A stretch of DNA of 64,000 nt from Chiloscyllium plagiosum. Lineage: Eukaryota. Position numbers and translations under genes: made by a program. The notes under the pieces are model-generated. The model was not told where the DNA came from. It did not search any database and saw only the letters and a list, made by a program, of their open reading frames with translations. The stretch's first letter is position 1. Every line of letters begins with the position of its first letter. The stretch spans positions 46,373,236-46,437,235 of the forward strand of contig NC_057718.1 in NCBI RefSeq assembly GCF_004010195.1, in the 5' to 3' direction. Positions 1 through 64,000 of the stretch are shown here, piece after piece.

Positions 1-394
1 ATCGGAGGGTGAGGGGTGACCTTATAGAGGTTTACAAAATTATGAGGGGCATGGATAGGATAAATAGACAAAGTCTTTTCCCTGGGGTGGGGGAGTCCAG
101 AACTAGAGGACATAGGTTTAGGGTGAGAGGGGAAAGATATAAAAGAGACCGAAGGGGCAACCTTTACATGCAGAGGGTGGTACGTGTATGGAATGAGCTG
201 CCAAAGGATGTCGTGGTGGCTGGTACAATTGCAACATTTAAGAGGCATTTGGATGAGTATATGAATAGGAAGGGTTTGGAGGGATATGGGCCGGGTGCTG
301 GCAGGTGGGACTGGATTGGGTTGGGATACAAGGTCGGCATGGACGGGTTGGACCAAAGGGTCTGTTTCCTTGCTGTACACATCTATGAATCTAT
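1..394 (+). mobile_element. CR1-clade LINE (HER1-like) 3' end
   Basis: ORF2 C-terminus RGDLIEVYKIMRGMDR...QRVVRVWNELP...FKRHLD and 3' tail tctatgaatctat; near-identical copies at 10487, 17197, 39670, 55454. Confidence 0.92.
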
Positions 395-910
395 CCAGCC
401 TATTTTTATAGCTCAAACTTTCCATTCCCAGCAACATCCCAGTCAACCTTTACTGAACCTTCTCTTGTTTAATAATCTCCTTCCTATAACAGAGCAACCA
501 GAACCACACACAGTACTCCAGACGAAGCTTCACCATTACCCTGTAAAACCTCAACATGATGTCCCAACTCCTTTACTCAAAGGTCTGCGCAATAAAGACA
601 AGTATGATAAACACCTTAACCAACCTGTCTGTGACATAAATTTCAAAGAGTTATGTACCTGATCCCCTCGGTCCCTCTGTTCTACAACACTATCCAGGGC
701 CCTCCCATTAATTGTACAAGTCCTGCCCTTGTTTGTTTTACCAAAATGTGTTGTTTGCTACAACAAACAATGGCAGGACTTAAGCAATTAATGGTAAGGA
801 CCTGGGTAGTGTTGTAGAACAGAGAGACCTAGGGGTTCAGGTCCTTGCGTTTATCCAAATTAAACTCTATCTGTCACTCCTCAGCCCATTGACCCAATTG
901 ATCAAGATCT
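395..910 (-). mobile_element. Older CR1 LINE ORF2 fragment containing an internal inverted duplication
   Basis: Similar to 55890-56300 of the minus-strand CR1 copy; 751-842 is an inverted copy of 657-748. Confidence 0.8.
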
Positions 911-1469
911 TTTTCTCCAATGTTCAAGTCTCATGGCTCTTCTGGCTCTTTGGTGCAGATGACTTGCTTATTGTACACACTACTGATACTTGAAATGAAA
1001 CAGTGGATTGAAAGTACTCTGACTATATTACTTTTTAACTCACCCAGCTTATTCTTTTATCTACCCTCTCAGATGTACCTCAGCAATAAGCTGATATACA
1101 GCCCTGGCCTCGTTGCTACTGGAATACTGTATTGAGCTCCTCTGTACAAATCAAGTACCCATTGAAACACACTCTCCCCCTAGTGGAAGCAAGAATCAAT
1201 AAATAGGATGAATGTACAACAAGGGATGTACAGAAAACAAGCAGTACAATTGATTTGGAAGCTCTCTGCAGTCCTAAGAGACTTAATGGAATCAGAAGAA
1301 AGATGTCTACTCTTGGTTCAGAAACCTGAGGACTCAGATCTTAAGAGTCCTGCATGTAAATGAATAATCAGACGATAAATGGCTAATAGGTTCAAAGGAA
1401 TCAAGGCACAAGTCAGGAGTATGATGGAATTCTTTCCAATTGCCTGGACAAATGTGAGTTTTTACCTCT

Positions 1470-4400
1470 GGCAGGGTATTTGTACCTAATGAGTCAATAC
1501 TTCATTTAGATCCCATGAACTAGACATGGGTAATGTAGTACTAAAAGATTCAATAGAAGCTCATTACAATCTGTTATATACATAAATTACAGTCATAGGC
1601 AAACAGACCAATTGCTAACAGTAGCACAATTGCATCAGCATATCCTGTTTCAAATGGCCCCAGTTAATACGGAGTCTGAGACCTTTATACCCTCAGGTTA
1701 CATGTTGTGACATTTGATGATATCATGACTAGGTCTCTTAAAAGTATACGCATACAATAACACAACAAAGGAAAAATATAAACACAGATATACATGACTA
1801 TACATAGACATGTGTTGTCAATTTGATAATTATACAAATAGGTAAAAACTGAGTTCACAAGATTACCAGTTCAAACGTCAATGCAAGACATTGGAGGTTT
1901 GACAACTCTCCCTGACCTGGTGACTATAAAGTTGTCTGGAGATGTATATGTTCTTCTCATTGGCTTTTGATTGACAACTTGTTTGTCTTGCTGCCAATTG
2001 TTGTGCTGTGATATTGAGTGACAATCTTCATTGTCAGAGTTTTCTTCCTCCCTGTCTAATTGGTGTGTTGCATCTTGGTCTGAGTTGGCTTCTGTACCTT
2101 TGTAATGTTGCACAATAATCAATAAAGACTTCGGACAATCTGGGCTAGTTGCATTTATTTGAAACCCTTGTTAATATCCAAATATTTGTATTTGTATTTC
2201 AGACTCATACTCTCTCTCTAATACATAGTTCTCTACATGCTCATTGGTCATTCAACTCTTTCATTCCATCGTTGGAAAGAATGGTCCTATGTCTCACAAT
2301 GATTCGACAATTGATTTTTGGGCAAGGTTACTCTCATTTCTCCTTCGATCATAAGTTGTCCTGGAGTTAGTGGTTTTTTCTCCATTGGTGTTCACTCGTA
2401 CAATGTGAAAATCTTATGTTGATAATTGATATTTTATAATTAATAAGATGATTTGAAATACCGTACACTGATAGATTTTTTGAGCAAGGATAGTGGGGTG
2501 ATATGGGTCACACCTCCATTTAGTACACATTGAACTGGTTTCCGTGTGAATTAAAGTCCATTGTCAGACATCAGCTAATCCAGTGCACCAAATTAACTGG
2601 AAAATCATTCATTGTGTCAGTAAAGGCTGCACCTGTTGCCTTACTTAGTTAACAAGAATGGAAAATTTGGAGAAGTGGTCTGTCTTAAGGATATAATCTT
2701 CCCTATTCACTATGAATAGACCTGTTGCCATTTTCACCCAGGGAGTGGATGGAACATCATGCGGATGTAAAGGCTTCCTCCACTGCTGAGGTTGGTATTT
2801 TGGGTATACCACATACATTCATGAGTCATTAAATATCCTGGTGCATCCTTGATCTATGCACAGATTCATGTGCTAACTTTCTTGTGCATGCAGTGTTCAT
2901 GTGTCCCTGGTATAACATGGACAGGGTGTCCTGGTGTCATGTGTTTGGAATTAGGGTTTGTTTACCCTTGAAAATGTTGTACCAAATTTGTTTATGTATG
3001 ATTAAGATGAACAGATGTTTACACTCAAGTACTTCCTTAATACTATCAGGCCATTCCTGTATAATAGCCTTTTGCAACTCTTGTAGCTGCTCATCTGTGA
3101 CAGTTATAGCTATTCACACTTACTCTGTTCAAAGTATAACAGATCATCCTTGACAATATCTGCAATTTCAATTGATTCAAAATGTTATGCATGGTCTGTT
3201 GTGCTACAGTAGGTGTGGTTTGAATCTCATTAATTGTAATAATACAGAGATCTGTACATACTGGTGATCCTGCCACTGCTGGACTATTGGTGTCTCCCAG
3301 GTAACAAAGTTTGAGAAGCCATGATGATTTTGTATGCTGACATTGCAGTATGGTTGTGTCTAATCCATTACATATGGTGAGCCTGGTGCTTGTAGGTTCC
3401 ACCATGGAGTACCAGTTGCTGAAATCTTTCAGGATGCCTAATGGTAAGATAGTAACATTATCTCCTGTGTCGATTTTAGCTTTGAGGTGTGTTGACCTGC
3501 CTTTTCAGAACATATGATGTGAATAGTCATTAAAACGTCATATGGCCTCATTCTGTTGACATGGTGTAAGAAGTTAATAATATGGAAAGTTTGGTCATCT
3601 TCCAAAGGTTATCTTTCACGTGTTTGAATGGCTACTTCATCAAAATGTTTGAGTTCTGTGTACTCTTAAGACTTTCCTTCATGCCTACAGGTGATGCTGT
3701 GTTGTGTTTGGTCACTTCTATGCTATTCCAGATCTGGACTGGCTTTTTTAAAATTCAGTCATAGGATGTGGGCATTGCTGGCTGGCCTGTCCCTGGTTGC
3801 CCTTGAGAGGGTGGTAGTGAGCTGCTTTCTTGAACTGGTGCAGTAGGTAGATCCATAATGCCTTTATGGAAGGAATTCCAGTATTTTGAGCTAGTGACAG
3901 TGAAGGAATGGCGATATATTTCTAAGTCAGGAAATTGAGTGAATTATATGGGAACTTGCAGGTGGTGGTGTTCCCCATGTATCTGCTGCCCTTGCCCTTT
4001 TAGGTGGATGTGGTCATGAGTTTGAAAAGTCTGGAAGCAGATTTTCTTTCTGGCTTTTCGTGCCATATGCTTTCCAGATGTGAAGAAATGCAGGACAGCT
4101 TTTGGATGGCATGACAAACTGCATCCATGACAGATTCTGTTGGTTTGGTGCACTTTGCTCATTATAGCATAAGGCATGTATTTGTTGATGACCTGCCACT
4201 ATGGATTCCATGCTGGTGCCCATCTGCAGACAAAACATCAATGCGATACCTCTTTTACTTGTTCAGGTGGGTCCTTCCTAAGGGCTTTAATTGATGTCGA
4301 TGTGATCATCAATTTGATGAGTCTCTCTTAGAGCTCTTCAGAGAAATTGCACTCATGCCCTGTGTCTGAGACAAACTCATCAATAGACTCTTGGGCATCC

Positions 4401-4500
4401 ATGTATATAGCATGGTTTGGAGTCTGTTAATCCTGAAATTAATTCATACCTTGAGCAGGTCTTTAAGTCCTTGTTAGGTCCACAGAAAGACTGGATATAT
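1470..4500 (-). mobile_element. Degenerate Gypsy/Ty3 LTR retrotransposon (gag, protease, integrase; possible 3' LTR ~1470-1760)
   Basis: Minus-strand translations: gag-like QESIDEFVS...ERLIKLMI (~4290-4395); degenerate Zn knuckle SCPAFLHI (~4070-4140); protease KAKIDTGDNVTILP (DTG at 3463-3471); integrase Zn finger LSMLYQGHM...LAHESV (~2850-2930); core PLHPHDVPSTPWVKMATGLF...DHFSKF (~2660-2780); C-terminal TRSGRVVKPP (~1893-1922). Many stops and frameshifts. Confidence 0.85.
3755..4035 (-). mobile_element. 3' end of CR1/Jockey-group LINE inserted in the Gypsy element
   Basis: Reverse complement resembles the 3' UTR at 21530-21790 (cagttcaagaaagcagctcac...ctcaagggcaaccaggg). Confidence 0.75.
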
Positions 4501-5669
4501 TCATTCTGTGAAGCCTCCTCTTGCTGAGTACAAGCAAGATTTTCAGAGATCTATGCTTAAAAATATTTATTGCTTAATCTGTAAAATAATCTCAAAAGTT
4601 GCTTAAACAGCTGTAATTCAGAAATGATGCCATCTGCTACCCAACTGTTAACCTTTCATTTCTCATGAAGATTTTAAAAATAGGATGTAGAGTGCAGAAA
4701 TTGTTTCCTTCTTTGTTTACTTTCCATCTTTTTCTCTTTTTCTCACATTTTTTTCCACTGTTGCAGCCTCTTTACTGAGTTTTCATAAAATATAAGCTAT
4801 TCCTTTAAGAAATATAGGACTAGGTAACAGGTTCCTGCCATCAGCTGGCACTCATGCTGAATATGCAATGATATAACCATTAGGCTTCCCAATGTTGTGC
4901 TATCAAATTGGAGAGGAGAAATAGCAGAACCAACTAACCTCTGCACACAGGTAAACTGTATTATGCTTTGCAATACTGTCTGAGCTCAATATTCATTCAG
5001 AAGGGCTCTGTATTTATGCCAAGACACGTATTTGACTGCTGCCCTTTACTTAAATTATAAAGTAGTCTGATAATGTTTTTTTAAAAATACAGAGACAGGA
5101 TTTTAAGCCTGTTAAAACTTAAATTTCAAACAAAATGTAGGTAAGTTTGTTCTCTAACTGCTAAATCTACAGATCTCTGCTCACAGAATTTGATTTTGTT
5201 ATTTTTCTGAGTGCTTTGAATTGCAGGGCTGTCACCTAACTGATCTTCAGTGCGGTCTTGCCACTGAGAAATTGGATTGTTATAAGAGCAGCTACTGCTG
5301 GTTACCATTGTCCTGTCATCATGATCTGTCACCTATGTTGTGGGCTTTTGCCTTCAACAAGGTATTTGTGCCTGAATAGGTAATACTTATGCTTGATCCA
5401 TTAACATAAGAACCAGACATGGGCAAAGTGGTGCTGAAAGATTTAGTCGACATATCTTACAGTTCCTGATATCGGCATATATTACAGTCACAGACACTTC
5501 AGTCCCATGCTATTCGGCTACAAAGAGTAGTATGCTTTCATTAGCATGCCATGCTTCGTGACCCCAGTTCATATGGTGTCCAAGACCGTTATCCCTCAAG
5601 TCACAGTCATAAGCATGTCTCTTAAAGATATACTGCAAAGTAGCTGGGAGACAGAAACAACAGAACGAA

Positions 5670-6125
5670 ACTCCAATAACACTCAAGAAGCTCAATGCCT
5701 TCAGACCAAAGCAACTTGTTTGATTGGCACTCTTTCCACAACATTAAAATTTAATTCCCCTCCCCTCCCACCCCACCACCAGCATACAGTGGCATCAGTG
5801 TGTACAGTGTACAAGATACACTGCAGCAACTCAGTGAACCTTCTTTGACAACACCTTCCAAACATGCAACCTTTATCATTTACAAGGATAAAAGCCAGCT
5901 TATAGGAATGCCACCTATTCCACGGTCCCCTCCCAGTCACCAACCTGACTATTTCACCACTCCATTCATTGTCTTGGGTCAAAAGCCTAGACCTCCCTTC
6001 CGTCCAGCACTGTGGGTGTAACTACACCACATGGGATGCAGCAGAGAAGCAGTCAGCTCACCATTACCTTATCAAAGCATTTGGGAATGAGCAACAATTG
6101 TTGGTCAAGTGAATCCCACAATCCA
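5670..6125 (+). mobile_element. CR1/Jockey-group LINE 3' fragment
   Basis: acactcaagaagctc...HQHTVASVCTVYKIHCSNS; homologous to 21350-21790. Confidence 0.75.
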
Positions 6126-6844
6126 GAAAAGGGTTTCAGGGCTTTAGCATTCTGATAGCATTCTAACTGTTCAGTGAAGCCTGTCCAGCTGATGGCTGTG
6201 CACTTGTAATGATTGTACTCAGGCCAGACTGACATGTGTGCTTTCTCCATCGCCATCCTTCTTCAATTCTACCCCTACGCTTTAAAATCCTTGTATTTAC
6301 TGGGCCAGTAGCAAAGACTCAACCTGCAGCCAATTCAGCTGAAAGCTTTCAGAAGAAATCATTTAAGTTTGACAAGACTTAGAAGAGGTAACATGGTAGA
6401 ATCAGAGGAGAATGTCATGTACTTATTACAGAAAATAATGCTTGCAGTTTCAGTTCAGAAGTAAACACTTTTGCAGCTAGTTGAGATCTTGGCTTAGAGA
6501 GTGTCTTGGAGAATTTTCCAGAATCAGCTGTTAAAGGGGCAGCTGGAAAGGTAGCAAAATCTTTTTTTTTAAAGTTACATTTCTGTGGAGCCAGGAGAAG
6601 TCTTCACTTTAAGCTGCCCCCTTCCCAGTAGGTTGGCTTTGACAAATTCCATCAAGCCTAAACTGGCAAGCTTCAGTTCAATGCTCAATTGGTTCCCCTC
6701 ACTTGGCACATTTATCCAATTAAGTCCTGATCCTAAGTTTGTTTCAGGTCTCAGGATGGCATAGGGGTCAGCAGATGCAGGAATCAGTTTGCTGACTTGC
6801 CCCTCATTTTCTGGTACAAATCCATTTTCTGCATGTTGTGTCGT

Positions 6845-6985
6845 TTTATCTCATTATGTTTTGTGGTATTTTACTGAGCACAAGTTCTCTGTTGTTCTCT
6901 CCTATACTACAAGCTCATCTGTGAAACGCTTTGGGAGGGACGGCAGTCATTAAAGGTGCAATAGAAACTCAAGTTATTTCTTTCT
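6845..6985 (+). mobile_element. Deu-domain SINE 3' fragment
   Basis: ctgtgaaacgctttggga...aaaggtgcaatagaaactcaag resembles the DeuSINE 3' end; similar to 39080-39218 and 22005-22100. Confidence 0.45.
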
Positions 6986-7869
6986 TTCTTGTGTCAGTTA
7001 TGTATGATCTTATTGTTCCAGAAATAACATAATGCCATGTAATTCAGTGCATCCTCTTTGATTCATCTTCCTTCCCACTTTTTCCTGAAGACGATATCTT
7101 TAATACAATAAAAAGGAAGTGGAAGTACATAATGAACAATAGATAAAGATACCGTTTGAACCAAAATATGGAACTTACTTGTCATTAGCAATAAAACTTG
7201 CTTAAACCTACAGAAGTCTGGAAGACACAAAACTCATTTGTTGCTTCTTCAAAACAGTGCTAAAACAGAACTAGCAATTGTGGTAATTCTTCCTAGTTTT
7301 ATTTATTTCTTCTACGTATATAAAGAACATGACATTTATGAAATTGTAATCTCTTACATGGATCTAATAAATGGTTAATGTGAAAAAATTTTGTACTTTT
7401 CAGATGACATATCTCATGTAAACAGTGACAAGTAATGAGATGCTCATTGTTAGCTAATTAACATGCACATTGAAAGACAGACAAGAAGGGAGATATTTAT
7501 TAATAGTTTTGCTGAGGGCAGAATGAAGATGAGTTCTGAATATTCAAGACTTGTTATTGAAGGACAGTAAAGTCTCAAGGCTTTAGCCATCTTTTGAATA
7601 AAAATGGCAGTGAGCAGGAGAAATGAATTCAGAATTTAAGAAGAATAGAAATGGATTTCAGTGCTGAAGTTTCAGCTTTAAAATCTCTGGACCTAGATAA
7701 TTCTGAGAGTCACTTCCACTGTATGGTTTAAATATACCATAATTGTTGTTTATGGTGAATAAAATATGACTCAATGAGTCATTTTGGTTCAGTATTACAT
7801 CATCTATTTTTTTTCAAAATTTTGTGTGGTTTGTCCGAGCACAATAGCTTGGGTTTGTGTTACCACGTC

Positions 7870-9420
7870 GGGTGCACAGAATGGGAGAATTCCCGGCTCC
7901 CTGAACACGACCTGTAAAATTGTCTGAACATCAGATTCTCATTCCATGGTGCTGGGATTTCTTAAGAGTCAGACTGAGGAGCCCCAGAACAAACACAGAG
8001 TTGTCAGAGACATAAAAGGACTGAGCAGGGTACTGCTTCCAAATGATGGTACTGCTTTGTAGTTTCATAAGCAGCTCTCATCCCTTCACACACTTCCCAT
8101 GTCCCATTCATGCCAGCCACTACATAGCTTCTCCCACACACCATCCTTTCCCCTTAAACCTACCATGCAATTTCACCCAGAATTCACCATGAGTGGGCCA
8201 CAGGACATTTACAAAGATTAAGCAGATAAGGTTGTAAATATCTATTGCAGACTTCACTCTATAGAATAAAATGCTCTCAGTCATAAAATTACTACATTAA
8301 TTTTCTTTTAACTTATTACAACAAGCATTTCATTCCAGTGCATAATCCTTGATAATAACGAGCATTAAAATTCATAGTCCCATTTCAAAGACTCTATAAC
8401 TATTTGTACCTGTCAACCAGACCGCAATGGCACTCAGTCTGCTATGACAATAGTTGTTGTGAAATGTGTCACAGTAATGGAAACATTCAGACTTATCTCA
8501 AAGCTAGAGTGAAATAGCAAGCAATGATTCTTTTGAACTGTCCAGATATATTTTTTCTCAATGATTTAAATGTATTTTAAATGTATGACACTTCTGACAA
8601 GTCTTTTGATACTTTTGATAAATTGCCTTTGGCAGACCTGTTGACAGTTCCATTGGATGTGACAATTAATGAATTTACACAGCTTTTACAAACATTCCTG
8701 ACTACTTTTAACAATTCCAAAAGGCATCTTAACTCTCCCAAAAGGCAGCTTACCTTTCCCAAATGTGTCTCAATTCAAACGGGTACCTTGTCTCTCCAAC
8801 AAAGTACCTGGCTATCCAATGAATCCACAAGCTTCATTGTCCTTACCTGGTCAAATCCATACACTTTGTGATTCAGATACCCAAATCACGACTGATTTCT
8901 ATAGGCACCTGCCTCTGACAAAATGTGACCTGATCCCATGCTTTTTCCTTGCAAAAGTGGTAGATGCCATGTTTGGGGAGGAGACAGCTGATATTTGAGT
9001 GCTTCCATCATTGTCACCTCTTCTTCCTGGCAAATATCCAGGTCAGAATGTCAAATCCAACACCCAGTACGTTCTGTTATTTCCCATCTATTAACACAAG
9101 GCAAACTATAGCACTGAACCTTCTTCAGACATGCTAATCAAATGGTTAGTGCAGGTATGATTATGGTTTCCAGGGTCCCTGTGGGAAGGTACTGATGCAC
9201 TGAATGTCGAAATATCTCTGTCCTGTAGTGCAGAGGTCTCCCAGACATCTCGGAGCATAGTATTACACTGATCCCTCAGCATTCTAACTGAAATTTGTAA
9301 TTCCATGCAGTCAGGCTGGAGTCATCATCACCTGACAATAGGGAGTAATTTTGAGTTTTTGCAATTGTGGAAAGCGGACATCGTCCAATCAGCTGCCCAT
9401 TGTGCATCTCTCCTAATTTA
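7870..9420. mobile_element. Possible highly decayed PIF/Harbinger-like DNA transposon
   Basis: Minus-strand KAWDQV...KCMDLTR (~8845-8950) resembles a Myb/SANT-like accessory domain; weak, boundaries uncertain. Confidence 0.3.
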
Positions 9421-9544
9421 CATTCCATTGAAATGTTTATGCTCTTGCCAAATTTGAATTTTACCCCTCTTAGGAATCAGAAGAGAATCTGTGTGAGAGA
9501 GTTGAGGAACTGCAAAAAAAAATGTAAAGTCCTCCCAGCAATAG

Positions 9545-10425
9545 TCAGGATGTAGGGCAGAAAATAAATCAGGAGATGGAAAAGGCATGTAAGGAAGGCA
9601 TTATTAGGTTATTCATGGGGTCTTCAATATGCAGGTAGATTGGGAAAATCAGGTTTGTAGCAGATCCCAAGAAAAAGAATGTGTTGAATATCTAGCGGAT
9701 GGTAGTTTTGTAACAGCCTCTGATAGAACCCACAAGGAAATAGGTAATTCTGCATTTGGTGATGTGTAATGAGGCAGATTTGATCAGGAAGTTTAAGGTG
9801 ATGGAACCCCTAGGCAGGCACTGACCATAATATGAGATAATTCATCTTGGAGGTTGAGAAAGAGAAGCTGGAATCAGATGTAAAAGGTATTAGAATTGAG
9901 TGAAGGTAACTGTAAAGACATGAGGCAGCTGGCCAGACTTGATTGGAAGGGGAGCCTAACAGGGAAGATAGTGGAGCAGCAAGGCAGGAGTTTCTAGGGG
10001 CAATTCAACAGGCACAACAAAAATTCATCCCAAGGAAGAAGAAACATACTCAGGGGAGGACATGGCTGATGAAGGAAGTGAGGGACAGCGTAAAGCTAAA
10101 GGGAAAGTATGCAATGTGGTGAGGATTAGTGGGAAGCCTTCAAAAATCAGCAGAGGATAACTAAATAAGCAATAAGGGTGAGAAGATGAAATATGAGTGT
10201 AAGCTAGCTAGTAATATAAAAGAACATTTTGAGAGATTTTTAGAGATACAAAAGGTAAGAGAAAGGCAAGAGTGAACTTTGGACCACAGGAAAATGATCA
10301 ATAAGGGGATCAAAGGTGACAGGGAGACTGCAGGAGAATGGGATTGTGAAACATCAGCCATAATAAAAATGGCAGAATATACTCAATGGGGCAACTGGCC
10401 TAAATCTACACTTATGATCTTATGG
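9545..10425 (+). mobile_element. CR1 LINE fragment: endonuclease region joined to the 3' UTR (internal deletion)
   Basis: MG(D)FNMQVDWENQ...ILHLVMCNEADLI...DHN-type APE motifs at 9600-9840; CR1-type 3' end at 10290-10425. Confidence 0.75.
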
Positions 10426-10486
10426 ATTGATCTGTGGATAAAATTATTAGAAAAATCTCTTCAAAAGAACAATAAACCAAGCTCAG

Positions 10487-10844
10487 GAGGCAATGGGTAC
10501 GATAAATAGACAAAGTCTTTTCCCTGGGATGGGGGAGTCCAGAACTAGAGGACATAGATTTAGGGTGAGAGGGGAAAGATATAAAAGAGACCTAAGGGGC
10601 AACCTTTTCACACAGAGGGTGGCACATGTATGGAATGAGCTGCCAGAGGAAGTGATGGAGGCTGGGACAATTGCAACATTTAAAAGGCATCTGGATGGGT
10701 ATATGAATAAGAAGGGTTTAGAGGGATATGGACCGAGTGGTGGCAGGTGGGACTAGATTGGGTTGGCATATCTGGTCGGCATGGATGGGTTGGACCGAAG
10801 GGTCTGTTTCCATGCTGTACATCTCTATGACTCTATGACTCTAT
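10487..10844 (+). mobile_element. CR1 (HER1-like) 5'-truncated copy
   Basis: ORF 10493-10756 nearly identical to 1-330; tail tctatgactctatgactctat. Confidence 0.92.
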
Positions 10845-11403
10845 AATACACTACTTTGGAGAGGCAAGAGTTTGGAAAAAGGTAATTATACATGAGGATT
10901 ACATCAGTCAACAGGAAATTAGTTTGGTGAGGCAATGTTTCTCAATCTTAAACTTTTTTTTTCAAATATAAACTTGGTAAATAAAACCAGAAAGACCTGA
11001 AAATAATAACTGTCTCTTAATTGAAATCAAAAAATTCCTCTGACAAAGGCCTTAACTAATCTCAGGAATAAACTCTAAGGTCTGTCAACCAGAAAAAGAT
11101 TCTGTCTTCAAGAAATTATGCATGGTGCTATTGACCAAATTTTATTCTTTAGCTTTGGAGTATTACAACGTAGATCCACAAGCCAATTATGTGATAAGCT
11201 CTTGTTCAAATGGGACCAAGTTGAGCATTTTACCATGGAGAATTAATGCCAGAAATCCTGGACAGATTCTGAAATCTGTGTTAATATTGAAGTTGTAGCC
11301 ATAATATGTGGACAGTAGCACATATAAAGGCCAAGAGGGTAATCAAATAATTAAGCAACAATTTAAATTGAATTGACATATTCCACAAAAAATGGTCTTA
11401 GTT

Positions 11404-11711
11404 TTAGATTAGATTCCCGACAGTGTGGAAACAGGCCCTTTGGCCCAACAAGGCCACACAGACTCTCCAAAGAGTAACCCACCCAGACCCATTTCCCTCT
11501 GACTAATGCATCTAACACTATGGGCAATTTAGAATAGCAAATTCACCTGGCCTGCACATCTTTGGATTGTGGGACAAAACCAGAGCACCTGGAAGAAACC
11601 CACGCAGAGAGTGCACAAACTCCACACTGACAGTTGCCCAAGGCTGGAATCAAACCTGGGACCCTGGTGCTGTGAAGCAGCAGTGCTAACTGCTGAACCA
11701 CATTGCTGCCC
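11404..11711 (-). mobile_element. HE1-like tRNA-derived SINE
   Basis: tRNA-like head at ~11640-11711, body with tgggcaatttag and tgcacatctttggattgtggga, 3' end similar to HER1, tagat-type tail repeats. Confidence 0.88.
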
Positions 11712-11875
11712 TTAACAGGTGAGTTTTTGCACTGCACTAGCTTTTTTAAAAAATTCCAGATTTTTATTTTAACTGATTTCAAATTTCCTGCCATTGTGAG
11801 ATTTGAATCAATAGCTGATCCCAGGAAAAGAACATTAGTTAAAATGCCACACTGAGCTCATGCAAAGCACAAATA

Positions 11876-12101
11876 CAGGGGCCCCTGATTCACAGAAGTC
11901 CAAATTACAAACACTCATACTTACAAACATCATCAGGTATGAGGATGTACTAATATTAATTTTAAGATCCCACACACAAACATTTCCTTGTATTTACGAA
12001 CATCTATTCTGTACTGTCATGCATTGAGTTCTGACTTGTGTACAAATTGACTTGCAAACAGACTCAAGAGCTGAACCCATTTCCAACCCAGAGGCTGCCT
12101 G
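11876..12101. mobile_element. Tc1/mariner (Tigger-like) MITE, decayed
   Basis: ta|caggggcccctgattcac...aacccagaggctgcctg imperfect TIRs; internal acttacaaac repeats. Confidence 0.5.
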
Positions 12102-13679
12102 TGCAAAGGTATTTTGCAATTGTTAAACATATTAGTGTGGAGAGACTTTAGAGATGAGGGAATGTAATGCTTCTTTAGATTATTTTACTGGCTTAAAGGT
12201 GTGAGATAAATGGATGTTGTTGAAGTCAGGGCAAGTTAGCATTGTAAGTTCTGAATCACATTATTTACAAAATCAAGAAACAGGTGCCTGCGGTGCAATT
12301 TGTAGCATTAACATGCACGTTAGGTCAGAACAATGTCTTTCTACTTAGGATAGAAAAATGGTTTTGTTTTTAAAAATGGTGCAGGTCAGGTCACTGAACA
12401 TTTTAGCATTAACTGTGTCGTTGGTAGCTAGAGTCAGCAGTGCAATGAAACCACAGCTACAGCCTGAATGAATAAACTGAATAGTGCAGCTATCATCATG
12501 GAAATGGCTACTTTGCATGCCAGCATGACTCACATCATCTTTGTCCTCAGTTTTGCATCTGAGCAGAACAAAGGAAAACGAGCAGCCAATACTTAATAAA
12601 AGGATGCATACTTTTTGGCGACCTAACATTAATTGTAATATTAATGTCACTCGTGCCTTTTAATACCGTCCAAAAGACTTTTTCTACGTGATTGAATGAG
12701 TGATTTAGTTTGGACAAATATTAAGCAGATTGTTGTTTGTCGTTCAAATGGGTTCCATTGCTTTTGCATGAAATATTCCTTTTAAAAGATTTCTCACTCT
12801 TCACTGAATTGAGTCTCTAAGCCGCATCTGTCTTACCACTGGCAACAAAGTCAAGAGGCATGAGGCTTTTTGTAAGTTCTCCAATCCCAAAAGACTTTTT
12901 ATTACTTTGCATACTGTGAAATGTCACCTTTTGAGCAAGCTGTTGCAATGTTTTCTCTGCGCCAAAATGTGAAACCTCAGAGGACATGAATTAATCCACT
13001 GTTCTCAGTGACAGCATTTTAAAGGCATTAGAAGCCTCAGGCATATCTGACACACACAGTGCAATGCAGAACAGAAACTGCTAGTTACAAAGAACTTTTT
13101 TCTGAATAGCAAAGTGAACAAAATAACACCTTCTTTTAGATGATTGCTGTGAACATTTCAACCTAATGTAGATCGCATTTTATGGTCTGCTATTGATGTT
13201 CATCTGAAGCACACAGAACCATAAGAAGTAATTGACACGTATTTCACATTATCATAGAATGTTGCAGCACAGAAAAATTCAGTCAAACCCAATCTGCACC
13301 ACTGCCCTTCTCCTTCAGCCTTTCAGTCTGACCCCAGACTCTCAGTCAATGAGAGATATTTAATATCCTTTATCATGTAACTATTAAACTGTCTTATAAT
13401 AGAACTTTATGAATTCTGTTTTAGAAATATCTTGCACCACATTCTAGCCTTTCCTTTCACTCTTTTCCTGGTTATTTTAAAAGTGTCTTCTTTTCACAAT
13501 GGTTTATAATTATTTATATATTATCAAAGTCTTCAGAATTTGGAAGATGTTTATCAAATCTTCTCAGTTGTAGGGAAAAACTTGGTTAAAGTGAATTAGA
13601 AACAATGACAACCTCTATTCATAACTCGATACAGGATCCTTGTACCTTTCCTGTTACATCTTTCCCATTGGATAAGCAA

Positions 13680-14420
13680 CAAGGGAACAATAGATATTGC
13701 AGTAAAAGAGACAGTGGGAATGTGACTTAAAATTCGCTACAAAGAAGTGGATTTTTATAAGCGATCAAATTGGGAGAAAGTGGGGGGTGGCAGAGGTTAT
13801 TGGAAAAAGAATTCCAGATGGCAGGGTAGGTTAACAACTGAAATAAGAGTGTCAACAATGGAACAAATGGAGATGGGATACACAGAACAGCAGAGCCCAA
13901 GCACCAATGAATTCAAACAGGAGTTGTGGAAGAAGGTGACATCATATTGAAAGGGAGGAGTGAAGCGAAAAGCAAATTCAAAATTGAGATTATGAGGAAT
14001 TGAGGATTTAAGGATGAGAATTGTACATTTGGCACTTGGGACCTCAGAGTCAATGTAGGTAGTTAGGACAGAGATGATGGATGAGTGGAAATGCTTGTGG
14101 GATAGGTTAGGGACAGCAGAGTGACCTCAAGTTAAAGAAAGATGAAGGACAATCAGAAGAGCTTTGGAATAATTGAACCTGGAGCTGATAAATGCATTTT
14201 GAGAGTTTCAGTGGAAAATGAGCTATCACAGTTGGAGTGTGATTACTTTATAGAGGGAAAAATTTGGAACAGAGGGCATGAATTCTAAAATCACCTCAAA
14301 ATTAAATAGGACAAACCTGGTTCAGCCTGATACAGTGGAAGTGAGGAGGAATGGGCTCATTTGGAAGGGGTTTGTGATCAGGGCTTTGGTCTTTCCAACC
14401 TTTAGCTGGAGAAATCTTTG
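13680..14420 (-). mobile_element. L2-like LINE fragment
   Basis: Purine-rich stretch similar to 24230-24600 and 52470-53330 (gaattccag..., gaataattgaacctggagctgataaatgc). Confidence 0.45.
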
Positions 14421-15119
14421 ACTTGTCCAAGGTGGAGGAGAAATGGTGTGCAGTAGCACCAGGGGCCTCATTATATTAATTAAATGTAAGATGAGCAGGG
14501 CTGCTATCTTTGCAAGGACTGTTACCCCACCCTCCATCATCCATCAAGAGCAGTGGCCCAATCATAGTGGCCTCAGCAGAGCCTCTACTATCAATGGCTA
14601 TTGCTGGAACTGCGCCAGGAGGATGAGGGCATTGGATGATTGCCATCAAAAAATTCAGGTACGTGGAAGGGAAGGTAAGGAAGCAGTGGAGCACTGAACA
14701 TATCCAACATGAATGTCTCAGATGAGCATTCCCATTGGGAGCCCTTCTTTGAGCCAAAGTGTGCCCAAAAGATACAACACAATGGCCATTTCAAATGAGA
14801 GAGAATATGTCATTCCCTAGATGTTCAACACATCAATGAAACTCCTATTTTAAACATCCTGTTGCTGCCACTGACGAAAAGATGAACTAAGTCAGCTGTA
14901 TGAGTACTGTGGCTTCAAGAATGAGAGAGAGAGAGACTGGGAATGCTTAGTATGAGTAACTCACCTCCTGACTCCTCAAGGCCTGTCTATCATCTGCAAG
15001 GCACATCAGGAGTGTGACGAAATACTTTCCACTTGTTTGGATGTTGTGGCTCTAGCAACACTTAAGAAACTCAATATCATCCAGGACATAGCACTCTCTC
15101 CATGGGAAAGACAAGGTGG

Positions 15120-17040
15120 CTGGAGCCCGCAAACTGGAAATTCTGAAACTGACATACAGGGTCAAAGGAATCACGGATGTAAATGGGAAGGGACAGGATA
15201 AGAGATAAAAAATCAAGTCCAGGCAGGAAGAGATGGGTTCTGTGGGACAGGCAGAAATAATGGGTCTGCCTGGACTGTCCTAATTGTGGATTTCAAGAAG
15301 GAGATAGAAACGGGCAGAGCGGGGTTGGAGGACCATGAGCTTGGAAGGAGGGGGGGGTAGAGATGACTGGATGAAATGAGACTAGTGACCGTTGTGGCCA
15401 CAATGGCCTGGTGTTCCATGTGGGAACATAGTCCAGGGAGAAATAGGAGGAGGTATCTGAGAGCTGGCACTCAGCCTCTACAATGTAAAGGTCAGTCCAC
15501 AGGTAAAGAGCAACACCCTTGCCAGCAGGCTTAATTCTGGGTTGAGTCTGAGACACAGAGTGCACTCAATTCAGAGGGACAAAGGTTTCAATGGGTGAAG
15601 GGAGCAAAGATATTCAGGTGACAGATGTCACGTTGACAGTTCTTGATGAACAGGCCAAGTGCAGGCCAATGGTTGGGTCCAGGTGGAGGAAGAGTGTTGG
15701 AGGTGGACGAAGGGGTCTGTGGGATGTGGAAGGGACTCTTGTCAAAAGACATGGACATGAAGACAATGGAAGAAGAGTTCAATATCATGTACCAGAAAAT
15801 TCTTTGAGCTGGAGCATATGAGGCTACGTACTAGATACTAATGCATACCTTGGAGTGGATAGGCCAGATGGGAAGAAGGAGCAGCTAAGATTGCTACTTA
15901 TGAGGAGGTAGTGTTGATTCTGTAAAGAACAACAAGAGAGATGCAGATCAAGGAGTTGTGTATTTATTCAAAATGAATTCAAGTTGGGGAATAGTAGGAC
16001 ACGCAAGTAATTGTGGATGTTTGGGTTATGACAGAGAGGGAAGAGTACCTGAACTGGAGCAAATTAAAGCCTGAAGGTCTAGGTTACGGAAGGGGATAAG
16101 AAAACAGACAGTGCAGAAGAACCTAAAACTAAAAGAAGGGAATTTTTTAAAATGGTCATGGTGCAGGCGAGATATCCAAAATGGTAGAGGTGCCTATTGC
16201 TGAACATTACTTGGGTATCTGAATTAACAGTCCAGTGAAAATACCACTGGGCCATTGCCTACTTGCTGAGATGGGGACAGCTGTGGATTGGCCAGTGGAA
16301 GAAAAGTGTAGCACTTAACAGCAACTCCACAAGTGTTTACCAGTATGCAGAGCAGGAAGAGATCACTGTTCATCCAGCAAACCAGAGAGATCGGAATAGG
16401 TTAAGTACAGCCAGGATTACAGGCTCTATGGAATTTCGGAGTCAAAACATGGGAGAGTGGTGGAGAAACAGGATTTATCCCTGAAGAAGGCAGGGAATCT
16501 GCACAGCGTCCAGAACAGCAATCCTGGCAGGAGAAGCCAGTACTACACAGGTACAATGAATGCAGAAGGTAACATGTGATGGGCTGGGCACTGAATGCTG
16601 GTGGTGGTTAAATCTGACATGATTAAATGGAACAGCAGCCGAGGCACACAGTATCCTCCATCTGAGCAGTGTTGACCTGTTGGCTCAGGAAAATAATCAA
16701 ACAGGAGTAGAATGCCAGCAATAGTAAAGAGCACAGTCAGAAACATGGAACAAACTGGGTCGAGGAGGATGGGCTGCATTTCAATTGTAGACTGAGCTAA
16801 AATGTACCCAAAATGGATCAGGAACACACAGAGTGCAGTCAGGGCATCAGGGAGTAGAAACCTCCAAAATTCTCACCTCCAAAACACTACCTGGCCTGAA
16901 CATGGTACAGGCTGCAATCTGCACATCTCAACCCAGCCTGAGGAAGAGTTACACTAGACTCAAACTCTATCTCTGTTTCTCTCTCCACAAATGCCGCCAG
17001 ACCTGCTGTGTTTCTCCAGCATTCTCCATTTTTGTTTCAA
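15120..17040 (-). mobile_element. Decayed Penelope-like element, N-terminal/RT portion
   Basis: ORF 15293-15565 IKPAGKGVALYLWTDLYIVEAECQLSDTSSY matches PLE RT IKPADKGGAVV; pLTR-like sequence at 16970-17040. Confidence 0.7.
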
Positions 17041-17196
17041 AACTCATCAAACTGGAATAAGTCATCCTCAGTCCAGAGGAGCAACCTCAGGTAGCTGACT
17101 CAATATTAGGAATAAGCACCTTAGACAGAATAAGAGACTGGAAGAGAGGAGAAATAGAAATGGATGAATTCGCAAGTAGAAGAATTCAGGGGACAC

Positions 17197-17848
17197 CTTG
17201 AAAGTGGAGTCGCAGGTAGATAGGATAGTGAAGAAGGCGTTTGGTATGCTTTCCTTTATTGGTCAGAGTATTGATTACAGGAGTTAGGAGGTCATGTTGC
17301 GGCTGAACAGAGCACTGTTGGAATATTGTGTGCAATTCTGGTCTCCTTCCTATCGGAAAGATGTTGTGAAACTTGAAAGGGTTCAGAAAAGATTTACAAG
17401 GATGTTGCCAGGGTTGGACGATTTGAGCTATAGGGAGAGGTTGATTAGACTCGGACTGTTATCCATGGAGCGTTGGAGGCTGAAGGGTGACCTTATAGAG
17501 GTCAATAAAATCATGAGGGGCATGGTTAGGATAAATAGACAAAGTTTTTTTTTACCTTGGGGTGGGACATAGGTTTAGGGTGAGAGGGGAATTAAAAGAG
17601 ACCCAAGAGGCAACGTTTTTCATGCAGAGGGCGGTACATGTACGGAATGAGCTGCCAGAGGAAGGGGTGGAGGCCAGTACGATTGCAACATTTAAAAGGC
17701 ATTTGGATGGGTATATGAATAGGAAGGGTTTGGAGTGATATCGGCCGGGTGCTGGCAGGTGGGACTAGGTTGGGTTGGGATAGCTGGTCAGCATGGATGA
17801 GTTGGACTGAAGGGTCTGTTTCCGTCTCTATGACTATGACTTTATGAC
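17197..17848 (+). mobile_element. CR1 (HER1-like) 3' ~650 bp
   Basis: ORF 17294 LEYCVQFWSPSYRKDVVKLERVQKRFTRMLPG...; tail ctatgactatgac. Confidence 0.92.
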
Positions 17849-18213
17849 CATCTTGAGTTAGCTGCTTTGTCCTGAGACTATAGAGGTGAATAAAAAAAAG
17901 TGTTACTGCTCACATGATCCAAAAGTAAATAAAGGATACTTGACTGCATTTGACATGGCCAATGACTGATGTTAAGGTAAGTTGTAATAGACAAAGGGAT
18001 TAGGACAAGGGCTAAGGAATAGCAAATGACTATTGGATGATTAAAAACGAACTATATGCATAGTGAAACAGAAACAGCAAATGGCATTTTTAATGGGACA
18101 AAATGGGTTTGTCACACTGGCTAGAGAATCAGATATCTAAAAGTTTATTAACAATTAACAATGAACACTGATAGGACACCCCAGACTTATATACAGCCTG
18201 GGTTATACACTTA

Positions 18214-18344
18214 GGAGAAAGTGAGGACTGCAGATGCTGGAGATCAGGGTCGAGAGTGTGGTGCTGGATAAGCACAGCAGGTCAGGCAGCATCTGAGGAG
18301 CAGGAGAATCGATGTATTGGGCATAAGGCCTTCATCAGGAATGC
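18214..18344 (-). mobile_element. Solo PLE pLTR fragment with degenerate hammerhead core and 12-bp TSD
   Basis: gttatacactta at 18202-18213 and 18345-18356; minus strand cctgatgaaggccttatgccc. Confidence 0.85.
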
Positions 18345-18784
18345 GTTATACACTTACTTTGATGACTACTATATTTTCTATGTTGCTGACTAGCTGTGTA
18401 AGTTGGGGACCTTCTATATTACCGCAACACATGTCATGATGTCGTCTAGCTGTCTTATGCGTATAATGCCTTCCTGAGATCTGTGCAATAATATAACAAT
18501 TGGAAGGTACAAATACAATGCTAATAAGTCCTATACGCCATCATAGTGCAAGCAATCTCCCCACTCAGTACAGATGTTTGGAATATGTGCATTTTTTAAA
18601 AAAAAACAAATACCATGGTAAATTGAGTCTTTTAAAGATCAGCTTAAAAATATACTGTTATGGGATAAGGAAAAGTGTAAAATAGATGATCAAATACTCT
18701 ATGGAGTAATTTTGTTCTGAGACCGGACCATGAAAATGCCATTGTTTGAAATGCAGTTTTTTAAAAAATATTTTGTAAGTGTTC

Positions 18785-19080
18785 CTGGTAATCTCGCATT
18801 TATTATCCAACAATTTTTCTAGATCAGTTAAGAGTCAACCACCTTATGATGGGTCTGTGGGTCATCTGCAGATCATACCAAGTCAGAAAGGAAGTTTCTT
18901 ACCCAGGAGGGCATAAATAAATCAGCTGAGGCTTTACAACAATTTTAATTCCAGGTTTTTTAAATGGAATTTCAGTTCCACAAAATGGTGTGATGGGATT
19001 TGAACCCATGCCCCATTGAATTAGTTGAGGGCTCTGGATTAGAGAGAGCCCAGTGATACAACCACTATATAACCAACTCA
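18785..19080 (-). mobile_element. tRNA-derived SINE (same family as 51640-52460)
   Basis: Minus strand B-box-like gggttcaaatccc; body ggtggttgactcttaactg shared with ~52350. Confidence 0.6.
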
Positions 19081-19812
19081 CCATTTAAAATAAATGAGAC
19101 AGAAATCAGGCTTACCTGCCCTAATTTTCTCATTTCTGATCTCACACTCAATAAGCTTGAAATTCTGCCACATATATTCTATCCCATTCACTCACTGTTT
19201 CATATAGGCCTCCAACGTATCCCTAAGCACCTTAACTTTTAAAGTTTTATTCTTGTGCTTACATCTTTATGTGTAGGCGTTTGGGGACAGGTATCAGAGA
19301 GGTCAACAGCTCCTGGTGACAGGAAATCGTCCCTCTGAGATACGGAGGTCCCACTGTTCACGAAACTAACACAGCGACAGCATGTTATGGCTGTACGGCA
19401 GGCACACTCAGAGCAGCACAGCTTCCAACTGGCTCTTCTTCTGGGATGGGGGTGCAACAGCAGTCCAACACCACCCACAAAACGAAACCTATGCTGTACT
19501 TCAAGCATCAACTTTCCCATGCAACTCCCTCTCTTGGTCCCAAAATCCCAACTCTAGAATATCTTTCCAGACCTAACTCCTCCTAGCCTCCACTCAGATC
19601 CTCAAAAACGTTTCCATCAAGCTTCTGAGCACTTTCCTTTCTTGGCTCAAAAGCTATGGTTTGTAATCCTATCTACAAAGAAACTTGCGGCATTATTGTA
19701 TTGAATATTCTTTACGAGTTAAAGCTGTTCTTGATGGTAGGGTCAATTGTTCTTAGTCCATGGCAAAGACAGGCTTTATTGGAAAAGTGGCCTTTTCTTA
19801 TTTCATTGTTTA

Positions 19813-19878
19813 TGCATGGACGGGTTGGACCGAAGGGTCTGTTTCCATGCTGTACATCTCTAAGACTCTATGACTCTA
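19813..19878 (+). mobile_element. Very short HER1/CR1 3' terminal fragment
   Basis: gcatggacgggttggaccgaagggtctgtttccatgctgtacatctct plus ctctatga repeats. Confidence 0.85.
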
Positions 19879-20649
19879 TAACTGCAGATCCTAACGTGAA
19901 GAAAAGTACAGGTGGAGTCAAGCCATGGTTTTTACCAACTCAGTCATCTCCACACTGTATTAGTAAATGGAGTCTCGTCAATGATAGAGGACCCCTGGAG
20001 GCATATTCTTCTTTAGTTCAGCATCAAAATTCAGCTCAGCATTGTATTTGACTGCTGCCTTAAGTCAAGAGACAATTTGACCATAAAACTTGGAAGTTAT
20101 TCGAAATGGGATATTTCAGGTATGACAATTTATTTTGACAATTTTGAAATAGGATTGCCATTCCTATTTTAAAAAGAGCTTACACATAAAGACATAGCTT
20201 CAATCAAAAATCACAAAAAGTACTCTGCTGCTGTCAGTGGCAAAAAAAAATGCACAAGATTTGTAATTATCTGTTTTGATGGAGAGAAAATACCTTAAAC
20301 GTTCATTGCACTTGATAATTTAAAGAGCTGAGTTTACATCTAATAACCTTTGTTGCAAATATGCTTCTACTTCCCCTGTAGAATACATTCATGTCCCCTT
20401 GTTGCCGAGGGAAACGTGAATGACACCTGGCAAGATCAGCTGAAACTGTGAAAATACCTAGATTTTGCAGTATCTGAAACAAAGATGTGGGAAAACAATT
20501 TCCTTTGCACCTTCATCCATTCCCTTTATCTGTGAGTCAAATATACAGTGACGGGAGCATTGTGACTGATAGTCAATCTACCCAATTGCATCAGTAATTG
20601 TGAAATCAATTTTATTGTCTATTCAGAATATGGAAACTGTTTCTCAAGG

Positions 20650-21810
20650 TAGTGTCCATTGGGTGTTCTTTTCAGTTGCTTCATCAGTGACCTTCATTCC
20701 AACATCAGGTCAGAATGAGGATATTTGCTGATGATTGCATAATGTTCAACACCATTCACAACTCCTCAGATACTGACTAAATGCTGCAAGACTTGGACAG
20801 TATCCAGGTGTGGACTAGTAAATGGAAAATAACATTCATGTCATTGAAGTGCCAGGTAATGACCATCTTCAACAAGAGAAAATCTAACCATCGCTTCTTG
20901 ACATTCAATGACATTCCTATCACTAAATTCCACACTGTCCATATATCAGTGTTACCGTACACCAGAAACTGAATTAGACTAGCCATATAAATACAGTGGC
21001 TATGAGACCAGTTCAAAGGCTTGGAATTCTACAGTACATAACCCACCTCCTGACTCTCTAAAGTCAAGAATGTAGTACTGGAAAAGCACAGCAAGTCAGG
21101 CAGCATCCGAGGAGCAGGAAAAACAATGTTTTGGTCGAAAGCCCTACACCATTCCTAATGAAGGGCTTTTGCCCAAAACATTGATTTTCCTGCTCCTCAG
21201 ATGCTGCCTGATCTGTTGTGTTTTTCCAGCACCACACTCTTGACTGTAATCTCCCTCCTGACTCTCCAAAGCCTGTCCACCATCTACAAGTCACAAATCA
21301 GGACAGTGATGGAATACTCCTACACTTGATTGATGAGTGCAGCTCCAGCAACACTCAAGAAGCTTGACACCATCCAGGATAAAAGCAGCCCTCTTGATTG
21401 GCACAGCATCCACAAACATCCACTCCCTCCACTACCGACACTCAGTAGCAGCAGTGTGTACCATCTACAAGATGCGCTGCAGAAATTCACCACAAAGATC
21501 CTTAGACCACATCTTACATGACCACTTCCATCTAGAAGGACAACAGCAGCAAATACATGAGAACACCACCACCTGCAATTCTCCTCCAAGCCACTCACCA
21601 TCCTGACTTTGAAGTATATCACTGTCCCTTCAGTGTTACTGGGTCAAAATCCTGGAACTCCCTCCTGATTGGCATTGTGGGTCTACCTACAGCACGTGGA
21701 CTGAAGCAGTTCAAGAAAGCAGCTCACCATCACCTTCTCAAGGGTGACTAGGAGTGGGCAATAAATTGATGCCTCCCTCAGCAAAGTCCACATTCCATGA
21801 ATAAATTTTA
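20650..21810 (+). mobile_element. CR1/Jockey-group LINE RT and 3' end, interrupted by a PLE hairpin element
   Basis: FADD at ~20724; LQDLDSIQVWTSKWKITF; TLKKLDTIQDK...HSVAAVCTIYK; 3' UTR gggcaataaat. Confidence 0.85.
21064..21253. mobile_element. Palindromic PLE-derived mini-element with 18-bp TSD
   Basis: Arms ctggaaaagcacagcaagtcaggcagcatc / gatgctgcctgatctgttgtgtttttccag; TSD cctcctgactctc(t/c)aaag at 21046-21063 and 21254-21271. Confidence 0.85.
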
Positions 21811-22714
21811 AAAAGGCACAGTGCTCACAAAAGACGCTTTGGAGTCAAAGAATTGTCTACTTCAGAGGCAGCACAAAAAGAATGATTAGTCTAAAGTTGA
21901 TCTAGGATCCAGTTATTATTTTGCTTTTTCACATCCACTGACCTGAACTTGTGCAGCTAAAATTAACTCAAACTCTTATACCCAGTTATATGAAAAATAA
22001 TCAGTATCCCATTCTAACAGAGACTACACTTAAAATGTATTTTATTGGCTGCTAAATGCTTTGGGACTTCCTGAAGACAAGACAGGACCAACATAAATTC
22101 AATTTGTTTATCTCTTTCTGCCTCCAAACCATTGAATGCTCTTCCAAACCACATCTTTTTTTTCAAAAGCCATTAACTATTTAGTACATTTTAAATCCAC
22201 CAAAAATATCCTTGACTACCAATTGCCGATTTCTTGACTATGCAAGTGCTGGTGACTTTACACTCTGTGGCTATTACAGTCAGCTTAAACAGTAGATGAT
22301 ACACATTAAATAAGTGTTCATATATCATGCACAATAAAAATTAGTTCTACACAAAATAAATTTTGTCTTATATTTTCAAAAACAAAGCATAGACAATGTA
22401 AACAATATTGAAAATTGCCAATTTCATCATGGTAAATTTGTCAGTAAAAGGATCAGCCAGTTATGTTCACATAGAGCTAAACTTTTCTCACTGATAATTT
22501 AAATAGTTAAGTAGGTTGCATAAAAAGTGCAGCAGCCTTCAGGTAGAAAGCACTAGCAGCCAGCTTGTCTCTTTACAGGATTACTCAGTTACAGACATTA
22601 CAATTACAGAAACATCAATACAAGAGAGTTAGTACAAAATGAAAAAAAAAGGACTTTCTTAAATGATAATCAAGAAGAATTTGAACCCAATTAAAAACAA
22701 AATATTTTAAATTC

Positions 22715-22880
22715 TGGAAATGACAAGCAAAAACTGAAAGAACTGGAGATGCTCAGTGTGTCAGGCAGAGCATCTGTGGAAAGCAGCAACCAGATGAAGG
22801 GTTATGCCTGAAACGTTAACTGGTCACTTCTCCACAGATGCTCTGCCTGATTCACTGAATGTTTCCAGCATTTTTGTTTT
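22715..22880. mobile_element. Older palindromic PLE-derived element with central hammerhead-like core
   Basis: Arms tcaggcagagcatctgtgga / tccacagatgctctgcctga; centre cagatgaagggttatgcctgaaacgtt. Confidence 0.75.
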
Positions 22881-23711
22881 GTACTGAATTACATGAGGGA
22901 GGCATAACAGAAGTGGTCAGATGCAGCATCAATGCTTAACTAAGAGGAAAGATCTTGAAATATCACAACTGTAGAGGCACTACATTAAAACATGAGACAG
23001 AAGACAATAAATTTTATCCTAATTACCGAAAGCAGTATAAAGGAGCAGCAATGCTTGTATTTACATACAATGTCCTTATAAATGTGAGTGACTGGGGATG
23101 ATATTCTTCACATTTCACTTGTTAATCATTTTATTAATAAATTGGCTTCTTCCGAGTCCCTTTATTAAATACAAAGGCAATGCTTTAAAGTAAGTCAACA
23201 GTGATTTTTTTTTTGAAAAATTTCAGCTTTGGTATAATCAAATAGAAATCCTACATCAGGTTTAATTTTATAAATTAATGGACAACAAAGAATTCTCATT
23301 TATTTTTATTGAAATAATAAATGCACTTGCAACACTAACTGGCTGCAGTTCTCGTTTTGACATATTTAAACCTTCTGTACTAAAATACATGAAACTTTTA
23401 ATTCAAAAAAAGTGATTTTGATGTTTGGTAAGAATTACTTAGCTGCCCTACACTGTAAAGCATTCCCATAACACCTGAGGTGAGAAAGAACCTTTTCTTG
23501 AATGGGATTGTTGAGGTTTACAGTGCTGCCTTCACAATTGCTCATCCCACACTGACATCTTCCCAAGGTTTGCATAATCTCCCTTCTTCCCCATCGTGTT
23601 ACACGTCTACTTACTCGAACATCATCTTCATCACCTTGCTCTGCATCCTACCTTGAGAAAAGGCTAAGTCACATAATTACTACACCCATACACGTACAGA
23701 AAGTGATCAAG

Positions 23712-23915
23712 ATCATAGAATCATAGACTTCCTACAGTTTGAAGCAGGCCATTTGGCCCATCAAGTCCACACTGACCCTCTGAAGAGCAGCCCACCCAGA
23801 CAGACCTCCCTACCATAACCTTGCATATGGCATGGCTAATCCACCTAACCTACACATCCCTGGACACTATGGGCAATTTAGCATGGCCAATCCATATGAC
23901 CTGCACATCTTTGGA
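23712..23915 (-). mobile_element. HE1-like SINE, 5'-truncated
   Basis: atcataga tail repeats; ggacactatgggcaatttagcatggccaatcc. Confidence 0.85.
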
Positions 23916-24229
23916 CGGCTTAAATGTTATGAACATTTGTTGAGATGTATCAATGGTTTGTTTATCCTTCTTCTTCTTTACAACATTAGCAGAAGTACAA
24001 CAGAAATCTCAATCAAAACTGACAGAACAAGAGAAAATTCCATGACTGGCACCTAAATTGAACCTGAAAATGACAAATAGTGTCATTATTTCATTTTCTA
24101 TTTAATTTGGGGTGTGCTCAAAAACCCATGTTCTCAATTTCACTTTCCAGACTGCGTTCTAATTGCCTTAAAGTTAGTGATGGAAGTTATGGCACGACAA
24201 ATAGCATTACAAATCAAGCAATTATACTA

Positions 24230-24600
24230 GTAACATATATATACAGAGCACCTTCAATGTAATGGAACTCTACAGTACACTTCACATAAACAATATAAAA
24301 CCACATCAAGGAAATATTAGTTCGGATGACCAAAACCTTCAACAAAAGCATAGGTTTATCTGGAATATCTTAAAGGAGAACGGTAAGGAAAAGAGACGAA
24401 AAGGTGTAGGGAAGGTATTCCACAGCTTGGGATTTGAAGGCAAGGCCACCAATGATGAGAAAAGTAATATCCAAGCCTGAATTAGGGTAGTACAGACACT
24501 ATGCAAGGTTGTTGGGTTGGAAGAGATTACAGGGAGAAAAATGTGGAATTCTGGAGAGATTTGAAAAATAATGTTAGGAATTGCAAAGCAAGATAACCAG
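24230..24600 (-). mobile_element. L2-like LINE 3' fragment
   Basis: Similar to 52470-52760 (gatgaccaaaacctt...ggaaggtattccacagctt). Confidence 0.5.
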
Positions 24601-25280
24601 ACATATAGCTACAGAGACAGCAGTGTAAATTGCCACAGGACTAAAATTTTCTGAACATTGTCGTGAAACAAATGTTCAGCTTGCCACATTGGTGGATAAT
24701 TTTACCTTTATCTTCTGGGTTAAACTGGACTTTGGTGCTCACTGAAGTGGAACTGATGGCAAATACAATGTGAACATTTCATTGATTAGAAACGTTAAGT
24801 CAGTGTTAAGCTCAGTGGCAATGGTGCCAAGTGTTTTCTTAATCATCTCAATATTAAACTCGAAACACAAAAGAGAAAGGGTCATCCTGATGCTGCAGCA
24901 CAGCTTTTTCCATTATCAACCATGACCATCTGGCACCAAAATTGGCAAGCATGTGGTGCAGATTTTGTTGTGGATTCCTGCTCACTGAACTGATGCTGAG
25001 TCTGGCAGCAATCGGCTCTGAGTGTAAACCAGAACAACAAGCGATGAGATGTGCCGGATTAACACTCTATACTTAACAAACGGTAATTCCACTCCTTCTG
25101 ACAGGATAGGCTTTGGAGTTGATTTTGACTTTTCAAACATATTTTTAGTAACATCACTACCCATAACAATTACTGCAATTCATTTATCTTGTTGGACAAT
25201 CCCAAGAACAAGCAAGGTTGTCCAACAAGTAAATGTTTATGCCAAACATCCTTTAATCAATGATGCGGAATACATTGATT

Positions 25281-26732
25281 CGAGAGTGTGTTGCTGGAAA
25301 AGCACAGCAGGTCAGGCAGCATCTGAGGAGCAGTAGAATCAACGTTTCGGGTATAAGCCCTTCATCAGGAATGAGACTTGTGGGCGGGGCATGGAGTGAT
25401 GAATGGGAGGGGGGGTGGGCATCGGTGGGGGGGGGGAAGGTAGCTGAGGAAGCGATAGGTGGATAAAGGTGAGGGAGAAGGTGAGAGGTCAGAGGGTGGA
25501 GTGATGGACAGGTCAAAGAGCAGTGCCTAGTTGAAGGCTTGAGACTGGGATAATGTGAGGGGAGGAGAAATAGGGAAACTGTTGAAATCCACATTTATCC
25601 CATGTGGTTGCAGGGTTCCAAGGCGGAATATGAGGCGTTCTTCCTCCAGGCATCAGGTGGGAACGGTTTGGCAGTGGAGGAGGCCCAGGACCTGCATGGC
25701 CTCCTTCTTCCCAAAGGAGTGGAATGGGGAGTTGAAGTGTTCAGCCATGGGGGGGTAGGGTTGGTGGGTGCCAGTGTCCCAGAGATATTCTCTGAAACAA
25801 TCCGCAAGCAGGTGTCCTGTCTCCTCGATGTAGGGGAGGCCACATCTGGTGCAATGGATTCAGTACATGACGTTGGTAGAGGTACAGTTAAATTTCTGCT
25901 AGATGTGGAAGGATCCCTTAGGACTTTGGGCAGAGATGAGGTGAGTGGTGTGCACTTCCTATGGTGGCAGGGAAAGGCGCCAGGAATGGGATGTGGGCTG
26001 GTGGGGGGGCAAGGACCTGATGAGGGACTCGTGGAGGAAATAGTCTCTCTGGAACGCTGACAGGAGTGGGGAGGGAAATATATCTCTGGTGGTGGGGTCT
26101 GTTTGGGGGTGGCAGAAGTGGGGGAGGAGGATGTGATGTATGCAGAGGTTGGTGGGGTGGAAGCTGAGGACTGGGGGGTTCTGTCCTTGTTGCGTTGGGA
26201 GGGGTGGGGTTCAAGGGTAGTGGTACATGAAGTGGAAGAGATGTGTTGGAGGGCATCGTCAACCACATGGGAAGGGAAGTTGCGATTTGGGAAGAAGGAG
26301 GCCATCTGGGACTTTGAGGTGGAATTGGTAATCCTGGGAACAGATGTAGTGGAGGCAGAGGAATTGGGAATAACAGATGGCATTTTTACAGGAGGTAGGG
26401 TGGGAGGAGGTGTATTCTAGATAGGTGTGGGAGTCAGTGGGCTTGTAGTATATGCCTGTGGTTAGTCAGTCACTGGAGATGGTGATGGAGAGGTCCAGGA
26501 AGGGGAGGGAGATGTCCAAGATGGTCCAGATGAATTTGAGGTCGGGGTGGGAGGGATTGGTAAAGTTGATGAACTGTTCAACCTCTTCATGGAAGCACAA
26601 GGTAGCACCGATACAGTCATCAATGTAGCGGAGGAACAGGTGGGGGTGGTGCCAGTGTAACTGCGGAAGATGGACTGTTCCACATACCTAACCAACAGGC
26701 AGGCATAGCTGGGGCTCATGCAGATCCCCAGG
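25281..26732 (-). mobile_element. Penelope-like element (RT C-terminus, GIY-YIG, pLTR) with 10-bp TSD
   Basis: GICMSPSYACLLVRYVEQSIFRSYTG; homologous to 30100-31570; TSD tacattgatt at 25271-25280 and 26733-26742. Confidence 0.9.
25341..25368 (-). ncRNA. Minimal type I hammerhead ribozyme core in PLE pLTR
   Basis: Minus strand CTGATGA-a-GGG cttata CCC-GAAA-CGTT; conserved core intact, helix III reduced to palindromic ACGT, cleavage triplet GUU. Confidence 0.7.
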
Positions 26733-26879
26733 TACATTGATTGTCTACACCCAGTTGCCCTACAATGGGTGGCTTTTGAACTGCCGTATAGTTTATTGGT
26801 GAAATCCTCAATATCCTGCATCTTTTACCTGTCGCTTCTCCACATTTGAGGACCCAAACGTGCCTCACCCATAACTATA

Positions 26880-27950
26880 ACAAAACCCCACAGGCAGGCA
26901 TGCGAGACTCCAGCAGGGTCCTCTACGGTTCAGAACATATCTTCGTATTGATATGTGGTCAAGCACATTCCATCCAATCTTTGCCTTTCGCTCATCATCA
27001 GTTTGTGGACAATTCGAGACTAAGTTTCCAGTATGCGATAGCAATCCCCAGTGTGGAACAACACTGGAGAGACAAGGTTTCTCCTTGGACACCAGACTCG
27101 ATGCCCTTATGGTTAGTGATTAAAAGACGAGCCAGAAGGAGATGGCACCAACTGGTGGGCCAATTCATGAACTCAATGATGCTTTGTCCAGTGGAGGAGA
27201 GAGACCATTCAGATGGCCAGTGTTGGAGATGGTGAATTGGTATAAGAAATGGCTATTCAGCATAGGAAAGGTGGAACAAACATTATGGGAATTTGGTGCA
27301 TTGTTGAGTACAAAGGAACAGTTACAGACAAGGATAGTTGTTGAGAATTACTTGTAACTGCCTGCATGTTCACAGTGAGCAAGGATTATATAGGTTAGCT
27401 GTTCTCATTCCTCCCCTAGAACAGCTGCATGCACACCAACCAGAGCTTAATGTTCATCAGGCATCAGGAGGAGGAGGAAGAGATGTTCCAATGAAGAACA
27501 ATTCCATCTTACAAACCCATAACCCACCAGCACAGATACTGTGGAGTCACTGCGGAAGGATGTTGTGGACATTTAGAATTGACTCTAGATTGGAAAGGAC
27601 ACAGAAAATTTGTTGGACTCAAAGTCACCTGTACATAGACTCCTTGGAGGAAGCAGAGCATTGACAATGATGCTCCAACTGCCAATGAGGTCATGGATCA
27701 TGAGTGACTTTGTGAAGCACAGGACGCGCAGCAACAGATGTGTGGACATCTGGCTGGGCTCTCTAAGCCCAGGGAAGCTCAGGCACTGTCAGTAGAGGGG
27801 TCCATCATGGTAATGAGCTCCGGCTTGTCTCAGGGGCTCAGTTGCTTGAGCTCCAAACCATGACAGAACTGCCAATCACATGGAGAGACACACACAGCAT
27901 CACATAGACTGCATGCAAAACCAGATTTGAGATTGCAATGGATTTAGGTT
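26880..27950 (+). mobile_element. Possible PIF/Harbinger accessory (Myb/SANT-like) gene remnant
   Basis: QKEMAPTGG...CPVEE (~27130-27200) and helical DAQQQMCGHLAGL...SVEGSIMVMSSGLSQ (~27720-27840) resemble Harbinger accessory proteins; frameshifted. Confidence 0.35.
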
Positions 27951-28704
27951 CGATGCTCTATCAATTCAAAGCATTGTCAGAGAATCTCAGACGATGAGGT
28001 GTTGAGTTGGGATTGAATTTTCAGCTTGCACAGCCAGCACTTGGGCCTCTTTTCCATTCAGACCTTATGATTCCCAAGCAGAGAACTTTGGCTAAATAAA
28101 AAGAAGGAGGTTTGAAGCAAACTGACGTCTCTGTGGAAACATTTTGCTTTTCAAAATCCTACCTCTTATTTGTGATCACAACAGTTGTTGAACAATACTG
28201 AGTGAGCTTGCTACAACCCCTGCTTCTGGACTCCAAATGTATACATTTTGGGTTCATACACTCAATTTCAAACCAAATAACTTTCTTTTTCTGCAAAGCA
28301 GAAATGGGTCTAACCATTTCAGTGGTTTAGAGTACTGTGGCACTATTAAAGAGATTTTCTAGAGATCTGATTAACATAGTAAAACCAGAAAATGCTAGAA
28401 ATACTCCACAGTAAATACTCAGAACTAATTTGGTAGCTCAAAATCACCCAGTTGCTTTCTCCACAGTGCTATGTGCATATACTTTTAATTCCATCATCTG
28501 CAGTATTTTTCTTCTAGATTTTTGTGCTGATTAACATTCTTCTCTCAATCAATGTCACCAGTAGGCAGTTGTATTATTCATGGAGGTTCATGAACAATCA
28601 TGAACTTGTGAAATGTCACTCATGTAGAATGGTGACCTTTGTCCATAAAGTAGCAGTCCTTCATGCAAGACATCATGCATTGTTGCAGCACGATACATAT
28701 TATT

Positions 28705-29032
28705 TTAGAATTAGAATTAGAATCCCTACAGTGTGGAAACAGGCCCTTCGGCCCAACAATTCCACACTGACCCTCCAAAGAGTAACTCACCCAGGCCCAT
28801 TCCCCTATCCTATATTTACCCCTGACCAATGCACTTAATCTACACATCTCTGAACACTATGGGCAATTTAGCATGGCCAACTCACCTAACCTACACATCT
28901 GTGGACAAGAGCACCCGGAGGAAAGCCAAGCAGACACAGGGAGTCTCCATACAGTCGCTAGAGGCTGGAATCGAACCCGGATCCCTGGTGTTGTGAGGCA
29001 ACAGTGCTAACCACAGAGCCACCATGCCGCCC
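28705..29032 (-). mobile_element. HE1-like SINE, near full length
   Basis: (ttagaa)n tail; tRNA head ggctggaatcgaacccggatccctgg...gtgctaaccacagagccaccatgccgccc. Confidence 0.9.
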
Positions 29033-29544
29033 TAATTCACACATTTTTACTGCATGAAAAATTAATAAGATTAATTGCAAACTAAATAATTGCCTTTACA
29101 AATTTCCACAGCTTTAGAAGGTTTTGTCTTCAAGGTGTCAGATGTTGTTGGGAAAATTAATTATTTTTGCCCTGACTCCTTCCGATGCTAAGATTGTGTG
29201 TTCCCAAGTAAAGTGCACGTCAAAGCTGCAGCAAAGCTTGCCCTCTGCTTTGCTCTGACAATTTATTCTAATGTCAAACACAGAAGAGTACTTCCCATCA
29301 TTTATGATTCCCCTCATCCCCTCCATTTCTGATCCTTGTAACACTGAGATTCACTCACCATTACTGAAAAATAAATTGAACATCAGATTTCTGGGACTGC
29401 ACATACTCAGTCATATGGAAATGCTTTCCACCTGCTCCTCCAAAACGTGTACAGTAGCAGCATTCCCATTCAGGGATCTAGCACTGAAACGGAAAGAATG
29501 TCAAGTTGCCAAACTGACCAGGAGAAATCAGGGATAGTACTTTT

Positions 29545-31578
29545 GAAAATGGGTTTTGGGCAAAAGCCCTTCATCAGGAATGAGGCTAAGAGCTGAGGGG
29601 GTGGTGAGATAAATGGGAGGGGAGTGGGGCTTGGGAAATGGTAGCTGAGAGTGCAATAGATAAATGAAGGTGGGGGTCAAGGTGATAGGTCAGAGAGGAG
29701 GGTGGAGCGGATAAATGGGAAGGAAGATGGACAGGCAGGACAGGTCGTGAGGGCAGTGCCAAGTTGGAAGGTTGGATCTGGGATAGGTGGGGGTTGGGGA
29801 AGTGAGGAAACTGGTGAAATCCATATTGATGCTGTGGGGTTGGAGGTCCATGGTGAAGGTGAGGCATTGGGGGCCAGGGAAACAAAAGGACCCCAATTCC
29901 TAATGCCTAACACCTCATCTTCACCATGGACATCCAGTCCCTGTACATCTCCATCCGCCATGACCACGGCCTCCAAGCCCTTCGTTTCTTCTTCTCCCGG
30001 TGTCCCCAATAGTATCCTTCCACCGACACTCTCATTTTTTTGGCTGAACTGGTTCTCACCCTCAATAATTTCTCCTTCAAATCCTCCCATTTCCTCCAGA
30101 TGCCCTGCATGGGCCCCAGCTATGCCTACCTCTTTGTCGGCTACATGGAACAGACCATCTTCCAGAGTTACATCATGTACCACTCCCCACCTCTTCCTCT
30201 GTTACATTAATGACTGCATCGGCGCCACCTCATGCTCCTGTGAGGAGGTTGAACAGTTCATCAACTTCACGAACACATTCCACCCTGACCTTAAATTCAC
30301 CTGGACCATCTCAGACACCTCCCTCCCCTTCCTAGACCTCTCCACCTCCAACAACAGAGACCGACTCAACACTGACATCTTCTACAAACCCACCAACTCC
30401 CACAGCTACCTGGATCACACCACCTCCCACCCTGCATCCTGTAAAAATGCTATCCCTTATTCCCAATTCCTCTGCCTCTGCCACATCTGCTCCCAGGAGG
30501 ACCAGTTCCACCACAGAACACGCCTCCTTCTTTATAGGCTGCAATTTCCCCTCCAATGCATCTCATCCACTTCCCATACCTTCGCCCTCAGACCTCACTC
30601 CTCCAACCATAACAAGGTCAGAACCCCCAGTCCTCGCCTTCCACCTCCGTATTCATCACATCATCCTCTGCCATTTCCACCACCTACAAACGGACACCAC
30701 CAGAGATATATTTCCCTCCACACCCCTATCCACTTTCTGTAAAACCGTTCCCTCCGCAACTATTTGGTCAAGTCCATGCCCCCTAACAAGCCACCCCCCC
30801 GTCCTGGCACCTTTCCCTGCCACCGCAAGAATTACAAAACCTGCACCCACACCTCCTCCCTCACCACCATCCAATGCCCCAAAGGAGCCTTCCACATCCA
30901 AAGTTTTACCTGCATTTCCACCCAGGTCATTTACTGTATCTGTTGCTCCCGATGCGGTCTCCTCTATATTGGGGAGGCAGGACGCCTACTACAGAGTATT
31001 TCAGAGAACATCTCCAGAACACCCGCACCAATCAACCCCACCATCCCATGGCCAAACACTTTAACTCTCTCCCTCCCATTCCACCAAGGACATGCAGGTC
31101 CTGGGCCTTCTCTATTGCCACTCCCTAACTACCGAACGCCTGGAGGAAGAACGTCTCATCTTCTGCCTCAGGACTCTCCAACCTCACGACATGTAAGTGG
31201 ATTTCACCAGTTTCCTCATTTCCCCTGCCCCCACCTTATCCCAGGTCCAATCTTCCAGCTCAGCATCGCCCTCATGACCTGTCCAGGCTGCCCATCTTCC
31301 TTTCCACCTATCTGCTCCACCCTCCTCTCTGATCTATCATCTTCACCCCCACATTCATCCACATATTGCACTCTCAGCAATCTTTCCCCCAGCCCTAACC
31401 CCCTCCCCTCCCATTTACCTCACCAACCCCCTCAGCTGACAGCCTCATTTCCGATGAAGGGGGCTTTTACCTGAAACATCCACTCTCCCGCTCCTGATGC
31501 TGCCTGACCTGTTGTGCTTTTCCAGCAGCTCACTCTTTACTCTAATCTCCAGCATCTGCACACCTCACTTTCACCCAG
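29545..31578 (+). mobile_element. Penelope-like element (RT, GIY-YIG, pLTR) with inverted 5' segment
   Basis: LFLCYINDCIG (YIDD-like), PFLDL, DIFYKPTNSHSYL, VIYCICCSRCGLLYIGEAGR; 29545-29870 is an inverted copy of ~31160-31480. Confidence 0.92.
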
Positions 31579-31804
31579 TTGATTTTTTAAAAAATGCGTT
31601 GTGTTAGTTACTGCCAAATAATCTTCCTAACCTTGGAATTTTACTTTTCTAAGCAATCCCATGCCTTCAAGTATTACTTTTTAAAACTTTCCTTCATAGC
31701 TGGTAGGCAACGATACCTAGTCTGGAACTTTTTCTCCACCTATAATTGCCTTTAAGAGAGCAACAAGCTGTGTTCATGAACTGACATAGGTACATCCAAA
31801 TTGC

Positions 31805-33030
31805 GTGTCGGAAAAGGAGCTGCAAGATATTGATCTAGTGACAGCGAATGAACAACACAGTTAGGGTGATATGTGGCTTGAAGTTCAACTTGCAGGTTCC
31901 GATGTTTCTCCATATCCAATGTGCTTGTCCTAACAGGTGTCAGGAGTGTGGATTTGAATGGTGCTGGCTAAAGTACGTTGGCAACTTGCTGCAGTTACCA
32001 CTGTGCATTGGTGGTAGAGAGAGTGAATGTTGGAGGTGGTAGATTTGATGCCAACTAGGAAGATTGCTTTATCCTGGATGGTGTGAAGCATACGGAGCGT
32101 CGTTGGACCTGCACTCATCCAGGCAAACTGGGAGTTATTCATCACCCTCCTGACTTGTGCCTTCTTCATAGTGGACAGCCTTTGGAAACACAGGAGGAGA
32201 GTTGCTCGCCATAGATTTACCGGCTTCAGACTTGCTCTTCTAGCTACTGTATTTCCATGGCTAGTTAAATTCAGTTTCTCATTAACAGTAACCAACAGCA
32301 CATTGATAGTTGGGGATATGATAATGGTAATGTCACTATCTTCTCGTAATATTCAGTTAAATTCACTCTTGTTGGAAATGGTCACTGTCTGGCACATTTG
32401 TTACCAGATATCAACCCAGCCTGAACACTGTCTACACGCAGCAAGATGTGTCCAGTGATTGTCTCAGTATCTGAGGAGTCACAAATGGTACTTAACATTG
32501 TAGATTCAGTGAATATCTTCAATTCTGACCTTATGGTAGAGAGAAAGCTCTTGATGGAGCCGATGGAACCGCGGTAGATGGTTGGAATGAGGACACTAAG
32601 TGGAGGTCCTTAAACTGAAGTGATCGACTTGCTACAACCACAGTGATCATTCTTCCCACCTCATCACCCACATTTCCTATTCATTTATGTTAGAGCTGCT
32701 TGATGCAACTTCCCCCACCGAGACTATATTTTAAACCCTCTACCAGCTGGTTTCTTCCAACTACTGTTCAACATGGAGGAGTACTGATTCATCAGCTGAA
32801 GGTAGGAGAGGTGAATGATGGAGGTAGATAGCAATCAGCAGGTGGACTTCTTACCCAGAGTGGACCTGATGTTACCAGAGTCCATGGGCTGCACAGTGAA
32901 TGTTGATGACTGCCAAGGTAACACCCTCCCAGCTCGACACCAACTATACTCTGTACTGTCCTGCTGCTGGGAAAAAACAATGATGGTGGTGGTGTTCAGG
33001 GAATTGTTTGTAAAGTACGATTATCGGGCA
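31805..33030 (-). mobile_element. CR1/Jockey-group LINE fragment
   Basis: ORF 31930-32301 AWMSAGPTTLRMLHTIQDKAIFLVG...HSLYHQCTV. Confidence 0.75.
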
Positions 33031-36000
33031 ATATGATTAATGTTTGGTACCTTTTAAACAAAGGTAAAACATTCAAATTTGTTTTGTCTCCTTTTTCTCT
33101 CATTCTTTCCCTCACTTTCTGTATCAGATTAGAAATTGTATTAAATTATTCAAACTGACATGTCCTACTTCAGGCTCTGTGCTGCTCAGTAATCATCCTT
33201 CAATCTAATTGGTTAAGATCCTCGTCCTTGTTACACATTTCCCAAAACAACTGCAAAAGTTGCCAAGCCCAATTGGTTTCTGGGTTCTCCTGCAAAAGCC
33301 CTTCGGAATCCTGTGGCATGTGCAAGTATAACAAATAATGTTTGCTGCTGACCATAAATGTTGGCTTTTTGTCTTCTTTTGGAATTCAATTGCTGAGCAA
33401 CCCCCTCCTCTGCACTAAGAGGAGGATTGGCATTGCCAACCTAGTAGATGTAGCACTCAAACAGACTAAAAGGAAGGAAACCTTTAACCCATCACTCCGG
33501 TCTGGATTAAACTTCGACCCTTAAAATGGATTAATCTACTGTACTCTCCCAATATCTTCCACAGCTAGTTTTCTGAGGTCGGGAAAAATTGACAGCCTGC
33601 GAAATCTTGGTACTTCCCTCATTACCAGTATTTGTCAAACTTTTTTTAAAAAAAAAACATGGGTATCTTACTGTGGGGACTCCCAGCAAATATCAACTCA
33701 CTCTCGAGAACCATCCAGTCGAGACAGTTTCAGTTTCCCAAAGATAAATAGTTATTGTTGTTAATTATCCATTAGTGTAATTAAAAAAACATGGCACTTA
33801 ATGAAAAACAATAAAAACTAACAGAAGATGAACAATGGCCGAACATCCACAAATTCCTTTTGCAAACTCCTGTTGGAGTACCTCAGCTTGATACTAAAGT
33901 TCTGCCTAGCTTCCATAGTTTCCAAATCAAATTGTGAACATTGTGGTTAATCATTGATAACTGGACTAGTTATAATTGTTGAAACTTGGAAAAGTTAAGT
34001 TGGCTTGTAATTTAGATGTGTATTTTCATTAGCCAGATAATTTTATTGGCAGAAGTGCCTGTATACAATTACACATTGGCCAGATACCACGTTAATATTA
34101 GACAATTAACATGTTCACCCAATCTGAGACTGTCACCTGACTATGTTCATTAATAGGGTAATTACTGACGCTGGCTTGGAAACATCAAATGTGAGGCTCC
34201 CTAAGATCACAGAGTAATGAAATTGGAGAAAATGGCACGTTTCTAAGTGACCCAGCTTGCTGAAATCAACAATGTAGAAATGGAGGAGGAAGTAATCTGC
34301 AGATGGACCACATTTGATGTTAAAGGTGGTGAATCGAACTAAGGATTGTATATCGAATTTGAACTTCTTGTGGAGATTTGGCTCTTTTAGTAGTCAAAAA
34401 CATTGGTCAAATTGCAAAAGCACTGCTGATGAGGCATTTAAAATATTGGAACTGCATTTCCATTTCCAAATAACTGATCTGTTAATTCTTTCATTTAAGG
34501 TAAATTTGGTGATAATATCTGGAATGTACAATTATTACAAGTGCTAAAGTAATGATGCTTCATCTAGTCCAACATTTGAATTGCTTTGCAAAACAATCTC
34601 CACCACTAAATTCACTTGCAGAAATGTTATTTATATCAGGATAGTAAAAATATTTATCTTTTTAAGAGGTCAGTTAAAAAATGTATGAATACTCTTACAT
34701 GTTAAGGCAACAAAGAGTTAATCACAAATACGATACATGCCTGAACATGCCTTTACATCGAAGTCATAACTGCAGAATTCCTAAGGGGAAGCAATACATG
34801 TTGCTTCTGTGCAAATAAATGACTACTTAAAATCATTTAGAAATGGCCCATTATTCTCTGGTTCTGGAAGAGGTTATAAACACTCGAGTATGCAAGTGAA
34901 TGACAATGTCAAGGAGGGGAACATTTGAAATGGAATGTGATGATCAGTCTGTGAGAGAAGATCGTTTTCTTGGAAATGTTGCTAGTTAAATTTGCATTTT
35001 GGAAGTGACCGAATTGAAACATTAATTTCTGTAGTCTCTTCTCCAGCTCATGTTACAAATCTTAAGAAAAAAGTTTGATCCATCAAGCACCAGGGTTAGT
35101 TGGAGCTCCACCAACTGCAGCTGTGGAAATGATGATTCCAGGAAAAGGCTCCAACCAAAGGCTGCAGCTGGAACCAAGACTAATACTGTGTTTTACACTG
35201 GTAACTGCTCCCACTTTTACTATGACTGTACCATTTCAATTGACATAGGGATTTCCAATTTTTGGTTACACAACTTTGCTTCACAGAGTGTAATTTTTAA
35301 AATGCCACATCATTACCAATAAATATTGGAACTATTTTTCATTAGGGCTTTTGATAGTTCTGCAGGAAGTTAGACAGGTTTTTGTTTAAATGAGATTCAG
35401 ATCCAAGACTGATGGGCCGAGTCTCCCTTCTACATTATAAAGGTGCTGAAAATGCACTTGAAAACAATTCGTAATGACAGCACCAATCAGGAACCTTACC
35501 CAGACAGGACAGAGAATCCAGAAAAATGCTACTGATGTTTAATTTTAGGAGTTAGCATCAAAATACATTTTTAGATCAGAGCAGAACAAGTTTTACATCT
35601 TCCACTTCAATGGGTACAAAATTTAGAAAATAAATTTAGAAGATGCATGCTGACATAAAATGAGAAATGTTTGATAGCAAATAAAATACTGTATTGCACA
35701 GAAACCTGATTAAACAAACCACATCTCATTCTATAACTTTATATACTTCACATAAGTAGGATTTCTGAGAGGTGCTGATAATATATTACGATGGATTCCT
35801 CCTCCACAGGTAGCTTGGATTTCAGCCTGAAAGCTTTGCATTAACTGCTGTAAATCCATGGATGGTGATATCTTCTCAACATGGCTGCTAATCCAAGAGT
35901 GAAAACTACTTTTGTCTTGTCATAGTCTGGTTTAGATAATGTAGACATTTGATTTTATATATATTTTGATCAAGAATTCATTCTAATTATAGCAGAAAAG

Positions 36001-36277
36001 TGCATCACATTATTTAGAAAGAAATATAAATTTCCATTCCAGGTAATTTGTAAACCATTTTATTTAGTTGGTTCTAATCCATACCCTGCAATTAATTGGT
36101 TCATGTAATAAGAACAGTAATTAGTAACAATAGTCAGCAGAAATTATCCTCATTAGTGACAGGCTAAATCCAACATGTTACTGCACCACAAACTATGTTT
36201 TATAAATAAATAGGAATTATGTACATAAAGAATATGATGTTTGTCTAGACCTGTTGGACTTTGCTATTTTATATACA

Positions 36278-36283
36278 TTTATT
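36278..36283 (-). promoter_or_regulatory. Candidate polyadenylation signal AATAAA for RPS6KC1
   Basis: tttatt on + strand about 250 bp past the stop; another at 36059-36064. The region is AT-rich, so chance hits are likely. Confidence 0.3.
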
Positions 36284-36530
36284 CACAGAATGGAGTAATT
36301 CCAGACTTAGCCACATGATCAAGAATGCAGCAATTCAAGTGCCTGTAACGCAGACATAAACACAATAAAATAATCCTTCAAAATTAAAGTTGCCCGATTG
36401 CAGTTATAAAGTCCACTACTGGAATGGTGGAAGGGCAGTTTCATTCCCTGGGATTTGGCATTGCGTGTGCACACTGAAGTACAATCCTGATTCGTGCAGT
36501 AATGGAAGGCATTTCTTTTCCATGAGTTCT

Positions 36531-36641
36531 TTACCTCTTTACTGTGGACCAGTCCAATGTCGAGAAGAACGGATGTGATTTGATATCTTCAAAACCTGAC
36601 GCACCAGCACCGAGCCTCTCACTGGGATTATACTGCAAAAG
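36531..36641 (-). CDS. RPS6KC1: RPS6KC1 last coding exon including stop codon
   Basis: catctttag|CTT TTG CAG...AAG AGG TAA; 111 bp; LLQYNPSERLGAGASGFEDIKSHPFFSTLDWSTVKR* vs RPS6KC1 LLQFNPLERLGAGVAGVEDIKSHPFFTPVDWAELMR*; in frame with the two upstream exons; closer to RPS6KC1 than to the paralog RPS6KL1. Confidence 0.95.
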   Translation of the reverse strand, partial: LLQYNPSERLGAGASGFEDIKSHPFFSTLDWSTVKR

Positions 36642-38904
36642 CTAAAGATGAGGAAAGCAAAAGTATCACACACATCCAGTAGTGGAAATGATTCTGTTCC
36701 AGATGCTGCTGAATATATGTTGTCTATATTTGTACTGACACCAGTCACCCGCTTCACGAGATAACACGCTGAACGTTATTCACGCTGAATAGCTCCAATA
36801 ACTCCAAAGTTAATCTGATTTAAAACTCACTATCATCCTTATCTCTATCACTGATAAAACAGTAAGCAATATACTCCAAGTTTACGGGTTTATTATGCCC
36901 ATTTAGTCTCCTTGGATTTATTCTGTAAGGATCTATCTACGCATATGGTCATTTACATCAGAGTGAAAATAGTTCACAATTGGACAATTCAATGATAAAT
37001 GCTTTTCAATGAACTTTAATACATCACATTCTACCTACTTAGTAAAACAAATACCATATAGATGAATTTATTCACATTTTCAATTTTACATGCTCCACCT
37101 GTCGATTTTTTCTGAGCAGCATCTATCTGCTTGAATGGTTTTCTTCAGGCAACTAGATAGTCAGCTTTAATACTGCTGTTGAGGTCCTTTTCAACAATCA
37201 GAAGTGATTGGCAAGGGTTCGAAAACTAATTCTTCAGGCCCCTTGCTTGTCACTGTTCCAAATGGAATTACTGCAACTGATATCTAGAAACACTGCTTGT
37301 CTAGTGACTACTAATTCAATCGATATCTATCATCTTGGATCCCAGGGGTTTTCACTCATCAGGAAGATTCCTGTGACAGATTCTTTACTTCCTAATGATA
37401 AGAAATATAATAATCACCAGCTTACTGCCATTCACCCATGCTGTTGAGTCGTTAGATAGATCCAATTTTTTTTTTTTACAGCGGGACCTACCTTTCATAA
37501 AAGGGTATTGATTTGAATTAATTGCCCTTACACTTGCTAAGTGCCGCTTTTGATCACTTTTCTCCCGAGCGGCCGTCTGTATAAACATCAGAAAACGAGG
37601 TGGAGAATACCCAGGATTATGCTTTTGACCCATTTAAAAAGTATAGTCATTTGATTCAAACTTTGCAGCCAGCACTTTTACAAAAGATTCTACAATTTTG
37701 CACTTTCTAATTCTACCTATTTTGTTCTGTACTCTCATTATTACTTCTTCCCCCAGGTTCCAGTGCAGGGAAATCCAGTCATCACTACATATCTGAAGTT
37801 ATATCATCTATTTTCATTAATATAGTTATCAACACTTCAAATCCAGCCACAGTAAATCCACCTTCAATACTCTAATATATGCATTATTAAACAAAAGCAT
37901 TTTCCGCTTTTCCACACTTTGTGCACCATTTTATAACCAATTCCACTTAGGGCCAAGGAGGAATTTACACCAGCACAAAGGTTGCTCTTAACACCAACAG
38001 TCTTCATTGGGATTAGACATTTCAGTCTTGCTGTTATGCTGAATCATGCTGATAGTAGCAAATGATCCTTAATTAGTTTACTTTTCTTACAAGTTGTTCG
38101 TAAAATAGAAAACATTGCTAATCAGCTGATATACATTTAAGCATTTAGAGGCCACAGCAGTGCTTTCCAACTAAGAGCTGTCTAGAAGGAGAACAGTACT
38201 CTGAATAGGAAAATAAAAGCCAGAAATTAATGGTGCTAAATCCCTATATTGAACACGATCATTTTAAGTGAAGTAGTCTGTAAAGAGAAAAACAAGCATC
38301 AGAACAAAATAGGTGGCATATCCAATCCTTTCCTGCGTCTTTATAAGTGTCCTTTAGCAGCTGGGTTAAGTGCAACTTCCTTTCCTTGCTGTCAAGAGTT
38401 TGGAAACAGGAGTTCTGTCATTTATTATTAGTCTTCAATCACCAGGATACAGGAGCTCAGATAGCCTTATTTGTAAATTACCTGAAACTACTATCAAATA
38501 AATGCATTTGTAGACTGTACAATTATTTTTTCTAAGGGAGTGTACATTTCTGGTTAACCCAATTTTGCTGAAGATATTGTTCCTTCACACATCTGTGCTT
38601 ACTTTAAGTGCATGGCATTACAATTTTAATTTTCCCGTGACCATAAAATTTGCAAATGAAGAATCATTTAGGATTCACCAAAACCATTTTAAGAAAAATA
38701 CTTAACTTCTCTTGAAAGTTGGATAATAAATCAGAAAATTAGAGCTAAATAGCATGCTGAGAAAAATGAACTTTATTTAGAACTGCCATGCCTAAGGTTT
38801 ATAAGTTGATAAATTAAATGTTTCATTGTAGCACCGGCCATAATACAGCACTCTAATCTTTGGTTTAATCCAAAGCTAAGATTTCAATACATAAACCAAG
38901 TTAA

Positions 38905-39218
38905 CAATCCAGTCCAGTCCTGAAGAAGCATTACACTGTCAGAGTTGCTTTTTTTTCCCCCCGAGTGAGATGTCAATTCTATTTCAGATGGGTGCAAAGA
39001 AATCCCAAGGCCCAATTTTGAAGTAGGGTATTCAGTCCTTGCCAAACAAAATCACGGAACATTTGATCAGGTCATTTTCAGATTGCTATTTGAAGGAGTT
39101 TGCAGTGCATCAAACTGACCCTTTTCCTTACATTGCAACAATGACTACATTGCGAATTAATTAGATGTAAAAGCACTAATGTCTGCTGAAGCCACGAGGG
39201 GTGTTCGAATAGATGCAA
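38905..39218 (+). mobile_element. Deu-domain SINE (SacSINE1/AmnSINE1-related), decayed
   Basis: aaatcccaaggc...caggtcattttcagattgctatttg...ttccttacattgcaacaatgactaca follows the recalled Deu-domain consensus. Confidence 0.65.
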
Positions 39219-39669
39219 AATGTACCAATCAAGGTTTAATCATATTTTCAATAGATTAATCCACATGAAAAGGAAACTTCATCCATCTATTGTTATCGGT
39301 GTTAAAGGATATCCAACAAGCTTCCTCCACCTCGGGTCCAAAAATTGAAGCCATCAATATTTAAACTGCTAACAGCTACTGTTCTGGGGCTAATTAAAAC
39401 AAATTGTAAAACCCTCCACATTACCTCCGCTGGAATCAGCTAGCATTGATAGACAGAAACTGAGGAGAGATGACTGAATTTGTGAAGGGGTCTGGTTTCA
39501 TTACTGTCAACATCGGGGAGCTTGGCCAGTCTCCCCACACGCGCAATTTACAAAAGGGAGACTCCAGAGGATGGAGCACTGTTGAAGTCAGCCATGCCTA
39601 TTCAATCCATGACCTGCATTATCTGATCTCAATTTGGGCCATGAGAAGGGTGCTGCAATTGATCTCAAT

Positions 39670-40026
39670 TAGAAGTTTGTAAGATCATGACGGGCTTGGA
39701 TAGGGCGAATAATCAAAGTCTTTTCCCCAGGGTGTGTGAATCCAAAGCTAGAGGGCACAGGTTTAAAGTGAGGGGGGAAAGATTGACAGTGACCTAAGGG
39801 ACAGAGAGTTTGTGTGTGTATGGAACAAACTGCCAGAGGAAATGGAAGACGTTGGTACAATTACAACATTTAAAAGGCATCTGGATGGGTATATGAATAG
39901 GAAGGGTTTGGAGGGATATGGGTCGGGTGCTGGCAAGTGGGACTAGATTAGGTTAAGATAACTGGTCAGCATGTAAGAGTTGGACCGAAGGGTCTGCTTC
40001 CGTACTGTTCAACTGTATGACTCTAT
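39670..40026 (+). mobile_element. CR1 (HER1-like) 3' fragment in the last RPS6KC1 intron, antisense
   Basis: Homologous to 25-390 with a small internal deletion. Confidence 0.9.
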
Positions 40027-40381
40027 TCTGGGTTTGAAATGGAGGGAAATAAAAGTTGCTACAGACTCATCCAGCAGCTGCTCCAAGAAACTTTGCAAAT
40101 GCAGACTCAGCCATGGTCTTCTTACCATCAAATAATCAGCTCATATTCCACATATACACTCGCACATAAGGCCTTGTTGAAATACAGGAAAGCTGCTGAT
40201 ACCCCCAATGTATTATAATCCAGCATCAGTTATTTCCTTCAGGCCACAATGGAAAGAAAAGAACATTCTCACTTCCCTCACTCAGTTCCTCCATGTATGT
40301 ATAACAAAAAGGTAATGCTGCTTTAAAGTATAAATCCGTAATATTTCTCTGCTGCAGAATTTAATTATAATAACTGATTAC

Positions 40382-40477
40382 CTGCTGCACTACTGATCTG
40401 GCTTCCTTCGACATGTGATCTGGCATGTTTAGAGCTGTGTGTGTATTTATTCCAGCTGGATGGCACTGAAACAGAGG
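40382..40477 (-). CDS. RPS6KC1: RPS6KC1 penultimate coding exon
   Basis: ttctttgttacag|CCT CTG...CAG CAG|gtaatc; 96 bp, phase 0/0; PLFQCHPAGINTHTALNMPDHMSKEARSVVQQ vs RPS6KC1 TLVECHPAGINTHTTLNMPECVSEEARSLIQQ. Confidence 0.95.
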
Positions 40478-40573
40478 CTGTAACAAAGAAAATCAGCCAC
40501 CATCACTGAATACTATTCAGACATAATTGAAAATTCAAATTTGCAACGCAGCTCCCAACCCAGCTCTACTCAC

Positions 40574-40656
40574 TTTTCCAGTGAAGAGCTCAAACAAAAT
40601 TGCACCAAGACTCCACCAGTCACAAGCTTCAGTCTCTTCTGCTGTCCCACCAATCT
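40574..40656 (-). CDS. RPS6KC1: RPS6KC1 third-from-last coding exon (pseudokinase subdomains VIII-IX)
   Basis: Minus strand tcttttccacacag|AG ATT GGT...GGA AAA|gtgagt; 83 bp; translates (E)[27 protein letters not shown], matching RPS6KC1 [28 protein letters not shown] as recalled; canonical AG/GT sites. Confidence 0.95.
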
Positions 40657-40884
40657 CTGTGTGGAAAAGAAGTTACACGTTAACACATAGCTTTAATACA
40701 GTTCCAGTCTCTTATAAAAGATTCTTATAACCAAATGTTTGCACCATAATGGTGGCTGATGCCATGTCTAGTTTTCTGCAGACACTGGTTTTGCTACCCT
40801 TTTCCCTTAGTCCACCACTATCACAGTCAACAACAAAGCCCTCAGACTTTATTAAGATTGAGACAGTCTACTTGGCTACCTATA

Positions 40885-41711
40885 CATTCACGACTGTGGC
40901 CAAACTCCGCCCCAACTCCATTTACAAGTTTATTGATGGCACCACAGTTGTAGGTTGGATCTCAAATACGACAACACAGAATACAGGGAAGAGATTGAGT
41001 GCTTAGCGGCATGGTATAAAAACAACACTCTCTCCATCAACATCAATAAGATGGAGGAGCTGGTCATAGACTTCAAGAAGCAGAGTGGAGGGCACGCGGC
41101 TGTCTGCGTCAGTGGTGTTGTGGTGGCGATGGTAGAGAGGGTCAAGCTCCTGGGAGCGATGATCACCAACAATCTGTCCTGTCCACCCACATCAATGTGA
41201 CGGTCAAGAAAACACAAAGTCTCTATTTCCTCAGAAGCCTAAGAAAATTAAGCATGTCCACAAAGTATCTTACCAATTTTTATAGGATACTTTCTATGGT
41301 GCATCTATCTGGATGCATTACAGTGTGGTTTGGCAACTATTCTTTCCAATGCAAGAAACTACAGAGAGTCATGAACATAGCCCAGGTCATCACACAAACC
41401 AGCCTGCCACTGACTGACTCCAGCTAAACTTCCTGCAGCCTCAGGAAAGCGACCAACATAACTAAAGACCCCTCCCTCCCCTTCTGTCAAGCAGAAGATA
41501 TAAAAGTTTGAGTACATCTGCAAACAGATTCAAGAACAGCTTCTTCCCCGTTGTTATTGAACTTTTGAACAGACCTCTCCAAGGTTAATGCTGATCTCTC
41601 TCTCTCTCTGCAACAGCTCTGCGGCTGTAACCTGTATTCTGCGCTCTGCTCCGTTACCTGATGCACTTTATATGGTACCATTTGCCTGTACAGCACACAA
41701 AACAACATGTT
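40885..41711 (+). mobile_element. Rex1/Babar LINE 3' fragment
   Basis: NSIYKFIDGTTVVG (FADD-derived); EYREEIECLAAWYKNNTLSININKMEELVIDFKKQ; LYFLRSLRK; tail aataaatcaaatcaaa. Confidence 0.85.
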
Positions 41712-41759
41712 ACATTGTATCTCAGTACATGCCACAATAAATCAAATCAAAAACCTCGA

Positions 41760-42390
41760 ACCTTCATCAAAAGTGTCTCCCATATCCTTTATCACAAAGC
41801 TGTACTTTTTTTTTAATCTTCCCTGACCTTCATATCCTATCGCCAAGCACATCTACTACATGCAATCCATCCGCCGCTTCCTTGTCCACACTGACCTGCT
41901 GAACAATGTTTCCACATAGACCTCACACCAGCTGATATTGTAAACATCTCCCTTTCAAAGCTATCATAAATGGCCCCCTCAAAAAAATACAGACCTTTGA
42001 TTTTTCTACTCTTGCAAATTATCGCTCAACCTTAAAACTACCTTCCTTCTTCAAGTCCTTGAAAGTAGTGTTGACTCTGAAAGTGTCCACCTTTCCCGCA
42101 ACTCTGTATTTGAAACTATGTAATGGGTTTGACACCCTGCTAATAACATTAAAATGTCCCTAATGAAAGTTACAAATGAGTCTTCCCTCGATTGTATTGT
42201 GGTGCATTATCTTGCACATTTTCCTGAATGTCAAATACTGTAAAGACGGTCACTCACACCAATGCCTCCCCTCTATTTTCAAGTTTAAAAGGTACTGTCT
42301 TTGTTGGATGCTACTCTTTCACCAGGTGAACTTCGCAAAGCATATCCTGCAATGGTTTCTCTTTTTTCCCCACACACCGTTACCTCAGGA
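41760..42390 (+). mobile_element. L2-like LINE RT-region fragment
   Basis: cttgcaaattatcgctcaacc...ccttccttcttcaagtccttgaaagtag, i.e. an NYRPI...KVLE-like RT motif; very decayed. Confidence 0.45.
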
Positions 42391-42710
42391 CAGTGCTTGG
42401 TAAATACAGAGCTTCAAAAGATAAATGGATAACATGGATAAATATGACTAAGGTAGATGAACAGCCATGAACTGGAATGGAGGAACAGGTTTGAAGGGCC
42501 TATGACTGTTCCAAAACGCAGGCTATTTTTCTGGACTCTAGCCAAGAGAAAGTAATATCTGTGCGTTCTTGCATGCATAAAACTATTCCGCACCACCACA
42601 AATTGTTTAATTGTCCTATTGGGTGAGATACTGACTTTTACTGATTTAAGTCTAAGCAAATTAGTTTGGCTCAATTAGCAGAACTGTTTCTTTGAAGTGA
42701 AAGGATAATT

Positions 42711-42995
42711 TAAGACCATAAGACATAGGAGCGGAAGTAAGGCCATTCGGCCCATCGAGTCCACTCCGCCATTCAATCATGGCTGATGGGCATTTCAACT
42801 CCACTTACCCGCATTCTCCCCGTAGCCCTTAAATTCTTGATGTCACAAGGAATTATCAATTTCTGCCTTGAAGACATTTAGAGTCCCAGCCTCCACTGCA
42901 CTCTGTGGCAATGAATTCCACAGGCCCACCACTCTCTGGCTGAAGAAATGTCTATGCATTTCTGTTCTGAATTTACCCCCTCTAATTCTAAGGCT
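42711..42995 (-). mobile_element. Relatively young CR1 3' end
   Basis: taagaccataagacataggagcggaagtaaggccattcggcccatcgag with CpGs retained. Confidence 0.85.
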
Positions 42996-43479
42996 CCTAA
43001 AACATAGGAGCAGAAGACGGCCATTCAGCCCATTTAGGTTGCTTGGCCATTTAATGAGGGCACGGTTGATCTTTTAAACTTTGACTCCGCTTTCCTGCAT
43101 TCCACACCTACCCCCACCCCCGCCCAAGACTGTCTTCAATTCCCTTTTAGCTTCTATTATTCTTTTTTGTTAAATATATTTTTTACTGAAAAAAAGAAAA
43201 AAAGTTTTTTTAATATTACAACAAATACAAAGCCAAACAATTCAAATGAATGCAAAACAAACTATTAATTGCATAAATAAATAACTAAAAAAAAAGGAAA
43301 ATCATAATAATAATAACAATAACACAACTCAACAAAACAAAGCAATATCCCTCAACCAACAAACACAAATTTATACATATTCATATGTTCGCAGTTCCTT
43401 CTCTCTGGATACCAAATTCATTAGACAGAATTGTTAAGGTTATATAAAGGCTCTTATTAATATGGCAGACAAATCTGTA

Positions 43480-46400
43480 CCCAAGTAGTCCTAAAAGGGC
43501 TGCCACATCTTATAAAAATTCTCAGTTTTATGGTGCACCATACTCGTAAGCAAGTCTAATGGGATGCGTTCCATGACTAACTTATGCCAGCCCAACAGCC
43601 CCAGGGGGGTTTTCAGACACCCACCCTAACAGAATGTTCTTTCTTGCACAAAAAGTGAGGAGACTGAAAAGCCTTTTTTTGTGTGCATCTAATGGAAGTG
43701 AATTAATAGGACCAAGAAGAGGAGATACCGGGTCCACCTCCATCTCTGTCCCCAAGAGCCTCTTTATTCCGTCTATCACAGCACTCCAGTATGGCCACCG
43801 CCCGTGGCAGGACCAGAGACAATGAGTCAGCATGCGCATACTCACTTTGCATTTAGGACACATCGCAGATGCAAGGTGATCTGCAGCCAAGTGGACCCTG
43901 TGGAGAATCTTCAATTGCAAGGTTGGAGTCCTGTTGCAAATTGAGATCCTTCTTGCATTTTCCCAGATATCCTCCCATGTTTCAGAAGAAATCTCAACAT
44001 CCAGTTCCCTCTCCCAAACTTTACAGAGCCGTTCAGACTCGTCCAAGTGACCCTCTCCCAATAGGTGAGAAACATGGCCGACAAAGTGTACCCTCAGCAC
44101 TCGCTTCGCCATTTCAGAGCTGTAAGAATCAGATGGAAGTGTGGTCTCTTTTTGTTCGAAATTTCTAATTTGAAGAAAACAGAAGAGGTCCGTACTGGGC
44201 AACTCATATTTCCGAGCCAACTGGTCAAAAGACATTCGTATGCCCCCTGCAAATAACTCACCCAGGCAAGACACGCCCCTAGTTGCCCATAGTTTAAACC
44301 CCGAATCCATCATCCCTGGCTGAAAACCTGGCATACCAACTAGGAGTGTAAAAAAATGATGTTTTGGCAAAATTGCCCTCACTCTGATGCATTGCCCTCC
44401 ACGCTTTGACGGTATTAATAAACTATTGGGTTACAGCAATACTCGTAAACTGTCCTCATTTTGTCCCAGAACAGCAAGCTAGTAAGGGGGCATCTTTCCT
44501 GAGAAGCTTCGATGTCCAACCAAAATGAGTCAGGATCCCCCCTGGCCCAATCATTCACGTAAAATAACAATGAGCGTAATTGATTATTTCTGATATCTGG
44601 GAGGCCTACTCCTCCCAGCCTGGAAGGTAACTGCAGTTCAGATCAGTTTAATTAGGGGTCGCTTGCGATACCAGATAAAAGAACTAAACCAGCCATTCAG
44701 CCTTCTAAATATTTGCTTCATAAAAAGCAGAGGGCCATTTACATAAGATACAACAGGCGGGGCAGAATGATAATTTTAATGAGGGCTATCTGACCTAACC
44801 AAGAGATCGGAAGCGCCTTCCATCTACAAAGGCTCTGCTTGATCCTGTCGAATAAATGGACAAAATTGGTTTTAAATACCCAATCAAAGACGGGAGCAAT
44901 GAACATACCCAAGTAGAGAAAGCCCTCCTACAACTACCCAAAAGGAAAATCGCGATTCGCCCTCAGAATCAGGTATTTTCAAAAGACCATCCATGGGCAT
45001 GGCCTCTGATTTCTCAAAGTTGACCTTTTAAACCAAAAAGCCACCAAATAAATTACTGCATTGTATCAGATGTGGCACGGAAACTGTTGGTTTGATAAGA
45101 CGACAAGCATGTCATCCGCTTATAATGCAATCTTATGTGACTTTGTCCCCACTTCTGGAGTGGGGATATTGGAATCCCTATATATTGCCATTGCCAGTGG
45201 TTTGATCACCAATGTGAAAAGCAACGGTGATAAGGGCAGCCTTGTCAACTGCCCCTACGAATGTTAAAATTGCTTGACCGCACACCATTGGTGAGGACTG
45301 TGGCAAGAGGGTCACTACCCTGATAAAAGCCTCACCCAGGCCAAACCGCTTTAAAGTATAAAAAAGATATGGCCACTCGACCCAGTCAAATGCCTTTTCC
45401 ACGTCTAAAGAGATCACTAATCCCTGTACCGATTGCTGTTAACATACCTGGACCATGTTAGGCAACCTCCTGACATTATTCAACAAGCTGTGTCCTTTAA
45501 TACACCCCGCCTGGTCCTCATTAATGATGGAGGACAGTACAGTTTCTAGCCTTCGTGTCAAAATCTTAGATAGGATTTTGAAATTGACATTCAGGAATGA
45601 AATGTGCCTATCAGAAGCGCAATTTTCCGGTGCCTTCCCTTTTTTTTTAAAAAGGTGAGAGAGATGTTCGCCTCTCCTAGCGATACTGGGAGGAGGGCAT
45701 GACTGTGTGAGTCATTAAACATACTAAGCATTGGTCCTGACAACATACTTACAAATTCCTTCTAGAACTCACTGGGGAGCCTGTCAGGACCAGGCGCCTT
45801 TCCGTTCTAGAGCTGCCTTAGTCTCCTGCACCTCCTGCTCTGACAACTGGGCATTAAGGACAGACTCTTGTCCAGGGGTCACTCATGGAAGGTCCAAACT
45901 TTTTATTAAAAAAGCACTCCATCCTAATCCAGCCATCCTCACAACTTTCAGACTGGTGTAGTTCAGAGTTAAATTTCCAAACTACTGCATTAATCCCTTT
46001 AGAATCAGAGTCGAATTTCCAGTGTCCTCCCTGATCAAGGTAATGGCATGGGGAGCACTCCTTTTCCTGGCAAGGTACCGTACGTACTTGCCCAGCTTAT
46101 CCCCATGCTCAAACAGCCTTTGACTTGCAAATGTAAGCTCCCTGTTGGCTGTCCATATGAGCATGGAGCTCAGTGTGGACCGAAACGCTGTGATCCTCTG
46201 CAGTTTAGCCTGTCAAAGTATACCTTTTCAGCTGCTTTTAGATATGTCTCAAGCAAGCGTTGCTGCTCACACATTTGCTGTTTCTTACTGGCTGAATAGG
46301 AAACAGCTAACCCCCTAGCATAGGCTTTAGCAGTTTTTTAGAGAATGGATGGATTACTGGCAGAGCCTGAATTAAATGTCTAAAAAAGCCTTGAACTCAG

Positions 46401-46800
46401 TCGAAAAGAATTCAGTAAAAGTACTATCCTCGAGGATGAAGGAGTCCAGTTGCCAATGCCTCAAACCTACCATAGTATCCTTACTCTTGACCATTAGATC
46501 CACTGGGGTGTGATCAGAAATAGTGATAATGCCAATTGTACATGACACCACCATTCTTTCTAACTAGAATGGCCACCTCTTTACTCTTTGTATTAAAAGA
46601 TGAGAAATAAACTCGGTCATTACCATTCTGTTGTAGTTTCAAATGCTCTGCATCATCTAGGTGTTTCTTGCAATAAGGCAACATCCACCCTCTTCCTTTT
46701 AAGACTGGAAAGTACCTTCCTCTTGACCAGCGAGTGACTCCCCTCAATGTTCCTGGTGCACCACTTGAACACATCCTCAGCCATAACCTTCTAGAGCACC
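43480..46800 (-). pseudogene. L1 ORF2p (APE, RT, Cys-rich tail), disrupted with internal deletions
   Basis: DVALLQET / ISDHTPV (APE); [24 protein letters not shown] at ~45110-45120 (RT); CPKCKVSMRMLTHCLWSC (C-terminal). Confidence 0.88.
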
Positions 46801-47324
46801 ATTTAGACTCCAGAGAGGGAGTATTTGAACTACAAATCACAACTTCAATGCAAGAAAATCCATAAAACCCAAAAACTACATAAACTAAAATAACTACAGC
46901 CAACAAAGCTACAAAATTTACAAAAACTATATATACCAAAAACAAACAAACAAAAAAAATCGCCAAAGGCACCGATTCAAGGAATTTACCCCATTTACAG
47001 GGGACACCTACACACCCCACAACCCTACTAATCATCCCAACCATCCTCTCAACTCTTACCAGCTAGGGTCATACCACATGCACTGGCAACCTGGTAGAAA
47101 AAAAAAACAAAAACAAGACTAGTACCATAAACAAGTAAGTTAAAAATAAAAATATTACCCATCCCTTGGTATAGCTTAGCTTAGAGATTAAAAGGTAAAT
47201 ACTCTATCCATCCAGAGCACAATTTAACGCAACTTATTACCAACAGAAAGGAGACTCCACTAAGTCCTCTTTAAAGGAGGACAAACCTGAACAGCTCCAT
47301 CCTATTCCTATTCGATCGCCTTAT

Positions 47325-48000
47325 TTAAGTCAGCATGTCCACAAAGTTCCTTGCTTTCGCTGGCGAGTCAAATAAATGTACAGATCCATTATGATTGATC
47401 CGAAGCACTGCTGGATATCTTAAAGAGTACTGGATCCCAAGCTCTCTCAATCTCTTCTTGACACCATCGTAGGACTTCCTTTTCCGGATCACCGCCGCCA
47501 AAAAGTCCTGAAAGAACGTGACCCTTGAGCGCCCACACACCAAAGCCCTTGGATACCTCCCCTGTGCTCTGGAAGCTTCCATGACTTTCTGCTTGTCTTT
47601 ATAATGACGGAACCTGACCAGGACAGGGCGGGTGCGCTGGTCCATACTTGGCTTTGGTGCTGTGACCTGGTGGGCTCTCTCAACCTTTATACTTCCCTTT
47701 TCAGCCTTCAAACTAAGGAATTCCGGGAACCACTTCTCAAAGAACTCTACCGGTCGCTCACCTTCCATCCCCCCCAGTGTGCCAACAACATGAAGGTTCT
47801 TTCTTCTGCCCCCGTTTGAGATCATCCACCAGATCCAACAAGCTACGGACCTGTGTTTCCAGGGCTTTAATCCAGCTTTTGGAGGAGTCAGTCTCTGCCT
47901 CTACTCCTGTGGCCCAGCACTCGAGTTCATCGGTCCTTTTCCCCCAGGTCTTGCAGCATAGCAGACACTGCAGCCAGTTTCTCATTGAGGTTTTTTCCCA
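47325..48000 (-). pseudogene. L1 ORF1p (coiled coil, RRM, CTD), frameshifted
   Basis: IKALETQVRSLLDLVDDL; GRRKNLHVVG...VERAHQV...RPVLVRF...FFQDF...LRYPAVLRI. Confidence 0.88.
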
Positions 48001-48346
48001 TCAGTCTGCTTCCCCAGGACCTCGCAGACTTGGCCAGTTCCTCAAACAGGAGCTGGTGAGTAAGCAAGCCTGCTGCTCAGTGGGCTAGGCCATAGCCCAG
48101 GCCCCAGGCGAGCTTCCTCCTTTCTTCAGCATTCTCTTCTGCATAAAAACAAAGGTAAATAACCTTTTTCAGGTTCTCTAGCTCTTTTACTGTGTTTTTA
48201 CTCACAGTAATGTGGATGGGGCGGGTTCCGGCTCTGTCCTGTCGATGTCGCGGCGCGGAGCCCAGCAAACACGATCCTATCAGGACGCTGCCATCTTGAA
48301 TCCCAACCACCACCACCATCGCCACCCCCCCGCCTCGATTATTCTT

Positions 48347-49470
48347 AACTCTGACAGCTCTCTGTGGTAAAGAATTCCACAGATACACTACCCTCGTAAG
48401 GAATTCCTCATCTTAGTCTTAAATAAGACTATGCCATCTGATCCTCAACTCTCCTACAAGGGGAAAACAATCTTTCTGCATCACTGTGTGTTTCAATGAG
48501 GTTTCCCTCATTCTTCTCAACTTCAAATGTGTGTAGGCCCAGTCTACCCAACCTCACTTCATATGAAACTTCCTCCATTCCAGAGATGACCGAGGGAACA
48601 TTCTCTGGCCTGCCTCCAAAGTCAGTATATCTTTCCATAAATAAAGGGATCAAAATTGTTTACAGTATTTTATTTGCAGTCTAACTAGGACCTTATATAA
48701 GTTTAGCAAGACTTTCTTATTTTTATACCCCGCTTCCTTTGAAATAAAGGCTTATATTTTATTTACCACCCATATTACTCATTAAACTTGGATGCTAGCT
48801 TTTTGTAATGCATGCGTGTGGGCCCACAAATCCCTTTGTGCTGCAGTCTTTCTCCAATTAAACAATATTCAGCTCCTCTATTCTGTCCAACAAAATGAAT
48901 AACCTCACATTTCCCCACATTATATTGAATCTGCGAAAGTTTTCCCCTTCACTCATGTAACCTGTCTATATCCACCTCTAGATGCTGTCTCATTCTCACT
49001 ACTGGCCTTCCCACCTATTTTCCTCTTCTACAAATCTGGTTATGGTATATACACTTCCCTCATCCATGTTACTAACACAGACTGTAAATAATTGTGGTTC
49101 CAGCACTGAGCCCTGTAGCATTTGACTTGCCACAGATCGCCATCCTGAAAATGCTCCCACTTACCCCAACTCTGTCCTTTACGAGTTAATCAATATAGTA
49201 AGACCCCACCCAGTATCATAGGTTCTCGTCTTATTACGTAGCATCATGTGTGATATGTTATTGAATGTCTTTTGGAAATCCAAACATCTTATGTCTACTG
49301 TTTCCCCTTTATCAATCCTATTTATTGCCTCCTCAAAGAATTTAAATAAATTGGTCAGGCATGTTTGGCCCCTCATGATGCAATGCTGACTCTGCTTGAC
49401 TATATTTTGGACTTCTAAATACTACAGTATTACAACCATCATATTAGATTCTAACATTTTCCAAATGACA
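48347..49470 (-). mobile_element. Old CR1 LINE split by the L1 insertion (3' remainder at 42996-43150)
   Basis: CLTNLFKFFEEAINRIDKGETVDIRCLDFQKTF; LGRLGLHTFE; LWNSLPQRAV. Confidence 0.8.
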
Positions 49471-51685
49471 TAATAATTCTTTGCAATCCAACCTGAGATT
49501 AGCAAGTACTGAGGATCCCTTCTTGACAGTTCTCAGTTAAGGGATGGCAAGACTGAGGGCTCCCAGAGGAAAACTGGGAAAGCCCAAGATGGAAACATAC
49601 TTGATGCTTCTGGCACCCAAGAGATTCAAAGGGAGATAAGACTTTAAAGTTACATTGATCATTTTGGCTGGTCAGCTCCTCCTCTCATATTTCTGTTTCG
49701 AGGTAACACTGAGCACAAACATTCACTTCCTGAATGTTTATTGCAGTGTCTGTAGCACATTTTTGTTCTGCAACTTTTGAATCTTAAGTAGACCTTGCAT
49801 GCTTTTAACAAGCACTCCAGAACCAGAATTACTGCTGGAATTACAGCGGCTGAGAGCAGGCAGATTAGAAGTGACAGGTTAAAGTCAAGGCCATAACATC
49901 AGTGTGTTATTGACAGTAAATTGGACAGACATCATGAAACACCTTGCCTCAGGTGTTCAGCTTATCAGCAGCAAAAGGGCTTTCAGAACAATGCATTACC
50001 AAATGCTTTGGGCACAAGGTAACACTATATGGTTAAAGGCTTTTTTGTCCCATCTAATAGACCAATTTAGGATATATTAGTTAATGTGGAATTTCAGCTG
50101 TACATTAATTCAGTTCATTCATACCGCTTTGCTCAGAAAGTGCCAAGTCAGGTGCCCACTGTTTACCATTATCAGAATTCACTACTGATTTTTAACAAAG
50201 CCGTTTTAATTATAATACTTCTCATTTCTTTCTGGATATGTGGTGAGAAGACACCATTTAATAAACATCAACTCAGGATTCTGACTGAATTCTCCATGAA
50301 TATATTAATTCACCAGCACAGTGCTTGCTTACAGCAGTACATTTTGATATTTTGTGCTGAAGTCGCTTGAAGCGCAATAAGAAACCCCAGAAGTTAAGAT
50401 CACATGGAGGCTCCAGAAAACTCCAGAAATTCTCAGGCGTGAATGAGTTAAGAAAGACAGACTCAGTATTAAAGTGAATTTGCCAGTGGGTGTATTATAT
50501 AAATGTAAGTTTGAGAACGAGCCAAAAAAATTCAATGTCAACTCAGAAAGAGGAAGACTGTTGTTGAAGTAAAACATTTCGTGATTATCAGCATGGTGAG
50601 ACAGCTTCCGTTTTCATATGAAGGAGTTCCACCTGTCCTTTAAGAAAAATATTTTCATGCAACGGAAGAAACTACACACTTCCCAATAAGATATTGATAC
50701 TTCCCCAAAAGTGATGAAAGCAAATGAGTTAAGAGACTAAGAGAGATTTTTATTACTTATTATGTTCAACGTTGCCTAATTCAAATAAGAGGAAGAATAG
50801 CTATTCATTTCAGAGAAACAACGTACCATTGTTCTTTAAAAAAAAAGGTGCCCAAGAATATTTTCTCCTTCACAGCAACTTCTTACCACCTTAAATAAAC
50901 TGTCAAATTCGACTAACTAATCCTAATTCTAAATGAAAAAAAAACTATTGCAGAGCTATTAATTACAATTTTGTCTTATTTATATATATTTTATTTAAAT
51001 AATGATTGTTGATAACATTAGAAAGAATGGGTTTCTGTCATAACTTAATCCCCCCCAATCATAGAGAAATGAACTAAAATATTGGTTACAATGGTTATTA
51101 ATCTCAGTTCTAAGCAATTGTAACTTCAGCTGTGAATGTTATAGGTAAAGTCTTCTGTGCAATGAAGAACATTAAGATGAAGAAAACAAAGTGGAACAAT
51201 ATTATCAATTGACTTAAGATAAATTACTATTTTTGCTGCTCTGATGTAAAGTCTACTGAATCACATACAGATGAGGAAGGCCATTTGGCCCATCTTAATT
51301 CATCCACAATGATGCCCAGGAGTCTGACATTCCATAATACTTTTCTTCAATAATTCGAGGATTCACAGCTAGCCTCCTTTGCTCAGGTAACTATTCCAGG
51401 TATTGATCACGCCGTGAGGAAAACCTTCTGACAAACAATCCCAAAGTTACTTTTTACTTGTGTTGTTCAGTGTTCCTTGTCCGACATCTACAGTTTAAAT
51501 TAACCCTTTCTATACCATTTACTATATCATATACTTTTACCTTCTTAAATACCTCATTGAGTAATAAAGTAAATTGCATTCATAAAGTGACTTCAAGGTA
51601 ATAAAACATTCAAAGATGCTTCACAGTTGCCATATCATTGGACATGATCATAATATCATTGGCCGAGTGATCCAGGGGACCAGAC

Positions 51686-51932
51686 AGCATGGTGGCTCTG
51701 AGGTTAGCACCGGGTTCAATTCCAGCCTCCATATGTCTATGTGGGGTTCCTCTGGGTGCTCTGGCCTCCTCCCAGTTCAAAGGTATGCAGGTTAGGTGGA
51801 TTAGCCATGGGAAATGCAGGGTCACAGGGACAGGGCCAGGGATGGGTTGGCTCTGGGTGGAATGCTCTTTGGAATGTTGGTACAGATTCAACGGGCCAAA
51901 TGACTTGCTTCCACGCTGTAGGGATTCTATGA
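51686..51932 (+). mobile_element. HE1-like SINE
   Basis: gcatggtggctctgaggttagcac...gcaggttaggtggattagccatggg...ctgtagggattctatga. Confidence 0.85.
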
Positions 51933-52063
51933 ACTATTGCTCTGGGGACATGGGCTCAAATTCCCCTAGGGCAGCTGATGGAATTAAATTCAGTTAAAAT
52001 CTCGAATTAAAGGTGGTTGTAGTAACAATGAACATGGCATTACCAATTGCCTTAAAAATCCAT

Positions 52064-52272
52064 TTCAAGGTTGTGGTGCTGGAAAAGCACAACAGGTCAG
52101 GCAGCCTCTGAGGAGCAGGAGAATCAACGGTTTCGGCAAAAGCCCTTCATCAGGCTTATGCTTGAAATGTCGATTCTCCTGCTCCTCGGATGCTGCCTGA
52201 CCTGCTGTGCTTTTTCCAGCACCATACTCTCGACTCTGATCTCCAGCATCTGCAGTCCTCAGTTGCTCCTAG
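52064..52272. mobile_element. Palindromic PLE-derived mini-element with 11-bp TSD
   Basis: Inverted arms; minus-strand cctgatgaagggcttttgccgaaacc; TSD taaaa(a/g)tccat at 52053-52063 and 52273-52283. Confidence 0.85.
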
Positions 52273-52979
52273 TAAAAGTCCATCCGCTTCACTAAATCTG
52301 CTGTTTCTACCAGTCTAGCCTACACGCGACTCTCGACACACAGTAACGTGGTTGACTCTTCAATGGCCTAACAAGCCAGTCAATTCAAGGTCAATTATGA
52401 CCAGATGATAAAAGGATGCCTTTGTCAGTGATGCCCATTTCTCATGAAAGAATAAAGAAAATAAAAATGGACACTGAGCTACATAAACAATACTAGATAA
52501 GATGGCCAAATGCACTATCAAAGAGAAACTCCTTTAAGAAGTAAGGATCTTAAAATGAGTTAAGAAAACCCAAAAGATTTTGGGAGGAAATTCCAGAGCC
52601 TAAGGCCCTGGCACTTGAGGCATGGTCGCCAATGGTGAAGCAGTTAAAAAAGGGCAAACTCTGGAGGCCTATGTTAAAGCTGTACAAATACCTGAAGATT
52701 GTAGGGCCAGATACTGGTCGAGAGGGGTGAAACCGCAAAGGAATTTGACAGGGATGAAAATTTTAAACCAAGGTATTGCTTAATCCAATATTGGTCAGTG
52801 CTCAGGGAGCTAGGTAAATTGAACTGGTGTGAATTAAGATATTGGCAGCAGGTTTGGATGAGCTGAATTTTATAAAAAGGGTAAAATGTGAAAGGCTAGC
52901 CAGGAGTGCATTGAAATAGCCAAGTATTACCAAACAAAAATGAAGGTTTCAACAGCACATGAGCTAAGGTGAGGTGAAG

Positions 52980-53210
52980 AGTCAAGGGTCGAGTGGTGCT
53001 AGAAAAGTACAGCAGGCCAGGCAGCATCTGCGGAGCAGGAAAATCAATGTTTTGGGCAATAGCCCTTCATCAGGTAGTCCTGAAGAAGGACTTTTGCCCG
53101 AAACGTCTATTTTCCTGTTCCTCGGATGCTGCCTGGCCTGCTGTGCTGTTCCAGCACTACTCTAATCTAGACTCTAATGTCCAGCATCTGCGGGTCCCAT
53201 TACGCCTGAA
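52980..53210. mobile_element. Palindromic PLE-derived mini-element with two opposed hammerhead cores and 11-bp TSD
   Basis: TSD gtgaggtgaag at 52969-52979 and 53211-53221; centre ...agcccttcatcagg tagt cctgaagaaggacttttgcccgaaacgtc. Confidence 0.88.
53080..53107 (+). ncRNA. Minimal type I hammerhead ribozyme core
   Basis: CTGAAGA-a-GGAC tttt GCCC-GAAA-CGTC; GUC cleavage triplet; one helix II mismatch. Confidence 0.65.
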
Positions 53211-53859
53211 GTGAGGTGAAGTCCAGTAATGCTACAGCAGTTGAAATAGGTTTTAGTAATGATGTCAGAGAACATGGTCAGAAGCTCAACCTGGAGCCGA
53301 ATAAGGCACTTGGAAGAAACAAGACGACAGCAAGGGAGCATTTGAAGGATTTCAATGTCCACTCTATAAGCAGCTTTGTCGCTCTATAACTGGTACCTGC
53401 AAGACCAAACCGACAGCTGTTGGCAAGAGAACCAATGCAATGAATTTCATCCTCACCAGTCTACCTGTTGCAGATGTATATCTACAACTATATTAGTAGG
53501 AGTGACCAATGTAATGACCTAGTCAAGAGAAAATTCCCTCAGAGGGAACCCTCCATTGTATTGTGTAACATTACTGCCACATTAAATAAAATAAATTCAG
53601 ATCAGATCTAGCAGCTCAAATCTGGTCATTCCCACATAGAGTAGGCTGTCAGAGACAGGTGGACTTCAACCTAGACTTTTGTTTTGCCGATCTTGTGACA
53701 CTACCACTGTGCCACAAACTCCAAACGGTAACCTGGCATACCACCTCACCCCACCATTACCATCAATGGAAGTGTGTGCCAGAATTCAGCTAGAAGCACC
53801 TAAAGGATGATGCACTTCAGCCTCCTCCCAGGGCCCTCAACATCCCAGAAGCCCAGTAG

Positions 53860-54420
53860 CTACAACAGCAGGTCAGAGACTACAAATCCAGCAGTGTGTT
53901 AATCACCTCCTGAAACCCTGAAGCCTGTCCGCCACCTACAAGACACAAGTCAGGAGTGCGATGGGATACTCCCCTCTTGTCTGGATAAGTGCAACTCCAA
54001 CCACATTCAAGAAGCTTGATACCATCCAGGATAAAGCAGCCCGCATGACTGGCACCACATCCACTCCCTCCACCACTGACACTCAATAGCAACAATGTGT
54101 ACATTCTAGAAGATGCGCTGCAGAAATTCACCAAGGATCCTTTCACATACATGACCACTTACATCTAGAAGGACAAGGGCAGCAGATACATGGAAACATC
54201 GCCACCACCAGCTGCAAAATTCTCTTCTCAGTAATTCATTATCTTAACTTGGAAATATATCCCTGTTTCTTCACTGTCATTGGATCAAATTCCTCTAACT
54301 CCCTCCCCATGACACTAGTGATTCAAGGCTGTTCACCATCAACTTTTCAAGGACAGCGAGGTATGGACGATAAATGCTGGTCCAGGTGGTGACACACATC
54401 CTATGTAGGATAAAAAATAA
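53860..54420 (+). mobile_element. CR1/Jockey-group LINE 3' fragment
   Basis: Homologous to 21270-21810. Confidence 0.8.
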
Positions 54421-54455
54421 TCTTCATCTAATTCATTCACTGAACATACTAAATA

Positions 54456-54614
54456 CAGAGGAACCTCTATTATCCGGCATTCAATTATCCGAATTTCGGT
54501 TTATCCGGCAAAATCGTAGGGTCCCAATGCTCGGCTAAACTAAGTTATCTGGCATTCGATTAACCAAATGAAGTACTCCCCGCCCGTGTCCTTTGGATAA
54601 TCGAGGTTCCTCTG
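54456..54614. mobile_element. Tc1/mariner-type MITE with TA TSD
   Basis: TIRs cagaggaacctctattatcc / ggataatcgaggttcctctg (19/20), flanked by TA at 54454-54455 and 54615-54616. Confidence 0.9.
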
Positions 54615-55224
54615 TATAACAAAGGTTGTAGGTCTGGACAAAATCATGCTGTTGCTGCTGTGAAGACTTGTGCTCCAGAACTAGCTACGCCAAGCTTACT
54701 CAATACAACTACAACACAGCCTTGAAACTTACTCAAAGTGGAAAACTGCCCAGGTACATCTTTCGGGAATCAAGGGTTATGGTGAGAGGATGGCTCAGTA
54801 TAGACAAAGCAGAAAATCAACTGTTATCAGATCGAGGGTTTGTAGGGTCAACTCCTTCTATTTCCTAGGCTCTTATATAATGTTCTGTCTACGAAAAAAG
54901 GGCAAATGCAATCCAGACAATTACTGTCACATAATCCACTCTTAATCAATGTAATATTAGAGGACAGCAATAGGAAACAGGCCCCTCTGTTTCTAAACGG
55001 GAAGAAACTAATCCTGAGGTTTGGGAAATCAAAATTTGGAAATCTAGGCACACTGAAGCTGATTGCTATAATGTGAATTGTCCTTGCTTTGTTTAATGTG
55101 TTCTATACAAATTAATGTCTTTTGTTTTATTCAAACTAAAAAGTTAAATTTTGTGGCACAGGTCTATTGGTTAAAACAAACAAGGGTATTCAGGTTTCTC
55201 TGCTCCATAACAATTGAGAAGAGG

Positions 55225-57620
55225 GCTGAATCACAGAGGGGAGGTGAAAGTACTTGTCCTCGACATCAAAGCAATATTTGACTGAATGAAGCATTAAGCA
55301 GCCCTACCAAAATGAAGTTAAATCAGAATCAGGGTAAACTCTCCAATGTCTGGAGTCACAAGGAAGGTGGTTATGGTTATTGTAAACCAATCAGCACAGC
55401 CCTAGAACATCACTGCAGGAGTCTCTCAGGGCATCACCCTAGACCGAACCATACAGTCACAGAGTCAGATGTACAGCATGGAAACAGACCCTTCGGTCCA
55501 ACCCGTCCATGCCGACCAGATATCCCAATCCAATCTAGTCCCACCTGCCAGCACCCGGCCCATATCCCTCCAAACCCTTCCTATTCATATACCCATCCAA
55601 ATGCCTCTTAAATGTTGCAATTGTACCAGCCTCCACCACATCCTCTGGCAGCTCATTCCATACACGTACCACCCTCTGCGTGAAAAAGTTGCCCCTTAGG
55701 TCTCTTTTATATCTTTCCCCTCTCACCCTAAACCTATGTCCTCCAGTTCTGGTCTCCCCGACCCCAGGGAAAAAAAACTGTCTATTTATCCTAACCATGC
55801 TCCTCAATTTTATAAATCTCTACAAGGTCGCCCCTCAGCCTCTGATGCTCCAGGGAAAACAGCCTCAGCGTAGTCAACCTCTCCCTATAGCTCAAATCCT
55901 CAAACCATGGCAACATCCTTGTAAATCTTTTCTGAACCTTTTCAAGTTTCACATCTTTCCGATAGGAAGGAGACCAGAATTGCACAATATTCCAACAGTG
56001 GCCGAACCAATGTCCTGTACAGCCACATCATGACCTCCCAACACCTGTACTCAATACTCTGACCAATAAAGGAAAGCATACCAAACACCTTCTTCACTAT
56101 CCTAGCTAGCTGCAACTCCACTTTCAATGAGCTAGCACCCTGTACTCCAAGATCTCTCTGTTCAGCAACACTCCCTAGGACCTTACCACTAAGTGCATAA
56201 GTCTTACTAAGATTTGTTTTCCCAAAAAGCAGCATCGCACATTTATTAAAATTAAACTCTTTCTGCCACTTCTCAGCCCACGGGACCATCTGATCAAGAT
56301 CCCATTATAATCTGAGGTAACTGTCTTGCCTGTCCAATACACCTCCAATTTTGGTGTCATCTGCAAACTTACTAACTATACCTCTTATACTCACATCCAA
56401 ATCATTTATAAATGATGAAAAGTAGTGAACCCAGCACTGAACCTTGTGGCACTCCACCGGTCACAGGCCTCCAGTCTGAAAAACAACCCTCCACCACCAC
56501 CCTCTGTCTTCTACCTTTGAGCCACTTCTGTATCCAAATGGCTAGTTCTCCCTGTATTCCATGAGATCTAACCTTGCTAAGCAGTCTCCCATGGGGAATC
56601 TTATTGAACGCCTTACTGAAGTCCATGTAGATCACATCTACTGCTCTGCCCTCATCAATCCTCTTTGTCACTTCTTCAAAAACCTCAATCACATTCATGA
56701 GTGAATGTTTTCCCACACACAAAGCCATGTTGACTATCCCTAATTAGTCCTTGCCTTTCCAAATATATGTACATCTTGTCCCTCAAGATTCCCTCCAACA
56801 ACTTGCCCATTACCAACACCAATCTTTAATTACTTTATCAATATTCTTCCCTCAATCATCAAATTATAAATGGGGATGTTTACCAATGGCTGAAGAGAAT
56901 TCTATTTCACTCTTCTGGTAATGAAGTAGTTTATGTTCATGTGCAGCAAGCCCTGGTCGACATTCCACCTTGAGCTCAGAAGTTGCCAGTGAATACATTA
57001 GTGCCAGACAATGAATACTGCCAAGGTGATGGGATCTATCCACACACCCACCTCACCCTGAATTAACATTTAACAATATTATTACACAATCCTGCATTAT
57101 CAACATCCTAGTGTCATTACTGACCAGAAGCATACATCCTGCATTTACAAGAGCAAGTCAAAGACTGGGTATTCTGTAATGAGGACCCCATCTCCTGACC
57201 CCCAAAGCCTGTCAACATCTTCAAAGCACAATTCAGAAATTCAACATCATGAGCAAAAAGCAGTCCAAATGACTGGCACCCTGACCACCACAGGCACCCA
57301 ATGGTTTCAATGCGTGCCATTTATAAGGTGCATCAAAGCAGCCTGCCAAGGCTATCTGACATCATCAAAACTCACAACCTTTACCATCCAGAAGCTCAGG
57401 CAGCAGACGCATGGGAATACAATCATCTGAAGCTCCCACAGTTCTTGAAATATATTGTTGTACCTTGATCATCATCCAAGTCAAAATCCGGAATCTCGTT
57501 ATCCCACAATATTGTGGGAATACCTCACCACATGGAATGCAGTGATACAAGATGTCAGCTCATCACCACGTTCTTATGGGCAATTAGTGATGGTCCTGCT
57601 AGCCCGTGGACAATGAATGG
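55225..57620 (+). mobile_element. Old CR1/Jockey-group LINE interrupted by the HER1 copy
   Basis: 55225-55450 (LDIKA...GVSQG-like) continues at 56820-57620 into the shared 3' UTR. Confidence 0.65.
55454..56815 (-). mobile_element. CR1 (HER1-like) 1.36-kb copy with RT domain
   Basis: FEEVTKRIDEGRAVDVIYMDFSKAFNKIPHGRL...GVPQGSVLG, KFADDTK, and the 3' end. Confidence 0.93.
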
Positions 57621-60224
57621 ATTAAAATTAAACTCTTCTGAGACAGGTTAGAGAATATTTTAATGAAAATCTAAATATTCCCCTTCGCTATATCCTCTTT
57701 ACAACTTTGAAAAAGTTAACATTTGTTAAACATGATTTCCTTTTTACAAATCCATGTTGACTCTGTCCAATCATATGATGATTTTCTAGATGCCGTGTTA
57801 CCAGCTCTGGATGTGAAAGCTGCGGTTTTCAGTGATTAAAAATTCACTGCTGATGAGAAAACAGACTGCTGATCAGCAGCTTCCTTCCAGCTTTGAATCC
57901 CAACATGGAAGGTCTCCAACATGCTGCTGGCATGGGACAAAGAATGAAGATTTCTCTTAATTCAAAAGGCTACTACATATTCAAAGCCGGTTGCTACTTC
58001 TTCACTCGCTCACCTTCCCCCAGCTACTACAACCAAATAATAATCCCTTTCAATTTACTTCCTTTCTAATATCTTTCAGAACCCCAAACATAAAACTGCT
58101 ATTGCAAAAAATTGATTTTCTAACATATTGCTTCTTCCAGACAGAGTTTCATGAGTATCTTGGATTCTCAACAGCCCGACACCTGTAGGATGCAAAATGG
58201 TCTACACCCACATCACAGCAGTGCTCTCATTGACACGAGTTAATGCACCTTGCTCCTTCCTTTGCACTAGAGCTCTCAAAGCCTGAAACATCTGTCCACC
58301 AAAAATCTGCCTCAAACCAGACAGATGACGTGGGACCAAAACTCATTCCATTCTCCGTAACTAATACTGCTCCATTTTCAGACACAAACATGGCAATTAC
58401 AAGGCCAATACTGGCTCTAACATTTTCAAATGCAGTGTAAGTGGAGAATTTAGGTAAACAAAACCGATTTGATCAAAATGTGGTGGTGCTACATGGATAG
58501 CTGTACAAATTGGATCAGTCTCCATTTTGAAGAGAGGAAAGCAGCCATTTATTCTTATTGGTCGAACTGCAAGCTAAAGAATGGAGGCCTCTGAGAAGAG
58601 AACATGTTCCCAACACAGGGATATCAGAAAGGGAATAATACGACTCTCAGGGTTTCACCTTTGATCATTATTAAGTGACTTGAATCTCGATTGCTGTATG
58701 ACAATGATCCCACAACACTAGCTTTTCAATGTGTGACAAGCCACCGTTGCTGTTGCTTGTGACGGAGTCATTAATACTGCAATTCTGAGTTGTTTTTAAA
58801 AAAAGGTGTCTTCGCTGATTAAGGTGAAATGATTCTCCTGCGATTTGCCATTTTTAATGCTGGCAGAGTGGTCAGCCTGCACTGTTAATTCTACTGACTC
58901 TCTAACCCATCTCTTTTCCCAGGTAGTTGACTAATTGTGATCTGCTTGTCACTGCATTTAATCTAAAAGTAAACTGGATAACTGGGGTTGTGGGGGGCGG
59001 GGAGCTAACATCTGGTAAACCCTTTTAATATAAATTCAACCCTATCTTCTAAATGAGAGAAGTGTTATATTACCTTTTTTAAAATCATGGTACACCATAG
59101 CTAAATGTTGCCTGTTCAAAGAAATAAATCCACAAAACAAATGGATTTACAAATAAAGCACATTGAGCAACTGAACAGCACCTCACCATAAGATGCTAAT
59201 TATGAGGATTGATGCCTTTGAATTAATCAAAGTATTCGCATCTTTTACAATAATTCACATCTGGTGATTTTTGTTGCGTGAATATGGGTCATTGTCAAAT
59301 TATTAATAGTACAGACTACAGGACTAAAGGGTACAAGGTCACCTTAAACACAGAATGTGCTGTCATCTGAATAGTAGTCATTTAATGGGGGAGGTGCAGT
59401 TAACATATTTAGAAACTTCACATAAGATAGTATCAGGCTGCATACATGGTCTTACAAATATTCGGCTTTTATTCTCTGCCTTACTTCCCCTGTCCAGATA
59501 TTTGTATCTCTGCATATAACAGCGTTGAAAAAAAAAAATTCATGACATAAATCTGCAAGATGGATGTGAACATGATTCCTTAGAATTGCTATGGATCTGG
59601 ATTTCAGCACTTGTTGGGAGTTTTAAAAAAAATAAACCAGAACTAATACAACATTCCCATTTGGACAAGAAATGAGCCTTCTGCATTTAAGTATTTAATC
59701 CCAAGTCAATCTGTAACTTCTTTAGTCCAGTCAATCATTTACTTGAAGGCTATTGTGCTTGCAGTTCTTTTCAGAGGACACCATTTGTATGCCTTGCTGC
59801 TAAGGATTTCATCAGCAGTGCATGACATCTCCTGCAGGTCAGTTGCTTATATTACAGTTCTTTCCATAGAAGTATGCTGACTCTAATTCATGTTAACATA
59901 CTGTCACGTTTGGCAACAAGACCCTATTTAGCTGTCCTCACCAATTATCAGAAAATATTCCTCAAAATCAATCAGTTTCAATCCACCTGTGCGCACAGAT
60001 GAAAATGGAGACTCCAGAAAAATCAATACTGCTGACAAATTTCAGACCAGTTTAAATGAATGGCACAAAATAAATGTAGAACATGCAAATTAAACAAAAT
60101 ACTGAATAAATCTGAATAATAGTCCAATTAGCCAGTAAGTTAATACAACCCAAATTAACTTGTCAGTATCGCAAATCCTGAATTACTATATAATGCCTGG
60201 CCAATGGCAACATTTTGGGGATTA

Positions 60225-60810
60225 GCATTAACCAAAAACTGAACTGGACTAGCCACATAAACTCAGTGGCTACAACAGCTGGTCAGAGGCTAGGAATACT
60301 GCAGGGAGTAATTCACCTCCTGACTCTCCAGTACCTGTCCACACCTACAAGGCTCAAGTAAAGAATAAAATTGAATGCTTCACAACTACCTGAATGGATG
60401 GAGCTCTAACAAAATTCAAGCAGCTCGACACCACCCAGGACAAACCAGCCCACTTGAACAGCATCACATGTATCGCTGAGGTTCAGTGGCAGCAATCTGA
60501 ACAGCAGTAACAGACCTAGGGCCCTCAGATAGCACCTTCTAAACCTGTGACGTTCACCAGCTAGAAGGACAACAGCAATAGGTACATGGGAACATCACCA
60601 CCTGCAGGTTCACTATCCTGACGTGGATATAGACTGCCATTCCCGCAGAGCTACTGGGTTAAACTTCTGGAACTTCCTTTTCCGAACAGCAATATGGATG
60701 TCCCTAAACACCTAGGACTCCAGTGGTTCAAGAAGGCAGGTCAATACCACCTTCCTCATGGCAGTTAGGAATCGCTAACCACCAGCATTCCATGGATGAA
60801 CAAAAACAAA
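60225..60810 (+). mobile_element. CR1/Jockey-group LINE 3' fragment
   Basis: aactgaactggactagccacataaa...cagtggttcaagaaggcag, homologous to 20960-21760. Confidence 0.8.
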
Positions 60811-62994
60811 AGGACTGCTTTTGATCATATGACTTTTATTTGGTCTTCCAATAGCTGGAGCAAACAAAAGTCTTGTTACCTTACAGCATAAAAGTAGCCA
60901 AGTGAGGAGAGTATTTTTAGGCAGAGGATTAAGTGATAATCAATTAGAACAGAATAAATGGAAATGTAATCAACAAAATAATGTAACTGATCCAGTAACT
61001 AAAATGTTGCCTGAAACACTAAAGCACGAGAGACAGAGTTTCCGACAGCTCTGGGATACTGACATGAGGAAGGGGGAAATCACACACAGTGGTGACTTTC
61101 TCTGAACAGACTCTTTTGTGATCCAAAGGTAGCTCACAGTGTGGGTGAGGATAGCAAGAGGCCTCTCACATCTGGGAGGGAGCACAATAGGAAGCATGTT
61201 AGCATGAGAGACACTGCTCTTCCAGGTAAGTGAGGGAGAAGATGTCTCGAGATGAAGAGATGCTCTCTCCAACTGTGTAAGCTCTTCAATAAAAACTGAA
61301 TCAGAAGCCAGGCCCTCAATGCAGAAAGGGAGCCTGAGCTTGCAACTGTTCCTAAAACCCTGGACCAGGAACCTACTACCTCAAGAACGATGGGCAGTCT
61401 CTCAACAATGTGCCTTAAGTTGCTCAGTGAGCCACGTGAGACTTGGAAGCAGTGGCTGACTTTGGAAGTAATAAAATAAAAGGGCACATTTCTAAAAAGG
61501 GGTTCTGCAAGCAGAGTGTGCCCCAACGTTTTTGTGCACAAATCATTCACAGAACAGCTGGAGAAAGAGGTTAAAATGACATGTGCAAAGTGGCAAGGGG
61601 CGTGCATGTGTGCGTTTTTGGGTAGGGTGGAGACAGAGGAGGAGAAGGAGACAGAGACAGCAAGCAGGAGAATGGACACTGTGGGCAGGTGGCAGGGAGA
61701 GAGGTGTGTGCATGTGGATCTGTGTGGGTGCAGCAGGCAGACAGGAGAAACACAGTGTACAGGGGAAAGGGAGGTGGCTGGGCTGAAGCAGCATCCAGAG
61801 GGGACAGAGGCAGCAAGTAGTGGAATAGAAACAGCTAGCTGGGGAGATATTGAGCTGAAGGTTGGAAGCAGCAAAGACGGATGTCAGTAATTAATTAGGA
61901 GTTTGTAAGAGGACATTTAGGCCAGACAACATCTAAGCTAATGATTTTACACAATTAAAGGAAGGTCTATCCCAAAGACATTCAACATATTAAAAAACAC
62001 GTGTGTTTTTAGGGAGTTTGAGAAGAGTTTTGGTTTCCTAGCCCCGACCTCCAAATCAGAGTCGAGTTTCTCCAGCAAACTGTTTCAGATTTCCAGCAAG
62101 TGCGGTCTTTGGCCTTTATTCCCCAAATAATAAAGGAAGTTTATCACTTGCAAACATTGCTACAAAGTATTTGTTCAGTGTTCCCACCAATGTTTTTATT
62201 GTCGACTAACTCACCATCCTCTCAAGCATCACTTCAGTTCATATTTGTTTTTACAAGGTTATTTGTGTGTTCTGAGACTCTTTCCTCCTTATCCTCTGCT
62301 TAACCCATTTCTAATGTTCTTTTATTATCCCAAAGGTTCCACATGTCTGTATTCAAACTAAAATGAAATTAAAACATCCTAAAATCTGTGAATTAGATTC
62401 CACCTTTCTCATTCACACCTTAATTATAAATTGAAAATAATTGAAGCATTGAGGCCATTTTGCTTTTGGATGAATGTAGAGACGGGGACAATATGGAAAT
62501 CAGCCACCCATGGCATCTCAAGTTAGCAGAAAATCAGAAATGACAAATAATAAGTGACTGATTCAACATTTTACACCATAACTCAAAGTCAAAATCACTC
62601 TAGTTATTACATTCAAAATACTTAGAACAAGATAGTGACCATCTGACTAGCCATTGAACTTAAAGTGGTGTCAAATCCAAACCAAACACATGAAATCACA
62701 ATCACTAATCTCTCAGGTAATCCTCTCCATGATTCCAGCTGAGAAAGATCCTGTCACACTCCCCTCGTGCACCTCTTCACCCAAAGCAAACTGCTTCCCA
62801 ATCACCTGATGAGCAATTCTTGACCAAATGTTCCCAATAAATAATCTTATTTCCTATTCTTATCTATACACTGGTTTCTAATCCACTGCCATTTACCTGC
62901 AATGCTGTAGTTCATTGAAAATATACTCAATTTCCCATGCAAAGCAATTCCCAAAATCAACCCCATCGCACCCAACAGATAACTTTAGATTTTT

Positions 62995-63810
62995 TTTTTA
63001 TTCAGTCCTGAGACATGAGCGCCACTGGCTGGCCACTATTTATTGTATGTCCCCAGTTGCTCTTAAGGTAGTGGTTAGCTGCCTTGAACCACTACAGCCC
63101 ACGTGGTGTAGGTTGATCTAAAATGCCTTATGGAAGGAATTCCAATGACAGGGAGGGAACAGCGATATATTTCCAAGTCAAGATGGTGAGTGGCTTGAAG
63201 GGGAACTTGAAAGGGGTGGTGTTCATGTCATTCAGAATAATGGCATCATTAAGCACTAGAGGCTATTACTGTGGGTGAATTCACATGCGGCTTCAGACAG
63301 GAAATGAAACTAATTAATTATAGGATAAAACGCCCACACACTTAATTGGAAGTAAGCAACAGCAAAAGATATCAACTACTCTTGTCCTTCTAGATGGAAG
63401 TAATCATGGTTTTGGAAGTTGCTGAATAAGAATTTTTGGTGAATTTCTGCAGTACATCTTGCAGATAGTACACTCTGCTGCTACTGAGCATCGGCAGTGG
63501 AGGGAGTGGATGCTTATGGGTGTAGCGCCAATAAAGCAGACTGCTTTGTCCTGGATGGCATCAAGCTTCTTACATGTTGTTGGAGGCAAGTGGGGAGTAT
63601 TTCCTCACACACCTGACTTGTGCCTTGTAGATGATGGACAGACTTTGGGGAGTCAGAATGTGAGCTACTCGCCACAGTATTCCTAGCCTCTGACCTGCTC
63701 TTGCAGCCTCTGTGTTTATGCGGAAAGTCCAGTTGATTTCCTGGTCAACACAGTAACCGCCAGGATGTTGATAGAGTGGGATTCAGTGATGGGAACACCA
63801 GTGAATGTCA
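62995..63810 (-). mobile_element. CR1/Jockey-group LINE 3' fragment with an internal ~140-bp insert
   Basis: ORF 63404-63589 KKLDAIQDKAVCFIG...HSLHCRCSVAAECTICKM. Confidence 0.8.
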
Positions 63811-64000
63811 AATCTGGCCATCTGCTTTTCTGGTGAAATTTGCATTGTTTGGGCCTAAGTGTACATAACGAATTGATCAAGTTTCTGGTCAGTGACAGAG
63901 ATCTCCATTAGCTCCTGAAAATGATTCATGAAAAATGAGTGTTCTGATCTTTTGTTTCCTTGACTTACCTGTAACTTAATTTTAAGTACAAATACAGTTT

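Follow-up and report, generated by a model that had tools for sequence, protein, structure and literature searches.

Does a short DNA hairpin that bears a hammerhead-like motif on each strand represent a mobile unit in its own right, or is it the product of one insertion event of a larger element? This question is raised by positions 52969-53221 of the window studied here (i.e., the whole stretch of 64,000 nucleotides that was analysed, from contig NC_057718.1 of Chiloscyllium plagiosum). The original prediction saw in this locus a retrozyme-like unit, moved in trans by the protein of a Penelope-like element (PLE) and carrying a ribozyme core in the transcripts of both strands. We consider it probable that the locus is a target-duplicated, head-to-head pair of PLE ends, likely made once at this place by the endonuclease and reverse transcriptase (RT) of a PLE, in which the hammerheads are predicted to be inactive passengers. 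Published work is cited below for those parts of the papers that were available to us.

Two mirror-image ends of one PLE family

The insert is 231 bases long and consists of two mirror-image PLE end-pieces inside an 11-base target duplication (TSD), laid out as TSD, left arm, 3-nt centre, right arm, tail and TSD (Table 1). Taken as an inverted repeat, the arms (52978-53074 and 53079-53175, 97 nt each, with 4 nt between them) are 81% complementary, and the 18 differences in 97 comprise 10 transitions and 8 transversions, four of the differences being of CpG type. Folded as RNA, the hairpin has a minimum free energy of -156.6 kcal/mol (z -16.6), equalled by none of 200 shuffles. The duplicated sequence, GTGAGGTGAAG, is present in exact copies at the two ends of the insert and has no further occurrence within the window; as a control for chance, any exact 11-mer was common to 57 of 200,000 random pairs of 31-nt stretches of the window. 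The arms, the fold energy and the exact 11-mer thus bear out the long inverted repeat of about 230 bp with a perfect 11-bp TSD that had been proposed, and the insert is indeed non-coding and TSD-flanked. The 35 nt of the tail remain unpaired, the left arm having no counterpart to them, so that the hairpin is asymmetric. The last two nucleotides of the left TSD copy (52978-52979) match the continuation of the PLE terminal repeat (pLTR), and these letters may point to a microhomology used in priming.

Table 1. Positions of the parts of the hairpin and of the other insertions of its family in the window
Feature	Positions	Strand	Remarks
Left TSD copy, 11 bp	52969..52979	+	exact match to right copy
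Left arm: inverted tail-less pLTR	52980..53074	-	outer end tail-less, inner end one base before hammerhead C3
Minimal type I hammerhead motif, minus strand	53046..53073	-	decayed
3-nt centre	53075..53077	.	TAG
Right arm: sense pLTR	53078..53175	+	first base lies two before hammerhead C3
Minimal type I hammerhead motif, plus strand	53080..53107	+	
PLE tail, 35 nt	53176..53210	+	right arm only; tail as defined in the available parts of PMC3846280, PMC8557442 and PMC11167929
Right TSD copy	53211..53221	+	exact match to left copy
Second hairpin	52053..52283	+	11-bp TSD with one mismatch; right arm without CUGANGA box; different centre
Third hairpin	21046..21266	-	exact 13-bp TSD; different centre
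Solo pLTR with tail	18202..18355	-	exact 11-bp TSD; begins about 5 bases upstream of C3
Long form, head-to-head	29545..31579	+	inverted piece 29545-29871, then sense RT/GIY-YIG body ending in pLTR and tail
5'-truncated PLE body	25280..26731	-	tail-less pLTR end

When the hairpin was compared with the window by BLAST, the same repeat was found at five further insertions (two hairpins, one solo repeat and two long copies), which makes six insertions of this PLE family within 64 kb. The long copies encode remnants of an RT and an endonuclease, and the repeat ends both of these coding remnants (29926-31258 and 25572-26731); the arms of the hairpin are therefore PLE pLTRs, as had been predicted from the letters, and the view that the insert needed an RT/GIY-YIG protein supplied by a coding PLE copy was, in our judgement, right. 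One frame of the window, used as a 106-aa query, has as its best relative a protein of Chiloscyllium punctatum (P0001) with 71% identity over 88% (two matches among 20 candidates), and this protein aligns along both long copies, 25280-26731 and 29545-31579. Its Pfam matches to RVT_1 (E 0.008) and GIY-YIG (E 0.00025) are weak, both lying below the curated cut-offs, and four PLE ORF pieces taken from the window gave no Pfam match. The linker between RT and endonuclease contains, ahead of the GIY-YIG domain of P0001, a C-x4-C-x2-C motif that is partly retained in the ORFs of the window. A Zn-finger-like Cys motif in this linker is a feature of the Neptune/Nematis clade (PMC8557442), and the motif suggests a Neptune/Nematis-like family.

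A head-to-head arrangement of this kind, with longer arms, is also seen in the copy at 29545-31579, so that short and long forms belong to one series. For the hairpin near 21 kb, the window holds six paralogous host repeats that run across the empty site reconstructed in silico and have the duplicated sequence once, which confirms TSD formation for the family; for 52969-53221, no paralogue spanning an empty site was present in the window, and among 15 of the 74 joints of the DNA runs described below none skips the element. The flanking bins 52835-52969 and 53429-53482 have a depth above single copy in all three DNA runs, which suggests that the element landed in or beside an old repeat of low identity. 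The insertion itself is old and has since decayed, with loss of CpG sites in the minus core among other changes. In organism C, contigs span both junctions, extending 41 and 52 letters into the element, and in organism B one contig spans the right junction with 62 letters of the element, the substitution in these contigs being 3.7-5.0%; since the junctions are common to two related organisms, the insertion predates their split.

Several further observations concern the neighbours of the hairpin. The hairpins at 52053-52283 and 52969-53221 are independent, of different subfamilies, in the same orientation and 685 bases apart. In the long copy, the outer end of the inverted piece 29545-29871 lies inside the hammerhead and not at the tail-less site, and a short inverted repeat (29836-29871 / 29906-29941) brackets the inversion point. 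The solo pLTR has, at 18339-18345 (minus strand), one G after the TSD and then family sequence from 5 bases upstream of C3; the family's upstream sequence resembles the consensus of an initiator element, and the extra G could be cap-derived. A fold-back of a second PLE-like family occupies 22726-22885 (55-nt arms, 75% complementary, around a 50-nt spacer that holds one hammerhead-like core on the plus strand at 22791, the centre being asymmetric), and no TSD was found for it. Finally, 16935-17030 is a diverged, solo pLTR-like stub of another family with weak similarity to the arms.

Pfam was run on 104 of the 152 stop-to-stop frames of at least 75 aa (those left out were mainly frames that overlap PLE or other repeat copies), and it returned two RT fragments and one ALKBH8_N match (41050-41424, E 1e-5), with no clear host gene among these 104 frames, a search in which short exons would be missed. 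The frame with the ALKBH8_N match spans 41050-41427; in fishes, this domain is often a mark of LINE 3' ends and not of the gene. Frames on the minus strand at 43582-48088 read as LINE-1-type by inspection (ORF1-like at 47325-47900, RT fragment at 45442-45711), and the RT fragment is the only piece among them with a Pfam match.

Centres, ends and arm states

If the hairpin replicated as such, was it as one unit with one centre? The three hairpins of the family in the window, read by eye, all have different centres and outer ends, a comparison between different subfamilies that leaves the sharing of junctions within a subfamily outside its scope. In the hairpin at 53 kb (52969-53221), the arms include 1 and 2 bases ahead of C3, with the 3-nt centre between them; in the one at 52 kb, one arm includes 1 base ahead of C3 and the other begins inside the core, beyond the CUGANGA box; in the one at 21 kb, one arm includes 4-5 bases ahead of C3, and the other begins just past it.

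A wider view comes from the contigs of three DNA runs, placed on the window at 80% likeness (20,277, 21,065 and 16,023 records). The arms reach a depth of 1e5-3e6, against about 4-12 in unique flank, a depth that is no copy number. One RNA run (X22) gave 0 reads, a figure without bearing on expression. The letters TAG at the centre of our locus are not those of the family: in the three runs, A stands at 53075 in 77-81% of the depth and T at 53077 in 87-89%. The depth across 53075 is 1.4-4.5% of that in the neighbouring arm bin, and since most of it has A at this position, the T of the window is carried by at most 0.3-1.0% of that bin. Among 15 of the 74 joints, nine depart from 53074, every one to a separate place and with 1-3 contigs per run behind it, and no two of 12 fillers (out of 63) are alike, figures to be read with the fact that most joints have under 30 letters on their shorter side and that the list of records favours diverged copies. 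The three hairpins and the joints of the runs, each with centres and ends of their own, thus fail to support the idea of the hairpin as a replicating unit. Hairpins that each have a private centre and ends were the outcome that the original prediction had itself named as refuting it.

Eight of 24 records (themselves 24 of 57,810) cross the centre, six of them with at least 31 letters on both sides; each of the eight has 14-23 other letters and 0-6 gaps, which need not lie at the centre. Because A at 53075 is found in 54-96 contigs per run and two of the centre-crossing records are free of gaps, a centre of this length does recur. Such recurrence fits both repeated joining and descent from one hairpin: with both arms extending to about 4 bases upstream of C3 and overlapping by 2 bases, the same centre would arise again and again without common descent. 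Searched in the collections viral_contigs and genome_contigs, the centre of the hairpin gave 0 matches. Eleven metagenome loci that match a 21-nt pattern of the arms were set aside as chance, with only 21-25 nt matched in each.

At the non-CpG arm columns 52, 76 and 102-104, the two arms of the 53-kb hairpin share their states, those of columns 76 and 102-104 being found in no other of 9 rows and that of column 52 also in both arms of the 21-kb hairpin. Such sharing is what copying from a single template would give, but arm-to-arm conversion could produce it as well. In the 52-kb hairpin, on the other hand, the arms disagree at column 34, and pairwise arm identities (76-89%) do not group the arms by hairpin. 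Column 64, considered as a marker of left and right arms in all three hairpins, was rejected: it is a CpG site, and it fails when the arms are paired by tail length.

The hammerhead motifs and their predicted folding

One core motif per strand had been announced, and one per strand is what we find, the minus core being decayed. The two lie back to back, 7 nt apart, with C3 at 53080 on the plus strand and at 53073 on the minus strand. The plus core keeps all the core letters (CUGANGA, GAAA, the pair G10.1-C11.1, the extra A at 53087 and the palindromic ACGU at 53103-53106), and the cut would fall at 53107^53108. In the minus core, A replaces G at position 12 (53053) and at 16.2 (53048), and U replaces C at 17 (53046), all three changes being of CpG type. 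G12 is a catalytic residue of the hammerhead. Seen against the features of a minimal type I hammerhead, including the NUH site, the plus core has all of them and the minus core departs at 12 and 16.2 and has U17. The stems of the plus core are broken in two places, by an A.C mismatch in stem II at 53090 (where the family has G in 89% of the depth) and by a C.U mismatch in the closing pair of stem I at 53108 (T, where the family has G in 84%), both breaks being private to this copy when set against the depth of the family.

On neither strand is stem II predicted to form, its probability being 0.000 for the full element as well as for the co-transcriptional prefixes (four plus, three minus), a prediction made on naked RNA. 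Forcing the hammerhead fold raises the energy from -145.9 to -113.3 kcal/mol on the plus strand (a cost of about 33) and from -130.3 to -107.8 kcal/mol on the minus strand (about 22). As a control, the isolated left arm does form its stem II (53065-53054, which is intact) with a probability of about 0.98, but not within the whole element; for the plus core, the probability remains under 0.001 when the core is taken without the partner arm. Whichever strand is transcribed, the antisense arm precedes the core. Both motifs are accordingly best described as predicted inactive passengers, sequestered by the hairpin in the folding model. It should be kept in mind that the PLE hammerhead of Anolis needs added protein to cleave (PMC11167929), so that predictions for naked RNA may understate activity.

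The search with hammerhead models that had been suggested found nothing of the kind: no Rfam family reaches its gathering score anywhere in the window, and between 52000 and 53400 the 14 matches found at E up to 10 include no hammerhead model. These (13 miRNA hairpin models and one snoRNA) are generic hairpin matches far below gathering. The hammerhead call thus relies on the description of minimal hammerheads by Cervera and de la Pena 2014 (PMC4209133). As for the predicted cut site, eight of 14 skip-type joints in the DNA runs land just past it, at 53109-53119, a count biased by the private mismatches of the window, and the last letter of one joint filler is the G1.1 of the family; the cut site may be where some second arms begin, which would imply that the RNA copied had been cleaved.

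Origin of the hairpin and comparison with known systems

How could such a pair of ends be made in one event? We infer a course of four steps. The GIY-YIG domain would nick both target strands, 11 nt apart; each 3' end would prime cDNA with PLE RNA as template, starting at the tail end in one case and at the tail-less site, about 35 nt upstream, in the other; synthesis of both cDNAs would end a few bases ahead of the hammerhead core, probably where an uncut RNA has its 5' end; and the two cDNA ends would be joined by short overlaps or filler and then filled in. The product would be TSD, antisense arm, sense arm with tail, TSD. That the RNA starts just ahead of the core is our best guess as to why the arms stop there. 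According to the available text of PMC11167929, the PLE protein of Anolis acts on both target strands, which it cleaves and extends, its RT starts at two internal sites that bound the tail, and it uses mainly unprocessed RNA, hammerhead cleavage being dispensable. PLE insertions often have an inverted, 5'-truncated copy next to them and a tail at one end, and inverted insertions are described across animals (PMC8557442, PMC3846280); the formation of inverted insertions is still called undefined in PMC8557442.

One could also imagine a one-off origin by self-priming, in which a single nucleic acid intermediate folds back near the hammerhead and the first arm serves as template for the second. 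Arkhipova et al. 2013 (PMC3846280), who proposed that an antisense template primes itself, read the palindromes of inverted PLE junctions in this way; the two arms of our hairpin share subfamily states, and the majority letters of the centre make a perfect short palindrome. By itself, however, this process leaves unexplained an arm that ends at the exact tail-less site used also by solo and long copies, with loose ends of contigs at 53156-53157; moreover, two RT start sites and extension on both strands are what was seen in vitro (PMC11167929), and the varied filler of the joints fits end joining, so that we regard self-priming as unlikely here. The recurrent centre, together with a plus-strand transcript that would retain the tail with its RT start region, might instead be taken to mean that the hairpin belongs to a non-autonomous family whose members are transcribed and copied in full, the PLE protein acting in trans and cleavage not being needed; non-autonomous PLEs are known (PMC8557442), and a pLTR sequence suffices for an element to be mobilised in trans (PMC3846280). 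We find this very unlikely, given three centres in the three hairpins of the window and many different joints, the small share of arm depth that crosses 53075, and a stem of about -146 kcal/mol that the RT would have to traverse. In a more specific form, the subset with the recurrent palindromic centre would be a self-propagating, MITE-like palindromic mini-PLE, copied in trans, whose fold-back shields the hammerheads and of which this locus would be an old member; this, too, seems quite unlikely to us.

The retrozyme-like unit of the original prediction, in which hammerheads would cleave themselves, as monomer or dimer, during the life cycle, is the reading to which we give hardly any credence. 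It can appeal to a plus core that retains every conserved core letter and the palindromic ACGU, to the derivation of metazoan non-LTR retrozymes from pLTRs and their report in one chondrichthyan (bioRxiv 10.64898/2026.07.22.740005), and to the Anolis hammerhead that cleaves once protein is added (PMC11167929). Yet there is one core per strand and no tandem array of the unit in the window, where the only tandem array is an unrelated 21-mer (8708-8763); the fold itself is not predicted for naked RNA of the element on either strand, nor for the plus core taken by itself; the minus core is without G12; cleavage at 53107 would break the unit into two halves; and single minimal hammerheads have been described as lacking detectable cleavage in vitro (PMC4209133, available text). 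We therefore come back to the one-off inverted insertion by PLE endonuclease and RT as the preferred explanation.

Taken alone, this locus is of little weight, being an old and decayed insertion of a described type. The family, on the other hand, is very abundant, and in it arm ends, tails, TSDs and centres can be read to the base, so that a census of it could separate double priming from self-priming, and cut from uncut RNA as template. Should it be true that a subset replicates as whole hairpins, this would be an undescribed form of non-autonomous retroelement.

The statement that such a unit is not described in sharks holds in a narrow sense, since we found no paper in the open literature on body-less PLE hairpins in sharks (Repbase/Dfam or subscription journals may hold a consensus); it does not hold more broadly, tandem non-LTR retrozymes being reported in one chondrichthyan and inverted PLE insertions across animals, in the parts of the cited papers available to us. 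Non-LTR retrozymes (Cervera and de la Pena 2020, PMC7229834; Li, Clavereau and Pollet, bioRxiv 10.64898/2026.07.22.740005) are likewise small, non-coding and pLTR-derived, with type I hammerheads and a TSD of more than 4 bp. They are, however, head-to-tail tandems with at least two hammerheads on the same strand, which release a monomer or circle, whereas the present hairpin is inverted, with one core per strand, both predicted to be buried. Poseidon of Anolis carolinensis (Frangieh et al. 2024, PMC11167929) supplies steps of the proposed mechanism, namely two RT starts and cleavage and extension of both strands; the available text reports no inverted products for this in vitro system. Poseidon belongs to a clade different from that of the Neptune/Nematis-like family considered here, which has the Cys-rich RT-EN linker.

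The hammerhead motifs also have close published relatives. The minimal PLE hammerhead (PMC4209133) has the same extra base between 9 and 10.1, the same G10.1-C11.1 pair, a palindromic 15.2-16.2 and no loop on helix III. According to the same paper, minimal hammerheads are mostly single motifs from truncated PLEs, and dual ones on opposite strands, 100-700 bp apart, occur in Schistosoma. Compared with these, the cores described here are only 7 nt apart, with a helix II of 4 bp and a very short helix I, and both are decayed.

The nearest likeness is to PLE insertions themselves, and 52969-53221 shows every structural feature that was tested for an inverted, endonuclease-positive one. The complex insertions described for PLEs (Arkhipova et al. 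2013, PMC3846280; Craig et al. 2021, PMC8557442) also have head-to-head inverted pLTRs with the tail at one end only; the tail is of 35 nt here against 31 nt in A. vaga Pen2a (published range 30-40 bp), and the TSD around the whole unit is of 11 bp here against 8-10 bp in the published insertions. In the published examples consulted, an ORF or other sequence is kept between the repeats, and our hairpin, with its two pLTR stubs that both end within two bases of the hammerhead core, is the limiting case without a body. Inverted pLTRs with a one-sided tail and a TSD, and minimal hammerheads on opposite strands, have thus all been published for PLEs, and by this comparison the hairpin is an ordinary one.
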